In this document: in pieces, positions 1 through 63,803 of the stretch
How positions within the stretch are numbered: the first letter of the stretch is position 1
How the letters are laid out: each line of letters starts with the position of its first letter
Assembly: GCA_045537905.1 (NCBI GenBank)
Contig: JAZSQJ010000045.1
Span: forward strand, 1-63,803
DNA length: 63,803 nt
Direction: 5' to 3'
Source of the DNA: Eubacteriales bacterium
GTDB taxonomy: Bacteria > Bacillota > Clostridia > Oscillospirales > CAG-382
The notes under the pieces: generated by a model
Told to the model about the DNA's origin: nothing
Seen by the model: only the letters and a program-made list of their open reading frames with translations
Database searches by the model: none
Position numbers and translations under genes: made by a program

Positions 1-226
1 GAGTGCTGAGAAAGAGTGCAGGCAAGACGAACCGAGGCGATAACTGTAATACCACCCCACAAAAATATATTTTTGTGGGGACCCCGGAGTACTGTGAGCC
101 GAGGTTCGTTTTGAACGAAAAAACAAATATAATGTTGAAAATTCAGGGGAATTTTCCCTGAATTTTCTACTTTCGAATGAGTATATTTTATTCTTTTTCG
201 TGCTCTGTGCCTTTGTCAGCGGTCTG
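1..226 (+). repeat. Structured non-coding repeat element (MITE-like), 5' end truncated by the window edge; near-identical to 54452-54641
   Basis: GAGTGCTGAGAAAGAGTGCAGGCAAGACGAACCGAGGCGATAACTGTA...TTTGTCAGCGGTCTG aligns by eye with 54452-54641, apart from a 39-bp insert at 49-87 and a few substitutions. Confidence 0.9.
55..80. repeat. Perfect 26-bp palindrome (REP-like) nested in the repeat element
   Basis: CCCCACAAAAATA|TATTTTTGTGGGG followed by ACCCC; absent from the 54.4 kb copy. Confidence 0.85.
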
Positions 227-250
227 AAGGGGCGGCTGTTGCCGCCCCTT
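227..250. terminator. Hairpin, probable terminator for the minus-strand phosphoesterase gene
   Basis: AAGGGGCGGC-TGTT-GCCGCCCCTT, 30 bp beyond the stop at 281. Confidence 0.6.
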
Positions 251-280
251 GTCTTTTCAAAGCTTTTATAAAAGTATACT

Positions 281-2779
281 TTAGTTCTTAAGTACAGCCT
301 TAAGGGAGATATAGTCGGATGTACTTACAGTGTTGTCACCGTCAGAGTCAGCCGCCTTTTTGTAGGCACCCTCAACCACGGTAAGGTTCTTAAGAGTAAG
401 ACCAACAACAATGTAGTCAGCCGTTGCAACGATACCGTCGCCGTCAACGTCGTTTACTATAACAACGGTAACGCTGTCGGTAAGCTTGCCATCAACGTAG
501 CAACCGATGGTGAAGCCCGTTGCAACGTAAGCGTCGTCGGCAACGGCGTTACCCTTAGCGTCGGTAACACGAAGGTCCTTGTTGGTAAAGCCGTCCTTAA
601 GACTCTTTGCGGTGGTAAGGCAGCTTACCTTTTCCAGATAGTCGCCCTCTACCTCAAAGGCAGAGTTATCGGCAGGAACGAGCTCTGTAGGCTCTTCAGG
701 CTCAGTACCGGGAATGGTAGGCGTAACGTTTGCCTCGCCGGGGTTAGCGGTGTACACGGTAACCTTGCCGCTGTCAAGGGTAAAGTACTTACCTACGGCA
801 AGGGTACTCATAAGAGAGCTGTAGTTGGCATAGCTCTTGTTAATAAGCAGTACACAGCCGTTTGCAGGGATAGCGGTAGTGTTCTTTGCGTTGCCGCTGG
901 TATCCTGCGCGGTAACCTTATATGCACCGGTGCTGTCTCTTACACCCGTTATGGTAACGTTGCCGGAGAACAGCCAACCGCCGTTAGCTATGGTAGCACC
1001 GTAGGCAGGGGTGTAAGCGTTTACAAGGTGAGCGGAAGCGTAACCAACGTTAACGTTGCTTATCTCAAACATCTGGGGAGCGGTAACGTCGGTAGTGGTG
1101 TGGCTTGCGGTATAGCCTGCAAGGTTGATCCAGCCGGTGTAACCGTTGTAACGAACTCTGCCCCAAACACCGTTAGCGGCGTTAACTTCAATAAGGGTAC
1201 CGCTGGGGATAGAGGTAAGGGTAGCAGAGGAATCGTCAAAGGTTTCCTTAACGTTAAGCTGTGCCTTGGTGGTGTATATACCTGTGTTTATATCGTTGTA
1301 ACGAAGCTTTTTGGGGATAGTAACGGTCTCAAATATCTGATAGTTGCTTGCGTTACCGTCGGGGCTTACTGCAACCTCAAGGGTAAGACCTCTCTCGTCG
1401 AAGTTCATAATAGCACCGCCCATGTAGGAGGTGTTGGAGTATCTGTTGATCGCAACGCCTGCGGGACCTGTATAAAGAGGATAGGTGCCTGTGTTGGTAA
1501 TAGCAGCTGCCTGAAGTACGTAAGTACCCTTTTCGGGGTCGGTGTTGGTCTGACCGTTGATAAGGGAGCCTGTACGGAAATAGATATGGTTGTCACCGCA
1601 GAGGAGTATATCAACGTTTGCGGTGTTTGCCCAATCGCAATAAGCGTCGTAAACAGACTTGCTGGAGTCTGTACCGGAAGCGCCGTCAAAGAGATAAATG
1701 TGCTGAGCGGAAATAAGGTAATCGTACTTACCCTTGTTGGCTTCTATAACCTTGTTGGCCCAGTTGAAAGCGGTGGTCTTTTCAGCGCCGGCGGTCATTG
1801 CATAGTAGTCAAATATTATAAACAGTACGCGGTTGTAAATAAACCAGTAGGTACGGCCGTTAACGTCTTCCTTAGCGCCGGTAATCTGCTTGCCTGCATA
1901 GGAGCCTGTACCGGGATCGAAAAGTGTATCGGAAGTGGAGCCTATGTACTGAGAGTAACCGTCGGCGTTAAGATAGCCGCTGATACGGGAGGAGGTCTGA
2001 ACATAGCTGTTCTTGGGGTAGTTGCTGGTAACACGCATATACTGCGCACCCTTCCAGTACTGGGAATAGGTGGTGTCCTGAGACATCATACTGTCAAATA
2101 CGTCGTGGTTACCTGTAGTCATAGCAAAGGTGTACTTCTTTATAGAAGGGTCGTTGTAAGCGGTCTGCCAGAAGGTGTGTCTTTCGCCGCTGGCAACAAC
2201 GTCACCGGTGCTGAAATGCAAACCGATTTCATAATCAGCGATGGTGGAAAGATAGTTGGTAGTAGCGGAAAAACGGTTGATCTTTGCGGTCTCGGTATTG
2301 GTAAGGTGGGTATCAGAGGTCCACATAATAGAAAACTTATCCTGACCCGCAGTCTTGAAGGCGTAGGTATCGGAGTAAGCACCCTTACCGTCACAAACCC
2401 TGTATATGTAGTTGGTGTTGGGGGTAAGATTTGTAAGGTTTACACTGTAGTGGATAAACTTGGTGGTGTAACGGGTGGATGTGTTGGACATAGTGGTGTG
2501 TCTGTTATAAAACCACTGATAGTCGTCGGTATCCTGGGTGCCCGTTGCCTTGGTGGCGGAAGCGAAGGAGGTATCCGTCGCCTTGGTGTATTCCACGTAA
2601 CAGCCGGTATAGCCGGGGTTAGCGTGGAAGCTTATGTTCATCTGCGTGTTCATGTTTTCGCCTGGGTTGGTAACTATCATGTACACGTTAGAGCTGGCTG
2701 CAGAAGCAAAAAGCTGCAGAGAGCCAAAACAAGGAATGCACATAGCGATAACGAGTAAAAGTACAAGTAGCTTTTTCAT
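281..2779 (-). CDS. Secreted purple-acid-phosphatase-like metallophosphoesterase (FN3-like + metallophosphoesterase + SH3b-like + C-terminal dockerin)
   Basis: Start moved to MKKLLVLLLV (signal peptide, AGGA RBS). Motifs: SDTH, TGDVV, GNHD, GDNHIY. SH3b-like WGRVRYNGYTGWI. Duplicated Ca-binding dockerin loops DVDGDGIVATAD and DSDGDNTVSTSD. Confidence 0.8.
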   Translation of the reverse strand: MKKLLVLLLVIAMCIPCFGSLQLFASAASSNVYMIVTNPGENMNTQMNISFHANPGYTGCYVEYTKATDTSFASATKATGTQDTDDYQWFYNRHTTMSNTSTRYTTKFIHYSVNLTNLTPNTNYIYRVCDGKGAYSDTYAFKTAGQDKFSIMWTSDTHLTNTETAKINRFSATTNYLSTIADYEIGLHFSTGDVVASGERHTFWQTAYNDPSIKKYTFAMTTGNHDVFDSMMSQDTTYSQYWKGAQYMRVTSNYPKNSYVQTSSRISGYLNADGYSQYIGSTSDTLFDPGTGSYAGKQITGAKEDVNGRTYWFIYNRVLFIIFDYYAMTAGAEKTTAFNWANKVIEANKGKYDYLISAQHIYLFDGASGTDSSKSVYDAYCDWANTANVDILLCGDNHIYFRTGSLINGQTNTDPEKGTYVLQAAAITNTGTYPLYTGPAGVAINRYSNTSYMGGAIMNFDERGLTLEVAVSPDGNASNYQIFETVTIPKKLRYNDINTGIYTTKAQLNVKETFDDSSATLTSIPSGTLIEVNAANGVWGRVRYNGYTGWINLAGYTASHTTTDVTAPQMFEISNVNVGYASAHLVNAYTPAYGATIANGGWLFSGNVTITGVRDSTGAYKVTAQDTSGNAKNTTAIPANGCVLLINKSYANYSSLMSTLAVGKYFTLDSGKVTVYTANPGEANVTPTIPGTEPEEPTELVPADNSAFEVEGDYLEKVSCLTTAKSLKDGFTNKDLRVTDAKGNAVADDAYVATGFTIGCYVDGKLTDSVTVVIVNDVDGDGIVATADYIVVGLTLKNLTVVEGAYKKAADSDGDNTVSTSDYISLKAVLKN

Positions 2780-2931
2780 ATTATTCCTAACCTTTCTGTA
2801 GATAAAAACCCACATATAATATACATAATATTGTATCAGCAACAAAGGCTTTTTGTCAATATTACATTTATATAATAAGTAGTAAGTTGTATAGTGCAAT
2901 ATGCCGAAAACAAAAGGGATGGGGGTACTCA

Positions 2932-3170
2932 TTAAGTTGGCATCGGTCAGTAACAAACGTCTCTCTTCAGTACTGTACGGGAGGATTGTTTACACATTTG
3001 CCTATGCTTGGCATGATGTGCCGATCCTCCTGTTGTTGGTAAAATTTAGTTTTTTCGCCTTGCAAGCCATAGCAAGGCTGTGTTTCTTTCATACAACGTA
3101 TCGGTTAAAATGTAGGGACAAACCGTCCTCGACGGTCTTGAGCTGAGCACGTATCGGAAACACAACTTAA
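2932..3170 (+). ncRNA. Candidate multi-stem structured non-coding RNA, family not recognised
   Basis: Closing stem TTAAGTTG/CAACTTAA. Internal stems GGGAGGATTG/CGATCCTCCT, GCCTTGC/GCAAGGC, GTGTTTC/GAAACAC and ACCGTC/GACGGT. G-T pairs favour the + strand. Confidence 0.45.
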
Positions 3171-3409
3171 AACAATAATATATGCCGAAAAAATTTATTA
3201 TAAAAATTTTCTGTTTGTCCTTGAAAGCCACTGCTTAAGCGTTTGCGTATTTTGCGGTGTAAGTTCTTTTTTATAAGTTTTATATTAAAACAGGGCTGCC
3301 TGATGAGACAGCCCCAACTTCTTAAACGGTAAAAAACAAATTTTTTGCGGTCTGCGCTTTTGAGATGCCCGACACGAGCAAAGTGAGTGACGGGGTACTG
3401 TTACATCCC

Positions 3410-5263
3410 TCAAAGTATATTAGGCGTAGCGGTTATGCCGTACCTGTTCATACCTATGGTCAGGCACTTGTCGCTGTCGGCGCTGCGGCAGTCAAAGGGA
3501 AGCCTTTCCTCCTCCAGCTCCTCTATGCGGTCTGTCTGTCCGTCAAGGTATGCCTCCAGCGTTTCCTTTGCCATCCTAAGCCTCATAATTATACCGCCTA
3601 TGCGTATGTCCTGGGTGTCAAAGCCCCCTGCCTTGCTTTCGCTCATCCAAGCCCTGCGGAAGGCAGCGTGAAAGTCCTCTATACGCTTAATAGTTTCGGG
3701 TATAATCTCTTTGGCAAGCCTTGCAAGTTCAAGCTTGTCTCCCTTATCGTAGGCTGCCTTAAGCTCCACACCCAGGGTAGCCTTAAGCTCAAGAGCGTAG
3801 CACAGCTTTGCCTGCACCTCAAACAGGTAGGCAAAGGAGCCCCCGCGGAGAGACAGGGCGTAAAGGTCCTCGGCACACTCGGCGTAAAAAGCACCAAACT
3901 CGGGGGTGGTATGCTTGTCAAACAAGCCCTTCAAGGGGTCGTTGTACAAAAGATACTTGGTAGGGTTAGCGTAAGGAGTACGGTTTTCGCAAGGGGTAAC
4001 GGAGGGACGGCAAAGCTGGCAAAACTCCTTGGTGGTGTAGCCCGTGGCAAACAAAACGTCCTCTGCCGCAAAGCTTTCCGCCTCGCTTCCGGAAAAGTAG
4101 TTATACGCACCGTAAAGGGCAAGAACGGGCAGTACACAGCCGGAAAGACAGTCTGCGCCGTCATCACCCCAGCAGGTCATCATAACGTACTTAACGCCCT
4201 TTTTGTCTATCTCTTCAAAGGCCATGGGAGACACACGCAGGCTGTGGTCAATGGCGGGAGTAAAACCGCTCCATTTCCAGGCGCCGCCGGCAAAGGCAAG
4301 CTCGTTTTCAAACAAAGCGTGCTTTTCCACCTGCGCCTTGTACTTGCTCTGCTCGGTGCTGTAGTAGTCCCAATAAACAAGGGTAACGTTTTTAGGCACC
4401 TTGTCCATAAGCTCACGGTCAATATGCCCGTCGGTGTAGTAGCCGCCAAAGATAAGGCGGAAGAACATATCGCTCCACATCATAGGCTTAAAGTCATACT
4501 TTTCGCAGATATCAGCCACACGCTTAAGGTGGCGGCACATCAGCTCAAAGCGGTCAACAAGACCGTGCTTGTCCAGATACTTACCTCTGCCGAGGCTGAA
4601 GGCCTCGTCCATACCTATATGTAAATGCTTAGTAGGCGTAACGTCACGCCAGGTGGCAATAAGCTTTTCAATGAGGGCGTAGCTTGCCTCCTCGTCAGCC
4701 ATAAGAGTGTCGCCAAAATCCTTTACGGGGGCATAACAGCTCCAACGGAGTGCCTGGTTAAGGTGGGCAAGAGTCTGTATACAGGGCACTATTTCCACGC
4801 CAAAATCAGAGGCAAAGGCACAAATTTCCTTAAGCTCTGCCTTGCTGTGTCTGCCGCGCATATAACCAAAGTAAGGTTCGCCCTCTACCTCAAAGGTATC
4901 CTCGTTATAAAGATACAGGCAGTTAAGACCAAAGGCGGCACTGTAGGCAATATGCTCCTTAATCTTTTTTACGGTAGTAACCGAATTGCGGGAGTTGTCG
5001 ATCATCTCACCGCACAGCTCGTATTTAGACTTAAAGCTGCCCGTAACCCCTCTGCCAAGGGAAAAGGCTCCACGGAAAAGGGAGGCGGTAGAGCTAAAAA
5101 CAAGCCTTGCTCCGCTATCATCCATGCTCAGCGTAAGACGCTCACCCTGTTCGATATAAAGGGGAAGTCCGCCGTCGCTAAGCTCCATAAGTCCAAGGGA
5201 AGCCATAAACTCAAATTGTTTGCGGTAGGGAAGGGCACTGTCCGTAAGTCTGAAAGCTATCAT
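3410..5263 (-). CDS. Beta-N-acetylhexosaminidase, GH20 family
   Basis: HIGMDE catalytic motif; PCIQTLAH, MWSDMF and YWDYY; no signal peptide. Confidence 0.85.
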   Translation of the reverse strand: MIAFRLTDSALPYRKQFEFMASLGLMELSDGGLPLYIEQGERLTLSMDDSGARLVFSSTASLFRGAFSLGRGVTGSFKSKYELCGEMIDNSRNSVTTVKKIKEHIAYSAAFGLNCLYLYNEDTFEVEGEPYFGYMRGRHSKAELKEICAFASDFGVEIVPCIQTLAHLNQALRWSCYAPVKDFGDTLMADEEASYALIEKLIATWRDVTPTKHLHIGMDEAFSLGRGKYLDKHGLVDRFELMCRHLKRVADICEKYDFKPMMWSDMFFRLIFGGYYTDGHIDRELMDKVPKNVTLVYWDYYSTEQSKYKAQVEKHALFENELAFAGGAWKWSGFTPAIDHSLRVSPMAFEEIDKKGVKYVMMTCWGDDGADCLSGCVLPVLALYGAYNYFSGSEAESFAAEDVLFATGYTTKEFCQLCRPSVTPCENRTPYANPTKYLLYNDPLKGLFDKHTTPEFGAFYAECAEDLYALSLRGGSFAYLFEVQAKLCYALELKATLGVELKAAYDKGDKLELARLAKEIIPETIKRIEDFHAAFRRAWMSESKAGGFDTQDIRIGGIIMRLRMAKETLEAYLDGQTDRIEELEEERLPFDCRSADSDKCLTIGMNRYGITATPNIL

Positions 5264-6261
5264 ATTTTATCCTCCGTTTCATAGGGTGCAAGGGCGGCAT
5301 AGGCAGTCGCCTTAAAGCCGTCTATCGCCTTCTTTGGTGATTTTATTACTATTCCTTTTCCAAAGTTCATAAGCCAGGTGTAAAAATGGCTGCTTAGCGC
5401 AACCTTGACGGTAAGCTCAAAATGCTCTCCATCCACCTTGCGGAAGGGTATATCCTTGCCAAACCTGTCAATAACGATACCTGCACGGCTGTTTTCGCAA
5501 ACGAGGGTAACAAAGCACTCCTCACCGCCAAACATAGAGAAAAGCCTGCCCGAGTAGGCACCGATGTCAAAAGAGCCGGCGGCGTCCTGCCCCTCGCGAA
5601 GTTCGTCGCACAGGGTAATGCGGTGCATCTTGTCCACACGGTAATGCTTTATTTTTTCTGCGGCACTGTCGTAGGCAACCAGATAATAGTTCTCGTCGTC
5701 CCAGCACATAGCCCAGGGACTAACTCTGTAAACGGCGCCGCCGTGTCTGGCAACAACCTCTTTGTTCTCGTTCCAGTCCACGTAGGTAAAGCGTATCTGC
5801 CTGTCCTCGTTTATAGCCGTATGTACCGCATCCACGTTATAAAATATGGTTTCGTCCATATTTTTTATACGCCCCGCCACGTGCACCTGACGGGCAAGCT
5901 GCTTGGCTTCATAAACGCTGGCAAGGGAGGCAAGCTTTTTAATAAGAGCGTCGCTTTTCTTTTCCGTAATAAAACGGCTGCTTTGAACGGCATCCGCCAG
6001 AAGGACCAGCTCCGACAGCTCAAAGTCACGGCTGATAAGTCGGTAGCCCCCATCCTTCCCCCTGGTCTGGGCTATGTCAAAACCAAAATGCTCCAGCTGT
6101 GCAATATCGTCGTATACGGTTTTCCGTTCCGCCTCTATGCCCTCAGCCTTCAGAGCGGTAAGTATATCGGCACAGGACAGGGAGTGGTTTTCATCGGTTT
6201 TCTCCCACAGTAACCGTAAAACGTATAAAGGACGAAGCTTTTGTCCGCTGTTTTTAGGCAT
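5260..6261 (-). CDS. WYL-domain transcriptional regulator (wHTH-WYL-WCX)
   Basis: N-terminal wHTH (AERKTVYDDIAQL, GGYRL); WYL signature VSPWAM..ENYYLVAY..YRVDKM; C-terminal WCX (WLMNFG...SP). Confidence 0.9.
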   Translation of the reverse strand: MPKNSGQKLRPLYVLRLLWEKTDENHSLSCADILTALKAEGIEAERKTVYDDIAQLEHFGFDIAQTRGKDGGYRLISRDFELSELVLLADAVQSSRFITEKKSDALIKKLASLASVYEAKQLARQVHVAGRIKNMDETIFYNVDAVHTAINEDRQIRFTYVDWNENKEVVARHGGAVYRVSPWAMCWDDENYYLVAYDSAAEKIKHYRVDKMHRITLCDELREGQDAAGSFDIGAYSGRLFSMFGGEECFVTLVCENSRAGIVIDRFGKDIPFRKVDGEHFELTVKVALSSHFYTWLMNFGKGIVIKSPKKAIDGFKATAYAALAPYETEDKI

Positions 6262-6334
6262 AATCTATCCTCCCTTTAATCCGTCTGATAAAAGCATAGC
6301 ACAGTACAAGCCTTTTTGCAAGAGCTTTTATTTA

Positions 6335-6658
6335 CTAAGCCTTGCCAAAATAGGGACGCAGTGCCTTAAAAAGGCTTTGGTCGCCGTTAATAGTGTAGCG
6401 TACCCTGTCACCGTTGCGGTACTGGATAAGAACGGTGTACTCCGTATCCTTTGGGCTGGGTAAATCCTTGCCGTTGCAGTAGCAGGTTCTGCCAAGAACC
6501 CTTGCACTTTTAACACCGCCGTTTTTGTTGAGTATAACCTCGCTGTGGCTGTTAATGGCAAGGCACACCAGACCTGCAACCGCCATTGTAGAAAAGGCAA
6601 TCCACGCCTGACCGCTGATAAGTAAAGTAATAAAGCCTGTTAATACACAGTAAAACAT
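6335..6658 (-). CDS. Small membrane protein of unknown function
   Basis: 107-aa ORF with AGGAGG RBS, two N-terminal hydrophobic segments and a PH-like soluble tail. Confidence 0.7.
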   Translation of the reverse strand: MFYCVLTGFITLLISGQAWIAFSTMAVAGLVCLAINSHSEVILNKNGGVKSARVLGRTCYCNGKDLPSPKDTEYTVLIQYRNGDRVRYTINGDQSLFKALRPYFGKA

Positions 6659-6702
6659 AGTTTTTTCCTCCTGTAAAAGTCATATTTGCTTGTCGCAAGG
6701 GT

Positions 6703-6740
6703 ATTATGACAGAAACGGAGGGAAATAAAACGGACAATTA
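6703..6740 (-). promoter_or_regulatory. Promoter with extended -10 (TGtCATAAT) and upstream motif TAATTGTCCGTTTTATT, shared with 16003-16019
   Basis: Reverse complement of 6724-6740 is identical to 16003-16019; both lie 14-15 nt upstream of a -10 hexamer. Confidence 0.65.
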
Positions 6741-6836
6741 GACGGTTCTGAACACCGTGCATATTGCAGGGGCAAGCCAAAACAAAAAAAGCACGCAACC
6801 GCCAAATTTAACGAACGGGGAGGACTTAACGAAAGC

Positions 6837-6867
6837 TGTGGCGGACGACCGTCGGTCGTCCGCCACA
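6837..6867. repeat. GC-rich perfect hairpin (REP-like or terminator)
   Basis: TGTGGCGGACGACC-GTC-GGTCGTCCGCCACA, 14-bp stem, no U-tract. Confidence 0.6.
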
Positions 6868-6899
6868 TAACGTACAACGCCTGATTACAGGCTATATTA

Positions 6900-8216
6900 T
6901 TAACCCTTTGATATTTTTTCTCTTACCTCTTTGTCGTGAGGAGTAGCAGGTCTGGGGGTGATATCTCCTGCTCTCATAAGAGCGCCCTTAGTGAGGGTAG
7001 GACCAACAAGCTCGTAAATAAGCACGCCGAAAAGCACTATGTTGCGTATGGTCTGACCGTCAGTGCCCAAGCTGTTAGCGGCAGTCATACACATACCAAG
7101 GGCAACGCCTGCCTGGGGAAGCAGGGTAATACCAAGGTTGTTGGTAACCTTTTTGTCAAGCCTCATAGCCTTTGCGCTGAGGTAAGCGCCGCCGTATTTA
7201 CCGATAGAACGGGTGATGATGTAAATAGCGCCGATAAGAACAACGGTACCGTTGGAAAGTATGCTAAGGTCAAGCTCAGCACCGCTAAGCACGAAGAACA
7301 AAATGTAAATGGGCATAGTCCACTTGTCTGCTCTGTCCATAATGTCTGCAGAAAAGTCGCATATGTTGCAGAAAACGGTACCAAGCATCATGCAAACCAG
7401 CAGGGAGGAGAAGCCGATATGTATACCGCCTACCTCAAGCTTAAGCATGGAAAGGGCAACGGTAAAGGTAACCGCAGTAACCGCCAGACAAAGACGCTTA
7501 CTACCTGAGGTAAACATCTTCTCGGAGTAGGACAGGATAAGACCCATAACGAAGCCAAGGAGGAGAGAGGCAAATATCTCAATAAGAGGCTCCAGAATGA
7601 TGGCAGTAAGACCGGCATTGCCGTTTTGAAGTGCTTTTGCAACGCCTAAGGAAGCGGCAAACACTATAAGACCTACGGCGTCGTCCAAAGCAACGATGGG
7701 AAGCAGCAGCTTGGTAAGCTTACCCTTAGCCTTGTACTGCTTAACAACCATCAACGTTGCGGCAGGGGCGGTAGCGGTAGCGATAGCACCAAGAGTTATG
7801 GCAACGGGCATAGTCATCTCACCGCCGATGATAAAGTGCAGTCCAATCAGTGCGGCATCCACCACCAGGGTGGCGGTAAGTGCCTGCACGCAGCCGATAA
7901 CAGCCGCCGCCTTACCCGTCTCCTTAAGCTCACTCAGGCGGAACTCGTTACCGATAGCAAAGGCGATAAAGCCCAAAGCCAAGTCGGAGAGTATCTTATA
8001 TTCCTCAGCGTTTTCAAGGGAAATAAAGCCAATGCCGTGGATACCCAGAGCACCCAGACAGAAGGGGCCAACCAAAATACCTGCGATAAGGTAGCCTGTA
8101 ACGGCAGGCATACCGAAACGCTTAACGATACGGGAGAGAACAAGACCTGCAACGAGAGCAATAGCTACGCTAAGCAGTGTGCTTGCACTCTCCAGACTAT
8201 TAAGAAGTGCGTCCAT
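6900..8216 (-). CDS. Cation:proton antiporter (CPA2-like)
   Basis: About 12 TM segments; LPIVALDD, FFVLSGAEL and LLPQAGVALG motifs; start moved to MDALL (GAGG RBS). Confidence 0.85.
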   Translation of the reverse strand: MDALLNSLESASTLLSVAIALVAGLVLSRIVKRFGMPAVTGYLIAGILVGPFCLGALGIHGIGFISLENAEEYKILSDLALGFIAFAIGNEFRLSELKETGKAAAVIGCVQALTATLVVDAALIGLHFIIGGEMTMPVAITLGAIATATAPAATLMVVKQYKAKGKLTKLLLPIVALDDAVGLIVFAASLGVAKALQNGNAGLTAIILEPLIEIFASLLLGFVMGLILSYSEKMFTSGSKRLCLAVTAVTFTVALSMLKLEVGGIHIGFSSLLVCMMLGTVFCNICDFSADIMDRADKWTMPIYILFFVLSGAELDLSILSNGTVVLIGAIYIITRSIGKYGGAYLSAKAMRLDKKVTNNLGITLLPQAGVALGMCMTAANSLGTDGQTIRNIVLFGVLIYELVGPTLTKGALMRAGDITPRPATPHDKEVREKISKG

Positions 8217-8375
8217 ACTATAATTAACCTCATTAAAAATATATTTCGGCACGCATTATAGCACTGCAGGCGATTTAAGTCAATGTATATAATGTAGAAA
8301 AACAACCCTCAAAAACAAAAAGCCTTGCATATTTTGGCTAATGTAGTATAATAAAGCGGTAAAGGAGGGGTAAAG

Positions 8376-8870
8376 ATGCGTTTGTTTGTAGCCGTGAAGA
8401 CCGACCGCAGCGTGGATGCAGCCGTAAAAAACGCCGCAACAAATCTCGGCTTGTTTGGAAAGGGAAAAATATATACAAACGAGGAGCTGTATCATATCAC
8501 GCTGGCGTTTATCGGGGAAAGCGACAGGGCAGAGGAGGTCAAGCAGGTCCTTGACGGTATAAGCACCCCGCCCTTCAGTATAGAATTATCGGGCACAGGC
8601 AGCTTTGGAAACACCTATTACGTGGGTGTAGCACCAAACGAGTTCTTAAGTAATTTACAAAGGGATATAACAAAAGCCCTCAGGGAAAAGGGCTTTTTTA
8701 TAGAGAAACGGCAATTCAGACCCCATATTACCATAGCAAGGCGGTTTTTTGCGGATATGGAGCCTGTGATTTTCGTACCCTCGGTCAGCCAAAGGGTAAG
8801 CTCCGTGGTGCTGATGGAAAGCCTTGACGGAGGCTACAAAACCCTGTACACCAAGGAGCTTAAGGCTTAA
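8376..8870 (+). CDS. thpR: RNA 2',3'-cyclic phosphodiesterase (2H phosphoesterase)
   Basis: MRLFVAV start; two HxT motifs, YHITLAF and PHITIAR. Confidence 0.85.
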   Translation: MRLFVAVKTDRSVDAAVKNAATNLGLFGKGKIYTNEELYHITLAFIGESDRAEEVKQVLDGISTPPFSIELSGTGSFGNTYYVGVAPNEFLSNLQRDITKALREKGFFIEKRQFRPHITIARRFFADMEPVIFVPSVSQRVSSVVLMESLDGGYKTLYTKELKA

Positions 8871-9339
8871 AAATGTCACTGCGTTTAATTGCATAATACA
8901 AAGTCATTCCCAACACACCGCAGGCAATAAATTCGCCGATGAAGATGCTGAGAGCCAGGAGAGGGATAGGGGTACCGTCACCGTAGACCAAAGCCAGAAC
9001 GAAGGGAACGATGGCAACGTTTGCCGCAATCGGCGGTATGGGTGCCAACCAAGGTGTGCCCTTTCGCAAAAGGTAAGTACCCACCGCCCCCAGCACGGTA
9101 GCCAGGGTGCCAAAAACCACGTCCCAAGGGGCACAGCCTGTAACGAGGTTGGTGATAAGACAGCCGATGCCAAGACCGGGGATAGCCGCGCTGGTAAAAA
9201 AAGGCAACACCGTCAGCACCTCCGAGATGCGCACCTGTACCGCACCGTTGGACAGGCCAAACAGGTGGGACAGATAGCTTAAAACAACGTAGAGGGCTGC
9301 GATAATTGCCGCATAGGTCAAGCTTTTTATTCTTTTCAT
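8860..9339 (-). CDS. queT: QueT-family queuosine precursor transporter
   Basis: AAIIAALY, QVRISEVL and DVVFGTLAT motifs; upstream preQ1 riboswitch. Confidence 0.9.
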   Translation of the reverse strand: MKRIKSLTYAAIIAALYVVLSYLSHLFGLSNGAVQVRISEVLTVLPFFTSAAIPGLGIGCLITNLVTGCAPWDVVFGTLATVLGAVGTYLLRKGTPWLAPIPPIAANVAIVPFVLALVYGDGTPIPLLALSIFIGEFIACGVLGMTLYYAIKRSDIFKP

Positions 9340-9352
9340 TTTTTACGTTCTC

Positions 9353-9390
9353 CTAGTTTTGTTTTAAGTGAGGATGGTCACGAACTCACT
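9353..9390 (-). ncRNA. preQ1 class I riboswitch
   Basis: Minus strand AGTGAG-TTCGTGACCATC-CTCACT-TAAAACAAAACTAG, running into the queT RBS (AGGAG). Confidence 0.85.
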
Positions 9391-9513
9391 GATTTCGTCA
9401 TATTATAGCCTTCTGTGGCAGTCTTTGTCAATAGCTTTTTTCAAAAAACGCTTGATTATCGGGCGGATGAATGATATAATGGATACGTAAACTGATATTT
9501 GGAGTGTATTGTA

Positions 9514-9942
9514 ATGGCAAAAGATAAGCTTATCCCCACGTGGTTAAAGGTAACGGCGCTTGCGGCGCTGTTCGTTCCCTACAGCGTTAAGCTGGAAAAG
9601 GGTGAGGACAACAAAATAAAAAAGCTGTCTGCCCGCAGTATAGCCGCCCGTGTTATCTACACAGCGGCAGAGGGCGACAAGGAGGCTGACCTTGACGTGC
9701 TTATTCCCGGTAACGCCGTGGATGGCGAGGATGACAAGGCAGGCCTTAGCTTTGACAGCGGTGCGGTGGTAGACGGTGCAAAGCGTTTTTGCAAAACCGC
9801 AACGGACAAGGCAAAGGTATACGCCAAGCAAACCGCGGCAGGCTTTTCTGAGTTTTGTGCAAAGCTCTCGCGGGAGGATGCTTCTGAGGAGGCTGTCGGT
9901 GAGACTGCTGATGCGGAGGAAGAAATTACAGAGCAGCTGTAA
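9514..9942 (+). CDS. Hypothetical protein with acidic C-terminus
   Basis: GGAG RBS; upstream TTGATT-17-TATAAT promoter; downstream hairpin terminator at about 9957-9999. Confidence 0.65.
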   Translation: MAKDKLIPTWLKVTALAALFVPYSVKLEKGEDNKIKKLSARSIAARVIYTAAEGDKEADLDVLIPGNAVDGEDDKAGLSFDSGAVVDGAKRFCKTATDKAKVYAKQTAAGFSEFCAKLSREDASEEAVGETADAEEEITEQL

Positions 9943-10030
9943 AGTATAAAAAGGCATAGGGTTATCTGCAAGTTTTTGTCAGGTAACCCTTGTTTTTTTG
10001 TTAAATGGCTTAATTTTTTCGTCTACCTTC

Positions 10031-10059
10031 TTGACAAAAAGGTATATTTTATGTAGAAT
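10031..10059 (+). promoter_or_regulatory. sigmaA-type promoter of the Fe-S flavoprotein operon
   Basis: TTGACA-17 nt-TAGAAT. Confidence 0.7.
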
Positions 10060-10122
10060 AGTTTTTATACAATGGGACAGTGTTTACATTGTCTTGTGTT
10101 GTTTTGATTAGGAGGAAATTAT

Positions 10123-10620
10123 ATGTGTAACTGCAATTGTTCTTCATCTGGCAGTGACCTCAGCTTACTTGACCCTGTTCTTGAAAGCTACGGCGCCGAT
10201 AAGGGTAACCTTATAACCGTGCTTCAGAAGGCGCAGGATATCTACGGATATATCCCTACTGACGTTGTATATTATATTGCCGAGAAAATGGGCAGCACTC
10301 CCGCAAAGGTAATGGGTGTGGCTACCTTTTATACCCAGTTCAGACTTAAGCCTATAGGCAAGTATCTTATAATGCTTTGCAAGGGCACCGCCTGCCACGT
10401 AAACGGCTCCGGCGAGATAGAGAAGGCAATCTGTGCCCATCTGGGCATAGAGGACGGCGGCACCACCGGGGACGGACTGTTTTCCCTTAAAAACGTTGCC
10501 TGTCTTGGCTGCTGCAGTTTGTCTCCCGTTATGATGATTAACGGCGTGGCGTACGGCTCTCTTACCCCCGATAAGGCGATAGCTATACTTGAGGACTTAA
10601 GGAAGGAGGCGGCTGAATAA
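10123..10620 (+). CDS. NuoE/HydC-like [2Fe-2S] subunit (BfuC)
   Basis: GVATFYTQF; CKGTACHV...CLGCC cluster ligands. Confidence 0.9.
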   Translation: MCNCNCSSSGSDLSLLDPVLESYGADKGNLITVLQKAQDIYGYIPTDVVYYIAEKMGSTPAKVMGVATFYTQFRLKPIGKYLIMLCKGTACHVNGSGEIEKAICAHLGIEDGGTTGDGLFSLKNVACLGCCSLSPVMMINGVAYGSLTPDKAIAILEDLRKEAAE

Positions 10621-12371
10621 TGAAGATAGTAGTTGGACAGGGCAGCTGCGGTATCGCCGCAGGTGCTGAGCAGGTTTACGGCTCCATAAAAGCCGCAATC
10701 CTGCCCGAGGATAGCTTTACACTTGGAATAACGGGCTGTATAGGTATGTGTTATCTTGAGCCTATCGTTGATATTTACGAGGGCGACAGTCTTGTAAAAC
10801 GCCTTGTTCGTGTTTCCGCCAAGGACGGTGAGGCTATTGCGGCGGCAGCTCGCAGCGGCAATCTTGACTCTCTTGCTTCTTTGGAAATCAGCGATGAGGA
10901 TAAGCAGTTTCTTGCTTTGCAGACCCGTATTGCACTCCGCAATTGCGGTGTTATTGACCCCAGCGATATCAACGCTTACATAGCCAAGGGCGGCTACGGT
11001 GCCATTAAAAAGGTGCTTAGCGGTATGAGCCCTGAGGACGTTATAGAAGAGATAAAGGTATCAGGTCTTGCAGGCAGAGGCGGTGCAGGCTTCCCCACCT
11101 GGTTTAAGTGGAATGCGGCAAGGGCATCCGTTGCTGACAAAAAGTATCTTATATGTAACGCAGACGAGGGTGACCCCGGTGCGTTTATGGACCGTGCCGT
11201 TATCGAAAGCGATCCTCATACTCTTATAGAGGGTATGCTTATAGGTGCCTACGCCATAGGTGCCTCTGAGGCAGTTGTTTACGTCCGTGCCGAGTATCCT
11301 CTGGCGATAAAGCGTCTTGAGGCGGCAATCGAGGATGCGGTTAAGGCAGGCTGGCTTGGTGATAATATAATGGGTAGCGGTTTTAGCTGTACTATGCGTA
11401 TCAAGGCAGGTGCAGGTGCTTTCGTGTGCGGTGAGGAAACCGCCCTTATCGAAAGCCTTGAGGGTAAGCGAGGTATGCCTCGCCTTAAGCCTCCTTTCCC
11501 CGCTCAGCGTGGCTATAACGATATGCCCTCCAATATCAACAACGTTGAAACCTTTGCAAACGTTGCGTGGATCATCCTTAACGGCGGTGCCGCATTCTCC
11601 GCAATGGGTACCGAAAACAGCAAGGGAACCAAGGTATTTGCCCTTACGGGTAAAATTAAGCGTGGCGGGCTGGTAGAGGTGCCTATGGGCAAAACTCTGC
11701 GTCACGTTATATACGATATAGGCGGCGGCGTGCGTAACGGCCGCAGTTTCAAGGCAGTACAGATGGGCGGCCCCTCCGGCGGCTGTATCCCTGCGTCCTT
11801 GCTTGACACCGTTATCGACTATAAGACCCTTGCGGCAACAGGCGCAATAATGGGCTCCGGCGGTATGGTTGTTATGGACGACAGCACCTGTATGGTAAAT
11901 ATGGCACGCTTCTTCCTGGACTTTACTACAAAGGAGTCCTGCGGTAAATGCGTGCATTGCCGTATAGGCACCAAGCGTATGTACGAGGTGCTTACCCGCA
12001 TCACCGAGGGTGAGGGCAGGGACGGCGATATAGAGCTTTTGGAGGAGCTTTGCGGCGGCATCAAGGACGGAGCCCTTTGCGGTCTGGGACAAACGGCGCC
12101 CAACCCCGTGCTTACTGCTATCCGCTACTTCCGTGACGAGTACGAGGCGCACATCAAGGACAAAAAGTGTCCTGCCCATCAGTGCAGTGCTCTCATAAGC
12201 TACGTAATAGATAAAGAAAAGTGCGTAGGCTGCAGCCTGTGTGCAAGAAACTGTCCCGTAGGTGCAATAAAGGGCGTGGTAAAACAGCCCTACACCATAG
12301 ATACGGCACTTTGTATCAAGTGTGGCAAGTGCGCCAGCGTATGCCGCTTCGGTGCGGCAAGGGCAGAGTAA
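10620..12371 (+). CDS. NuoF/HydB-like FMN/NADH-binding subunit (BfuB) with bifurcating-type signatures
   Basis: GRGGAGFPT, NADEGDPGAFMDR, PPFPA, GGPSGG, ESCGKC, H..CPAHQC; two C-terminal [4Fe-4S] motifs. Confidence 0.9.
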   Translation: MKIVVGQGSCGIAAGAEQVYGSIKAAILPEDSFTLGITGCIGMCYLEPIVDIYEGDSLVKRLVRVSAKDGEAIAAAARSGNLDSLASLEISDEDKQFLALQTRIALRNCGVIDPSDINAYIAKGGYGAIKKVLSGMSPEDVIEEIKVSGLAGRGGAGFPTWFKWNAARASVADKKYLICNADEGDPGAFMDRAVIESDPHTLIEGMLIGAYAIGASEAVVYVRAEYPLAIKRLEAAIEDAVKAGWLGDNIMGSGFSCTMRIKAGAGAFVCGEETALIESLEGKRGMPRLKPPFPAQRGYNDMPSNINNVETFANVAWIILNGGAAFSAMGTENSKGTKVFALTGKIKRGGLVEVPMGKTLRHVIYDIGGGVRNGRSFKAVQMGGPSGGCIPASLLDTVIDYKTLAATGAIMGSGGMVVMDDSTCMVNMARFFLDFTTKESCGKCVHCRIGTKRMYEVLTRITEGEGRDGDIELLEELCGGIKDGALCGLGQTAPNPVLTAIRYFRDEYEAHIKDKKCPAHQCSALISYVIDKEKCVGCSLCARNCPVGAIKGVVKQPYTIDTALCIKCGKCASVCRFGAARAE

Positions 12372-12386
12372 GGAGGAGCGTCAGAG

Positions 12387-14408
12387 ATGGAAAAGATAAA
12401 TATAATAATTAACGGCGTTTCCCTTACCGGCGAAAAGGGGGAAACCATACTTCAAATCGCCACCCGCGGCGGCATAGAGATACCTACCCTCTGCCAGAGC
12501 GAGCTGGTTAAAAACTACGGTGCCTGCGGTCTTTGCGTGGTAGAGGCAAAGGGCAGCCCCAAGCTTATGCGTGCCTGCTCTACCGTTGCTCAGGACGGTA
12601 TGGAGATAGATACCGAGAGTGAGCGTGTAGTACGCTCCCGCCGTTTAGCGCTGGAGCTGCTTATGAGCGACCACGACGGTGACTGTAAGGGTCCCTGTAC
12701 CCTTAACTGTCCCGCCGGTACCGACTGTCAGGGCTACCTCAAGGCGATAGCCGAGGGCGACGATGCCAGGGCAGTAGAAATAATCAAGGAAAAGCTTCCT
12801 CTGCCTGCTTCTATCGGCAGAGTATGCCCTCACCCCTGTGAGACTGCTTGCCGCCGTCAGTACGTGGAGGAGCCTATATCCATAGCACAGCTTAAGGCGT
12901 TTGCGGCTGACCGTGTTCTTGCCGCAGGCGAAAAGGTTAAGGAAAGGGAAGCGGCAACAGGCAAGCGTGTTGCTATAGCAGGCGGTGGTCCTGCAGGTCT
13001 TACTGCCGCATACTTCCTCGCCCTTAAGGGTCACGAGGTTACTATATACGAGGGTATGCCCAAGGCAGGCGGTATGCTCCGCTACGGCATTCCCGAGTAC
13101 AGACTTCCCAAGGCAGTTCTTGATAAGGAAATCGCTCTTATCGAGCAGGCAGGCGTTACCATCAAATGCGGTGTCCGCATAGGCGAGGACGTCACCTTTG
13201 AGGAGCTTAAAGCAGGTAACGACGCCGTTATCGTTGCCATCGGTGCCTGGACCAGTATGAGCGCAGGCGTTGGCGAGGATTTGAAGGGCGTATACGGCGG
13301 TATCGACTTCTTGCGTTCTATCGCCACGGGCAAGCCTGTAAGCATTGGGGAAAAGGTTGTTATTATGGGCGGCGGCAATACCGCAATGGACGCTTGCCGC
13401 AGTGCCGTAAGACTGGGTGCCAAGGAGGTAACGGTGGTTTACCGCCGTACCGAAAAGGAAATGCCCGCAGAAAAGATTGAGATAGCCGAGGCAAAGGAGG
13501 AGGGAGTAAAGTTCCGCTTCCTTGTTAACCCCTGCGAGCTGGTAGGTGAAAAGGGCGTGCTTAAGTCTGTTAAGCTTCAGGTTATGGAGCTGGGCGAGCC
13601 TGACGCAGGCGGCAGAAGAAGCCCCGTACCCGTAGAGGGTAAGTTTGAATATATTGAGGCAGATAGCTTTATACAGGCTATCGGTCAAAAGGTTAACGTA
13701 AAGGGCTTTGAGGCTCTTGAGCTTAACCGCAGAGGCATTATTTCCGCCGACGAGTTTAACTTCCGCACCAATATAGAGGGCGTGTTTGCCGTGGGCGATG
13801 CTACCAACAAGGGTGCAAGCATTGCAATAGCCGCTATAGGCGAGGCAAACAAGGCGGCACTGGTGGTTGACGCTTACCTTAACGGCGTAGAGCTTTCCTA
13901 TAAGGCTCCCTACGTTTCCGAGCGTAAGGTAGAGGATATAGATTTTTCTGACAGGGAAAAGATGGCTCGTGTAGCTACACCCTGCCGTCCTGCTGAGGAA
14001 AGAAGAGGGGACTTCAAGGAGGTTAACCTTCCCCTTGACGAGTCTCTTGCCCGTGCAGAGGCAAAGCGTTGTCTTGAGTGCGGCTGCCACGATTACGGCG
14101 AGTGTAAGCTGGTTCGTTATTCCGACAGCTATCTCAGTGCAAAGCCCCGCTTTGAGGGTGATAAGCGTAGCTCCGAAAAGGACCTTGCCCTTAAGACGGT
14201 AGGCCGCAATAACGGTAAATGTATCCTTTGCGGTCTTTGCGTCCGTGTTTGTGACGAGGTTGTGGGCGCAGGTCTCCTCGGTTTGGTTGGCAGAGGCTTT
14301 ACTACCGTTATCAAGCCCGAGTTCAGAAGGGAAGAAGCAATTTCCATCTGCGCTACCTGCGGCAAGTGCGTAGAGCTTTGCCCCACAGGAGCCCTTAAAT
14401 TGATGTAA
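12387..14408 (+). CDS. HydA-N-terminus-like Fe-S protein with inserted GltD-like FAD/NADPH domain (NfnA/StnC-like BfuA); no H-cluster or Mo domain
   Basis: IPTLC/GACGLC [2Fe-2S]; GGGPAG and GGGNTAMD Rossmann motifs; YRR; ends after CILCGLC and CATCGKCVELCP. Confidence 0.8.
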   Translation: MEKINIIINGVSLTGEKGETILQIATRGGIEIPTLCQSELVKNYGACGLCVVEAKGSPKLMRACSTVAQDGMEIDTESERVVRSRRLALELLMSDHDGDCKGPCTLNCPAGTDCQGYLKAIAEGDDARAVEIIKEKLPLPASIGRVCPHPCETACRRQYVEEPISIAQLKAFAADRVLAAGEKVKEREAATGKRVAIAGGGPAGLTAAYFLALKGHEVTIYEGMPKAGGMLRYGIPEYRLPKAVLDKEIALIEQAGVTIKCGVRIGEDVTFEELKAGNDAVIVAIGAWTSMSAGVGEDLKGVYGGIDFLRSIATGKPVSIGEKVVIMGGGNTAMDACRSAVRLGAKEVTVVYRRTEKEMPAEKIEIAEAKEEGVKFRFLVNPCELVGEKGVLKSVKLQVMELGEPDAGGRRSPVPVEGKFEYIEADSFIQAIGQKVNVKGFEALELNRRGIISADEFNFRTNIEGVFAVGDATNKGASIAIAAIGEANKAALVVDAYLNGVELSYKAPYVSERKVEDIDFSDREKMARVATPCRPAEERRGDFKEVNLPLDESLARAEAKRCLECGCHDYGECKLVRYSDSYLSAKPRFEGDKRSSEKDLALKTVGRNNGKCILCGLCVRVCDEVVGAGLLGLVGRGFTTVIKPEFRREEAISICATCGKCVELCPTGALKLM

Positions 14409-14455
14409 AAATAGCCCCGACCGCAGAAAAAATACCCATAATTATATAAAAATTA

Positions 14456-14482
14456 AAAGTGGGCTGATTTACAGCCCACTTT
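14456..14482 (+). terminator. Intrinsic terminator after the Bfu operon
   Basis: AAAGTGGGCTG-ATTTA-CAGCCCACTTT. Confidence 0.6.
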
Positions 14483-14508
14483 GTGCGGTTAAAACACAGG
14501 AGAAACCA

Positions 14509-15921
14509 ATGACAGAAACTAAAAAAACAGAAACAGCATCGCCGAGAGAAAACAAAATGGGCACTATGCCCGTGGGTAAGCTGCTTATAACTATGTCCTT
14601 GCCTATGATAGCTTCTATGATAGTGCAGGCGCTTTATAACGTGGTGGACAGCATATTCGTTGCCCGCGTAAGCAAGGATGCTCTGGACGCTGTGGGTGCG
14701 GCTTTCCCCGTGCAAAACATACTTATAGGTGTTGGCACGGGTACGGCGGTAGGTGTAAACGCCTTGCTTTCCAAAAGCCTTGGTCAGAAGGAGTACGAGC
14801 GTGCAAACAGCATAGCTAAAAACGGTATCTTCCTTGCCCTTTGTGCCTATATCGCCTTCCTGCTTTTCGGCTTTTTCGGCGTGGACTTTTATATGAGCAC
14901 CTGCAACGTCAACGGTGCCGTTAAGGAGCTTGGCGGTGACTACCTGCGTATAGTTTGCCTTTTTTCAGGCGGCGTTCTGTTCCAGATAATGTTCGAGCGA
15001 CTGCTTCAGTCCACGGGCAGAACGGTGTTTACTATGTTCACTCAGGGTATAGGTGCTATAATCAACATCATCCTCGACCCTATCCTTATCTTCGGCTACC
15101 TTGGATTTCCTGCAATGGGTGTAAAGGGCGCGGCGTACGCTACTGTTATCGGTCAAATAATGGCGGCAATCCTTGCCGTTATATTTAATCTGCTTAAAAA
15201 CAGCGATATCCGTATAAGCTTCCGCCGTTTCCGTCCCAGCGCCAAGGTTATAGGCAGAATTTACGCCATCGGCGTGCCCTCTATCCTTATGGTGGGTATA
15301 GGCTCTGTAATGACCTACTGTATGCAACGGATTCTTTCGGGAATGCACGACGTTGACGGTATGGGATACACGGTTTACAACGTGTATTTCAAGCTGCAAA
15401 GCTTCTTCTTTATGCCTCTGTTCGGTATGAACAACGGCGTTATCCCCATAGTCGCCTACAACTACGGTGCCAGGAACAGAAAGCGTATTATGTCAACCTT
15501 GAAGCTGGCAATGCTTATGGCACTTTGCTTTATGGTGCTGGGGCTTCTGGCAATGCAGATTTTCCCCAGAGAGCTGCTTGGCATCTTCAAGCCCGAAAAC
15601 TGTGACCTTGATATGTTCTACGACGTAGGTACAACGGCACTCCGTATAATCTGCCTGCACCTGCCCTTGGCCGGCTTCTGTATCTCCATCGGTTCTATAT
15701 TCCAGGCTCTTGGCAGAAGCATTTTCTCTATGTCCGTATCAGCGGCAAGACAGCTTCTCGTGCTTATCCCTGCGGCGTATTTCCTGTCTCTTACAGGTAG
15801 CGTTTCCTCCATCTGGTGGGCGTTCCCTATAGCCGAGGTTATGTCCCTTATCGTGTCAGCGTCCTTGTTTACCTATCTGTATCGCAAGGAAATCAGACAT
15901 ATCCCCGAGGGTAATAAATAA
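14509..15921 (+). CDS. MATE family efflux transporter
   Basis: LYNVVDSIFV and NIILDPILIFG..MGVKGAAYAT; 12 TM segments. Confidence 0.9.
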   Translation: MTETKKTETASPRENKMGTMPVGKLLITMSLPMIASMIVQALYNVVDSIFVARVSKDALDAVGAAFPVQNILIGVGTGTAVGVNALLSKSLGQKEYERANSIAKNGIFLALCAYIAFLLFGFFGVDFYMSTCNVNGAVKELGGDYLRIVCLFSGGVLFQIMFERLLQSTGRTVFTMFTQGIGAIINIILDPILIFGYLGFPAMGVKGAAYATVIGQIMAAILAVIFNLLKNSDIRISFRRFRPSAKVIGRIYAIGVPSILMVGIGSVMTYCMQRILSGMHDVDGMGYTVYNVYFKLQSFFFMPLFGMNNGVIPIVAYNYGARNRKRIMSTLKLAMLMALCFMVLGLLAMQIFPRELLGIFKPENCDLDMFYDVGTTALRIICLHLPLAGFCISIGSIFQALGRSIFSMSVSAARQLLVLIPAAYFLSLTGSVSSIWWAFPIAEVMSLIVSASLFTYLYRKEIRHIPEGNK

Positions 15922-15925
15922 ACTT

Positions 15926-15971
15926 AAAACGCCCCTGAAGAAGACTAAAAAGCTTCTTCAGGGGGTGTTTT
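15926..15971 (+). terminator. Intrinsic terminator after MATE
   Basis: AAAACGCCCCTGAAGAAG...CTTCTTCAGGGGGTGTTTT. Confidence 0.7.
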
Positions 15972-16002
15972 GTTAATATGTATAACCGTTAACCTTGCCC
16001 TT

Positions 16003-16039
16003 TAATTGTCCGTTTTATTGCCCTTGTTTGTGCTACAAT
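16003..16039 (+). promoter_or_regulatory. Promoter with extended -10 (TGcTACAAT) and motif TAATTGTCCGTTTTATT, shared with 6724-6740
   Basis: 17-bp identity extending imperfectly to (G/T)CCCT..GTTT; no canonical -35 at 17-nt spacing. Confidence 0.65.
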
Positions 16040-16062
16040 AACAAATGAAAGGGGGTAAAACG

Positions 16063-16287
16063 ATGAACAAAACTACGTATAAAAGCTACGGGGAGCTGCC
16101 TGCGGTGCTTACCGCCTGCGAGCTGGCACGGGTACTGCGCATATCCCGTTCAGGCGCCTACAACCTTATGAGCAAAAAGGATTTCCCCTCTGTAAAGGTG
16201 GGTAAGCGTGTGGTTACACCCAAGGATTTGTTTATAAAATGGTTGGAAACGGAGGCTACAAAACCGCAACGCCCTCGCAAACCGTAA
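16063..16287 (+). CDS. Excisionase-like helix-turn-helix DNA-binding protein (HTH_17)
   Basis: LPAVLTACELARVLRISRSGAYNL..FPSVKVGKR..PKDLFIKWL; GGGGG RBS; overlaps the 3' end of convergent dapF. Confidence 0.85.
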   Translation: MNKTTYKSYGELPAVLTACELARVLRISRSGAYNLMSKKDFPSVKVGKRVVTPKDLFIKWLETEATKPQRPRKP

Positions 16288-17095
16288 CGGCAGGGCCCGT
16301 CATAAGCACCCGCTCCTTCGTTACGTTGATAACAAGCTTACCGCCCTTAAGGTTAACGGTAACGTCCTCACCGTAGGGGCAAAAGCCGTTTATACAAGCG
16401 GCGGCAACGGCGGCGCACGCCCCTGTACCGCAAGCCCAGGTCTCGCCGCTTCCACGCTCCCACACACGCATATCTATGCTGTGTGGGTCTTTTACTTTTA
16501 TAAACTCTGCATTGACCCTGTCGGGGAAAACGGCGTGGTTTTCCGTAGCGGGCCCGTACTTATCCAAATCAAAAGCGGCAACATCCTCTACAAAGCATAC
16601 GTTGTGGGCACTGCCTACGGACACGGCGGTGCAAACAAACTCCCTGTCAACTATATAGAGAGGCACTGCAACCGTACCCTCTGCATCCCAGATAACAGGC
16701 ACCGCCTCCTTTTCAAAAACAGCCTTGCCCACGTCTGCCGTAGCCGCTACCGCAAGCCCGTCCTTAACGTGCATCTTAAGGGTTTTTATACCGCTGAGGG
16801 TCTCCACGGTAATCAGCTCCTTTTTCGCAATGCCCTTATCGTACAGAAATTTGCCCACGCAACGGAGAGCGTTACCGCACATCCTGCCCTCACTGCCGTC
16901 AGCGTTAAACATACGCATCTTGGCATCGGCAATCTCGGAAGGGCAAATCATAATAAGACCGTCCGAGCCAACGGAAAAATGCCTTCTGGACAGGTTTGCC
17001 GCTACCTCGTTGGGGTTATCAAGTACAGTTTCAAAGCAGTTTATGTAAATATAATCGTTGCCGCAGCCATGCATTTTTGTAAACTTAAGCTCCAT
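16256..17095 (-). CDS. dapF: Diaminopimelate epimerase
   Basis: FTKMHGCGNDY, NADGSEGRMCGNALRC, RVWERGSGETWACGTGA. Confidence 0.95.
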   Translation of the reverse strand: MELKFTKMHGCGNDYIYINCFETVLDNPNEVAANLSRRHFSVGSDGLIMICPSEIADAKMRMFNADGSEGRMCGNALRCVGKFLYDKGIAKKELITVETLSGIKTLKMHVKDGLAVAATADVGKAVFEKEAVPVIWDAEGTVAVPLYIVDREFVCTAVSVGSAHNVCFVEDVAAFDLDKYGPATENHAVFPDRVNAEFIKVKDPHSIDMRVWERGSGETWACGTGACAAVAAACINGFCPYGEDVTVNLKGGKLVINVTKERVLMTGPAVTVCEGVAVL

Positions 17096-17097
17096 AC

Positions 17098-17766
17098 CTA
17101 TTCTCCTATACGCCAATCAATGGCGTCCTCACCCAAAAACTCGTTAGCCGCAGAAAAATGGCGGCAGCCGAAAAAGCCGTTATAAGCTGAAAGGGGGCTG
17201 GGGTGGGCGGCAGTAAGCACCAGATGTCGGCTGCTGTCTATAAGCTTTGCCTTTGCCTTGGCGTAGTTGCCCCACAGTAAAAACACCATAGGCTTTTCCC
17301 TCCCGTTAAGCATCTCTATAACCCTATCGGTAAAAACCTCCCAGCCCTGTCCACGGTGACTGCCTGCCAGGTTTTCCCTTACGGTAAGTACGCTGTTAAG
17401 CAGCAACACCCCGTTTTTTGCCCAGTCTGTCAGACAGCCGTGGCTAGGTATGTCAAGACCTAAATCCGCATTAAGCTCCTTGTAAATGTTTACAAGAGAG
17501 GGAGGCACCGCCGTCCCCTTCTCCACGGAAAAGCAAAGCCCGTGGGCTTGCCCCTGACCGTGATATGGGTCCTGTCCTAAAATTACTGCCTTAACTTCGT
17601 TGTAATCTGTGAATTTGAAGGCGTTGAAGATGTTATTCATATCAGGAAAGATATTCTTTCCCGAGTGTATGTATTCCTGCTTCAAAAAGGAGCGTAGCTT
17701 AACGTAATAATCCTTCTTAAACTCTGCTTCCAGCAAAGCGTCCCAACTGTTTCCTATGTTTACCAA
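17098..17766 (-). CDS. ung: Uracil-DNA glycosylase (family 1)
   Basis: GQDPYH, VPPSL and HPSPLSA motifs; TTG start chosen after the RBS. Confidence 0.95.
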   Translation of the reverse strand: MVNIGNSWDALLEAEFKKDYYVKLRSFLKQEYIHSGKNIFPDMNNIFNAFKFTDYNEVKAVILGQDPYHGQGQAHGLCFSVEKGTAVPPSLVNIYKELNADLGLDIPSHGCLTDWAKNGVLLLNSVLTVRENLAGSHRGQGWEVFTDRVIEMLNGREKPMVFLLWGNYAKAKAKLIDSSRHLVLTAAHPSPLSAYNGFFGCRHFSAANEFLGEDAIDWRIGE

Positions 17767-17880
17767 AAAACCACCGCCCTTCTGCGTAAAAGAATAGCAT
17801 AAATTATACAATAATTCAATACAGCTATTGAAAAAAAGTGTTTTTTTTGGTATAATAGCTTTGATTATCAAAAGGGGGAG

Positions 17881-19383
17881 GTGTTTTTTGTGGTTAAACG
17901 CAGCGCATTGTTTATATGCTTTTGCATTGCTATAATTTTTACGTGTATTTTGCCTGTTTTTTCCGCAGAGGGGGGCCTGTCTGTAACCATAGAAAACACC
18001 GTTGTTTCCTACACTCCCGAGGGGTACTATCCCACCGCAAGGGCAAGCGCCTACAAGGGCGAGCTTAAGTATGAGGTAAGGGATAAAAACGGTGATATGG
18101 TGTCAATCCCCGTAATTGATGCAGGCACCTATACCGTCCGTGCCTATCTTGATGAAACTGCCGCCCATCCTGCCGCCTCCGATACTGCTACCCTCACTAT
18201 AGAAAAGGCAAGGGTATCCATATCCGTCAGCGAAACGGTGGTGGCACACACCGCTATGGAAAACCCTGTCAGGTACAGCGTAAGCCCCTCCTGGGCGGCT
18301 GATATGGTGGAGCTTTCTGTAAGCTACCGTGTTATAAAGGACTACGAGGATGAGGGCACTGCGGTAAGCGTGCCTAAGGATATAGGCAAATACCTTGTCC
18401 GCATAGACGTTCTTAATATCGACCCTAACCTTAGCTGTGCGGGCAAATATCTGGTTTACGAAATAGCGGAGAGGGCAGGTACGCCTCTTTCCCCGGAGGA
18501 CGCACTGCTTAGCGTTCCCAAGGATTTTACGGCAACGGTTGAGAGCATAAACGCCGTTTACGCCAGCCCCTACCAGCCTCCCAAGTATCACACCAATATT
18601 GCAGGGGTGGAAACAGAGCTTAGGTATAGTCACCTCTACGCCAACGGCACAATGGGTGCCTACACTGCCGACCTTCCTACCGAGCCGGGTGACTACGTAG
18701 CCTCCTGCTTCGTGCTGGATACGGTTATCGGCAGCGGCAGGATAATAATAGATAAGCTTACCCCCAAGGTGGAGATGGCAGACCTTAGCTTTACCTACAC
18801 TGCCGAGGGTATATATCCCCCTGCGGCAAAGCTTACCCCGTCGGGCATAGACGTGGTATATAAGGCATACGAATATAAGGACGGCACCGCAGGTGCGGCT
18901 GTGTCCCTGCCACTGAGGGAGTGCGGCACCTATCTTATAAGTGCCTCTCCCGAAAACACTGCCCTCTACGGCTTTGTGGTGTCCTATTGCTATATCACCA
19001 TAGAAAAGCTTACCCCCGTTATCAGCGGAGAGAGCTTTGTATACACCGAGGACGGCTCACCAAAGCCCTTGCAGATAAGCGTACAGCCAAACTTTGTGGA
19101 GTACAGCGTAAGCTACTACCGTATCGACGGCGGCAAGACGGTAGCCCTTGACTCTGCCCCCTCTGCGGCGGGAGAATACTATGCAACGGTGGCGGTGAAG
19201 GGAAGCAAGAACGTAAACGCAGTAACCGACGTGTACGGACTGCGTATACTGCCCCCCGTAAGCAAGGCGGACAGGGCCTTTTCTGCAGTGCTTAAGGCTA
19301 TGGGCCTGTTGGTGTCTGTCACAGCCGTAGTTTTTGGTTGCTACGATTTGCTTAAAAACGGCAAAAGGAGGAGCGTTAAATGA
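17881..19383 (+). CDS. Membrane-anchored secreted protein with MBG-like Ig-fold repeats
   Basis: Signal peptide; four repeats of P..xGxY.V (DAGTYTV, DIGKYLV, EPGDYVA, AAGEYYA); C-terminal TM plus basic tail. Confidence 0.65.
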   Translation: MFFVVKRSALFICFCIAIIFTCILPVFSAEGGLSVTIENTVVSYTPEGYYPTARASAYKGELKYEVRDKNGDMVSIPVIDAGTYTVRAYLDETAAHPAASDTATLTIEKARVSISVSETVVAHTAMENPVRYSVSPSWAADMVELSVSYRVIKDYEDEGTAVSVPKDIGKYLVRIDVLNIDPNLSCAGKYLVYEIAERAGTPLSPEDALLSVPKDFTATVESINAVYASPYQPPKYHTNIAGVETELRYSHLYANGTMGAYTADLPTEPGDYVASCFVLDTVIGSGRIIIDKLTPKVEMADLSFTYTAEGIYPPAAKLTPSGIDVVYKAYEYKDGTAGAAVSLPLRECGTYLISASPENTALYGFVVSYCYITIEKLTPVISGESFVYTEDGSPKPLQISVQPNFVEYSVSYYRIDGGKTVALDSAPSAAGEYYATVAVKGSKNVNAVTDVYGLRILPPVSKADRAFSAVLKAMGLLVSVTAVVFGCYDLLKNGKRRSVK

Positions 19384-20210
19384 GTATACTCGAAGCCGTA
19401 GTATACGGCATAGTACAGGGCGTTGCGGAGTTTTTGCCTATCTCCAGCTCAGGCCACCTTGCCCTTGCCCAAAACTTTTTTGGTACGGGCAGTGCCGAGG
19501 AGTTTTTTGGTTTTAATATTCTTTTGCATTTCGGCACGCTGATAGCAGTGTTTGTTATGTATTACAAGGACGTTTGGGATCTGATAAAGGGCTTTTTTGC
19601 CCTCTGTGCCAGACCCTTTAGCGGCAGGGCAAAGTCTGCACTGCAGTTCCACGAGAAGCTGTTTCTTATGGTATGTGCCGCTACGGCGGTGCTTGTTCCT
19701 GCGGCTCTTGCCTCCGACTACGTGGAGAGCCTGGCGGACATAAGCTGGGCGATAGGCGTACTTCTTGTTATAAACGGCTTTATGCTGTTCGTTTCCGATA
19801 AGCTTAATAAGGGCGAAAACAGTCTGGAAAACAGCACGGTGCTCCGCACCTTTTATATAGGCGTCTTTCAGCTGTTCGGCATCCTGCCGGGCATATCCCG
19901 TTCAGGCTCCACCATCACGGGCGGTCTCCTTAACGGTCTTAACAGGAAGGATGCGGTACGCTTTTCCTTTTTGATGTCTATCCCCGCCATCCTTGGTGCA
20001 AACCTTTTGGAACTGTTTGGCTCTGAGGGTAGCATTTTTGCGGACGTTGGCGTGCTGCCCTGTCTTATAGGTATGCTTGCGGCGGCACTTTCGGGTATGC
20101 TTGCCATAAAGATATTGCAGTTTTTTGCAAGCAAAAAAAGCTTTACACCCTTTGCCGTGTACAGCCTTATAGTAGGCGTGGCGGCAATAGTCGGTGATTT
20201 TTTGGTTTAA
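19380..20210 (+). CDS. uppP: Undecaprenyl-diphosphate phosphatase
   Basis: QGVAEFLPISSSGH and PGISRSGST motifs. Confidence 0.95.
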   Translation: MSILEAVVYGIVQGVAEFLPISSSGHLALAQNFFGTGSAEEFFGFNILLHFGTLIAVFVMYYKDVWDLIKGFFALCARPFSGRAKSALQFHEKLFLMVCAATAVLVPAALASDYVESLADISWAIGVLLVINGFMLFVSDKLNKGENSLENSTVLRTFYIGVFQLFGILPGISRSGSTITGGLLNGLNRKDAVRFSFLMSIPAILGANLLELFGSEGSIFADVGVLPCLIGMLAAALSGMLAIKILQFFASKKSFTPFAVYSLIVGVAAIVGDFLV

Positions 20211-20258
20211 GCGTTAGGAAAATTGATTATTAAATTGTATAATATAGGTTGGTAAAAC

Positions 20259-22850
20259 ATGGCTCAAACAAAAAACAAGACAAATAATAACAAAAAAACA
20301 AGCTCCCCTAAAAAGCTTGCGGCTCCCAAGGCAAAAAGCAGTACAGCTGCAAAAAAAGGGGCACCTACTCCCACACCGCTGGTAAAAAAGCCTGTAAACC
20401 CCCTGGTTGGCTTTTGTATAACGGCGGTTATAACCCTTTTGCTGGTGTTTTTGCTTATATTCAAGGATATGGCGTTTGTTGGCAAGGTTGTCCGTCCCTT
20501 TCTTTGCGGCTTGGTGGGCGAGTGGGGCGTTATCCTTGCACCTGCTTATCTGATAAAGCTGCTGTTTACCTGGTTTAACGACAGAAAGAACGATAAGGCA
20601 GGCTTTAAGTGGTTCTTTACCACCGTAAACTACCTGTCTGTCCTTATGATGATACACCGTTTTTCCGTTCCCGAGGCAGAGCGTGCCTTTGGTCTTAACA
20701 ACTGGACTATGGGCGTAGAGGGCGTTGGTACGGGCGTAATCGGCGGTACCGCCTTCACCGGCCTCAGTGCCTTTATGGGTGAGGCGGCAACCCTTACTAT
20801 AGCAATAATTATCGCCGTAGTAACCCTGCCCTTGCTGTTCGACTCTACGATAGTCCGTGTGTTCAAGTCTATAGTCAAGGCTCTCCGCACCCTTACCGTA
20901 CAGGTAGCCGATGACGAGGACGTGTACGAGGAGGAGCTGGTTGAGGAAGCTCCCGTTAAGGACAAAAGGCGTAAGGCTGTCCTTACCGAGGACAAGCAGA
21001 GCAAAAAGCGAGGCAAGCTGGTGGACTACTTTGGCAACGGCGAGGAGGACCGGGAGATAAAAACCCTGCCCGAGCAGGCAGAGGAGGAGATAAACCGTAC
21101 CCGTCCTACCCCAAGCCATAACGAAGCCGTTACAGAGGAGCAGGAAGAAGAATACGTAGAGGAAAAAAGCTCTGAAACTTATGAAGAGACAGAAGAAAAG
21201 ACGGTAGAGGAAGAAAAAAGAGCCGAGGAAGAAAAGGCAGCCGTCGAGGAAACTGCTACCGAGGAAGAGCTTACCGAGGCACAGGCAGAGGAAAATCTGA
21301 CCCAAACCCCCTTTGAGGAGGTTGAAAAGGAAAAAACAGCCTACGTACTGCCTCCTATAAGCCTGCTTACCCCTAAGGACCCCGAAAAGGAAGGCTTTTC
21401 CCCCGACGAGGTTCAGAGAACCAGCGAGCTGTTGGTGCAAACCATGGCAGATTTTGGTGTGCGTGCCCGTGTGGTAAACACCTGCTGCGGTCCTACGGTA
21501 ACCAGATACGAGGTACAGCCTGAGGCAGGTGTCCGTGTTAAGCAGATAGCAAACCTGTCCGACGATATAGCGTTGCACCTTGCCGCTACCAGCATAAGAA
21601 TGGAAGCACCTATCCCCGGCAAGTCTGCGGTGGGTATAGAGATACCCAATAAAAACAAAAACGTAGTTCGCCTGCGTGAGCTTATTGAGGGTGACGAGTT
21701 CAAAAAGTCAAACAAAAAGCTCCTTTGCTGTCTTGGCGTGGACGTGGTTGGCAACCCCGTAACCCTTAACGTGGCAGAAATGCCTCACCTGCTTATAGCA
21801 GGTGCAACGGGTATGGGTAAGTCCGTATGTATCAACTCTCTTATAGTGTCCTTGCTTTACCGTGCCCATCCCGACGAGGTTAAGCTTATACTTATCGACC
21901 CCAAAAAGGTAGAGTTTTCGGATTACAACGGCATCCCTCACCTGCTGGTACCCGTTGTTACCGAGCCTAAGAAGGCGGCAGGCTCCTTAAGCTGGGCAGT
22001 GCTGGAGATGGAAAGACGCTTCTCCGAGATACAGGAGGTAGGCGCAAAGAACCTTGAGGAGTACAACGAGCTTACGGCAGACGACCCCGAAAAGGAATAT
22101 ATGCCCCAGATTGTAATAATCATTGACGAGCTGGCTGACCTTATGATGACGGCTCCCGACGAGGTAGAAAGCTCTATCTGCCGTCTTGCACAAAAGGCAC
22201 GTGCGGCAGGTATGTACCTTATTATCGGTACCCAGCGTCCCTCCGTTGACGTAATTACAGGTCTTATCAAGGCAAACATCCCTTCCAGAATAGCCTGTAA
22301 GGTTGCCTCTCAGGTAGACAGCCGTACCATTCTTGACACCGCAGGCGCTGAAAAGCTTATGGGTAAAGGCGATATGCTTTACAATCCCGTTGGTATTCTT
22401 AAGCCCAGGCGTGTACAGGGTGCCTTTGTAGAGGGCAGGGAGGTAATAGCAATTTGTACCTACCTTAAGGAAGCGGCACAGGCAAAGTACAGCGAGGACG
22501 TAATGGCAATAATCGAAAAGGAAGCCCAGATGTGCGGCGAAAAGCCTTCCAAGCGTGCCGCAGCCGAGGGCGATGGCGGAGCCGACGTTGCCGACAGTAT
22601 GGAGATGAAGGTTATCGAGCTTGCCATAGAGTGCGATACTATATCCACCTCCCTTATTCAGCGTAGACTTTCCATCGGTTATTCCCGTGCAGCCCGTATA
22701 ATTGACAGGTTGGAGCGTAACGGTATAGTTGGTGCCTTTGATGCGGCGGCAAAAAAGCGTAAGGTGCTTATCAGTAAAGAGGACTTTATGAAAATGCAAA
22801 TGAACAAGGCAGACGAGGATGGCTCTGCAGGTGACGAAAATAAGGAGTAG
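20259..22850 (+). CDS. ftsK: FtsK/SpoIIIE DNA translocase
   Basis: N-terminal TMs; acidic linker; PHLLIAGATGMGKS, IIIDELAD, TQRPSVDV; gamma domain QRRLSIGYSRAAR. Confidence 0.95.
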   Translation: MAQTKNKTNNNKKTSSPKKLAAPKAKSSTAAKKGAPTPTPLVKKPVNPLVGFCITAVITLLLVFLLIFKDMAFVGKVVRPFLCGLVGEWGVILAPAYLIKLLFTWFNDRKNDKAGFKWFFTTVNYLSVLMMIHRFSVPEAERAFGLNNWTMGVEGVGTGVIGGTAFTGLSAFMGEAATLTIAIIIAVVTLPLLFDSTIVRVFKSIVKALRTLTVQVADDEDVYEEELVEEAPVKDKRRKAVLTEDKQSKKRGKLVDYFGNGEEDREIKTLPEQAEEEINRTRPTPSHNEAVTEEQEEEYVEEKSSETYEETEEKTVEEEKRAEEEKAAVEETATEEELTEAQAEENLTQTPFEEVEKEKTAYVLPPISLLTPKDPEKEGFSPDEVQRTSELLVQTMADFGVRARVVNTCCGPTVTRYEVQPEAGVRVKQIANLSDDIALHLAATSIRMEAPIPGKSAVGIEIPNKNKNVVRLRELIEGDEFKKSNKKLLCCLGVDVVGNPVTLNVAEMPHLLIAGATGMGKSVCINSLIVSLLYRAHPDEVKLILIDPKKVEFSDYNGIPHLLVPVVTEPKKAAGSLSWAVLEMERRFSEIQEVGAKNLEEYNELTADDPEKEYMPQIVIIIDELADLMMTAPDEVESSICRLAQKARAAGMYLIIGTQRPSVDVITGLIKANIPSRIACKVASQVDSRTILDTAGAEKLMGKGDMLYNPVGILKPRRVQGAFVEGREVIAICTYLKEAAQAKYSEDVMAIIEKEAQMCGEKPSKRAAAEGDGGADVADSMEMKVIELAIECDTISTSLIQRRLSIGYSRAARIIDRLERNGIVGAFDAAAKKRKVLISKEDFMKMQMNKADEDGSAGDENKE

Positions 22851-22853
22851 TAA

Positions 22854-23390
22854 ATGAAAAGGCTTATATACGTTTTGCTTGTCCTTTGCCTTTGCATAAG
22901 CAGCTGCGGCAGCGAGACGGCTGTCAGCGTCAAGGACGCTCCTGACTTTGCCGCCCCTCTGGAGAGGGCGCTTAACGCACTGCTTGAGGGCGACGGCGAG
23001 GATTATTATAAGGAGTTTCCGCCCCGTATGGTAAAGGATTACAAGGAGCAGGAGGTTTGTCTGTACTATTACAGCCTGCAGGATATGTCTGCCTGGCTGA
23101 AAAACAACCTGCGTATCTACGGGGACTCTTACGGAGAAGACTTTTATATAAGAGGCAGTATAAGCCGTATAGAAATGGCAAGCGTTGCCGCTATGGGGGA
23201 CGCTAATCTGGACTATCATACCTATATGAGATACGTTACTGAGGAGAACACAGCCGAGGTGATGGCGGCGTATTTCAACTACACCATAGGCGGTAGCGAG
23301 GGTAGTGAGGAAAAGGAAGCAAAGCTGTATTTTGTAAAGCAAGAGGAAAAATGGTATCTCCATCCCTGCTTTGCGTTTTACACCTTTTAG
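22854..23390 (+). CDS. Hypothetical lipoprotein (NTF2-like)
   Basis: Lipobox ISSC after a hydrophobic stretch; C-terminal K..EKWYL. Confidence 0.65.
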   Translation: MKRLIYVLLVLCLCISSCGSETAVSVKDAPDFAAPLERALNALLEGDGEDYYKEFPPRMVKDYKEQEVCLYYYSLQDMSAWLKNNLRIYGDSYGEDFYIRGSISRIEMASVAAMGDANLDYHTYMRYVTEENTAEVMAAYFNYTIGGSEGSEEKEAKLYFVKQEEKWYLHPCFAFYTF

Positions 23391-23405
23391 AAGGAGGGAA
23401 GGGGT

Positions 23406-23882
23406 ATGGAAAACAAGGAAAGCCGAGGGGCACTTATTGCAGAGTTTTTACGTTACGCCGTGGTTGGCGGCATAGCCTTTGTGGTGGATTTTGGCGTGTT
23501 TGCTTTGTTCAGAGAGCTGGTATTTGGCGGCGGAAACGGCACGGCGGCGATAACAGTATCCACGGCGGCAGGCTTTTTGGCAGGTCTGGCTGTAAACTAC
23601 GTGCTGTCAATGCTGATGGTGTTCCGCAGTGAAAAACAGCAAAAGCAAGGCAAAAATATGCGTGCGGTGCTGATTTTTGCCCTTATCGGTCTTATAGGAC
23701 TTGGACTTACGGAGCTGCTCCAATGGCTGGGTGAGACTGTGATTTTGCAAACAGCCTTTGGCAAGGCGGTAAACGACCTTGTTTTCGGTCTGGGTGCCTA
23801 CGCAGTTAAAATAGTAGTTGCAGGCATAGTTCTTATATGGAACTATGTGGGAAGAAAAATATTTGTATTTAAGGAGAACTAA
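23406..23882 (+). CDS. GtrA-family putative lipid-linked sugar flippase
   Basis: [25 protein letters not shown] and [11 protein letters not shown]. Confidence 0.9.
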
Positions 23883-23883
23883 A

Positions 23884-25458
23884 ATGGCAGAGAAGAAACA
23901 ACACGCAGTTATAATCGGCGCAGGCCCTGCAGGTCTTACTGCGGCGTACGAGCTTTTGAAAAAAACTGATATTTTACCCATAATCATCGAGGAAAGCCCC
24001 TTTATCGGCGGTATCTCCCGCACAGCTCAGGTAAGGGGCAACCGTATGGACCTTGGCGGCCACCGTTTCTTTTCAAAGGACAGCCGCGTTACCGATTTTT
24101 GGAATATGCTTATGCCTACTCAGGGGGCACCCTCCTCTGACGATATAATCACCGGTAACGAAAAGCCTCTCGCCGAGGGCGGTCCCGACCCCGAAAGGGA
24201 GGATAGGGTAATGCTTGTCCGCACCCGTGTGTCCCGTATATTCTTCCTCCGTAAATTCTTTGATTATCCCATCAGTATGAAGGGCGAGACCTTCAAGAAT
24301 ATGGGCTTTAAGCGTACGGTAAAAAGCGGCTTTGGCTATATAAAAAGCGTAATATTCAAGCTTCCCGAGGACAACCTTAAAAACTTTTATATCAACCGCT
24401 TCGGCAAGCCTCTTTACGAGATGTTCTTCGAGGATTACACCACCAAGCTCTGGGGCGTTAACCCCGAGAACATATCCGCAGACTGGGGCGCTCAGCGTGT
24501 AAAGGGTCTTTCTCTTACCAAGGCGATATGGTCTATGCTCAAAAAGCCCTTTGTCAAGGAGGGCGGCAAGAACGTAGAGACCTCGCTTATCGAGCAGTTT
24601 ATTTACCCCAAAAAGGGTCCCGGTCAGCTTTGGGAGGCTCTTGCTGACGAGATAGAAAAGCTGGGCGGTGCCATAATAATGGAAGCTAAGGCAACGGGCG
24701 TTGTTACCGAGGGTAAGCGTGTACAGGGAGTAAGGGTGCAGATGAACGGTAAGGAAGAGGTGCTGGACTGTGACTACGTCCTTTCCTCTATGCCCGTTAA
24801 GGACCTTATAGCAGGCTTTGACAAGGCGCCTGACAACGTGCGTGAGGTTGCCTCAGGCTTGCCCTACCGTGACTTTATAACCGTAGGCCTCCTTGTGGAC
24901 AAGCTTCTTATAGAAAACAAAACCAAGATGAAAACAGTGGGCAACATCGTTCCCGACTGCTGGATATATATTCAGGAGCGTGACGTTAAGCTGGGCAGAC
25001 TGCAAATCTTCAACAACTGGTCACCCTATATGGTATCCGACCCCTCAAAGATATGGATGGGTCTGGAGTACTTCTGTAACGAGGGGGACGAAATGTGGAA
25101 TATGGAGGACGAGGAGTTTATAAGCTTCGCCATCTCCGAGCTTGAGAAGATAGATATTATCGACAAGGAGGACGTAAGGGACTCCGTCCGCATCCGTGTC
25201 AAGAAGGCATACCCTGCATACTTTGGCGTATACAGCCGCTTTGATGAGGTAAAGCAGTTCCTTGACGGCTTTGACAACCTGTTCTGCATAGGCAGAAACG
25301 GTCAGCACAGGTATAACAATATGGACCACTCTATGCTCACCGCAATGGAGGCTGTTAACGCAATAGCCGGCGGCAGTACGGACAAAACCGCAGTTTGGAA
25401 CGTTAATACCGAAAAAGAGTATCACGAGGAAAATGCCGAAAAGAAAGGCGAGGAATAA
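23884..25458 (+). CDS. FAD-dependent oxidoreductase (HemY / UDP-galactopyranose-mutase-like superfamily)
   Basis: [45 protein letters not shown]. Confidence 0.8.
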
Positions 25459-25461
25459 ACT

Positions 25462-27516
25462 GTGAAGCAGGAGCTTAAGGATAGTCTCTCCCTATCAAAC
25501 CATATATCGAAATATCCCCTTGCGTATACGGCGCTGCTGTGTCTGCTTTGCGGTAGCTTTACCCAAAAGCATCAGATAAGCATTTACTCAAGCGAAGGCG
25601 TAAGCGGCGGCTTTGTCTTGCTTTCTCTTGCGCCTGCCTTTGCTTTGGCAACGGTGTTCCTGGGACTTTACGTGGGCTTTATAAAAAACACGGAGCAAAG
25701 CGTGGCAAAGCGTGGCTTGTATATAGGTGCAGGCTTTGGCTTGGTGTTTTTGGTCAGCCTTGGTCTGTTTTCCTTAAGCGGCACCCTGTTTAAGCTGGCG
25801 GTAACCCTTATCGCAGTGGCAGCCTGCCTTATCGCCTTTTATCTATTTGTAAACAAAAGGGTGGCGTCAAGTGCTCTGGCGGCTATGTCCCTTTTGGCAC
25901 TGGGCTTTTATATAGGCTTTGGCGTAGTCTTTTACACCCTGGCAGTGCTGTTGTTTGCCCTTTATATAATGTTCTTTGATGAAACGGCGTTAGTTAAGCG
26001 TATCTCATCTGCGGTCCTGGTGGCTCTTTACGCCGTGCTGGTTCCCGTGCTGTATACAGCGACTGAAACCAAAAGCTCCGGCGTACTTGTAGCGGGTATG
26101 TTCCTTTGTGTAGGCGGCTTTTTCATATCGGAGCTCAGAGGCAAAAGCAAAATCCCCCCTATCATACTGTTTATGTTCGGTATGGGGCTCGTTATGCGTC
26201 TCGGTTACGTCCTTGATATTGTACTTCCCAATAATCAGCACGACGTATTTTCCGTGTTCCAGTATAAATATCCCCGCCACAATTCCTACATTATGTACAT
26301 CTACAACAACTGGTCTCTTCCCACTACGGACGTATATGATGCAGGTCTGTCCCAATATTACCATCCACCCCTTTACCATTTTCTTGCGGCGCTGTGGATG
26401 AAGCTGCAAACCAGCGTGGGTGTGGAGCTTTATGCCGCTTACGAGAACATACAGTATTTTACAATGTTCTGCTCTGCGGCAATGATGACCGTGGCATACA
26501 AGCTGTTTAACGAGTTTAAGCTTAAGGGTTTTGCCCTTTACACAGCCTTTGCCCTTATCGCCTTCCATCCAACCTTTTATATCTTTGCAGGCAGTGTCAA
26601 CAACGACCCCCTTACAAACCTGTTCCTGTTTCTTGCCATCCTGTACACAGTCCGTTGGTACAGGGAACAAAGCTTTAAGAACACCCTGCTTCTTGCTATA
26701 TGCATAGGCGGTGCAATGATGAGCAAGCTGTCGGGTGCCGTCATAGCCGTAGGCACGGCGTACGTTATGCTTGCCCGCTTGTTTGACAGAGAAACGGGTG
26801 GCTTTGTGGAAAACCTAAAAAGGCTTTGGAGCCGTTTCCTCGCCTTTGGCGTGCTGTGCTTCCCTTTGGGGCTTTGGTGGCCTATCCGTTGTGCTGTAAA
26901 ATACGGTATGCCCCTGGGCTACGTGCCTGCCCTCAGCAGCTCCAGCGTTTTGTATGTGGGTGACTACAGTATAATCCGGCGTCTTACGGGTATCGGTAGC
27001 TGGTCTTTGTCCAACGTGTACACCAACGTGGGTCATACCACGGTGGACGGCAGTGTTGTATCAGAGGGGGCAAAAAGTTTTTACGACTACGGTATAGCTC
27101 CCTATATTGTAAAAAGCTCTCTGTTTGGTGAGTATTTCTGGAAAACCGGTGTGAGCGGAGTGCAGAATGTATTGGCATACGTAATGGTGTTTTCTGCCCT
27201 CGCCCTTATCGGCGTAAGCCTGTACGCTATGGTTAAGGCATTGATAAAAGCAAAGGGTAGTGAAGCGGTACCCGTCCGCTTTATGGTGATATACTGGGTA
27301 GTGCTTCTTGGTAGCTATACAATGTTTTGCTTTACCTATCCACATACCTGTACTATGGACTTCCGCTACATAGTACCCAGCCTTCTCATAGGGGCAGTAT
27401 TCAGCGGTATGCTCATAAACGGCGAGGAGAAGAAAAAGCTAACACGCTATACCGTATTCGGTATAACGCTGCTGTTTAGTTTGGCTTCTATCGGTTTTTA
27501 CGCTTTGAGCTATTAA
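25462..27516 (+). CDS. GT-C fold membrane glycosyltransferase (PMT_2/GT39-like) with extra N-terminal TM block
   Basis: Many TMs; QHD loop, QYYHPPLYH, VNND, MSKLSG, DFRY. Confidence 0.7.
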   Translation: MKQELKDSLSLSNHISKYPLAYTALLCLLCGSFTQKHQISIYSSEGVSGGFVLLSLAPAFALATVFLGLYVGFIKNTEQSVAKRGLYIGAGFGLVFLVSLGLFSLSGTLFKLAVTLIAVAACLIAFYLFVNKRVASSALAAMSLLALGFYIGFGVVFYTLAVLLFALYIMFFDETALVKRISSAVLVALYAVLVPVLYTATETKSSGVLVAGMFLCVGGFFISELRGKSKIPPIILFMFGMGLVMRLGYVLDIVLPNNQHDVFSVFQYKYPRHNSYIMYIYNNWSLPTTDVYDAGLSQYYHPPLYHFLAALWMKLQTSVGVELYAAYENIQYFTMFCSAAMMTVAYKLFNEFKLKGFALYTAFALIAFHPTFYIFAGSVNNDPLTNLFLFLAILYTVRWYREQSFKNTLLLAICIGGAMMSKLSGAVIAVGTAYVMLARLFDRETGGFVENLKRLWSRFLAFGVLCFPLGLWWPIRCAVKYGMPLGYVPALSSSSVLYVGDYSIIRRLTGIGSWSLSNVYTNVGHTTVDGSVVSEGAKSFYDYGIAPYIVKSSLFGEYFWKTGVSGVQNVLAYVMVFSALALIGVSLYAMVKALIKAKGSEAVPVRFMVIYWVVLLGSYTMFCFTYPHTCTMDFRYIVPSLLIGAVFSGMLINGEEKKKLTRYTVFGITLLFSLASIGFYALSY

Positions 27517-27522
27517 AAAACT

Positions 27523-27570
27523 AAAAAGAGTAAACATAGGAAACACTTCCGATATGTTTACTCTTTTTTT
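27523..27570 (+). terminator. Intrinsic terminator ending the MBG-uppP-ftsK-glycosylation operon
   Basis: AAAAAGAGTAAACATA...TATGTTTACTCTTTTTTT. Confidence 0.7.
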
Positions 27571-27673
27571 GCAAAAAAAGCTAAATTTAATTTTCTTTTA
27601 TCTATTATTAATGTTTTACTGCTATAATACTCCTTGATAAATTGTGTATCATTACCGAAAGGAGGATACCGTT

Positions 27674-28384
27674 TTGGCAAAAGACACCTTTATTTTCAAA
27701 CGGACAGAAAAAAAGTACCGCATAAACACTGCCCAAAAGGAAAAGCTGCTTGCCATAATAGAGGATAAGCTTTATCCCGACGAGCACGGCAAAAGCACGG
27801 TTTGCAGTCTGTATCTTGACACCCCAAGCTATCTGCTGATACGAAACTCTATCGAGGCAAGAACGTATAAGGAAAAGCTAAGACTGAGAAGCTACGGCGT
27901 GCCCGACGGCAACACCCGTGTTTTTCTTGAGATAAAAAAGAAGTTTGAGGGCGTTGTGTATAAACGCCGTGTATCTATGCCCCTTGACAAGGCAATGGCT
28001 TATATAAACGGGGGAGAAAGCCCCCTACAAAGCCAGATAATGTCGGAGATAGATTACGCTATGGGGTTTTACGGTCACCCCAAGCCGTCAATCCTCGTAG
28101 CCTACGAGCGTGAGGCGTTCTACGTAAAGGAGGACCCTAATGTCCGATTGACCTTCGACAGCAATATAAGATACCGAAACGAGGATGTTTATCTGGAAAA
28201 GGGCAACCACGGTACAAAGATCCTGCCCGACGGTGACTTGGTGCTGGAGATTAAAACCGCCGGAGCAATGCCTCTATGGCTGTCCTCAGCGTTGTGTGAG
28301 CTTGGGATTTTCCCCTCGTCCTTTTCCAAGTGCGGCAACGCCTACCGTATGATTTTTGAAAATAATAAAGTAGCTAATATATAA
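27674..28384 (+). CDS. VTC/CYTH-like polyphosphate polymerase domain protein
   Basis: FKRTEKKY, SLYLDT, KLRLRSY, LEIKKK, RLTFD, FSK; TTG start after AGGAGG. Confidence 0.85.
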   Translation: MAKDTFIFKRTEKKYRINTAQKEKLLAIIEDKLYPDEHGKSTVCSLYLDTPSYLLIRNSIEARTYKEKLRLRSYGVPDGNTRVFLEIKKKFEGVVYKRRVSMPLDKAMAYINGGESPLQSQIMSEIDYAMGFYGHPKPSILVAYEREAFYVKEDPNVRLTFDSNIRYRNEDVYLEKGNHGTKILPDGDLVLEIKTAGAMPLWLSSALCELGIFPSSFSKCGNAYRMIFENNKVANI

Positions 28385-28398
28385 AAGGAGAGATACCT

Positions 28399-29070
28399 AT
28401 GACCGGAATATTTGAAACTATTATAAACGGTGCCACTCTTACCGCAAAGGAGTACTTCTTGTGTTTGCTGGCAGCACTGGGCTGCGGTGTTATTACCGCT
28501 GTGGCGGCTTCTATAAAATCCCATAGCTCCAAAAGCTTTGTTGTCTCCCTGATATTGCTTCCTATGATAGTACATACCGTAATAGTTATGGTAAACGGCG
28601 ACGTTGGTACGGGCGTAGCAGTAATGGGTGCCTTCTCTCTGGTTCGTTTCCGTTCCGTTGCAGGTAAGGCGAAGGAGATAGCGGCTATCTTCCTTACCAT
28701 GACCGCAGGTCTTGCCTGTGCCGCAGGCTATGCCGTGCTGGCTTTGGTGTTTACCGCTATAGTTTCTGCGGTTATGCTGGCTTTGTCCTTGGTTCCCATG
28801 CGTGAGCAACGCTGTATGGAGCTTAATATTTTCGTGCCCGAGACCCTCAGGTTTGCCGACGCCTTTGAGGACTTGTTTAAGGAATACACCCGCAGTCATA
28901 AGCTTATAAAAGTAAAAACCAGCAATATGGGCAGTATGTATAAGCTGTTTTACAGGGTAGAGCTTAAGAATAAGTCCCAGCTACAGGAGCTTGTGGATAA
29001 AATCCGTTGCCGCAACGGCAACCTTGAGATAAGCGTTTGCGAAGCAGTGGAAGGAAGTGACGAGCTTTGA
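28399..29070 (+). CDS. DUF4956 family membrane protein
   Basis: GVAVMGAFSLVRFRS motif; typical partner of VTC genes. Confidence 0.85.
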   Translation: MTGIFETIINGATLTAKEYFLCLLAALGCGVITAVAASIKSHSSKSFVVSLILLPMIVHTVIVMVNGDVGTGVAVMGAFSLVRFRSVAGKAKEIAAIFLTMTAGLACAAGYAVLALVFTAIVSAVMLALSLVPMREQRCMELNIFVPETLRFADAFEDLFKEYTRSHKLIKVKTSNMGSMYKLFYRVELKNKSQLQELVDKIRCRNGNLEISVCEAVEGSDEL

Positions 29071-31187
29071 AAAAATCTATAGCTATAGTTTTAGCCACCC
29101 TCCTTTGTCTGGGTGTAACCTTTACCGCCTGCACCTCTGATCCTACCAAGCCTTCTACGGCGCCTACCCACGGTATGGACTTCTCCTTCGATAAGAACGA
29201 TATCGAGGCAAGCTATGACGAGTCTGAGGTTATAAGTATTATACAGGGCGACCCCGTTGTTATCCCCGATGACAGTAGCGAGGACAATAGGGGCAACAAC
29301 AGCTCCGAGGACGACTCCAGTATGGCAGAGTCTAAGCCCGTAGAGGACGACTCCAGTGTTGCTGAGTCTAAGCCCGTAGAGGACGACTCCAGTGTTGCTG
29401 AGTCTAAGCCTGTAGAGGACGACTCCAGTGTTGCTGAGTCTAAGCCCGTAGAGGACGACTCCAGTGTTGCTGAGTCTAAGCCCGTAGAGGACGACTCCAG
29501 CGTGGCAGAGTCTAAGCCTGTAGAGGATAACTCCGGTGTTGCTGAGTCTAAGCCCGTAGAGGACGACTCCAGCGTGGCAGAGTCTAAGCCCGTAGAGGAC
29601 GACTCCAGTGTGGCAGAGTCTAAGCCTGTAGAGGACGACTCCAGTGTTGCAGAGTCTAAGCCCGTAGAGGACGACTCCAGTGTGGCAGAGCCTGCCCCCA
29701 CGGGTGACGTATATATCACTACCGCAGGCACCCACGTGCTTACGGGTGGCTTTACCGACCGTAAGATAATAGTTGAGCTTGCCGCAAACCAAGAGGCAAA
29801 GCTGGTTTTACAAAACGTTGTTATAAACAATTCCACAGGCCCTGCTATATTCATCAAGGAGGGCGACAAGGTAACGATAACAGCCAAGGAAGGCACGACT
29901 AACGTACTGTCTGACGGTAGCTCCTACGTATTTACAGACGGTACAACCACCGTAGACGGTGCGATCTTCAGCCTTGCAGACCTGACTATCAACGGCACTG
30001 GCAAGCTCACCGTAAACGGCAATTACAAGCACGCCGTTGTTTCCAAGGATAACCTGATAATCGCAGGCTGTACCCTCACCGTTAATTCAAAGGCAACGGC
30101 GCTTAACGGCAAGGACTGCGTAAAGGTAACAGGCGGTAACCTTAAGCTGACTGCAGGCAGTAACGGTATAGTTTCCGACAATGCAGAAAGCAGTACCCGA
30201 GGCTATATCTATTTTGAGGGCGGCACGGTTAACGTTACGGCTGGCTTCGACGGTATACAGGCAGAAACAATTATTAAATCCAACAATACCTCTATTACCG
30301 TAAAGGCAGGAGGCGGCAGTGTCAATATGCTGGGTAACGCTACCCAGTCCTATAAGGCTCTTAAGGCTGTTTCGGATATACTAATTTCAGGCGGCACCTA
30401 CGTTCTTGACAGCCGTGACGACTGCCTCCATTCCAACAATACGGTAAACATAACGGGGGGCAACCTCACCCTTTCCAGCGGTGATGATGCCATCCATGCA
30501 GATACAGACCTCGCCATCTCAGGCGGTACTATGTCTATCACCAAAAGCTACGAGGGCATAGAGGCAAGCCGTATTCTTATCACAGGGGGCGCCGTTTCCG
30601 TTGTATCCTCAGACGACGCCCTTAACGCAGTAAGCAGTACAAGCGGCAAGGGAGCACTGATAATTTCAGGGGGCTATCTGTTTGTAAACGCAGGCGGTGG
30701 CGGTATCGACTCTAACGGCACGATAACCGTAAGCGGCGGCGTAACTCTTGTAAGCGGCCCCACAAACGGCGGCAACGGTATCTTTGACTACGACGGCTCC
30801 GCAACCGTAACAGGCGGTGTTCTTGTGGCGCTTGGCTCATCAGGTATGGCACAAAACTTCAGCTCTGCACAAAACCAAGGCTCTATTCTTTGCACCTTCT
30901 CAACTCAGACGGCAAACACAAGCTTTGCCGTATGTGACAGTACGGGTAAGGTAATTGCCTCCTTTACCAATCCCAAATCCTATCAGTGCGCCATAGTAAC
31001 GGCACCGGGCATACAAAGCGGCAACACCTATACTCTCGTGGCAGGTGCAAGCGTTGCAGGTGCAGACTCCCACGGCTTTGCACAGAACACCACAAAAACA
31101 GGCGGCACCGTCCTCGCCACCGTAAATATGACCTCCAACCTTTACGGTACGGGGGGCGGAATGGGCGGCAGACCGGACAGACCCTAA
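29067..31187 (+). CDS. DUF4353 (Cthe_2159-like) beta-helix lipoprotein with an acidic repeat stalk
   Basis: Lipobox FTAC; GAIFSLADLTING, DDAIHAD, YEGIEA, GIDSNG, SGMAQNF; GMGGRP tail. Confidence 0.85.
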   Translation: MKKSIAIVLATLLCLGVTFTACTSDPTKPSTAPTHGMDFSFDKNDIEASYDESEVISIIQGDPVVIPDDSSEDNRGNNSSEDDSSMAESKPVEDDSSVAESKPVEDDSSVAESKPVEDDSSVAESKPVEDDSSVAESKPVEDDSSVAESKPVEDNSGVAESKPVEDDSSVAESKPVEDDSSVAESKPVEDDSSVAESKPVEDDSSVAEPAPTGDVYITTAGTHVLTGGFTDRKIIVELAANQEAKLVLQNVVINNSTGPAIFIKEGDKVTITAKEGTTNVLSDGSSYVFTDGTTTVDGAIFSLADLTINGTGKLTVNGNYKHAVVSKDNLIIAGCTLTVNSKATALNGKDCVKVTGGNLKLTAGSNGIVSDNAESSTRGYIYFEGGTVNVTAGFDGIQAETIIKSNNTSITVKAGGGSVNMLGNATQSYKALKAVSDILISGGTYVLDSRDDCLHSNNTVNITGGNLTLSSGDDAIHADTDLAISGGTMSITKSYEGIEASRILITGGAVSVVSSDDALNAVSSTSGKGALIISGGYLFVNAGGGGIDSNGTITVSGGVTLVSGPTNGGNGIFDYDGSATVTGGVLVALGSSGMAQNFSSAQNQGSILCTFSTQTANTSFAVCDSTGKVIASFTNPKSYQCAIVTAPGIQSGNTYTLVAGASVAGADSHGFAQNTTKTGGTVLATVNMTSNLYGTGGGMGGRPDRP
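29307..29690 (+). repeat. 36-bp tandem repeat, about 10.7 copies, encoding EDDSSVAESKPV
   Basis: GAGGACGACTCCAGTGTTGCTGAGTCTAAGCCCGTA repeated with mostly synonymous variation. Confidence 0.95.
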
Positions 31188-31210
31188 CGAGGGATGCAAA
31201 GTCCTGACTT

Positions 31211-31328
31211 TGCCGTAGGCAAAACTTCACTGCCGTAAGGCAACTTCACTGCTGTGAGGCAACTTCACTGCTGTGAGACAACTTCACTCACGGAGTGAAC
31301 TTCACTTGCCCTTTAGGGAAAAATTAGT
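31211..31328 (+). repeat. Array of five AACTTCACT units separated by 9-10-nt mini-hairpin spacers
   Basis: Units at 31223, 31242, 31261, 31280 and 31298; spacers GCCGTAAGGC, GCTGTGAGGC, GCTGTGAGAC, CACGGAGTG; same family at 63730-63803 on the minus strand. Confidence 0.85.
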
Positions 31329-31412
31329 AAGGGGTTGTAAAAAACAAAGTTTTTACAACCCCTTCTTATATGTATAGGAAAAATCCCCTTGCGGTTTTCC
31401 GCAAGGGGATTA
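31329..31412. terminator. Two back-to-back hairpin terminators between convergent genes
   Basis: AAGGGGTTGTAAAAA..TTTTTACAACCCCTT and AATCCCCTTGCGG-TTTT-CCGCAAGGGGATT. Confidence 0.7.
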
Positions 31413-31434
31413 AAGCTATTAGGCTTAAATTAAC

Positions 31435-32367
31435 TTATCTAACCTTCTTAGCTACAACAACACCTGCAAGAGAGATAACTGCAAGTACTGCGAATACGCC
31501 GAGACCGAGGTCGCCTGCGGGAGGAACAACGGAACCACCGTTGCCGCCGTTACCGCCGTTACCGCCTGCAGCAGCAGTGCCGTAAACTTCGATTTCGTCG
31601 AGCTGAACGATATAGCCTCTGGTGCCGTAGTGAGCGATAGTGCCGGTTACGTCTTCGGTATCAAGAGCGATTCTAACTGCGGAAGCACCCTTAACGTCGA
31701 TGATAGCTTCAATGTTGAAGAACTGGTCGTAAGGAGCAACGCCCTTAGCTTCGTCACCGTACTGGGGAGCGCCTTCGATAACAACGGGATTTTCGGTGTA
31801 TTCAACCTTGGTCCATGCGCCGTTAACAAGAGCTTCAACGCCAGCGATGTGAGCGTATCTGTTGTGGCCTCTGCGAGCGGTGCCGAGAACTACGGAAGTA
31901 AGGTCGTAGGAAGCACCAAGAGGAATGGTTACGAAGTGAGTTCTGTTAGTGCCGGCAAGCTCGATAGTCTTTTCTGCGTTGCCGTTGCCGCCTGCGTCAA
32001 GAGACTCAACGGGACGAACAACACCGTCAGTAAGGAGACCCCAGAACTCTTCGAGGCTGAGACCGTCGTCAAAAATAGCGTTAAAGGAAGCCTTGCCATC
32101 TTCTGCATCGGAAGTGATGGTATAGGTCTTGCCTGCAGCAACGTTGGTTGCTACAGCAACGTCTTCAGAAGTAGCGTCTTCGGAAGTAGCATCTTCAGAA
32201 GTAGCATCGTCGGAAGAGTCAACGGAAGTGTCAACAGATGTGTCAACGGAAGTGTCAACAGAAGTGTCAACGGAAGTGTCGATAGAAGCGTCATCTGCCA
32301 TAGCGGTAGTAGCGAAGCAGAAAGCAACCATCAGCATTGCGAGAAGGATAGCTGTGATTCTTTTCAT
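31435..32367 (-). CDS. Secreted surface protein: Asp/Ser/Thr repeats, discoidin-like beta domain, sortase-like C-terminus
   Basis: Signal peptide; DTSV and EDATS repeats; LTDG...DEIEVYG; Gly/Asn linker, then VPPAGD + TM + KKVR. Confidence 0.7.
   Translation of the reverse strand: MKRITAILLAMLMVAFCFATTAMADDASIDTSVDTSVDTSVDTSVDTSVDSSDDATSEDATSEDATSEDVAVATNVAAGKTYTITSDAEDGKASFNAIFDDGLSLEEFWGLLTDGVVRPVESLDAGGNGNAEKTIELAGTNRTHFVTIPLGASYDLTSVVLGTARRGHNRYAHIAGVEALVNGAWTKVEYTENPVVIEGAPQYGDEAKGVAPYDQFFNIEAIIDVKGASAVRIALDTEDVTGTIAHYGTRGYIVQLDEIEVYGTAAAGGNGGNGGNGGSVVPPAGDLGLGVFAVLAVISLAGVVVAKKVR
32161..32292 (-). repeat. 12-bp (DTSV) and 15-bp (EDATS) coding tandem repeats
   Basis: GTCAACGGAAGT-type and GTCTTCAGAAGTAGC-type units on the + strand. 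Confidence 0.85.
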
Positions 32368-32529
32368 CGTTAAAATTCCTTTCTTAATTAATATTGTGTG
32401 ATGAAATTAGCCGAAAATTCTCTCATTTTTTCAGCTAACACATATTATCATATTTTCCAAATCTTGTCAATACATTTTTGCGTTTTTTAGCATCGGCTTC
32501 TGTATTATATGCAGTTTTTTCGCCTATAA

Positions 32530-33177
32530 TTACAGTAAAAACCTAGCAAGCTCGTAAAAATCGGCAACAACGGCTTCGGCGCCCGTATCTTTGAGTTCCT
32601 TTTCAAAGGGCGAGCCGTTTACCACGCCCACGCAGGGAATGCCGTTATTGTGTGCACCTTCAATGTCGTAGCAACGGTCGCCGATCATAAGGCAGTCTGC
32701 CTTGTCTGCCCCTGCCATTTCCAGCGCCCTGCCTACTATGGCGGTTTTACTGTCCAGCTCTGGCGTAAAGGATGCGGCAGAAACAAAGTCAAAATATCCG
32801 TCAACACCTAAGCTTACAAGGCACCGCTTGGCAAAAAGCTCAGGCTTGGCGGTGGCAAGCAGCAGTACCTTGCCCTTGGCTTTAGCTTCTGTCAAAAACT
32901 CCTTAACACCGTCAAACAGCCCTGTGTTAAGTATGCCCTTTTCCGCATAATGCTCGCGGTACAGGGCAACGCCCTTTTCTGCCTCTTCTGCGGAAAGACC
33001 TATATATTCCATAAAAGAAAACCTAAGGGACGGCCCGATAAACTTGGTTAAAAACGTCCTGTCAGGGGGAGTAATGCCCATTTTTGTCAAAGCGTATTCA
33101 ACGCTGTCCATAACACCGGGAGCCGAGTCGGCAACGGTTCCGTCCAGATCAAAAAGTAAAAAGCCTTTGTTTTTCAT
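32530..33177 (-). CDS. HAD-family phosphatase (phosphoglycolate phosphatase / nucleotidase-like)
   Basis: FDLDGT, ATAK and MIGDR..D motifs. Confidence 0.85.
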   Translation of the reverse strand: MKNKGFLLFDLDGTVADSAPGVMDSVEYALTKMGITPPDRTFLTKFIGPSLRFSFMEYIGLSAEEAEKGVALYREHYAEKGILNTGLFDGVKEFLTEAKAKGKVLLLATAKPELFAKRCLVSLGVDGYFDFVSAASFTPELDSKTAIVGRALEMAGADKADCLMIGDRCYDIEGAHNNGIPCVGVVNGSPFEKELKDTGAEAVVADFYELARFLL

Positions 33178-33308
33178 AATCAAAACTCCGTTTACGTAGT
33201 ATCACCTAGATTATAACCAATTATCACTTTCATTGCAATACTGCCCTTGCATATTTTTGTTAAATATATTATAATAAGCTTATCCTAAGCAAAAAGGGGG
33301 CAGGTAAT

Positions 33309-34538
33309 ATGGCAAGGATTTGTGTAATAGGCGGCGGTGCGGCAGGGATGATGGCGGCGTATTTTGCCGCATCCTACGGTGGAGAAGTGACTTTGTTTGA
33401 GCGTAACGACCGCCTCGGCAAAAAGCTTAATATAACGGGTAAGGGACGTTGCAACCTGACAAACGCCTGTGATATCCAAACCTTTTTGCAAAACGTTCCC
33501 GTCAATCCACGGTTTTTATACAAGGCACTTAACAATTTGAGCCCCGATGATACTATGAGCCTTTTTGAGGGCTTTGGCGTGCCCCTTAAGGTGGAGCGTG
33601 GCAGGCGTGTTTTTCCCGTAAGCGATAAGGCGGCGGACGTTACCGAGGCTTTGCATAAGGCCTGTATCTCTATGGGCGTTAAAACGGTATACAAACGGGT
33701 GAAAAAGCTTATAACAAAGGATGGCTCCTTCAAGGCTCTTGACCTTGGGGGCGGCAACACACAGGACTTTGACGCTTGCATAGTTGCCACAGGCGGTGCC
33801 TCTTATCCCCGTACGGGCAGTGACGGAGACGGCTACCGTTTTGCGAAGGAGCTGGGTCATAGCATCACACCTCTACGCCCCTCCCTGGTGCCCCTGTGTG
33901 CGGCGGGGAATATGTGTAAACAGCTTATGGGTCTGGCTCTTAAGAACGTAAAAGCCTCCTTCTTTTCCCCCACAGGCAAGCTCCTTTACAGCGAGCAGGG
34001 TGAGCTGTTGTTTACCCATTTCGGCATAAGCGGACCGCTGGTGCTGTCGGCGTCTGCCCACTTAGGGGATGCCGCAGGGGTAAGGGTAAGCATAGACCTG
34101 AAGCCTGCTTTGGATATGGAAACCCTGGATAAACGACTCCTTCGTGACTTTGAGGACAACCGCAACCGTGACTTTTGCAACAGCCTGGGTGCCCTTTTGC
34201 CCCAGAAGCTGATACCCACGGTGGTGGAGCAAAGCGGTATACCGCCTCATAAAAAGGTAAACTCCATCACCAAGGAGGAAAGGCACGTTCTGGCAGAGCT
34301 GATAAAGAATATAAAAATCACCCTTACGGGTACAAGACCTATTGACGAGGCGATAGTAACAAGCGGCGGCGTGTGTGTCAGCGAAATAAACCCCTCCACT
34401 ATGGAGTCCAAGCTGATAAAAGGACTATACTTTGCAGGCGAGGTCATCGACGTAGACGCCTACACGGGAGGCTATAACCTGCAAATAGCCTTTTCTACAG
34501 GAGCGTTGGCAGGCACCAATGCGGCGTATATTGAATAA
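33309..34538 (+). CDS. HI0933/YhiN-family flavoprotein
   Basis: GGGAAG, TGKGRCNLTN, TGGASYP.TGSDG, LFTHFGISGP, TGGYNLQ. Confidence 0.9.
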   Translation: MARICVIGGGAAGMMAAYFAASYGGEVTLFERNDRLGKKLNITGKGRCNLTNACDIQTFLQNVPVNPRFLYKALNNLSPDDTMSLFEGFGVPLKVERGRRVFPVSDKAADVTEALHKACISMGVKTVYKRVKKLITKDGSFKALDLGGGNTQDFDACIVATGGASYPRTGSDGDGYRFAKELGHSITPLRPSLVPLCAAGNMCKQLMGLALKNVKASFFSPTGKLLYSEQGELLFTHFGISGPLVLSASAHLGDAAGVRVSIDLKPALDMETLDKRLLRDFEDNRNRDFCNSLGALLPQKLIPTVVEQSGIPPHKKVNSITKEERHVLAELIKNIKITLTGTRPIDEAIVTSGGVCVSEINPSTMESKLIKGLYFAGEVIDVDAYTGGYNLQIAFSTGALAGTNAAYIE

Positions 34539-34580
34539 GCAAAAGGGGCTGCCAAATCGACAGCCCCGGTTTTTTGTCCT

Positions 34581-34617
34581 GAGACCCCAAGAAGCCGTTC
34601 GGCTTCTTGGGGTGATT
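34581..34617. repeat. REP-like hairpin with a related copy at 54672-54708
   Basis: GAGACCCCAAGAAGCC-GTTC-GGCTTCTTGGGGTGATT. Confidence 0.7.
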
Positions 34618-34622
34618 TGTTA

Positions 34623-37541
34623 TTATGAAAAGCTTGATATTAAGCCTGCATCGTATTTAAGCACCCGAGTAGCATCAAGATTGTCAACTCTGCGGTCACC
34701 GTTCACATCAGAGGCTTTAAGGTTGATTTTGCTTTCATCTATCAAACCTGCATCGTATTTAAGCATGATGGTTGAGTCAAGGTTGTCAACTTTGTCGTCA
34801 CCGTTAGCATCGCCAAGCTTGTAGCTTATCTCTTCAAATATCTTTATAACGTCGCCGTCTGCTTCGGAAGCAAGCCTTATATCACCGTCGGTAAGATTCC
34901 ATTCGGTAACGGTAAAGTCGCTTACGCTGAGGCTTGCCGAGCCATTTATAAGGAAATCGGCTTCAAATACAACGGTATCGGCTGCAAAGACATTTGTGTT
35001 GGAAAAGCTTACACAAAGCATTCCTCCGCTGTAATTCTCGTTAATAACGGCACTGCTTACAGAGCTTAAAGAGCCTATTACATAGCTTAATTTGTCACTT
35101 GTGTCGATAACGATTTTACCGGAGGCAACTCCTGCAGGAAGCTTTGCCGCAATGTGTGCAGTGCCGTCGCCGTTATCTGTAAGCGTTACGGTGTAGGTTG
35201 GGTAGTTATCGTTCTTTTTGGTATATAAGGCCGTAACGGTGGTGTTAGCGGTAATGTTGCTGAAAGACTTATCCCAACCTGTAAAGGTGTAGCCTGTGCG
35301 TGTGGGATTAGAGGGAGCGGTAGCGGCAGTGCCGTAGTTAACGCTCTGTGTTTTGAGTGTAGTGCCGTCCCAGTCCTTAAAGGTTACGGTGTAGGTGTTT
35401 ATGGAATATTTAGCCGTAACGGTGGTGTTAGCGGTAATGTTGCTGAAAGACTTATCCCAGCCTGTAAAGGAGTAGCCTGTGCGTGTAGGATTTGCAGGCG
35501 CAGAAACCGCCGAGCCGTAGTTTACAGTCTGTGTCTTGAGTGTTGTACCATCCCAGTCCTTGAATGTTACGGTGTAGAAGTTTACGGAGTACTTAGCCGT
35601 AACGGTGGTATTGGCGGTGATGCTGCTGAAGGTCTTGTCCCAGCCTGTAAAGGTGTAGCCTGTACGCGCGGGGTCAGAGGGCGCGGTCGCCGCAGAGCCG
35701 TATTTTACGGTTTGTGTGCTAAGAGTAGTACCGTCCCAGTCCTTAAAGGTTACGGTGTAGCTGTCGCTTTGCCACACGGCATACAATGTTGTATTTTCAT
35801 CAACGCTAAAAGTATCACCCAGTTGATAAGTAGCAGAGGTAGCAGAGCTATTTGTTGACCATCCTAAAAATGTGCAACCTTTTTTTGCAGGCGACGTAGT
35901 TGACAAAGTTATGTTTTTTGCAAAGTCTTTGCTTTGAAAATCAGGAGCGCCGGTGCCACCGTTATCGTTATATTTAATAGTGTATACTCTGCCAAAGACA
36001 AAGGGTATTGTACCAGTGGCTGACAAGTTAATATACTTGACACCAAAAATGTACTCAGTTCCCGCGGTTAAGGTATACTCCAAACGGAAATTTGTGTCAT
36101 CTCCACCGTTGTCGTCATGGGCTATTTCTGTAATATTTGCATCGTAAAGATAAACTTTTGTATCAGCTGAGCCGGTGGAATAAATTACATATTTAGCCGT
36201 TTCTGAAGGAGTATATTTATAGCATACGGTTTCTCCAGCCGTGGACACATTAGCTATATTGTAGGAGTTGACACTTAGATATGTATATGTTGGTACAGCA
36301 GAAACGGTAACCGCTATCGACTTTGAACCGATAAGATAAGATTTATTGCTGTCGCTATATATACTTATGCTGATTTTTCCTCTACCGCTTTTTAAACCGG
36401 TTACAGTTAGAACGCCTTGACTAAGTGTATAGTTAAACAGCGATTCGTCCCACTCCAAAAACAATGTAGCTGTATCCGGCCAAATTCCATCAATAGAAAT
36501 ACTAACAGATTCACTTTGACCTACTTTAACAGATATTGAAGATTCTGAAACATACCAATTAACACACCAACATTGTTGACATGTCTTTGATTGAGCATAT
36601 TCACCGGTAACTATATATCCACCACAAGAAGCATAATCAATACATCTTTGTGTAATAACGTGGGGGTGGTCTATTTCGTAAACACGTTGACCGGTATAAC
36701 TGTGTGTATGTATATTAAATAACGAAGTGTAGGTGTAAACGGTTTTAGTACCGCCGGAATCAAGAGGATATGATACTAAACAACATCCATCTGTGTAAAC
36801 TTCGTGTATTGTACATAGGTCGGATGTTCCAATCCACGCGGTTGAACTTATCTGACTATGATTTGCGTCAAAAATGTTTTCGGCTGTAATTGTCTCTTTG
36901 GGATAAGCGGTGAAATTCGTTCCATAGGAGGCATCGATTTGATGATTGTCTGGGTAATTGGGTATCCCGTAACAACATATGTTTTGGTGTTGATAGTGCC
37001 TTGTGTGTCTGTATACAATGTATCCTTCACTGCTACCGTTGCTATTGGTGTTTCCTTCGATAGTTGTTATATAACCTGTTGATTTATTAACCGTTTCAAC
37101 TATTCCGACATGATAGTGATCGCCATTACTATTAGGACCGTAAAACACCAAATCGCCAGGCTTTGGAAAATAATTGCTACTACCATGAGTATTGGGAACA
37201 TTAAAATAACCACTAAAAGGACTTGCTATTCCTTGGCGATTAATTATAGAATCACTGATACCGGCTTCCTTGGCGCACCACGAAATGAAATATGCACACC
37301 AAGCAACGTTGTAGACACCAAATGCGGCGCTGTATTTATTACTGTTGTTTGAACCTTCCTGATAACCAATTTGTGTTTGTGCTACTGCCACGATATCATA
37401 AGCGGGATCTCCTGTGTTTGTATGGGTGTTTTCATATGCCGCAGACACATCCGTTTTTACCTTCGGTATAGCGGTAAAGCAACCAAACACAAGTAAAAAC
37501 GCAATTACAAAGGATAATAAACGATTTAGCAGGGTTTTCAT
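34623..37541 (-). CDS. Secreted CHAP-domain peptidoglycan hydrolase with Ig-like domains, InlB-B repeats, a cohesin-like domain and a dockerin
   Basis: WCAYFISWC, HVGIVE, IEGN (CHAP); P.RTGYTFTGW repeats; GDANGDDKVDNLD and SDVNGDRRVDNLD dockerin loops. The cohesin call is weak. Confidence 0.8.
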   Translation of the reverse strand: MKTLLNRLLSFVIAFLLVFGCFTAIPKVKTDVSAAYENTHTNTGDPAYDIVAVAQTQIGYQEGSNNSNKYSAAFGVYNVAWCAYFISWCAKEAGISDSIINRQGIASPFSGYFNVPNTHGSSNYFPKPGDLVFYGPNSNGDHYHVGIVETVNKSTGYITTIEGNTNSNGSSEGYIVYRHTRHYQHQNICCYGIPNYPDNHQIDASYGTNFTAYPKETITAENIFDANHSQISSTAWIGTSDLCTIHEVYTDGCCLVSYPLDSGGTKTVYTYTSLFNIHTHSYTGQRVYEIDHPHVITQRCIDYASCGGYIVTGEYAQSKTCQQCWCVNWYVSESSISVKVGQSESVSISIDGIWPDTATLFLEWDESLFNYTLSQGVLTVTGLKSGRGKISISIYSDSNKSYLIGSKSIAVTVSAVPTYTYLSVNSYNIANVSTAGETVCYKYTPSETAKYVIYSTGSADTKVYLYDANITEIAHDDNGGDDTNFRLEYTLTAGTEYIFGVKYINLSATGTIPFVFGRVYTIKYNDNGGTGAPDFQSKDFAKNITLSTTSPAKKGCTFLGWSTNSSATSATYQLGDTFSVDENTTLYAVWQSDSYTVTFKDWDGTTLSTQTVKYGSAATAPSDPARTGYTFTGWDKTFSSITANTTVTAKYSVNFYTVTFKDWDGTTLKTQTVNYGSAVSAPANPTRTGYSFTGWDKSFSNITANTTVTAKYSINTYTVTFKDWDGTTLKTQSVNYGTAATAPSNPTRTGYTFTGWDKSFSNITANTTVTALYTKKNDNYPTYTVTLTDNGDGTAHIAAKLPAGVASGKIVIDTSDKLSYVIGSLSSVSSAVINENYSGGMLCVSFSNTNVFAADTVVFEADFLINGSASLSVSDFTVTEWNLTDGDIRLASEADGDVIKIFEEISYKLGDANGDDKVDNLDSTIMLKYDAGLIDESKINLKASDVNGDRRVDNLDATRVLKYDAGLISSFS
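35230..35760 (-). repeat. Three 183-bp (61-aa) InlB-B/Listeria-Bacteroides-type repeats
   Basis: GCCGTAACGGTGGT recurs at 35230, 35413 and 35596. Confidence 0.9.
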
Positions 37542-37560
37542 AATATATCTTCCTTTCTTT

Positions 37561-37634
37561 ATCTAATGTAAACATTATATAATGTGCAAGTCTATTTGTC
37601 AAGAAAAAAGAAGTATATAATTTATACATTAGAT
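37561..37634. promoter_or_regulatory. Divergent promoter region with inverted repeats (candidate operator)
   Basis: ATCTAATGTA (37561) / TACATTAGAT (37625); palindrome ACATTATATAATGT at 37572-37585. Confidence 0.5.
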
Positions 37635-37667
37635 ATTTTGTACATAATATAGTGAGGGGTGTAGTGT

Positions 37668-37877
37668 GTGAAGCTCAGAATTGAAGAGATACTGAGGGAG
37701 AAGGGAAAAACCAAGTATTGGCTGTACATTCAGCTCGGACTAAGCTATCAGAACTTTAACAAGATAATAAACAATCAAACAAAGGCAATAAAATTTGATA
37801 ATCTAAAGGCGATATGCGATATTTTGGAATGCACCCCCAACGACCTGTTTGATATTTATTATAAACCTAAGCAATAG
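37668..37877 (+). CDS. Cro/C1-type HTH transcriptional regulator (HTH_26, YozG-like)
   Basis: LRIEEIL..G.T.Y.L; IKFDNL..IC..LECTPNDLF; GAGGGG RBS. Confidence 0.85.
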   Translation: MKLRIEEILREKGKTKYWLYIQLGLSYQNFNKIINNQTKAIKFDNLKAICDILECTPNDLFDIYYKPKQ

Positions 37878-37913
37878 CATATAGAGTAAGGCACCCTGAA
37901 AAGGGCGCCTTTT

Positions 37914-39821
37914 TTAAGCCGCCAAGACCTTGATAACGCAAAGGCTCATATCGTCTTTTCTGCCTGTGCGTTTCACTGCCTCCGCAAGTAACTCGTTGGC
38001 AATTTCCGAGCTACCCGTACCTGCCCCTATACTAAGCAGTGCGGCGGCGGTTTCCTTAACCTCTCCGTCACCGCAAATGCCGTCGGAAAGCATTACTATA
38101 ACGTCTCCTGCCTTTAAGGAAAAGGATATTTGCTTTGCACTTATATCCCTGATAATGCCCGGGGGTGCCGTAGCACTTTCCAGGCATTGATACTTACCGC
38201 CCCTCATCAGTATGGAGGGTGCGGCGCCTGCCTTCATCAGCACAGCCTTGCCCGTGTATAAATCTGCCTCAAGCAGGTCAACCGTGGCAAAAACCTCCGT
38301 ATCTCTGGAGGCAAGATAGCCGTTAAGCAGGGAAAGGGTACTGTACCTGTCAGCTCCTGCCAAAAGCAGCTTTTCCAAAAACACCCCTGCTATGCGGGAG
38401 CTTGCCGCCGCCTCCTTGCCGCTACCCATACCGTCGCTTATCAAGGAGTAAAAGTAGCCGTTGCCGCTGAAAAAGCTTACGGTGTCTCCACTGGTTTTCT
38501 CCCCCTTTTTACAAAGGGTATTGCGTGAGCATTCGATGCGGTAAAGGGGCGCACTTTCTATATAAAGGTTAGCCTTCCCTTGCTTCAGCGTAAAGCGGGG
38601 CTGCTTCATTCTGCCTCCCAGTATACTGCCAAGCAGCTCCTTTAGCTGGTCTGAGGACAGGCTAAGGCGGTCGATGGCAATGCCCTCTGCTTCAATTCTT
38701 TTTCGTCTGCCACCCTTTACCCGTATGCTTTCAGCGTGGAGCCCGGCACCGCCCAGCACCACTGCCGTTTTTGTGTACAGCTCTCCGTCCTCCTCCTCGT
38801 CCTGCTCCTCCCTGCGCTTTGCCCTTTGCAACAAAGTAGAAAAGTTTTGGTAATCGTCGGCGGCTCTTACCGCGCTCTCCTTATCTCCTGCCGCAAGTAG
38901 AGCACTTTCCGCCAGCTCCGAAAAAGCCAGCGCAAAGGAAGGCGTAGTGCTTTTTTCGGTGCTATCCTTGTTTTTTGGATAGTGGTCGGGCAAAAAATGC
39001 AGTCGCTGACCAAAGGTAAAAAAGCATATACCGCCCGTAATAAAGCATAGTATAATATAGGGCACGGCAGAGGCACCGTAGAAATAAAGTCCCGTACAAA
39101 GACCTGCCACACAGCCCATAGGCACGGCAAGCCTTCCACCAAAGGGAAACAAAAGCCCCGTGCAAAGTCCGCAAATAGCCGCCGTAGCACCGTAGCCTGC
39201 TCCGCAGGACAGTCCCAGGCAAAAGCCGAAGAAGCCGCCGCAAAGCATACCTCCGTCCCTTGCGGCAACAAGGCTTATAAGTATTACCGATACCAGAACA
39301 GGTGCCTTAAAGGGCAGGGTGTTTACCAAAAACAAAGCAAGGCTGACCATAAGGGCGGCAAGCCCTGCCTGCCTTGCGGCGGTAGCGCAGTTGTCCTCGG
39401 GGCAAAGGTAAAGGCTGTACAAAAAGGAGAATATAGGCACCAGAGACAAAGCGGCAATACCCTGTGCCAAGCCGTAGATTCCCCCGTCAATGCGGGCAAA
39501 GCACAGCAGTGCCGCCGCCACTGCCCCTACGCATAGCTTGATTATAGGACTGTTTGCCTGTTGACCAAGCAAGCGTTTGAAGGCAAACAACGCAACGGCA
39601 ACGGCTATCCCAAGAGCACCGCCTCCGTTTATAAGACAGCAGAGGCAAAGGCTGACAAAGGACGCGAAAACCCAATTGTTGCTTGCTATAAAAAAGGCAA
39701 AGCCAAAGGGATAGAGAGAGTAGGCAGGGGTAAGCCCTAAAGCCAAGGTAAGACCGGCGGCTAACAGCGTCTCCCTGTATTCTTTTATGCTTTTACCTAT
39801 GTAACGGATTTTTTCTGCCAT
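37914..39821 (-). CDS. spoIIE: SpoIIE-like membrane PP2C phosphatase with a shortened central domain
   Basis: About 10 TMs with the LYPFGFAF motif; SGD, ISDGMGSG, FATVD, KAGAAPS, SDGI, DDMS. Confidence 0.75.
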   Translation of the reverse strand: MAEKIRYIGKSIKEYRETLLAAGLTLALGLTPAYSLYPFGFAFFIASNNWVFASFVSLCLCCLINGGGALGIAVAVALFAFKRLLGQQANSPIIKLCVGAVAAALLCFARIDGGIYGLAQGIAALSLVPIFSFLYSLYLCPEDNCATAARQAGLAALMVSLALFLVNTLPFKAPVLVSVILISLVAARDGGMLCGGFFGFCLGLSCGAGYGATAAICGLCTGLLFPFGGRLAVPMGCVAGLCTGLYFYGASAVPYIILCFITGGICFFTFGQRLHFLPDHYPKNKDSTEKSTTPSFALAFSELAESALLAAGDKESAVRAADDYQNFSTLLQRAKRREEQDEEEDGELYTKTAVVLGGAGLHAESIRVKGGRRKRIEAEGIAIDRLSLSSDQLKELLGSILGGRMKQPRFTLKQGKANLYIESAPLYRIECSRNTLCKKGEKTSGDTVSFFSGNGYFYSLISDGMGSGKEAAASSRIAGVFLEKLLLAGADRYSTLSLLNGYLASRDTEVFATVDLLEADLYTGKAVLMKAGAAPSILMRGGKYQCLESATAPPGIIRDISAKQISFSLKAGDVIVMLSDGICGDGEVKETAAALLSIGAGTGSSEIANELLAEAVKRTGRKDDMSLCVIKVLAA

Positions 39822-39849
39822 AAAACCACCTCTTAAATATGGTGATTTT

Positions 39850-39883
39850 ATTATAACAGGCAGTATTTTACACCTTTGTCGAT
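39850..39883 (-). promoter_or_regulatory. spoIIE-type promoter with a Spo0A-box-like site at -35
   Basis: Minus strand TCGACA-21 nt-TATAAT; + strand TGTCGAT versus 0A consensus TGNCGAA. Confidence 0.5.
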
Positions 39884-39958
39884 ATCTCTTGTTGTGTTTT
39901 TGGTTTTTATAAGGTATAATAGGGATATAAATAAAAAAAGAAAGAATGTTGTAGAAAA

Positions 39959-40900
39959 ATGAAAAGAGCTTTATGTATATTACTAAGCCTTATAATGTGT
40001 GTTTCCCTTGCAGCCTGTAAATCGGATGCCGACGGCGGTGGCTGTACCCCTCTTATGTACAAGGTCAGCGACGGTAAGGGAGCTACCCTTTATCTCCTTG
40101 GCTCCATCCACGTAGGGGACAAGCGTACCCGTAATATGCCCGACTACGTAATGGACGCCTACAGCTCCAGCAGCTATCTTTGCGTGGAGGCAAACATCGT
40201 GGCATACGAAAAGGACCTGGAGGCACAGATGCGTGACCTTAAAACGATGGAGTGTGCCAAGGGCAAAAGCATCAAGGACCATTTGGGCAGGGAGCTGTAT
40301 GGCAGAGCAAGGGCATTGCTTGAAAGGGAAGGGCTTTACAGTGAGATGTATGATAGGTACGTACCTGCCCTGTGGTCGTCTCTCGTTGACGAAGCTACCC
40401 GTAGCAGAACCGAGCTTGACACCGAGTACGGCGTGGACAGGTTTTTTATAAACAAAGCCGTAAAGGACGGCAAGGAGATTAAGGAGGTAGAGTCGGTAGA
40501 GTTTCAAAACCGCCTTACCCTAAGCTTTTCTGACGAGCTGTACCGTCTTTTGATATCCAACAGCATAGAGACCTTTGATCTGGGCCCTGCGGCACTGGAG
40601 TATACCTACGAGATATGGCTGGGCGGTGACGAGGCAGAGCTTACCGAGATGCTTAAGCTGGATTACACGGGACTTAGCAAAAGGGAGGAATGGCTTTGCC
40701 GCCAGTACAACCGGGCAATGCTTGAGGACCGCAATATAGGTATGGCAGACAAGGCGGAGGAATACCTGGCAGAGGGAGGCACGGGCTTTTACGTAGTAGG
40801 TGCCGCCCATATAGTAGGGGAGGGTGCCTTGGTAGAGCTGCTTCGCAAGAGAGGCTACAGCGTAGAAAAGGTAAAATACGGTTTTAATGCAACTGAATAA
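39959..40900 (+). CDS. TraB/GumN family lipoprotein
   Basis: Lipobox LAAC; YLLGSIH, GVD, ESVEFQ, RN, VGAAH. Confidence 0.85.
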   Translation: MKRALCILLSLIMCVSLAACKSDADGGGCTPLMYKVSDGKGATLYLLGSIHVGDKRTRNMPDYVMDAYSSSSYLCVEANIVAYEKDLEAQMRDLKTMECAKGKSIKDHLGRELYGRARALLEREGLYSEMYDRYVPALWSSLVDEATRSRTELDTEYGVDRFFINKAVKDGKEIKEVESVEFQNRLTLSFSDELYRLLISNSIETFDLGPAALEYTYEIWLGGDEAELTEMLKLDYTGLSKREEWLCRQYNRAMLEDRNIGMADKAEEYLAEGGTGFYVVGAAHIVGEGALVELLRKRGYSVEKVKYGFNATE

Positions 40901-41048
40901 CCTAATACAACGGTGCGTGACGAACAAATCACGCACTGTTGTATTTTTACAAGTTCATATTGACAAAGCTGGTTTACTGTGATAAACTGCAACCGAGGTT
41001 TGTAGCGTCAAACCTATTTTTGAAGTAATATATAAGGAGGAGAAGAGC

Positions 41049-42641
41049 ATGAAAAAGCTCATATCGTTTGTTTTGGTAATGCTGTTTGTTTTATCCTTTG
41101 CTTCCTGTGGGACAGATAAAACGGAAAACAGTGATGATGTTTCTGTTGCTTCCGGAGAGGAAAGTTTTATAAGTGAAGAATCTTCTTTAGAAACAACAGA
41201 AGAAACTACAGAGGAAACAAGTGAGGAAAGTGAAGCTTCTACAGAGTCCTCCGAGGAAGCACTACCGGAAAACACTATGTTTGTAGTCCGTGCCCCTAAC
41301 AAAGCAACCATATCTGCAGGACACAAAGACAAGGTAACCGTTAGTTACAACAAACAAACGGGAAAATACTATGCGTCAGCACCAAACAGGCATGGTGATG
41401 GTGAGGTTTATACTTCAAAAGAGGACCGTGCCAAGGAATTGGGAGAGTTTGTTTTTTCTCCCCGATACAAAAGTATAGTAGACTCACCCCAAGACCTTTC
41501 TTTTTACGGTCTTGACAGCGATGAAAACGCCACGGCTGTAATATCCGTGAAGGGCAAAGATAACTTTGAAAAACGCATACGAATAGGTAACAAGACCGAG
41601 GACGGATACTTTGCCGCTTGTGACGACGGAGACGGAAATTACGGCACCAGGGTTTACGTAGTGGACAACAATGCAGACATTGTTACAAAGCCCATAGAGT
41701 ATTTTGTAAACAGTCACTACAGACCAAGAGTTTTTGATGTTTACCACGTGTTTTATGATATGCCAAGCATGGTTATAGAAACCCCCGAGGAAAAGTATAA
41801 TATTTCCTACCTTACTCCCGAGGAGAGGGCAAACCACACGGTAAGCGATGCGTGGAAGCTTACTTCTCCCGAGGTTTATTTTCCTGCCGGTCAGGACTAC
41901 GCTCTTTGCGATGCTACCTATTTAAGCAAGCTGTTTTACAGTATTTGTAATCTTAGCTGTGAAAATGTGGAAATTCTTTTCCCCGAGAAAGAAGATATGG
42001 CAAAATACGGCTTGGATAAGGCGTACCGTCATTACGGCTTTAGAATAAGTGTTGCGTATCTGGATATCTATATGACAAAGCCGGATGAAAACGGTAATAT
42101 GTACATCGGCGGAGAAAGAGAGCAGGCGGAAGGCTTGGATGTTTACAGCAGCTGCTATCTTCCCATAGGCGTTATAAATATAAAGGATTTTGTGTATGTA
42201 AACGACACAACGTTTAGCTTTATAGACGATCGACTTATTACAAAAGACTTTAGCGAGGTTACTTCCATTACCTTGGAGCTAAATGGTGAGAGCCATCTGA
42301 TAGATTTTGTTGAGGATGACAACGGTTACCGCTGTCCAAGGCTTAACGGCGTGGCAGAAAGCCATTACGATAATACGTCTAAGCTTTATAATTGGGGCAT
42401 CAAAGCTAGTATTACAGGCGTTTATACAGGAGCTTTGCCTAAGGATTTTGACATTAGCGCTACCATAAACTACGGTGATAAATCGGTTTTCATCCAATAT
42501 AAGTACGATGAAGAAAAGGTGGGGAACTACACCGGTATATGTGTAGTGGACGGCAAAAAGGCTTATACGATAGACTGTGGCTATGATAGGTTACAGGACT
42601 TGCTTGAGACGATGCTGAAAGGTGAATTTATACCCGATTAG
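41049..42641 (+). CDS. Lipoprotein with Glu/Ser-rich linker, DUF4340-like domains
   Basis: Lipobox FASC; DLSFYGLD and DMAKYGLD repeats; IGNKT. Confidence 0.6.
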   Translation: MKKLISFVLVMLFVLSFASCGTDKTENSDDVSVASGEESFISEESSLETTEETTEETSEESEASTESSEEALPENTMFVVRAPNKATISAGHKDKVTVSYNKQTGKYYASAPNRHGDGEVYTSKEDRAKELGEFVFSPRYKSIVDSPQDLSFYGLDSDENATAVISVKGKDNFEKRIRIGNKTEDGYFAACDDGDGNYGTRVYVVDNNADIVTKPIEYFVNSHYRPRVFDVYHVFYDMPSMVIETPEEKYNISYLTPEERANHTVSDAWKLTSPEVYFPAGQDYALCDATYLSKLFYSICNLSCENVEILFPEKEDMAKYGLDKAYRHYGFRISVAYLDIYMTKPDENGNMYIGGEREQAEGLDVYSSCYLPIGVINIKDFVYVNDTTFSFIDDRLITKDFSEVTSITLELNGESHLIDFVEDDNGYRCPRLNGVAESHYDNTSKLYNWGIKASITGVYTGALPKDFDISATINYGDKSVFIQYKYDEEKVGNYTGICVVDGKKAYTIDCGYDRLQDLLETMLKGEFIPD

Positions 42642-42702
42642 TTATATACAAAAAAGCTCACGCTTGAGAAAAATTCAAGTGTGAGCTTTTAATTTGTCTT
42701 TT

Positions 42703-43383
42703 TTATCTGTAAACAATCTCTACCAAGCCCATGGTGTTTTTGCCCTCTATAAAGAGGGTAGGGCCTGCGGGGTTGCAGCCGCCATCGTTTTCAACAACGC
42801 TTATAAAGCCACTAAGGTTGTTTTCTACGTTCCAGTTTTTGGGTACGATAACCTCAATGTGTCCCATATAATTTTCGGCTCTGAGCACGCCCTTGCCTTT
42901 ATATTCATCGGTGTTTTCAAAGCTTATCTCGGTGGCGCCCCAACGGTTTTTTACCAAGGCCTCGTCGAAGGTAGAGGCATCAATAAACTTTTTAGATTCA
43001 CCAAACCTGTTTACCGTAAGCTTTTCGGTGTTGCCGATGCTGTGCTTTTTTGTAAATATCAGGGAAAAGCCTATCATTAAAAGAACGGTGCAGCCTAAAA
43101 GCAGCCAATTGTTTATTATATTGGTATCGGGGCTATTTGCCATATATGCAATATTTGGCTCCAACAGCATAAAGGACAGAGACAAGCTCATAATGAACCA
43201 CGAGCTTAACGAGGATAGCTGATATACTGCCAGGCACACAAGCAAAAGCACGCCGCTTATACGCCAAAAGGATATTTCACCAAAGGCACCGGACAGGGCA
43301 GGTATTACCCCTGCGGCGTCCAGTATAAGAAGCACTGCAACGGCGACAAATAACAATCCTGCCATAATTCTTTTTATTCTCAT
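42703..43383 (-). CDS. LiaF-like membrane protein (4 TM + beta 'toastrack' domain), probable LytTR partner
   Basis: Four TMs followed by FGE../WGATEI/MGHIEVIVP..W/MGLVEI repeats. Confidence 0.7.
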   Translation of the reverse strand: MRIKRIMAGLLFVAVAVLLILDAAGVIPALSGAFGEISFWRISGVLLLVCLAVYQLSSLSSWFIMSLSLSFMLLEPNIAYMANSPDTNIINNWLLLGCTVLLMIGFSLIFTKKHSIGNTEKLTVNRFGESKKFIDASTFDEALVKNRWGATEISFENTDEYKGKGVLRAENYMGHIEVIVPKNWNVENNLSGFISVVENDGGCNPAGPTLFIEGKNTMGLVEIVYR

Positions 43384-43403
43384 AGTATTATCTCCTTTCA
43401 AAA

Positions 43404-43856
43404 TCAAAGCCGTATTTCTTTTATTTTTTCTTTAAGTCTGCTGTGGTAACTGCGTGAAAAGTAGGTCTTTTTGTCGCCGGACTTAAAGCAAAGCTCTCCT
43501 CCGCCCATAAGCTCACGGCGTAGGGAGGATATCTGCTTTACGTTTACTATAACGGATTTGGATACCCTTACAAAATAGTTGGGCAACAAGTCCTCCAGCT
43601 CAAACAGCCTGTGCTCGGTTTTAAGCATACGGTCGGCGGTGTGGGCGTAAACGGTGTTTCCCTCGGCTTCAAAAAACAAAATCTCAGCTTTGTTTACGTA
43701 ATGCTCCGTGCCCTTGGAGAACAAAACCAGCTCACACTTTTCGTTGAGGGCGGTGTTGATCAGCTTTTCCAGCGCAATTATTTCGTCAGTCCGCTTGCGG
43801 CACTTGATAATAATAAGCTCGTCACCGTTGTCACATATTTCTGTTTTAAGCTCCAT
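43404..43856 (-). CDS. Stand-alone LytTR transcriptional regulator
   Basis: ILFFE, LFELEDLLP..FVRVSKSVIVN, SRSY; no receiver domain. Confidence 0.9.
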   Translation of the reverse strand: MELKTEICDNGDELIIIKCRKRTDEIIALEKLINTALNEKCELVLFSKGTEHYVNKAEILFFEAEGNTVYAHTADRMLKTEHRLFELEDLLPNYFVRVSKSVIVNVKQISSLRRELMGGGELCFKSGDKKTYFSRSYHSRLKEKIKEIRL

Positions 43857-43883
43857 TGCCCCACCCCCTTTGTTTGTGTTTTT

Positions 43884-43952
43884 ATTATAGCATCCTTAAA
43901 AGGGCTTGTAAATAGATTTTGATAAGAGGTAGATTTTTGATGATAACAGGTA
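43884..43952 (-). promoter_or_regulatory. Promoter with LytTR-type direct repeats
   Basis: Minus strand TACCTGTTATCA and TACCTCTTATCA at a 21-bp period, just upstream of TTTACA-17-TATAAT. Confidence 0.65.
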
Positions 43953-44013
43953 ATAATTACGGTAAAAGCAGTGCTGTGTCAAATCAATTCCGAGTTGACA
44001 CAGCACCTTTTTA

Positions 44014-44847
44014 TTATACTTCGTTATAAATAACAGATTTGGCAACGCCCCTGTCCTTGGCGGTTTTCTTGATGGCGTCCATTTTTGAAAAGCCAAGAGC
44101 TTGATAATGGGCAACGTGGGTGGGTATATCCATATCCGCCCAGAAGGCGTTATCGTTGGCGGCACTGCCGTCAGAGCCCTCCAGCACTAAAGCAAGCTCG
44201 CCCTTTTGGGGGATAACACCCTTTTCAATCAGCTCTGCCGCTTCCCTCAGGGTGGTAAAGCAAATCTGCTCGTTTGCCTTGGTAAGCTCCCTGGTAACGG
44301 TAAGACGGCGGTTGCCAAGGGTCTCGTACATCTCCTTCACATCCTTAAGCAGGTCGTGGGGAGTGCTGTATATCACCGCAGTACGCTCCTCGGTAAGGAG
44401 GGCGGCAAGCCGCTCCTTACGCTCCTTGCCCTTATCGGGTAAAAAGCCCTCAAATACAAAGCGGCGGCTGGGCAGTCCCGAGGCGGACAAAGCACAAACG
44501 GCGGCGCAAGGTCCTGCCAGGGGTACAACCGTAACACCCTCCTTATGGCATTGATAAACCAGCACCTCACCGGGGTCGGAGATAGCGGGGGTGCCTGCAT
44601 CGCTTATCAAAGCACAGCTTTCACCCTTTAACAGCCTGTCGGCAATATATGCGGCACTTTGCTTTTTGTTGTGGTCGTGGTGCTTTACAAGCTCCTTTTT
44701 TATACCTAGCAAAAACAACAGCTTGCCACCCACACGGGTGTCCTCACAGGCAACGAAATCCACGTCGCTAAGCACGGCCTTCATTCGCTCGCTTACGTCT
44801 CCCAGATTGCCGATGGGAGTAGGAACAACATACAATATACCCGTCAT
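44014..44847 (-). CDS. rsmI: 16S rRNA C1402 2'-O-methyltransferase
   Basis: LYVVPTPIGNL, CEDTR, SDAGTPAISDPG, RELTK. Confidence 0.95.
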   Translation of the reverse strand: MTGILYVVPTPIGNLGDVSERMKAVLSDVDFVACEDTRVGGKLLFLLGIKKELVKHHDHNKKQSAAYIADRLLKGESCALISDAGTPAISDPGEVLVYQCHKEGVTVVPLAGPCAAVCALSASGLPSRRFVFEGFLPDKGKERKERLAALLTEERTAVIYSTPHDLLKDVKEMYETLGNRRLTVTRELTKANEQICFTTLREAAELIEKGVIPQKGELALVLEGSDGSAANDNAFWADMDIPTHVAHYQALGFSKMDAIKKTAKDRGVAKSVIYNEV

Positions 44848-46388
44848 ACGTTACTCGCCTTTTTCTTATGTTTTTGACGACGCAGGAACAGATAGAACTT
44901 AGGCATACGGTTAACGAGAAAATCCTTAAGTCCGTTACGCAGGGCGCTGTACTTGTCGTGTATCCAAACCCTGCGCTTGTAGCTGCCCACGCTACGCTGG
45001 GTTATCGCCTTATCAAGCCGCTTTTCCATACGCTCGCCCCGTTTACCGCCCTTGGCAAATGCCTTTTTATACTTCTTTACGTAGTGCATAAAGTACGCCT
45101 CTATAAACAAAACCTCGTGCTCGGGGAAGTCAGGCTGAACAAGGGGCACACGGCAGTCGGGAGAAATAACCTCGGGCAAAAATCCCGCTTCCTTGGCAAT
45201 ATCGTGCAGTCTCGTACCGGGGTAGGGGTAGAAAATGTTGGGTATAACCCTGTCGCTGTTCATTCTTGCGTTAAGCTTGATGGTCTTAAGGGCACGCTCG
45301 ATAGTCTCGTAGGGCAGACCTATGATATTATAGGTAAGCTGAGCGATACCGTACTTATGGAACCACTTACTGCAGTTTATCATCATCTCGTCGGTCTGGA
45401 AACGCTTAAGATACTTAAAGCGTATCTCCTGGTCGCCGCTTTCAAGACCCATATCAATGGTGTAAAATCCTGCTTCCTTCATCTTGCGGACGGTATCCTC
45501 GGTAAGTATATCAAAGCGGATGTTACCCGTACAGGGTAGATGTATCTCTTTTTTATACAGCTCGATAAACTTGTCAAACCAATCGGGGAACATATTGAAG
45601 ATAGCGTCACGGAAATTGATGTACTTTATGTTGGGGTACTTGGAAAGCAGGGTTTTAAGATAAAGTATAGCGTTTTCGGGACTGCGGAAACGGGCGTAAA
45701 TCTTCTTGTTGGGGTATACCTTTCTGAAGTTGCCGTTACCGCAGTAGGTGCAGTTGTAAAAGCAGCCGCGGCTTACGATAACGATAGCGGTGTCCACCTT
45801 AACGCTTTCAAGGTTTTTGTAGTCAAACAGGTCAAAATCGGGTATGGGCAGTCTGTCAAGGTCGGCAAACAGAGGGCGTACAGGGTTTTGCTTGATACTG
45901 CCGTCGGGCATCTTAAACCACTTGCTCTCGATGCTTGTGTAGTCCTCCCCTGCGCTCATCTTATCGCAAAGCTCCAGCTCGGCATACTCGCCGTCACCGA
46001 TAGTAACCGCATCCACACCCTCCACGGCGATAACGTCCTGAGGAACCAGTGTGCAGTGGTAGCTGCCGCAGGTTATAAATACGTTGGGGTAAACCTCTTT
46101 AGTCCACTTAATATACTTTTGACAATCGGGAAAAGCGGTGGTACGGATAGAAAAACCTATAATATCCCACTCACCCGTAGCCTTAAGCTTTGCCTTAAAG
46201 TCAGCCTCCTCGTGCAAATAAAGCAGGTGAAGCAGTCCAACGCTGTGACCGCTTTGCTTAAGTACTGCAGATATAGAGGCAAGACCCTCGCTATAGTTGC
46301 CGCCCGTTTGCTTGGATTTAACGTCCCTGTCGGTGTAGTCGGGATAAACAAGTAAATAGCGTGCCTTTCTGCCTTTCAAATCTATCAT
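44844..46388 (-). CDS. B12-binding domain radical SAM protein, substrate unknown
   Basis: N-terminal cobalamin-binding fold (GLASISAVLK, GSYHCT, GDGE); SRGCFYNCTYC; GLESG; IIGLP.ET; PYPGT. Confidence 0.85.
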   Translation of the reverse strand: MIDLKGRKARYLLVYPDYTDRDVKSKQTGGNYSEGLASISAVLKQSGHSVGLLHLLYLHEEADFKAKLKATGEWDIIGFSIRTTAFPDCQKYIKWTKEVYPNVFITCGSYHCTLVPQDVIAVEGVDAVTIGDGEYAELELCDKMSAGEDYTSIESKWFKMPDGSIKQNPVRPLFADLDRLPIPDFDLFDYKNLESVKVDTAIVIVSRGCFYNCTYCGNGNFRKVYPNKKIYARFRSPENAILYLKTLLSKYPNIKYINFRDAIFNMFPDWFDKFIELYKKEIHLPCTGNIRFDILTEDTVRKMKEAGFYTIDMGLESGDQEIRFKYLKRFQTDEMMINCSKWFHKYGIAQLTYNIIGLPYETIERALKTIKLNARMNSDRVIPNIFYPYPGTRLHDIAKEAGFLPEVISPDCRVPLVQPDFPEHEVLFIEAYFMHYVKKYKKAFAKGGKRGERMEKRLDKAITQRSVGSYKRRVWIHDKYSALRNGLKDFLVNRMPKFYLFLRRQKHKKKASNV

Positions 46389-46402
46389 AATTCTCCGCCT
46401 TT

Positions 46403-48913
46403 CTATTTTGCATCAAACCAGCTCTTGCCCACGTGGGCATCTGCCACCAGGGGTACAAGAAGCTTTACAGTGTTTTCCATCTTTTCTTTTAATATCAAGA
46501 GAGCCCTTTCTGCCTCCTCCTCAGGAGCCTCCACAATCAGCTCGTCGTGGATTTGCAGTATAAGCCTTGCCTTCATTCCTGCCTCCTTCAGGGCCTTGTC
46601 AGTTTCCACCATTGCCTTTTTAATAATGTCGGCGGCAGTGCCCTGTATAGGAGTGTTCATAGCAACACGCTCGCCAAAAGCGGCAAGGTTTTTGTTTTTA
46701 GCCGCCAGCTCGGGTATATAGCGTCTGCGTCCGAACAGGGTGCTTACGTACCCGTCAGCCTTAGCCTTTTTTACGGTTTCCTCAAGATATTCCTTAACCT
46801 TGGGATACTTGCGGAAATAAGCGTCAATATATTCCCCTGCCTCCTTACGGCTTACCCCGATGTCCTCGGAGAGGGAAAAGGCGCTTATACCGTAAACTAT
46901 GCCAAAGTTTACCGCCTTTGCACGCTTACGCATTTCGCTGTTAACCGAGTCAAGAGGCACGCCAAACACCTGAGAAGCGGTAATAGCGTGTATATCCTCC
47001 CCGTCACGGAAGGCGGCAATAAGAGTAGGGTCCCCCGAAACATGGGCAAGCACCCTCAGCTCTATCTGAGAGTAGTCTGCATCGATAAGCAGCCCCCCCT
47101 CCTCAGCTACAAAGAACTTACGGAACATCCTGCCAAGTTCTGTCTTTACAGGTATGTTCTGTAAATTAGGCTCGGTAGAGGAAAGTCTGCCCGTCATAGT
47201 AAGGGTTTGCTTAAAGGTGCTGTGTATACGGCCGTCCTTGTCGTCAATAACCTTGCAAAGCCCCTCTGCATAGGTGCTTTTAAGCTTGGCAAACTGGCGG
47301 TAGCTTAATATAAGGTCAACGATAGGGTGTAGCCGTCTTAGCTTTTGCATAACGTCCGCATCGGTAGAATAACCGCTTTTTGTCTTTTTGAAGTGGGGCA
47401 GCCCCAACTTTTCAAAAAGCACGGCGGCAAGCTGCTTGGGAGAGTTGATGTTAAACTCCTCGCCTGCCAGCATATATATAGCGTCCTCCGCCTCTGCCAT
47501 CCTGTCAGACAGAAAAGCAGAGTACTCCATAAGTCCCTCGCGGTTGACCTTAAAGCCCATACGCTCCATTTCAACAAGCAGTCGTGTAAGCTTAAGCTCG
47601 ATGTTTCTGTAAAGCTGAAGCTGTCCGTTAACGGCGGCTTGCTCCTTAAGGTTTGCCTCAAGCTGAGGAAGCATAAGCACCTCTGCCTCTGCATCCTGCT
47701 CGCCCTCAAAAAGCCCCAGTGCCTTGGCGGCACGGATAGGACTGCCCAGTCCGCCCTCCACGGGCTTAACCACGTAAGCCAGGAGAGATATATCGTCTAC
47801 GGGAGGGGCTATGTCAAAGTCAGCCGCCTCTGCCGTGTCCTTATAGCTCCAATAAACGCATCGGTCACCCAGCCTGTCAAAGAACAAAGCGGCATTCCTA
47901 TCCATAGGAAATTTAGCGTTTGTCTCCATACCGTCGGTCACGTAAAGGGTGCCGTTGCAGCAGTAAACGTAAAGGCTTTTTTGCTTTTTATAAAGGGAGG
48001 CAGCCTCCTCGGCGCTGCATTCCGTAAAAGGCTGTTTTTCTATTTTAGCCTCAGCAGGCTCTGCCTCAAGACGAAGCCTGTCTGCAATAGCCTTAAGCTC
48101 CAGCCTAATGCAAAGCTCATACAGCTCCTTATCCTTACGCTGTATAAGACAATCCTCGGTGCCGCATTCGATAGGCACGTCCTTAACGATAGTAGCAAGG
48201 GTACGGCTGAGATAAGCGTCCTCCTTGCCTGTGCGCAGCTTTTCACCAAGACTGCCCTTTATGCCGTCAGCGGCGGCATACACTCCGTCAAGACTGCCGT
48301 GCTCAGCTATCAGCTTCAAGGCGCCCTTCTCACCGATACCCCTCACCCCGGGGATATTGTCACTGCTGTCACCCATCAGCGCCTTAACATCTATAAAGGC
48401 ATCGGGGGAAACACCGTACTTTTCGGTAAAAGCGGCACTGTCAAAAATCTTCGTCTCGTTAGTGGCGGCAAGATACACGGTGGTGTGCCCGTTTATAAGC
48501 TGCAGGCTGTCCTTGTCGCCGGTGACAAGAATGCAGTCCATGCCCTTGTCCCCTGCCATTGCCGACAGGGTGCCAAGTATATCGTCTGCCTCGTAGCCTT
48601 CCTTTTCCAAAACCTTAAGCCCCAAAAACTCCGCCGCTTGCTTGGCGTAGGGAAGCTGTGCCGCCAGGTCGTCGGGCATACCGTGGCGGTTAGCCTTGTA
48701 GCCCTCAAACATCTTATGGCGGAAGGTGGGTGCACGCAGGTCAAAAGCCACCGCACCGTACTCGGCATCGCAAAGGCTCATATTCTTCAGTATTATATTA
48801 ATAAAGCCGTAAACAGCGTTGGTAGGGATACCGTCAGCAGTGCTGAGCGGTCTGATACCGTAGTAGGCACGGTTAAGAATACTGTTGCCGTCAAAAACAA
48901 TAATTTTACTCAC
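46403..48913 (-). CDS. polA: DNA polymerase I
   Basis: 5'-3' exonuclease DGNS, EADD and GDSSDNIPG; polymerase ADYSQIELR, AKAVNFGIVYG and QIHDEL; GTG start. Confidence 0.97.
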   Translation of the reverse strand: MSKIIVFDGNSILNRAYYGIRPLSTADGIPTNAVYGFINIILKNMSLCDAEYGAVAFDLRAPTFRHKMFEGYKANRHGMPDDLAAQLPYAKQAAEFLGLKVLEKEGYEADDILGTLSAMAGDKGMDCILVTGDKDSLQLINGHTTVYLAATNETKIFDSAAFTEKYGVSPDAFIDVKALMGDSSDNIPGVRGIGEKGALKLIAEHGSLDGVYAAADGIKGSLGEKLRTGKEDAYLSRTLATIVKDVPIECGTEDCLIQRKDKELYELCIRLELKAIADRLRLEAEPAEAKIEKQPFTECSAEEAASLYKKQKSLYVYCCNGTLYVTDGMETNAKFPMDRNAALFFDRLGDRCVYWSYKDTAEAADFDIAPPVDDISLLAYVVKPVEGGLGSPIRAAKALGLFEGEQDAEAEVLMLPQLEANLKEQAAVNGQLQLYRNIELKLTRLLVEMERMGFKVNREGLMEYSAFLSDRMAEAEDAIYMLAGEEFNINSPKQLAAVLFEKLGLPHFKKTKSGYSTDADVMQKLRRLHPIVDLILSYRQFAKLKSTYAEGLCKVIDDKDGRIHSTFKQTLTMTGRLSSTEPNLQNIPVKTELGRMFRKFFVAEEGGLLIDADYSQIELRVLAHVSGDPTLIAAFRDGEDIHAITASQVFGVPLDSVNSEMRKRAKAVNFGIVYGISAFSLSEDIGVSRKEAGEYIDAYFRKYPKVKEYLEETVKKAKADGYVSTLFGRRRYIPELAAKNKNLAAFGERVAMNTPIQGTAADIIKKAMVETDKALKEAGMKARLILQIHDELIVEAPEEEAERALLILKEKMENTVKLLVPLVADAHVGKSWFDAK

Positions 48914-49063
48914 AGGGCATACTCCCACAAAATAATTATTCATATTTAATGTTATCACTCTTTACTATTTTTGTCAATAAAAATGGAAAGAAAACACTTG
49001 AAAAAGTTATATATGTTTGATATAATGCACCTGTAAATAATATTTATAAAACAGGAGGCTATT

Positions 49064-49597
49064 ATGGAACTTAAGGGTACTAAGACAGAAAAGAATTTGA
49101 TGGAAGCTTTTGCCGGTGAAAGTCAGGCAAGAAACAAGTATACCTATTTTGCATCCGTTGCAAAGAAGGAAGGCTATGAGCAGATAGCTGAGATTTTCCT
49201 TAAGACTGCAGAAAACGAAAAGGAACACGCAAAGCTTTGGTTTAAGGCTCTTGGTGAACTTGGCGATACCGCCGCTAACCTTGCAGCGGCTGCCGCAGGC
49301 GAAAACTATGAGTGGACCGATATGTACGACCGTTTTGCAAAGGACGCTGAGGAAGAAGGCTTTACCGAGCTTGCTTATCAGTTCAGAGCAGTAGCGGCTA
49401 TCGAAAAGTCACATGAGGAACGTTACCGTGCTCTCCTCAGCAACGTAGAGATGCAGGCTGTTTTCGCAAAGAGTGAGGAAACTATGTGGGAATGCCGTAA
49501 CTGCGGCCATCTCGTAATAGGCAAAAAGGCTCCTCAGCTTTGCCCTGTTTGCAAGCATCCTCAGAGCTTCTTTGAAGTAAGAAAAGAAAACTATTAA
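49064..49597 (+). CDS. rbr: Rubrerythrin
   Basis: [12 protein letters not shown]; EKEH and EKSH di-iron motifs; C-terminal CRNC..CPVC. Confidence 0.95.
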
Positions 49598-49615
49598 GCA
49601 ATATAAAATATGTGA

Positions 49616-49659
49616 AAAAGGAGTTGTATCAAATCATTCGATTTGATACAACTCCTTTT
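49616..49659. terminator. Bidirectional terminator between rbr and the Na/Pi transporter
   Basis: AAAAGGAGTTGTATCAAATC..GATTTGATACAACTCCTTTT. Confidence 0.75.
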
Positions 49660-49668
49660 ATTAACCGA

Positions 49669-51414
49669 TTAAATCAAATACTTGCCTGCATATTCCGCAT
49701 ACTTCTCCTTAAAGAAGGGACTGGAGGACTTTGCGGTACGCAAGGATTCGTGTACGTTCATATTGTTCTGAACGGCGTCTATTATACAGCCTGCAATGTT
49801 AGAGCAGTGGTCAGAGCTACGCTCAAGGCTGGTAAGCAGGTCGTTCCATACAAAGCCAAGCTCGATACTGCAGCCGCCCTGCTGTAAACGGAGGATATGG
49901 TTGGTACGCAAACGCTCCTTTATCTTGTCGATAACCTGCTCCAGAGGCTCAACGCTGTTTGCCGCATCCAGGTCGTTATCAAGAAACGCCTTAAGGGTCA
50001 GGCCGAGTATCTCCTTAACAGCCTCGCAAAGCACCAAAAGCTCAGCCTTTGCATCGGCAGAGAAGGTCTTGTTCTTATCCAAAAGCTCCTCGGCGGACTT
50101 AAGTACGCTGACACCGTGGTCGGATATACGCTCAAAGTCGCCTATTATCTTAAGTAGCTTAGCCGCTTCCGCACTGTCACGGTCGGTGGTCTGGTGGGTG
50201 CTAAGCTTAACCAGATAGGTGCCTATTATATCCTCGTAATGGTCGTTTCTTTCTTCCTTTTCTTTTATGGACTCAGCCAGCTCCTGGCTGTAATTGTTAA
50301 GGCTTTCAAGTCCCTCACCAAGGCATTCCATAGCGCATTTTGCCATCTCGGCAGCAACGGCGTGGCAACGTTCTATAGCAACGGCAGGGGTAGCCAGCAA
50401 ACGCTCGTCCAGCTCTACAATCTTGTCCTTGCCCGTGTCGGGTACGAGCTTAACGACAAGTTTTTCAAGCAAAGCGGTTGCGGGTAACAGCATGGCGGTA
50501 CAAAGGAGATTGAACGCAGTGTGTACGATAGCAATACCTGCGTGGGTAGCACCCTCGTTTAGAATAGGCAGAGGCACGATGGCTTTAACTGCCCAGAACA
50601 CGCTAAGCAAAACCACAGAGCCTATAACGTTAAAGGTAAGGTGAAGCACTGCCGCACGCTTTGCGTTTTTGTTAGTGCCAAAGGAGGAGAGGATTGCGGT
50701 AACGCAGGTACCGATGTTCTGACCCATAATGATAGGCACAGCCGCGCCGTAGCTTACCTGACCGGTAACAGCCAGTGCCTGAAGCACACCCACGGAGGCA
50801 GAGCTGGACTGGATAGCCGCAGTAAGTATAGCGCCTGCCAGCAAGCCGAGAACCGGGTTTTCAAACATAACGAAAAGCTGTTGAAACTGGGGTACGTCTG
50901 CAAGCCCCTTAACGGCACTGCTCATCGTGTCCATGCCGAACATCAATGTAGCAAAGCCCAGGAGTATCATACCCGTATCCTTTCGTTTATTGGCTTTGCT
51001 GAACATATAGAATATAATACCAATCAGAGCGAGCACGGGAGTAAAGGAGGTAGGCTTAAGGAGCTGAACAAAAACGTTGTCGCTGTCGATACCGCCAAGG
51101 CTGAGTATCCACGCAGTAATGGTGGTACCTATGTTGGCGCCCATTATTACGTTGATTGCCTGTCGCAGAGTCATAAGTCCCGAGTTTACAAAACCCACTA
51201 CCATAACGGTGGTAGCAGAGGAGCTTTGTATAACGGCGGTAATGCCCATACCCGTAAGCAAGCCGATTATCCTGCCCGAGGTAAGCTTTTCAAGCAGGGA
51301 TTGCAATTTGTTACCTGCCTTACGTTCAAGAGCCTGTCCCATAATATTCATACCGAAAAGGAACAGACACAAGCCGCCAATCATAGTCAGCACGTCAAAA
51401 ATATCCATACGCAA
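49669..51414 (-). CDS. Na/Pi cotransporter family protein with C-terminal PhoU-like domain
   Basis: QSSSAT and QSSSAS repeats; GANIGT and GQNIGT; ERISDH and ERSSDH. Confidence 0.9.
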   Translation of the reverse strand: MRMDIFDVLTMIGGLCLFLFGMNIMGQALERKAGNKLQSLLEKLTSGRIIGLLTGMGITAVIQSSSATTVMVVGFVNSGLMTLRQAINVIMGANIGTTITAWILSLGGIDSDNVFVQLLKPTSFTPVLALIGIIFYMFSKANKRKDTGMILLGFATLMFGMDTMSSAVKGLADVPQFQQLFVMFENPVLGLLAGAILTAAIQSSSASVGVLQALAVTGQVSYGAAVPIIMGQNIGTCVTAILSSFGTNKNAKRAAVLHLTFNVIGSVVLLSVFWAVKAIVPLPILNEGATHAGIAIVHTAFNLLCTAMLLPATALLEKLVVKLVPDTGKDKIVELDERLLATPAVAIERCHAVAAEMAKCAMECLGEGLESLNNYSQELAESIKEKEERNDHYEDIIGTYLVKLSTHQTTDRDSAEAAKLLKIIGDFERISDHGVSVLKSAEELLDKNKTFSADAKAELLVLCEAVKEILGLTLKAFLDNDLDAANSVEPLEQVIDKIKERLRTNHILRLQQGGCSIELGFVWNDLLTSLERSSDHCSNIAGCIIDAVQNNMNVHESLRTAKSSSPFFKEKYAEYAGKYLI

Positions 51415-51523
51415 ACATATCCTTTCAACATCCGTTTACTTAAAAGCCAACTTACCACAAATACATTATAACACATAGGAAAAAGTCAGGCAACAGTTTT
51501 TTTGCTGTTTTATGTAAAAAACT

Positions 51524-51825
51524 GCAAAAAAATATGAAATAAAAAAGGTCCGGCGTGGCACGTTGATGTGCCACGCCGTACTACTTCTTGTAACAATTAA
51601 TAATGATTTTTGCGGTCCGGCCTTTTTAATTCTGCGTAGGGAATAGGAAAAAATGGTTGGAACGGACGAACCTAGGCGAGAGCTGTACCTGGTACTGCGA
51701 GCCGACGGTTCGTTCGTAGCAAAAAAATATGAAATAAAAAAGGTCCGGCGTGGTACGTTGATGTGCCACGCCGGACTACTTCTTGTAACAATTAATGATG
51801 TTTTTTTGCGATCCGGCCTTTTTTT
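51524..51825 (+). repeat. Direct repeat of about 105 bp (51524-51627 and 51719-51825), each containing a long GC hairpin
   Basis: GCAAAAAAATATGAAATAAAAAAGGTCCGGCGTGG(C/T)ACGTTGATGTGCCACGCCG..CTACTTCTTGTAACAATTAAT..CCGGCCTTTTT occurs twice at a 195-bp period. Confidence 0.95.
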
Positions 51826-51836
51826 ACATTCCCTAC
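51636..51836 (+). repeat. Structured 201-bp element with 9-bp terminal inverted repeats; structural homologue of the 54418-54641 element
   Basis: GTAGGGAAT/ATTCCCTAC ends; contains the GACGAACC..GGCGA..TGTAC...GTACT..GAGCC..GGTTCGTT hairpin at 51662-51717. Confidence 0.7.
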
Positions 51837-52417
51837 ACGATACCGGTAACGAAAATCTCTACACCTATAAGTATCAAAATCACTCCGCCGAATATCTCCG
51901 CCTTGCCTGCAAAATGGTTACCAAACCTTTTGCCTATGTGTACCCCTGCAAAGCAGATAGCAAATGTAATTACAGCGATAATCAAGGCGCAGATAAGAGC
52001 CTCCTTAGTGTTGTGGTCGGCAATGGTAAAGCCAACGGAAAGGGCGTCTATAGAGGTGGCAAGCCCCTGTAACAGCAAAGCGCCTATACCGCCCGAGGAC
52101 TTTTCCTCTTCGCCGTGGCAGTGGTTGTGCTTTATACCGTCTGCCAGCATCTTAGCGCCTATGGCAAAAAGCAAAAGCAAAGCAATCCAGGGTATAAACC
52201 TTTCAAAGGCGGTAAAATACTCAAGCATAGTGTGTACGCACAGCCAACCGATAAGGGGCATCAATGCCTGAAAAAAGGCAAAGCAGGCGGCGGTAGACAA
52301 AACGCCCTTAGCCTTCATTTTTGGGTCGCTAAGTCCACGGACGAGAGAAACGGAAAAGGCGTCCATAGCAAGCCCTACGCCTAAAAGAATACAATTTGTA
52401 AAAAACACCGTAGTCAT
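51833..52417 (-). CDS. mntP: Manganese efflux pump MntP
   Basis: GLAMDAFSVS, FQALMP.IG, ATSIDAL.VG, AEIFGG. Confidence 0.9.
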   Translation of the reverse strand: MTTVFFTNCILLGVGLAMDAFSVSLVRGLSDPKMKAKGVLSTAACFAFFQALMPLIGWLCVHTMLEYFTAFERFIPWIALLLLFAIGAKMLADGIKHNHCHGEEEKSSGGIGALLLQGLATSIDALSVGFTIADHNTKEALICALIIAVITFAICFAGVHIGKRFGNHFAGKAEIFGGVILILIGVEIFVTGIV

Positions 52418-52619
52418 TTTTTGCCTTCACTTTCAGATTATCGTTGTACAAGGGATATTTTAACAGTGCATAGGGACACTGTCAATAAGCAAAATACAGA
52501 AAAAACAAAAAATGATTGGAAAAAATAATATTTTTTTGCAAAAAACTATTGCAATATCAAAAATTATGTGCTATTATTAGCAAGTTGATAGACACAAATT
52601 GTTTTAGGAGGTGAGTTGC

Positions 52620-52883
52620 TTGCCGAACATCAAGTCAGCTAAAAAGAGAGTAAAGGTTATCGCAGTTAAGACTTTGCGTAACAAGATTATCAAGTCCGCA
52701 CTTAAGACTTCTATAAGAAAGTACGAGGCTGCTCTCGCAGACGGCAATAAGGAGCTTGCCGCTGCTACCTATAAGGAAGCTGTTGCAAAGATCGATAAGG
52801 CTGTATCCAAGGGCATTATGCACAAGAATACTGCCGCAAGACGCAAGAGTCGTTTCACTCGTTTGCTTAACGGTTTAGCTTAA
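52620..52883 (+). CDS. rpsT: 30S ribosomal protein S20
   Basis: TTG start, PNIKSAKKR...HKNTAARRKSR; AGGAGG RBS. Confidence 0.97.
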   Translation: MPNIKSAKKRVKVIAVKTLRNKIIKSALKTSIRKYEAALADGNKELAAATYKEAVAKIDKAVSKGIMHKNTAARRKSRFTRLLNGLA

Positions 52884-53048
52884 GGCTTTTATTAAGGCGT
52901 AACAGGTCTGTACCCTAAAGGGTGCAGGCCTTTTTCCTTTTCAAAATGCCGACAGGGTGTATGGGGCGAGTATTTTAATAAAAGCTATTTACATATAGTT
53001 TTGGGTGTGATATACTAAAAAAGCCAAAACTATCCGAGAGGTGAAGTT

Positions 53049-54335
53049 ATGAAGTTGATAAAAAATACAGCAGTAGTTCTTGCGCTGCTTTTTGTATTTG
53101 CTCAAGGTGTGCTTGTCTTTGCGGAGGAATCCAGCGGCGACAGTGTATCAGAGCCTGAGTATGACTATACCGTGTCCTACGGCTACAGACCGCTGGAGTA
53201 TGCAGGTACCCCTGCCTCTGACTACGTAATAGGCACCACCCCTGCCACGGCTTATCTCAAGGCGGGTGATAACCATAAGGTGTCCGCGTGCTACTACAGC
53301 TTCCGTGACTATGAGTTTGCAGGCTGGAGCTGTAACGGCAAAAGATATCAGCCCGGCGAGATAATATATAACGTAAACAGCAATATGAAGCTAATTGCGG
53401 AGTGGAAGCGTCCTGCAAGACCTGATATGACTGTTCTTGGTATTATCAGCTATGCGGAAAACGGCAAGGTAACGGAGACCAAGTCCGTAGAGCTGGGCAC
53501 TATCCTTACACTTAAGGAGGGCTATTGGAAGGACGGCTACGGGCGTATCTTTAACGGCGGCAGTAGGTTTCTTCTTTCCTTTAATATCGTGGATTTTGTT
53601 CCTGCGGCAAAGGGCAGCAGTACCGTTTCCGTCAAGTATGACGGTGGCGGTGTAAGCGATGGCATACAGTCTGCCTTTGCAGTAGAAGCAGGCGGAAGCT
53701 TTATGGTTGACGGCTGTTACGGTGTTAAGGAGGGCTACAGCTTTTCGGGCTGGTCTGACGGTGAGGGCAGGGTGTATCTGGTAGGTGACACCTGTGTTGC
53801 CACGAAGGATACGGTGCTTACCGCCATCTGGCGTGAGAATGCAAAGCCGGCTCCCAACTACTGTACCGTAAACCTGAAGGTTGGCGAAGGCGGCGAGGGC
53901 TTGCCTGCAGGTAAAAGCACTGTGGAAAAGGGCAAAAGCTTTAGTTTTAAGATAAACGCCATAGAGGGCTATAAGCTTATATCCGTTGTAGCCGACGGAG
54001 CAGAGCTTGGCACCGGTGGGGAATACACCCTTACGGTAAACGCTGATATGAGCATCAGCGCAAGCTTTGAAAAGCTGCCGGAGCCTCCTGTTATAAACGA
54101 AAGCAAGGAGGAGGACTCTGACACAGAAGCGGACAGCGGCGAAACCGAGGAAAGCAGCACAGAGGCAGAAAGCAGTGAGTCTGCGGGGAATACCGAAGAC
54201 CCCGACGGTAAGGACGATAACGGCAGAAGAACGGTGTTCATAATAATAGCTACCGTAGTGTGTGTTGGCGCTATAGTTCTTGCGGGCTGGTTTTCCGCCA
54301 AAAGCAACAAGAAAAGAAATAAGAGAAGAAAGTAA
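53049..54335 (+). CDS. Membrane-anchored surface protein with InlB-B-like repeats and an acidic Ser-rich stalk
   Basis: Signal peptide; YEFAGW and GYSFSGW repeats; C-terminal TM + KKRNKRRK. Confidence 0.7.
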   Translation: MKLIKNTAVVLALLFVFAQGVLVFAEESSGDSVSEPEYDYTVSYGYRPLEYAGTPASDYVIGTTPATAYLKAGDNHKVSACYYSFRDYEFAGWSCNGKRYQPGEIIYNVNSNMKLIAEWKRPARPDMTVLGIISYAENGKVTETKSVELGTILTLKEGYWKDGYGRIFNGGSRFLLSFNIVDFVPAAKGSSTVSVKYDGGGVSDGIQSAFAVEAGGSFMVDGCYGVKEGYSFSGWSDGEGRVYLVGDTCVATKDTVLTAIWRENAKPAPNYCTVNLKVGEGGEGLPAGKSTVEKGKSFSFKINAIEGYKLISVVADGAELGTGGEYTLTVNADMSISASFEKLPEPPVINESKEEDSDTEADSGETEESSTEAESSESAGNTEDPDGKDDNGRRTVFIIIATVVCVGAIVLAGWFSAKSNKKRNKRRK

Positions 54336-54417
54336 AAGAAAATAAAGCAAAACAAAAACGGGCGTTCGCCCGATACCGTTAAGCTAAGAAAAAACCGGGT
54401 TCAGAAATGAGCCCGGT

Positions 54418-54641
54418 CAGCTTGATGACAAACCTTGTCATCAAGTTGGCAGAGTGCTGAGAAAGAGTGCAGGCAAGACGAACCGAGGCGATAACTGTAC
54501 TAAGTACTGTGAGCCGAGGTTCGTTTTGAACGAAAAAACAAATATAAAGTAGAAAATTCAGGAAAATTTTTCCTGAATTTTCTACTTTAGAATGAGTATA
54601 TTTTATTCTTTTTCGTGCTCTGTGCCTTTGTCAGCGGTCTG
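54418..54641 (+). mobile_element. Complete 224-bp MITE-like structured repeat with imperfect terminal inverted repeats
   Basis: CAGCTTGATGACAAA...TTTGTCAGCGGTCTG ends; second copy at 1-226; flanked on both sides by hairpins. Mobility is inferred, not shown. Confidence 0.65.
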
Positions 54642-54725
54642 ACCATCGGCATCCGATGGTTTTTTGTTTTTGGGATACCCAAGAAGCGGTTTGGCTTCAT
54701 GGGTGATTGCTTCAAATTAATGGCA

Positions 54726-56003
54726 TTAATGGCAATAAAGTGGCTGATCCTTAATCTCGCAAACAAGCTTGCCCTTGATGTAATCCTTGACAATAACGGG
54801 CACAAGGTCCCCTTCCTTATAAAAAGCCTCGCTTTCTATAAACGCCTCGCAAAAATCCGCCGTGTGACCCACAAAACCGCCCTCTGTTGCCTTTTCTATA
54901 AGAACTGTGTCTACTTGCCCTGTCTTTGATAAGTGGGCGTCACGCTCCATTTTTTGGCATTCGGCAAGAAGTCGGTGCATCCTCTCCCGTTTAAGCTCCT
55001 CGGGTATCTGCCCATCCATCTCTGCTGCAGGGGTATGGGGACGTCTGGAGTAGGAAAAGGCGTGTATGTGCATAAAGCCTATAGACTTAAGATAGGCTAT
55101 AGTTTCCTCGAGCTCCTCCTCCGTTTCCGAAGGGAAGGAGCAGATTATATCCGCAGACAGCATTACGCCCGGTATAGCCTCTTTAAGGGCAAGAAGCCGC
55201 CTCTTTGCCTCCTCTGCCTTGTAGGGGCGCCCCATAAGCTTCAGTATACGGTCACAGCCCGATTGCAAGGAGATATGAAAGTGGGGCATAAGCACTTCGG
55301 TGCGTTTTGCCGCCTCTATAAATCCGTCGTTGATAGCGTTAGGGTCAAGGGAGCCAAGACGCAGTCTGCAAAGATCCTCGATGCTTCCTATCCGCTCAAT
55401 CAACCGGGGTAAAGGCAAAAAGTTGTATGCTGCGGTTTCGATACCCGTAAGTATAATCTCTTTACAGCCCCCTGCCACCAGGCGTTTTGCCTCTGCCAGA
55501 ATATCCTCCACAGGACGGGAGCGAACCTTACCCCTTAGGGAGGGAATAATACAGTAGGTGCATTTTCCGTTACAGCCATCCTGTATCTTAACGTAGGCTC
55601 TGGCGGCAGATACGGTACCCAGCTCACTCTGGTCTACGGTAGCAATATCCATCAGCTCAAAGCCTTTTTCCGTAAGCCTGGGAGTCTCGTCAGCCAAGGT
55701 GCTTTTGCCCACACAGCCTACAGCCTTGCTCACAAAGGGCATATTGTTAAGGACACCGCCCTTGGCGGCAACGTAGCAACCGCATACCCTTACGTCTTCA
55801 GCCAGTTTGGAGGCACGGCGTATAAGCTGGGCGCTTTTACGCTCGCTCTCTGCGGTAACGGCACAGGTGTTTACAATGCATATATCACACTTTTCACCAA
55901 AGGGTACCGGCTTGTAGCCCTTTTTTACAAACAGCTCTGCCAAGGCTCTGGATTCGTATTGATTAACTCTGCACCCCAGGGTGCAAAACGCAACCTTTTT
56001 CAT
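54726..56003 (-). CDS. mtaB: tRNA t6A methylthiotransferase (MiaB-like)
   Basis: TLGCRVNQYES, NTCAVT, KIQDGCNGKCTYC, EIILTG. Confidence 0.85.
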   Translation of the reverse strand: MKKVAFCTLGCRVNQYESRALAELFVKKGYKPVPFGEKCDICIVNTCAVTAESERKSAQLIRRASKLAEDVRVCGCYVAAKGGVLNNMPFVSKAVGCVGKSTLADETPRLTEKGFELMDIATVDQSELGTVSAARAYVKIQDGCNGKCTYCIIPSLRGKVRSRPVEDILAEAKRLVAGGCKEIILTGIETAAYNFLPLPRLIERIGSIEDLCRLRLGSLDPNAINDGFIEAAKRTEVLMPHFHISLQSGCDRILKLMGRPYKAEEAKRRLLALKEAIPGVMLSADIICSFPSETEEELEETIAYLKSIGFMHIHAFSYSRRPHTPAAEMDGQIPEELKRERMHRLLAECQKMERDAHLSKTGQVDTVLIEKATEGGFVGHTADFCEAFIESEAFYKEGDLVPVIVKDYIKGKLVCEIKDQPLYCH

Positions 56004-56587
56004 TCAGTAATCTCCGCCATAATCTTTTCAAAATAATCAACACCGCCAAGAGTGTTAAGCGTATCTCTGAAGGCCTTGGGAGTAAGCACTTTGGGCAGTC
56101 CTGCCTTTTTACAAAACAAGGCTCTCAGTGCGGCACTGTTTTCACTGCCCGTCAGTCCTGCCTCGTAAAGCAGGGCAGTGGTAACGGGGATAACCGCCCT
56201 CTCCTCCACGCCTTGGTCATAGGGGGCAAGTATCTGCCTTAAAACCTCGTCGTTCATACCCTCAACCCCTAAAACCCCTGCCTTGGAGGGGGCTTTTTTT
56301 CGTTTTTCGGTGCCTTCCACCGTGGGTGTATACAGGTTTATGATGCTTTCGGGGGAGAGATAGCCCTTCAGCTTGTTTCTGATAAGCATACCGGCGCCGT
56401 CACTGTCCGTCAGCACAAGCAGCTTGCCCTTTTCGGTAATACGCCGTAGAAGCTGTTTTTTATCCGCCGAGTTAAACACGGCAAAGCCGTTGGTGGTAAT
56501 AATCGTACCCTCAGCCACAGCACTTACGCGGTTTTTGTCATAGTTCCCCTCAACAAGCAGGGGGTATTTAAGCTTAATCTTGTTCAT
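56000..56587 (-). CDS. rnmV: Ribonuclease M5-like Toprim/DUF4093 protein
   Basis: VEGNYD, LTDSDGAG..IR, LGVEG. Confidence 0.75.
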   Translation of the reverse strand: MNKIKLKYPLLVEGNYDKNRVSAVAEGTIITTNGFAVFNSADKKQLLRRITEKGKLLVLTDSDGAGMLIRNKLKGYLSPESIINLYTPTVEGTEKRKKAPSKAGVLGVEGMNDEVLRQILAPYDQGVEERAVIPVTTALLYEAGLTGSENSAALRALFCKKAGLPKVLTPKAFRDTLNTLGGVDYFEKIMAEITE

Positions 56588-57614
56588 AGCTTGCCAACTT
56601 CAATAAGAAAAATTCAACGGCACAGGCCGGGTCCGTGCGGTAGCTCTTAAGAGCAAGAGCACACTCGTTACACTTCGTTGCCGCATACTCAAGGTATTTG
56701 TAATCCACCTTGCGGACGAAGGGAGCGTAATTCTTAACCGCCCAATCAAAGGTTTTTAAGGTCTTTGCAATCTCCTGTATGCTTTTACCGCCCTCAAGAC
56801 CTGCCTTAACCACGGTCATATCCGTAATACAGGAGGAAAGCATATTGATAACCATAAAGGGCGATGCACCGTTTTTTATAAGATTGTTGTAAATATCGTG
56901 TACCTGCTTGGTGTTTCTGGCTGTGAGAGCCTTCGTAAGGTCAAAAATGCGGTAGCTTTCGTTAGCACAGCAAACCGTCTCAATATCGTCCTTCTTAACC
57001 TCTCGTCCCTTGCAGTAGGCAATAAGCTTTGCCGCCTCGCCGTGGAGGGTGTACATATCCTCGCCGCACAGGGCAATCATATGGTCAATAGCATCACTGC
57101 CTATAGGTGTGCCTGCCGCCTCAAAATGGCGGTAAACCCATTTTTTCAGCTTAAGCCCAGTCTGGGTTTCAAAGCTCACTACAAGACCGTTCTTTTCCAA
57201 AAAAGCAAGAAGAGCACTGACAGGTGCCTTTTCCTTTTTTGCAATAAGCTTCTGGCTAAGCTCGTTACTTCTGGCAAGGATAAGGATATTGGCATACTCG
57301 GGCATATTATCTATAATATCACAAAGCTCCGTAACAACAGCCTCGTTCAGCTTGGCCAGGTCTACCTCGCTGATAAAAATCAGCTTGTAGTCGGACATAT
57401 AAGGAAAATCCTCCAAGGCGGTTGCAACGGCGTGGGTAGTAAACGCCTTGCCGCTGTACATAAGCAGATTAAACTCAGGCACAGGACCTGCTTCCACCCG
57501 CTTAAAAAACTGCTTTACGTAGTGGTCCTTCGTATACTCCTCATCACCGCAAAGTAAATAGCATTTGCCTGACTTACCCTGCTTTAAGTCCTGCTTCAAA
57601 ATATCTTCGTTCAA
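56574..57614 (-). CDS. holA: DNA polymerase III delta subunit
   Basis: YLLCGDEEY, E..KL..Y, IFDL; directly downstream of comEC. Confidence 0.85.
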   Translation of the reverse strand: MNEDILKQDLKQGKSGKCYLLCGDEEYTKDHYVKQFFKRVEAGPVPEFNLLMYSGKAFTTHAVATALEDFPYMSDYKLIFISEVDLAKLNEAVVTELCDIIDNMPEYANILILARSNELSQKLIAKKEKAPVSALLAFLEKNGLVVSFETQTGLKLKKWVYRHFEAAGTPIGSDAIDHMIALCGEDMYTLHGEAAKLIAYCKGREVKKDDIETVCCANESYRIFDLTKALTARNTKQVHDIYNNLIKNGASPFMVINMLSSCITDMTVVKAGLEGGKSIQEIAKTLKTFDWAVKNYAPFVRKVDYKYLEYAATKCNECALALKSYRTDPACAVEFFLLKLASYEQD

Positions 57615-57618
57615 CTTC

Positions 57619-59775
57619 TTACTCCTTTATAACGCCCAAGCGTCCAAACCGAAACAGCGCATCGCCCGTATAGGCAATAGCCTGTCCTCCGTTTTCTGCA
57701 ATCAAATCCTTATATAAATCATATCCGCTATGGTAAATATACACCTTTTCGTAGCTGTAGTCAACAATCTGGTGCAAAATACCGCTATCCACACAGGCGT
57801 TGCTGAGGACAAGGGCATCGCAGTGCGCAAAATCAAGGTCGTATAAATACCTTACGGAGCCCAGCACTCCAACTGTTTTACCATGTTTTGTCGCCTTAAT
57901 CATATAGGAGCCTGCACCGTATTCGCTATCAGCAGTCTGCACCTCAAGAGCTCCGATTTTTAAGCTGTTACCCTTATACCGCAAGACACTACAGCCGTAT
58001 TCCAGGGCAACGTTAACAACCTCCTCGGTATATTCGTTTTCCTCGTGGGGAACGAAAACAGTATGAACTGGCGTATAGGGGAGGGTATCGGACAGCCTGG
58101 GGACAGTGCTTTCGGTACAGGCGGTAACGATATATACGTCAAGGTAGCTGTGTCCTCGCTCCAGCACAGCCTCCGCAACCCCAAGCTTTCCGCCGCCGTC
58201 TACAAGGACGGTCATATTCTCGTCAGCGTAAAAGCTGAAGCAGCTGGTAGTACCGTCGTCAACGTAGAAGCAAGCGTTGTTCTTATACTCTTGCTTTTGC
58301 AAAACCAGGCACCCGACGGAAATCAATATAACGGACAAGGCACAGGAGGAAATCAACAGCACCCCACGCTTAGGACGGTATGCCGCAAAAGCCATCACAG
58401 CAATAAAGGAAGGCACAAACAACAGCCTGATATAAGGAACGTATACGGATATACAGGCAAAGCGTAAATCCGCCATAAAAGCACTGACGGCGTAAATAGC
58501 CTTATAAATCAAATCGGCGATAACGGCAACAGGCTTTATCAAAAAAGCCAGGGGCAATAGGACGATTCCGCCCACCATAGCAAGGTTTACCAAAAGATTA
58601 ACGGCTATATTGGAAACGGGCGCAACCAAGGATACGTAATCAAAGCGGGAAAGCATAACGGGGGTGCAAAACAGGGTAGCGGCAACGCTCATTATAGCGG
58701 GGTCAACCAGTAGCCGTAAGGGCTTTGGCAGCTTGCGGGCGGCGTAAAAGTTATTGATATTGCGGAGCGTAAACAGAATACCGAGAGACGCCAAAAAGGA
58801 AAGCTGTAGACTGACGCTCAAAATAGCATAGGGGTTAAACAAAAGCAAAACCGCAAGCACTACTGACAGGTTTATAATAGGGTCGCTTCTGTCATTGATA
58901 AGCTCAGCGGCAAAAACGGCACAGCACATAAAGGCGGCACGGATTATGGAGGGGGTTGCCCCTGCAAACACCGCATAAGCTATTGCCAGCAGTATGGTAA
59001 TTACGTTACAAAGCTTTTTTCTTTTCAACAGCCTCATAAGTAAAAGGTATACACTGTAAATAATAATGGAAAAATGCTGACCGGATATAGCCAGAATGTG
59101 GCTAAGCCCCGAGCGTGAAAACGCCGCCTCCAGCTTGGTACTAAGTCCACTGCGGTCACCCGTAAGCAAGGCCTTGTAAAAGCTGCCCGTTTCCTTTCCA
59201 AAGGCACGCTCAATCAAAGCTCCAACGCTTTTTCTCAGACTAAGCACCTTAAAGTAAAAGCCTTCTGCCGCCTTCCCCTCAAGCCTCTCATAGCTGCCCG
59301 TTGCAATATAGCTAACTCCCCTTGACCTGTGATAGCTGTCACCTGCACGCAGCTTAACGCTAAGCCTGATAAGGTCTCCCGTCTCAGGAGCCTCACCGTA
59401 TAAATACATAGCAAAAAGCTCTCCGTCAAAGGGCAAGCTGCTGTCCTGTACCTCTGCTTCCATATAGGTGTAGGAGCTTTTAACACTAAGCTCCCTTACC
59501 GCACCTACAAAGCTGTACTCGGCGTCACCGTCGGGCACATCGGGCGTGCTAAGCAGGGCAAAGACCTTGGAATACCCGTACCCAATAGCCAAAAACAAAG
59601 CGGTAAGAACAATTATAACGGCAACTCTTTTTCTTAAGCACTTGTAAAACTCAAAGGCAAGGCAAAAGAAAACAAGTATAACTATAAGTGCAAGTCTGAC
59701 TGTAAAAAACAGGCCTGCCGCAGTGCCTGCTGAAAAAACCAGACAAAGAAAAGCGGCAGGTCTGTTCTTCAACAT
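57619..59775 (-). CDS. comEC: ComEC/Rec2 competence channel with a degenerate metallo-beta-lactamase domain
   Basis: ALLTGDR, GLSHILAISGQH, PSIIRA, LQLSF; no HxHxDH motif in the C-terminal domain. Confidence 0.85.
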   Translation of the reverse strand: MLKNRPAAFLCLVFSAGTAAGLFFTVRLALIVILVFFCLAFEFYKCLRKRVAVIIVLTALFLAIGYGYSKVFALLSTPDVPDGDAEYSFVGAVRELSVKSSYTYMEAEVQDSSLPFDGELFAMYLYGEAPETGDLIRLSVKLRAGDSYHRSRGVSYIATGSYERLEGKAAEGFYFKVLSLRKSVGALIERAFGKETGSFYKALLTGDRSGLSTKLEAAFSRSGLSHILAISGQHFSIIIYSVYLLLMRLLKRKKLCNVITILLAIAYAVFAGATPSIIRAAFMCCAVFAAELINDRSDPIINLSVVLAVLLLFNPYAILSVSLQLSFLASLGILFTLRNINNFYAARKLPKPLRLLVDPAIMSVAATLFCTPVMLSRFDYVSLVAPVSNIAVNLLVNLAMVGGIVLLPLAFLIKPVAVIADLIYKAIYAVSAFMADLRFACISVYVPYIRLLFVPSFIAVMAFAAYRPKRGVLLISSCALSVILISVGCLVLQKQEYKNNACFYVDDGTTSCFSFYADENMTVLVDGGGKLGVAEAVLERGHSYLDVYIVTACTESTVPRLSDTLPYTPVHTVFVPHEENEYTEEVVNVALEYGCSVLRYKGNSLKIGALEVQTADSEYGAGSYMIKATKHGKTVGVLGSVRYLYDLDFAHCDALVLSNACVDSGILHQIVDYSYEKVYIYHSGYDLYKDLIAENGGQAIAYTGDALFRFGRLGVIKE

Positions 59776-59800
59776 CCTGTATTTCCTTTATAAAAACAGA

Positions 59801-60139
59801 TTAAAGTACGTTTTCGCTCAGCTTTTTACCGCCAAGGATATGAAAGTGGAGGTGCTTAACGGTTTGTCCACCCTCGTCGCCGCAGTTGGAAATAAGGCGG
59901 TAGCCTTTATCCAGACCTAAGGAAGCGGTAATAGCGGGAAGCTTCTCAAAAATATGGGTAACGTAAGGAAGATTTTCGGCATTAACCTCGTCAAGAGAGC
60001 CGATGTGTACCTTGGGTATCATCAAAACGTGAACAGGTGCCTGAGGATTGATGTCCTTAAAGGCAAGCATCATATCGTCCTCATAAACCTTGGAGGAGGG
60101 AATAGTACCCTCAGCTATTTTACAAAAAAGGCAATCCAT
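59801..60139 (-). CDS. HIT (histidine triad) nucleotide-binding protein
   Basis: DCLFCKI, DINPQAPVH, GQTVKHLHFHILGG. Confidence 0.95.
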   Translation of the reverse strand: MDCLFCKIAEGTIPSSKVYEDDMMLAFKDINPQAPVHVLMIPKVHIGSLDEVNAENLPYVTHIFEKLPAITASLGLDKGYRLISNCGDEGGQTVKHLHFHILGGKKLSENVL

Positions 60140-60158
60140 AAAGCAAACTCCTTTTTCC

Positions 60159-62798
60159 TTATTTAATCTGCGCTTCAAGAACAGCGTTGATAGCCGCAAT
60201 AGCCTCTGCCAGCTTGGTAGCATCCTTGCCGCCGCTGGTAGCGTTATCGGGTCTGCCGCCGCCACCGCCGCCACAGATGGGGGAGATGTTCTTGAGTATC
60301 ATACCTGCATGAGCGCCCTTAGCTACAGCCTCTTTGCCACAGCCTGCCACGAAGGAAACCTTACCGCCTACAGCAGAAGCAAATACGCAAACCGCTGTGG
60401 GCTCCTTTTCCTTAACGGTATCGGAAGCGGCACGGAGAGCATCACCGGGAACACCCTCAAAGGTAGCGGTAATAAGCTTAACGCCCTTAATATCTATAGC
60501 CTTGGCACAAGCCTCGTCAACCTTAGCCAACGCCGCCTTCTGGTTAAGTGCATCCAGCTCCTTCTTAAGAGCCTTAGCCTCACCTACGAGACTTTCAGCC
60601 TTATGAACCAGCTCGCCCTTGTTAGCAGCCTTGGTTGCGGCAACAACCTGCTCAATAAGAGCCTGCTCCTGCTTCATCTGGATAAGCACGTTAAGACCTG
60701 TAATACCTTCAATTCTTCTTACGCCTGCGGCAACAGAGCTTTCGGTAAGAATACTGAAAAGACCTGCCTTAGCGGTATTGTCAAGGTGAGTGCCGCCGCA
60801 AAGCTCGGTAGAGAAGTCACCCATCTTAACAACACGAACAACGTCGCCGTACTTTTCGCCAAACAAAGCCATAGCACCCATAGCCTTAGCCTCGTCAATA
60901 GGCATTTCCTTACAAAGTACAGCCTCGCCCTTAAGAATTTCCTCGTTAACAAGGCGTTCAACCTCAGCCAGCTCCTCAGCAGTAAGGGCAGAGAAGTGGG
61001 TAAAGTCAAATCTTACTCTGTATTCGTCAACGTAAGAGCCTGCCTGCTCAATGTGAGTACCAAGCACCTTACGGAGCGCCGCCTGCAAAAGGTGTGCGGC
61101 AGAGTGGTTTCTGGCAATAGCGGCACGTCTGTCAGCACAAACTACAGCCTTGGCGCCGCCAAGAGCAACGGTGCCCTCGCTAAGCTCACCCATATGGAGG
61201 TACTGACCGTCTGCGGTCTTTTTGGTATCCTCAACCTTAAAACAGCCGCTTTCAGTCTTGATAACGCCCTTGTCGCCAACCTGTCCGCCGGACTCGGCAT
61301 AGAAGGGAGTTCTGTCAAGAACAAGTATAGCCTTGCCGCCGCTTATCTCGGCAACAGCCTCGTTGTCCTTGATGATATATTTAATCTGTACGTCGCCCTC
61401 GGTAGAGCCGTAACCGATAAACTCGGTCTTAACGGTCTTGTCGATAATCTCGCCCAGGTCAACGCCGCCGCCCATATAATCGGTAGCAAAGCTACGGGCG
61501 GCACGGGCTCTCTCCTTCTGCTGCTTCATCAAAGCCGCAAAGCCTTCCTCGTCAACGGATATGCCCTTTTCGGCGCTTATCTCGCGGGTAAGGTCAAGGG
61601 GGAAGCCAAAGGTGTCGTTAAGCTTAAAGGCGTCCTCGCCGCTGATTTTGTTGGAGCCGTCAGCAACAGCGGCGTCCATAAGCTTTTCAAGTATATTAAG
61701 ACCTGCGTCGATAGTCTGTGCAAAGCGTTCTTCTTCGATAAGTATAGCCTTCTTTATATAATCACGCTTCTCAACCAGCTCGGGATAACCGCTCTTGCTT
61801 TCCTCAATAACGGTATCAGCCAGGTCAGAGAGGAAAAGACCCTTGATATTAAGCAGTCTGCCGTGTCTTGCCGCCCTGCGAAGCAAACGGCGAAGAACGT
61901 AGCCGCGACCCACGTTAGAGGGGATAACGCCGTCACTGATAAGGAAAACGGTGCTTCTGATGTGGTCGGTAATAACACGGAGAGAAATGTCCTTGTTACT
62001 GCTGCCTGCATCGTAGCTAACGCCTGCCATATCGCAAACACGCATCATAACCTTGCGGATGGTGTCAACCTCAAACAGGTTGTTAACGTCCTGCATAATG
62101 CAAGCAAGTCTTTCAAGACCCATACCCGTATCAATGTTGGGGTTTTCAAGTCTTTCGTAGTTGCCGTTGCCGTCACCGTCAAACTGGGTGAAAACTATGT
62201 TCCAAATCTCAAGAAAACGGTCACAGTCACAGCCGGGCTTACAGTCGGGACTGCCACAGCCGTACTTTTCACCACGGTCAAAATAAATCTCGGAGCAAGG
62301 ACCGCAAGGACCTGCGCCTATCTCCCAGAAGTTGTCCTCCTTACCCATCTTATAGATGCGTTCAGCAGGCACGCCGATAGAAAGCCAAATATCTCTGGCT
62401 TCATCGTCGTCAAGATATACGGAAACGGAAAGTCTTTCCTCCGGTATCTCAAGAGTTTTAGTCAAAAACTCCCAAGCCCACGGAATAGCCTCTGCCTTAA
62501 AGTAGTCACCAAAGGAGAAGTTGCCCAGCATTTCAAAGAAGGTGCCGTGTCTGGCAGTAATACCAACCCTCTCGATATCGGGGGTACGGATACACTTCTG
62601 GCAGGTGGTAACACGCTTACGGGGAGGAATCTGTGTGCCTGTAAAGTAAGGCTTAAGAGGTGCCATACCTGCATTTATAAGCAAAAGAGATTTATCGTTC
62701 TGGGGAACAAGGGGGAAGGAATTAAGACGCAAATGTCCCTTACTTTCAAAAAAAGCAAGGTATTTTTCTCTAAGTACATTAAGGGATTCGTTTTTCAT
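60159..62798 (-). CDS. alaS: Alanine--tRNA ligase
   Basis: NAGMAPLK, FFEMLGNFSFGDYFK, DTGMGLER, NHSAAH, ELCGGTH, GGGGGGRP. Confidence 0.98.
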   Translation of the reverse strand: MKNESLNVLREKYLAFFESKGHLRLNSFPLVPQNDKSLLLINAGMAPLKPYFTGTQIPPRKRVTTCQKCIRTPDIERVGITARHGTFFEMLGNFSFGDYFKAEAIPWAWEFLTKTLEIPEERLSVSVYLDDDEARDIWLSIGVPAERIYKMGKEDNFWEIGAGPCGPCSEIYFDRGEKYGCGSPDCKPGCDCDRFLEIWNIVFTQFDGDGNGNYERLENPNIDTGMGLERLACIMQDVNNLFEVDTIRKVMMRVCDMAGVSYDAGSSNKDISLRVITDHIRSTVFLISDGVIPSNVGRGYVLRRLLRRAARHGRLLNIKGLFLSDLADTVIEESKSGYPELVEKRDYIKKAILIEEERFAQTIDAGLNILEKLMDAAVADGSNKISGEDAFKLNDTFGFPLDLTREISAEKGISVDEEGFAALMKQQKERARAARSFATDYMGGGVDLGEIIDKTVKTEFIGYGSTEGDVQIKYIIKDNEAVAEISGGKAILVLDRTPFYAESGGQVGDKGVIKTESGCFKVEDTKKTADGQYLHMGELSEGTVALGGAKAVVCADRRAAIARNHSAAHLLQAALRKVLGTHIEQAGSYVDEYRVRFDFTHFSALTAEELAEVERLVNEEILKGEAVLCKEMPIDEAKAMGAMALFGEKYGDVVRVVKMGDFSTELCGGTHLDNTAKAGLFSILTESSVAAGVRRIEGITGLNVLIQMKQEQALIEQVVAATKAANKGELVHKAESLVGEAKALKKELDALNQKAALAKVDEACAKAIDIKGVKLITATFEGVPGDALRAASDTVKEKEPTAVCVFASAVGGKVSFVAGCGKEAVAKGAHAGMILKNISPICGGGGGGRPDNATSGGKDATKLAEAIAAINAVLEAQIK

Positions 62799-62987
62799 AA
62801 TATTATACCTCACGAACATAAAACTACAAGATATTATTTTACACTTCAAAGCTCTTTTTGTCAATAGCTACGGGGCATTTTAAGGTAAACAAAGTAACAA
62901 CGGTTGACATTTTTTTAAGTTTGTGCTAATGTGAGAGTAAACGAAAAAGACTCCCGCAGAAGGGGGCGGACACAGGAGGGTAAAGGA

Positions 62988-63680
62988 ATGGCTCGTTGTA
63001 TTATGGCTATAGGCGGACATATAGGTGATATGGAGCTTACCGCAGGGGGCGTGCTGGCAACGGCGGCACTGGAGGGAGCTAAGATAATAACGGTTGCTCT
63101 TACCGCAGGTGAAAGAGGCAACCCACCCCACCTAAGCGTTGGGGAGTACCGCAAGCAAAAGGAGTCGGAGGCTAAGGCTTTTGCGGAAAAGCTGGGGGGA
63201 GAGTCGGTTGTTTTCCCCTATATAGACGGTGAGCTGCCGGAAAACGATGAGGTAGCCTTTATGCTTTGCGACGTTATCCGTAGGTATAAGCCTGATATCC
63301 TTATAACCCATTGGAAAAACAGTATGCACAAGGACCATATGGCAACCCACAATATAGTTAAAAAGGCCCAGTTTTATGCAGGACTTAAGTCTATCGAGCG
63401 TGAGCTGCCGGGTCACTATGCCGACGGCCCCTATTATGCGGAAAACTGGGAGGATGCAGCAGACTTTGTGCCCTACGTCTACGCTGAGGTTAGCGAGGAA
63501 GGCTATAAGCTGTGGGAGGAAGCGATAAATACACAGTGGTTTGCCCTTAACAGTACTTCCTTTAAGTATAAGGAATATTATTCCCATCTTAAACGTGTCC
63601 GCGGTATGTACGCACGTAAGCAGTACGCAGAGGCTTTTGAGATAGAGCAGTATAAGAAATATACGGTTAGAAAGTTCTAG
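62988..63680 (+). CDS. PIG-L family deacetylase
   Basis: HIGDMEL.AGG, LTAGERG, PDILITH and HKDH motifs; YAEAF. Confidence 0.85.
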   Translation: MARCIMAIGGHIGDMELTAGGVLATAALEGAKIITVALTAGERGNPPHLSVGEYRKQKESEAKAFAEKLGGESVVFPYIDGELPENDEVAFMLCDVIRRYKPDILITHWKNSMHKDHMATHNIVKKAQFYAGLKSIERELPGHYADGPYYAENWEDAADFVPYVYAEVSEEGYKLWEEAINTQWFALNSTSFKYKEYYSHLKRVRGMYARKQYAEAFEIEQYKKYTVRKF

Positions 63681-63685
63681 TATAA

Positions 63686-63726
63686 GGGCTGTCTTAAATG
63701 CTCAATTCTTGCATTTGAGACAGCCC
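63686..63726. terminator. Hairpin, probable bidirectional terminator
   Basis: GGGCTGTCTTAAATGC...GCATTTGAGACAGCCC. Confidence 0.65.
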
Positions 63727-63729
63727 CGA

Positions 63730-63803
63730 CTAAGTTTGCCCCGATGGGGGCAAGTGAAGTTTACTTCGTAAGTGAAGTTGCCCTGCGGGCAGTGAAGTTT
63801 TGC
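63730..63803 (-). repeat. Second AACTTCACT/mini-hairpin array, truncated by the window end
   Basis: AGTGAAGTT at 63753, 63771 and 63791; minus-strand spacers GCCCGCAGGGC and TACGAAGTA; ends TGCCCCC..GGGGCAAACTTAGT. Confidence 0.85.

Follow-up and report, generated by a model that had tools for sequence, protein, structure and literature searches.

Two related families of short dispersed repeats, probably mobile, with a common branched core in a gut Eubacteriales genome

The short repeats known as Correia, ERIC, RUP and BOX mainly form a simple long hairpin from their inverted repeats, and the duplications that they leave span 2 to 10 bp. Bacterial group II introns of class C are inserted next to terminator stem-loops and give rise to many copies truncated at the 5' end. 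Structured RNAs associated with mobile elements, including the omega RNAs and bridge RNAs, have repeatedly proved to be working parts of transposition. For the IS1182 family, ISfinder reportedly gives direct repeats of 0 to 60 bp. In the cited passages of two studies, one member of that family, IS1272, is described as targeting inverted repeats of 22 to 30 bp and terminator hairpins, cutting at the base of the stem and deleting or replacing the hairpin, which leaves no duplication (PMC4923244; PMC5678879). The attC sites of integrons, in the passage cited here, are defined by a conserved single-strand fold and not by sequence, and one strand is the functional one (PMC2727003).

The window analyzed here (the whole stretch of 63,803 nucleotides) is one complete contig of a 1.88-Mb genome. 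It contains members of what are, in our best overall explanation, probably two families, related to each other, of dispersed mobile repeats that are small and non-coding. A full-text literature search, which was not exhaustive, returned no description of their fold or of IS1182 MITEs that duplicate hairpins.

A branched core in two repeat types

Type A (the kind found at 54418; 224 nt) has about 75 copies in the genome, and type B (the kind found at 51636; approximately 195 nt) has about 40 full or near-full copies. These roughly 115 copies of one structured module amount to more than 1% of a 1.9-Mb gut genome and interrupt its assembly at dozens of sites. Of its 89 contigs, many terminate in a repeat copy. 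Contigs of four public DNA runs likewise stop at the element borders; their joints run from repeat copy to repeat copy, and none of these contigs spans an empty site. At the type A copy listed in Table 1, breaks in the public contigs fall at 54417/54418 and 54641/54642, with a depth of 337 to 609 over the element compared to 0.8 to 7.4 beside it.

The P2 core pattern GACGAACCNNGGCGANANCTGTA has three plus-strand matches in the window (26, 51665, and 54477), with an expectation of 0 from 100 shuffles. A search for further copies in this genome and its relatives, as proposed by the sequence-only reading that preceded this work, found them in abundance: there are about 86 core matches in the genome, on both strands (46 and 40), and the pattern is present in 11 of 12 other genomes of the genus. 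The strict pattern has no match in 28 genomes of other genera. A covariance model (R1), built from type B copies only, detects copies in 20 of 61 genomes from the same bacterial family, representing 9 of 15 genera, and the conserved P2 motif is found at at least 122 loci in Clostridia MAGs. Searches of phage and plasmid collections by blastn with each element type gave no match. Some close relatives have no copy and others more than 40. Type B is patchily distributed across the bacterial family and is the older and more diverse lineage.

Alignment of type B copies yields a three-way junction of 41 pairs, the parts of which are listed in Table 1. About 97% of the cells in the type B alignments are paired, compared to 39 to 52% when the partners are slid. 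For 26 copies from this genome, aligned with MAFFT, 97.1% of cells are paired (84.5% in shuffles, 39 to 51% with slid partners), and 23 of the 41 pairs have changes on both sides, compared to 13.7 ± 1.5 in shuffled alignments, with none of 500 shuffles reaching 23. For 34 copies from other species and genera, 97.5% of cells are paired and 34 of the 41 pairs are compensatory, in an alignment fitted to the model; such fitted alignments (A2 and A3) are biased towards the model structure. Compensatory changes were found in 9 of the 16 pairs of helices 1 and 2 and in 6 of the 9 pairs of helix 5 (P3). G.U cells greatly outnumber A.C cells (61:7 and 105:9), which places the fold on the plus strand, and the minus strand of the 51636 element scores just 24.9 bits with R1. 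The sequence-only reading had assigned the fold to the plus strand on the basis of G-T pairs and had regarded it as selected for its structure; the strong covariation, measured with controls, and the G.U pairs conserved on one strand bear out both views. Its layout of P1, P2, and P3 for the 51636 element also folds as claimed when fitted to the covariance model. However, the GA..GA loop that it had called invariant, between the lower P2 helices, turned out to be specific to a subfamily, and other type B copies have a continuous covarying helix there.

The architecture common to the two types, which had been suggested by eye, is confirmed by the matching of the model built from type B to both type A copies in the window at full length and on the plus strand, at positions 54453 to 54638 (77.4 bits; E 3e-16) and 2 to 223 (53.9 bits; E 1e-10). 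Furthermore, nhmmer with the type B profile reaches type A copies over positions 13/27 to 181. By these comparisons, the core of type A is homologous to type B. Types A and B have in common a core of about 150 nt, consisting of P2, the junction, P3, and the inner part of P1, that forms a three-way junction on one strand. Their terminal inverted repeats differ, as had been noted. The element at 1 to 226 had been named as a second copy; it is one, but it is not complete, since the contig start truncates it at the 5' end. It also has an extra 41-nt mini-hairpin (49 to 89) in its P2 loop.

Within P2, the conserved parts are an apical stem, GCTGTAC/GTACTGC, and a purine-rich asymmetric loop beneath it; in the 51636 element this stem reads GCTGTAC-CTG-GTACTGC, with a T.T mismatch. 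Junction and loop residues are conserved across genera. The internal loops of P2 have 3 to 4 nt (GAA, GAC, GAGA, or GATA) opposite 2 to 4 nt (GA, AA, or GAGA). The kink-turn consensus has a 3-nt bulge followed by tandem G.A/A.G pairs, and by inspection against that consensus, the P2 loops do not seem to fit the 5x2 kink-turn layout. Readings of P2 and the junction as a hammerhead or another ribozyme (no match in Rfam and no core motifs) and as domain V of a group II intron were rejected, and pairing with the 5' strand accounts for a GAGCCG...ACGGTTC likeness in P2.

Rfam 15 gave no match at the gathering score in the 63,803 bases, on both strands, in agreement with the earlier reading, which recognized no named family. 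An E-value scan of 51450 to 51900 gave 29 matches, all far under the gathering scores; the best of them reached approximately 25 bits at most, where the gathering scores are at least 40, and no intron family matched this region at E values up to 10. The fold covaries as well as those of curated RNA families and yet is absent from Rfam. Its conservation across genera inside what is probably a selfish repeat makes it a lead worth following.

Table 1. Positions of the repeat elements in the window and of their parts
Feature	Position	Strand	Basis
Second type A copy	1..226	+	R1, 53.9 bits
Solo type B 3' fragment	3290..3361	+	nhmmer positions 109-181, E 3e-4 (weak)
Solo type B 3' fragment	14394..14470	-	Regex match and reading; outside the reach of nhmmer
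5'-truncated type B copy (P3 and P1 3' strand only)	51524..51627	+	Adjoins the full unit on its upstream side
Type B unit, full length	51636..51836	+	nhmmer model positions 1-192; R1, 164.9 bits, E 6.5e-37
P1 5' strand (GGGAA..AAAA.GGTTGGA), also left terminal inverted repeat of type B	51639..51661	+	Model alignment
P2 hairpin, common to types A and B	51662..51717	+	Covarying basal stem, helices 3 and 4
P3	51719..51809	+	A-rich/T-rich closing stem, 51719-51727 with 51801-51809; distal variable hairpin, 51742-51777
P1 3' strand (TCCGGCC.TTTT..TTCCC), also right terminal inverted repeat of type B	51812..51833	+	Model alignment
Terminator-like hairpin left of the type A copy	54391..54417	.	Unlike the right one
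Type A element, 224 nt, ends CAG...CTG, B-like core	54418..54641	+	R1, 77.4 bits
Type A left end, with inverted repeat CAGCTTGATGACAAA, which forms a hairpin of its own	54418..54448	+	Motif CAGnnnnnTGACAAA
Type A P2	54474..54528	+	Core pattern, R1
Type A right end, CTTTGTCAGCGGTCTG	54626..54641	+	Comparison of ends with IS1182-family IS
Terminator-like hairpin and T-run right of the type A copy	54642..54665	+	Reading

Type A and the IS1182 family

When reverse-complemented, the type A 3' end is identical at 16 of 16 positions to the left inverted repeat (IRL), CAGACCGCTGACAAAG, of a complete IS1182-family IS in a congener (L031), and the 5' end shares CAGnnnnnTGACAAA. The genome itself has a single gene of this family, truncated at the end of contig C75. 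The fragment of 235 aa scores 190 bits over profile positions 286 to 488 and 90.4 bits with PF13751; the IS end reads ...GGGTTTGTCAGTAATCTG, followed by a hairpin, and the IRR reads ...TTTGTCAGTAATCTG. Scores with NCBIfam NF033551 are 457.4 bits for the IS of L031, the transposase of which has 492 aa, and 405.6 bits for that of L026 (cut-off, 270), and PF13751 is found in 6 of the 13 genomes of the genus. Type A is not a deletion derivative of such an IS in its interior, as only the terminal 16 nt or so are common to both and the interior is homologous to type B. Judged by its ends, type A is a MITE of the IS1182 family, with a core that appears to have been captured between those terminal inverted repeats. 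The earlier reading recognized no named family, which stands with regard to Rfam but not for the ends of type A; a hit to an IS end, which that reading had named as removing the novelty, is found for this type. Because these ends are IS1182-family inverted repeats, type A is ordinary in kind, as a MITE, and unusual in its target duplication.

Near-full copies of type A in the genome number 46 by blastn. Among 42 complete copies, 30 are flanked by a duplicate of a whole hairpin (17 to 37 bp, with at most 2 mismatches), and the duplicated stem-loop differs from locus to locus. The remaining 12 have no clean duplication, including the 54418 copy in the window, which lacks an intact one because its left and right hairpins differ. 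One type A copy sits in the P3 hairpin of a type B copy, where a 30-bp hairpin is duplicated, and the flanks of two type A copies (C20 and C3) are swapped. A full-length IS of the same family in a congener (L027) has a duplicated hairpin of 24 bp at its two sides; for the IS copies of L026, L028, and L031, the flanks on the two sides differ.

An IS1182-family DDE transposase, supplied in trans, may bind the CAGnnnnnTGACAAA ends of type A. It would recognize palindromes that can form hairpins or cruciforms, mostly terminators, and cleave at the stem base, on opposite sides for the two strands, and we propose that repair of these cuts would duplicate the whole palindrome. The staggered cut is our inference, since the relative that has been studied, IS1272, makes no duplication and instead deletes or replaces its target hairpin. 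The rule suggested for this little-studied family is cutting at both stem bases, staggered here and blunt in IS1272. Type A would then be a natural, sequence-independent case of a target chosen by DNA shape, with duplication of a whole terminator, and this duplication may re-wire the 3' ends of many genes together.

Dispersal of type B and its possible causes

Two congeners (G009 and G003) have an empty site where the window carries its type B unit, and their sequences are too diverged at this site for placing the borders of the element; in G009, an ordinary terminator hairpin is found in the same place. No target duplication was found at 22 type B copies with readable flanks, and TA flanks are present at some copies only. 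The inverted termini of the element (P1) are approximately 25 nt long. Type B also forms tandem head-to-tail arrays. About 20 fragments keep the 3' end and have a variable start; there are 13 solo 5' ends, none of which is unexplained. In the window, the partial copy directly upstream of the full unit matches positions 51719 to 51822 of that unit with 94.3% identity over 105 nt (blastn) and covers nhmmer model positions 82 to 182; its hairpin and T-run are terminator-like on the minus strand. Both solo 3' fragments have a hairpin followed by an AT-rich stretch and then TTTTTTGCGGTCTGCGCTTTT (3290 to 3361) or TGCGGTCGGGGCTATTTTTACATCA (14394 to 14470).

No protein partner for type B was found among the families checked in the 61 genomes. 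In its own genome, which is 96% complete, there are no matches to PF01797 (Y1_Tnp), PF07282 (TnpB zinc ribbon), or PF02371 (IS110 Transposase_20), and an IS200/IS605 or IS110 guide-RNA element was rejected since TnpB, TnpA(Y1), and IS110 transposase are all missing there. DUF772 was not found in this genome either, and all-against-all blastp of its multi-copy ORFs revealed no transposase-like family. The 20 genomes with type B overlap those with IS1182 transposase in 7 cases (5.9 expected), and genomes with 21 to 28 copies contain none of IS1182 transposase, Y1_Tnp, RAYT-like genes, or orthologs of the reverse transcriptase (RT) of this genome. Since the MAGs in this sample of 61 are incomplete and related genomes are non-independent samples, type B may nevertheless have a protein partner. 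An IS630-family IS adjoins a type B copy in G011; an IS630-type MITE was rejected, as the IS630 inverted repeat TACATCGTTAATATTAAAAC is unlike the type B ends. DDE_3 occurs in 1 of the 13 genomes of the genus.

The fold of type B may be maintained by selection on a single-stranded plus form, either RNA or ssDNA, which the element would pass through or act as. This form would be recognized by its copier through the junction residues and the invariant top part of P2, which would make up the recognition site. As a side effect, type B units would supply hairpin and T-tract terminators between genes.

It is unlikely that the copies are cis elements useful to the host, like the REP/BIME, ERIC, or Correia repeats, with stems that terminate transcription or protect mRNA 3' ends, with the fold selected in mRNAs. 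The copies are intergenic and often lie directly after stop codons, and the P1 3' strand in the window adjoins the stop codon (51833 to 51835) of a minus-strand 194-aa ORF. The P3 hairpin and T-run score as terminator-like on both strands, fragments with the hairpin and 3' module are common and 5' fragments are not, and the ordinary terminator hairpin at the empty site of G009 also suits this reading. However, neither type A nor type B has a clear orientation bias relative to neighboring genes (for type B, 6 copies are co-directional in sense, 9 are antisense, 4 are convergent, and 3 are divergent), and the G.U pairs nonetheless always lie on one and the same strand of the element. Nor does a terminator require a 41-pair three-way junction with loop residues invariant across genera, and the range in copy number among close relatives (0 to more than 40) is a further point against this reading.

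A REPIN/BIME-like element moved as ssDNA by a REP-associated tyrosine (HUH Y1) transposase is distinctly unlikely, even if it would suit the lack of target duplication and the strand-specific imperfect hairpins of type B. The unit in the window has GTAG at both inverted ends (GTAGGGAAT ... ATTCCCTAC), but GTAG is inconstant at type B ends. RAYT-like genes do occur in the genus (NF047646, 64.8 bits in a short ORF, below the cut-off of 80); one of them lies 104 nt upstream of a type B unit in G005, the one adjacency, and that of the genome studied here is interrupted by a type A insertion. Among the 61 genomes, however, type B is found together with RAYT-like genes in 6 (5.9 expected) and with Y1_Tnp in 9 (8.2 expected). 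REP-like modules of a hairpin and CTAC precede many type B copies, but they match a coding piece of the RAYT-like gene itself and thus may be gene debris. Known REPs are also about five times shorter than type B units.

A speculative reading, itself improbable, is that type B represents a new bacterial class of non-autonomous elements copied from a 3'-anchored single-stranded template, via RNA in a SINE-like manner or via ssDNA by rolling circle. The three-way junction, with its invariant P2 top and junction residues, could then be the handle for a host or mobile enzyme. Such 3'-anchored copying would account for the strand-specific wobble pairs, the absence of target duplication, the head-to-tail arrays, and the roughly 20:0 excess of 5'- over 3'-truncated copies.

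The SINE-like route taken by itself, in which an RT acting in trans recognizes the 3' part and P2 of the folded plus-strand RNA and primes at nicks near hairpins, is more improbable still. The one-sided truncation agrees with it (about 20 copies keep the 3' end, and there is no unexplained 5'-only copy), as do the partial-plus-full arrangement, which recurs in two other genomes, the conserved G.U pairs, the tandem head-to-tail arrays, and the lack of orientation bias. However, no RT is linked to the copies. The sole RVT_1 gene of the genome (C85:68739-69941) adjoins none of them and scores under every NCBIfam cut-off; its orthologs are found in 6 of the 61 genomes, only 2 of which carry type B, and there is no RT among 34 neighboring proteins in other genera. 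In addition, type B lacks an A-rich tail, no promoter-like site was found in front of its units, terminators often adjoin its 5' ends, and those ends are inverted repeats, which retroposons do not need. A retron or other RT-linked ncRNA was rejected, as no RT gene lies beside the copies.

Least probable is a family of trans-acting small RNA genes in many diverged copies, which would explain covariation as strong as in curated RNA families and the junction and loop residues conserved across genera but not the lack of a conserved promoter and of conserved synteny, the empty sites in the closest relatives, the truncated, tandem, and nested copies at which contigs break, or the copy number of 0 to more than 40.

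Dispersed mobile repeats are the probable explanation that we retain for both types. The sequence-only reading had proposed a non-autonomous mobile unit, and the high copy number, the contig ends, the nesting of type A in type B, the type A duplications, and the empty type B sites all argue for it. That the unit is non-autonomous is also consistent with the flanks, where no protein gene is common to different loci and the neighbors in other genera are unrelated housekeeping genes.

Comparison with known systems

Compared to class C group II introns, the repeats described here are short (about 195 nt) and have no intron-encoded protein. They are like attC sites, as characterized in the passage cited above, in being defined by a fold on one strand; attC sites, in contrast, are simple imperfect hairpins beside cassettes and need an integron integrase, and no such setting was seen here. 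Similarities to REPs and REPINs include abundant extragenic palindromes, strand-specific imperfect hairpins, the absence of target duplication, and clustering, and, as with RAYT systems, a single Y1 gene is present in some genomes of the genus. However, the units are approximately 195 nt long and branched, GTAG is inconsistent, and there is no co-occurrence with Y1 genes across the 61 genomes.

Like the Correia, ERIC, RUP, and BOX MITEs, the repeats are short, non-coding, intergenic, and present in high copy number, with terminal inverted repeats and a modular or mosaic structure that can fold when transcribed. They differ from these in the branched three-way junction, with covariation in all arms and conserved wobble pairs, and in the palindromic duplication of type A (17 to 37 bp). 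In the parts of the literature cited above, the staphylococcal IS1272 and TnSha1 have a transposase of the same family (NF033551) and a target chosen by structure. In contrast to the IS1272 described there, the whole hairpin is duplicated on both sides here, at 30 of 42 type A copies and at the full IS of L027, and type A is a 224-nt non-coding derivative with an unrelated structured core.

Two repeat families with a common fold

The repeats described by the sequence-only reading are all present in the window: one unit of the kind that we call type B and two copies of type A, one of them partial. They have in common a hairpin core, GACGAACCNNGGCGANANCTGTA, of which the window contains three occurrences, versus an expectation of zero from shuffled sequences. 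Further copies exist in the 1.88-Mb genome (G000; 89 contigs, of which the window is one whole contig, C10), in which the core pattern, with up to one mismatch, occurs 86 times (46 times in forward and 40 times in reverse orientation). For many of these matches, a contig end is no more than ~150 nt away, indicating that the repeats break the assembly. In four public gut DNA runs, summed contig depth was 337 to 609 for type A versus 0.8 to 7.4 for its flanks, and contigs from these runs end at 54417/54418 and 54641/54642. The genome copies split into type A, with 46 nearly identical near-full blastn matches plus many cut at contig ends, and type B, with 30 full units plus partial ones at 71 to 90% identity. 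There are also mosaic copies, some of which are type A in their 5' half and B-like in their 3' half, and a further variant family with other 5' ends.

Alignment of 26 type B copies from this genome (MAFFT) and consensus folding (RNAalifold) yield a three-way junction of 41 pairs, consisting of an outer stem in two segments (P1), a hairpin (P2), and an A-rich/T-rich stem bearing a variable distal hairpin (P3). Both sides changed in 23 pairs. In this alignment, 97.1% of cells are paired, versus 84.5% for column shuffles and 39 to 51% for slid partners, and the 23 covarying pairs compare with 13.7 ± 1.5 after shuffling (0 of 500 shuffles reach 23) and 5 to 8 for slid partners. From this alignment we built a covariance model (R1), which, when run on 61 sampled genomes of the same bacterial family, matched at full length in 20, representing 9 of 15 genera. 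For copies from other species and genera (n = 34), the paired fraction of cells is 97.5%, and 34 of the 41 pairs covary (shuffles, 21.1 ± 1.9; slid partners, 14 to 18), in an alignment that was fitted to R1 and is hence biased towards its structure. The same pairs are retained in type A copies from congeners, with 97.0% of cells paired and 17 pairs covarying versus 3.7. The fold is thus real, as had been claimed from covariation, since covarying pairs exceed both the shuffled and the slid controls.

The fold is also strand specific and was correctly placed on the + strand: the ratio of G.U to A.C cells is 61:7 for the own-genome alignment and 105:9 for the wider one, wobble pairs are the majority state at certain positions across genera, and R1 scores the window's type B unit at 164.9 bits on the + strand and 24.9 bits on the − strand. 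The architecture proposed as common to the two kinds of element is indeed shared, as R1, built from type B only, matches both type A copies of the window at full length (77.4 bits, E 3e-16; 53.9 bits, E 1e-10), and a type B sequence profile aligns to type A copies across positions 13/27 to 181. The supposedly invariant GA/GA loop low in P2 did not hold up; it is found in some subfamilies only and is elsewhere a continuous covarying helix. What is conserved is the P2 apical stem (here GCTGTAC/GTACTGC, outside the genus GGCGTAC/GTACGNC), a purine-rich asymmetric loop below it, and junction residues.

The P2 loop accommodates a 41-nt extra hairpin, which is itself a member of a small repeat family (CACCCC-stem-GGGGACCCC(G), with variable and covarying stems). 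Of 42 strict matches to this mini-hairpin, 27 lie within P2 loops, in copies of type A or B, and 15 are elsewhere; three matches are in tandem on one contig.

Locations of repeats and associated features (window positions refer to C10)
Feature	Location	Strand	Remark
Type B unit	window 51636-51836		
Type A copy	window 54418-54641		
Type A copy, partial	window 1-226		
5'-truncated type B copy	window 51524-51627		directly upstream of full unit
Mini-hairpin	window 49-89		
Mini-hairpins in tandem	G000:C68:17779-17901		three
Mosaic/variant copies	G000:C72:1-300, C40:35-142, C48:14215-14321, C8:7900-8100, C74:4630-5030		
GGGGCTGTAAAAAAC/GTTTTTTACAGCCCC hairpins	G000:C66:147, C85:8377		examples
Type A 3' end with 34-bp hairpin	G000:C69:35755-36015		
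IS1182 end with 34-bp hairpin	G000:C75:20456-20500		
GCACCCCGATTAGCACCCAC modules	G000:C60:4100-4260; also C48, C53, C69		
RAYT-like gene	G000:C22:3880-4431	−	split
Type A insertion in RAYT-like gene	G000:C22:4054-4276		
Reverse transcriptase gene	G000:C85:68739-69941		400 aa
IS1182-family IS	L026 (G001:C19) 464-2226		483-aa transposase
IS630-family IS	L091 (G011:C1) 858-2098		

Type A and its duplicated hairpins

Multiple alignment places the type A borders at CAGCTTGATG...CAGCGGTCTG, 224 nt in all. A congener carries a complete IS (L031) encoding a 492-aa IS1182-family transposase (NF033551, 457 bits versus a cutoff of 270). Reverse complementing the type A 3' end gives exactly the left inverted repeat of this IS, CAGACCGCTGACAAAG. 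The right end of the IS matches that of the copy in G000, where a single DDE_Tnp_1_6 gene is truncated at a contig end and the IS end, ...GGGTTTGTCAGTAATCTG, is immediately followed by a hairpin. Type A owes only ~16 terminal nt to the IS, and its interior consists of the B-like core. A second IS subtype (483 aa; ends CAGACTGTCGAAAAAG) has duplicated 24-bp hairpin flanks at one locus (L027).

Among 42 complete type A copies away from contig ends, 30 have the same complete stem-loop of 17 to 37 bp on both flanks. This stem-loop is distinct at each locus, and most resemble intrinsic terminators. In one case, the P3 hairpin (30 bp) of a type B unit contains an inverted type A copy and is duplicated on each side of it. 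The 12 copies without a clean duplicate, which include the window copy at 54418, comprise some with diverged hairpins and some with swapped flanks; the left flank of the copy on C20 is the right flank of that on C3, which points to recombination between type A copies. Judged from its ends and flanks, type A is a hairpin-duplicating MITE of the IS1182 family. A match to an IS end, which the sequence-only reading held would remove novelty, was thus found for type A; the ends of type B differ.

For the chemistry, we infer that the IS1182 transposase would act in trans, bind the CAG...TGACAAA ends, and attack at both bases of a palindrome, with duplication of the hairpin. An upstream gene would then be followed by a hairpin without a T-run, the element, and a hairpin with a T-run, and in many cases the element would join the 3' UTR.

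Bidirectional terminator-like hairpins (GGGGCTGTAAAAAAC-loop-GTTTTTTACAGCCCC) occur at 19 loci in G000, are frequent type A targets, and have arms similar to the type B outer stem; on C80 and C85, one lies just upstream of a type B unit, with arm variants apparently swapped between hairpin and unit. At L026, a type A copy abuts the right end of the IS, and the hairpins at the two outer flanks of this composite are unlike. One 34-bp hairpin is found on both C69 and C75, which suggests that these contigs join via a composite or rearranged insertion.

Type B loci and candidate partners

Type B ends in an imperfect inverted repeat of ~25 nt (GGGGATAGGAAAAAATGG.../...CCTTTTTTTACATCCCC) that forms P1 and, as had been noted, is unlike the type A ends. 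The flanks could be read for 22 copies, and none showed a target duplication; a few are bordered by TA at each end, a pattern indistinguishable from one extra base pair. In two relatives (G009 and G003), the genes flanking the window's unit are 31 to 58 nt apart with no unit between them, so the unit was either acquired in this genome or lost in those two. In other genera, type B neighbors unrelated housekeeping genes (e.g., infB-rbfA, groEL, guaB, and rny-ymdB).

Units occur singly or in head-to-tail arrays of two or three, and very often a 5'-truncated copy lies directly upstream of a full one, an arrangement also found at two loci of other genomes. About 20 fragments in the genome retain the 3' end and start at variable positions, while all 13 solo 5' ends are accounted for by contig ends (6), type A insertions into P3 (5), or a variant 3' end missed by the pattern (2). 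The truncation skew of type A is similar but weaker. Many units have, upstream, a ~30-nt module ending in GCACCCCGATTAGCACCCAC in one to three copies and, farther upstream, a "hairpin + CCCTAC" module; a 20-mer from the former has 27 loose matches, some of them due to chance in coding sequence.

Searches of G000 for TnpB, IS110, and canonical Y1 transposases found none. Its gene resembling a REP-associated tyrosine transposase (RAYT) is interrupted by a type A copy, which inserted at an internal in-frame hairpin, GGGCGACCAATGGTCGCCC, and duplicated it; in G005, an intact relative of the gene precedes a type B unit by 104 nt. Translation of ~20 short "hairpin + CTAC" modules at other places gives the same peptide piece as the RAYT-like gene (G.SRTPVPT). 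The only reverse transcriptase (RT) gene adjoins no repeat copy, falls below the cutoff of every NCBIfam RT family (best, group II RT/maturase, 99.5 bits versus 300; then Drt3a), and has orthologs in 6 of the 61 family genomes. Across these 61 genomes, 20 of which have type B, and in counts that ignore relatedness and MAG incompleteness, type B co-occurs with a RAYT-like protein in 6 (5.9 expected), with Y1_Tnp in 9 (8.2 expected), with an IS1182 transposase in 7 (5.9 expected), and with an RT ortholog in 2 of 6, supporting none of the four candidates, though any of them may still act on type B. An IS630-family IS 90 nt from a type B unit was rejected as the driver, having inverted repeats (TACATCGTTAATATTAAAAC) unrelated to type B ends; its transposase is frameshifted or in two ORFs.

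Propagation and comparison with known elements

The shared fold is under selection on one strand, whatever the orientation of neighboring genes, and this, together with the one-sided truncation, best fits propagation of the element through a single-stranded stage, a reading in which we have modest confidence. The main rival is a host-level role, with the repeats serving as terminator or stabilizer modules. By a rough ORF map (89% coding), a gene reads into the + strand of type A in 26 of 35 informative cases, although 13 of those 26 are convergent pairs and thus uninformative; type B is sense in 6 cases, antisense in 9, convergent in 4, and divergent in 3. No promoter-like site was found in front of the window's type B unit, the only such hits, on the opposite strand, being those of the neighboring gene. 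The 5' end of type B often directly adjoins a terminator in other genera.

The element had not been recognized as a named family, and Rfam 15 likewise gave no match, nor did phage and plasmid collections. The conserved P2 motif is present at at least 122 MAG loci, mostly from ruminant guts, labeled among the matches listed as Acutalibacteraceae, Oscillospiraceae, Ruminococcus, Clostridia, and similar groups. The carrier groups are uncultured, so the element may have been overlooked. Also among the matches listed are a few MAGs labeled Helicobacteraceae or Fibrobacter (L146, L163, L170, and L183), which could be misbinned contigs or transfer.

Neither the fold nor an IS1182 MITE that duplicates hairpins was described in the literature covered by a nonexhaustive full-text search. 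We rate the three-way junction, with its covariation in both types, as new among structured bacterial repeats, and type A as new within a known kind and its duplication as unusual. According to two reports (PMC4923244; PMC5678879), staphylococcal IS1272, of the IS1182 family, inserts at 22- to 30-bp inverted repeats and at terminator hairpins, and the hairpin is deleted or replaced without duplication, whereas in type A it is duplicated. By analogy, the simplest reading is that type A cut sites would lie at both stem bases, guided by structure as in IS1272, but staggered between the strands.
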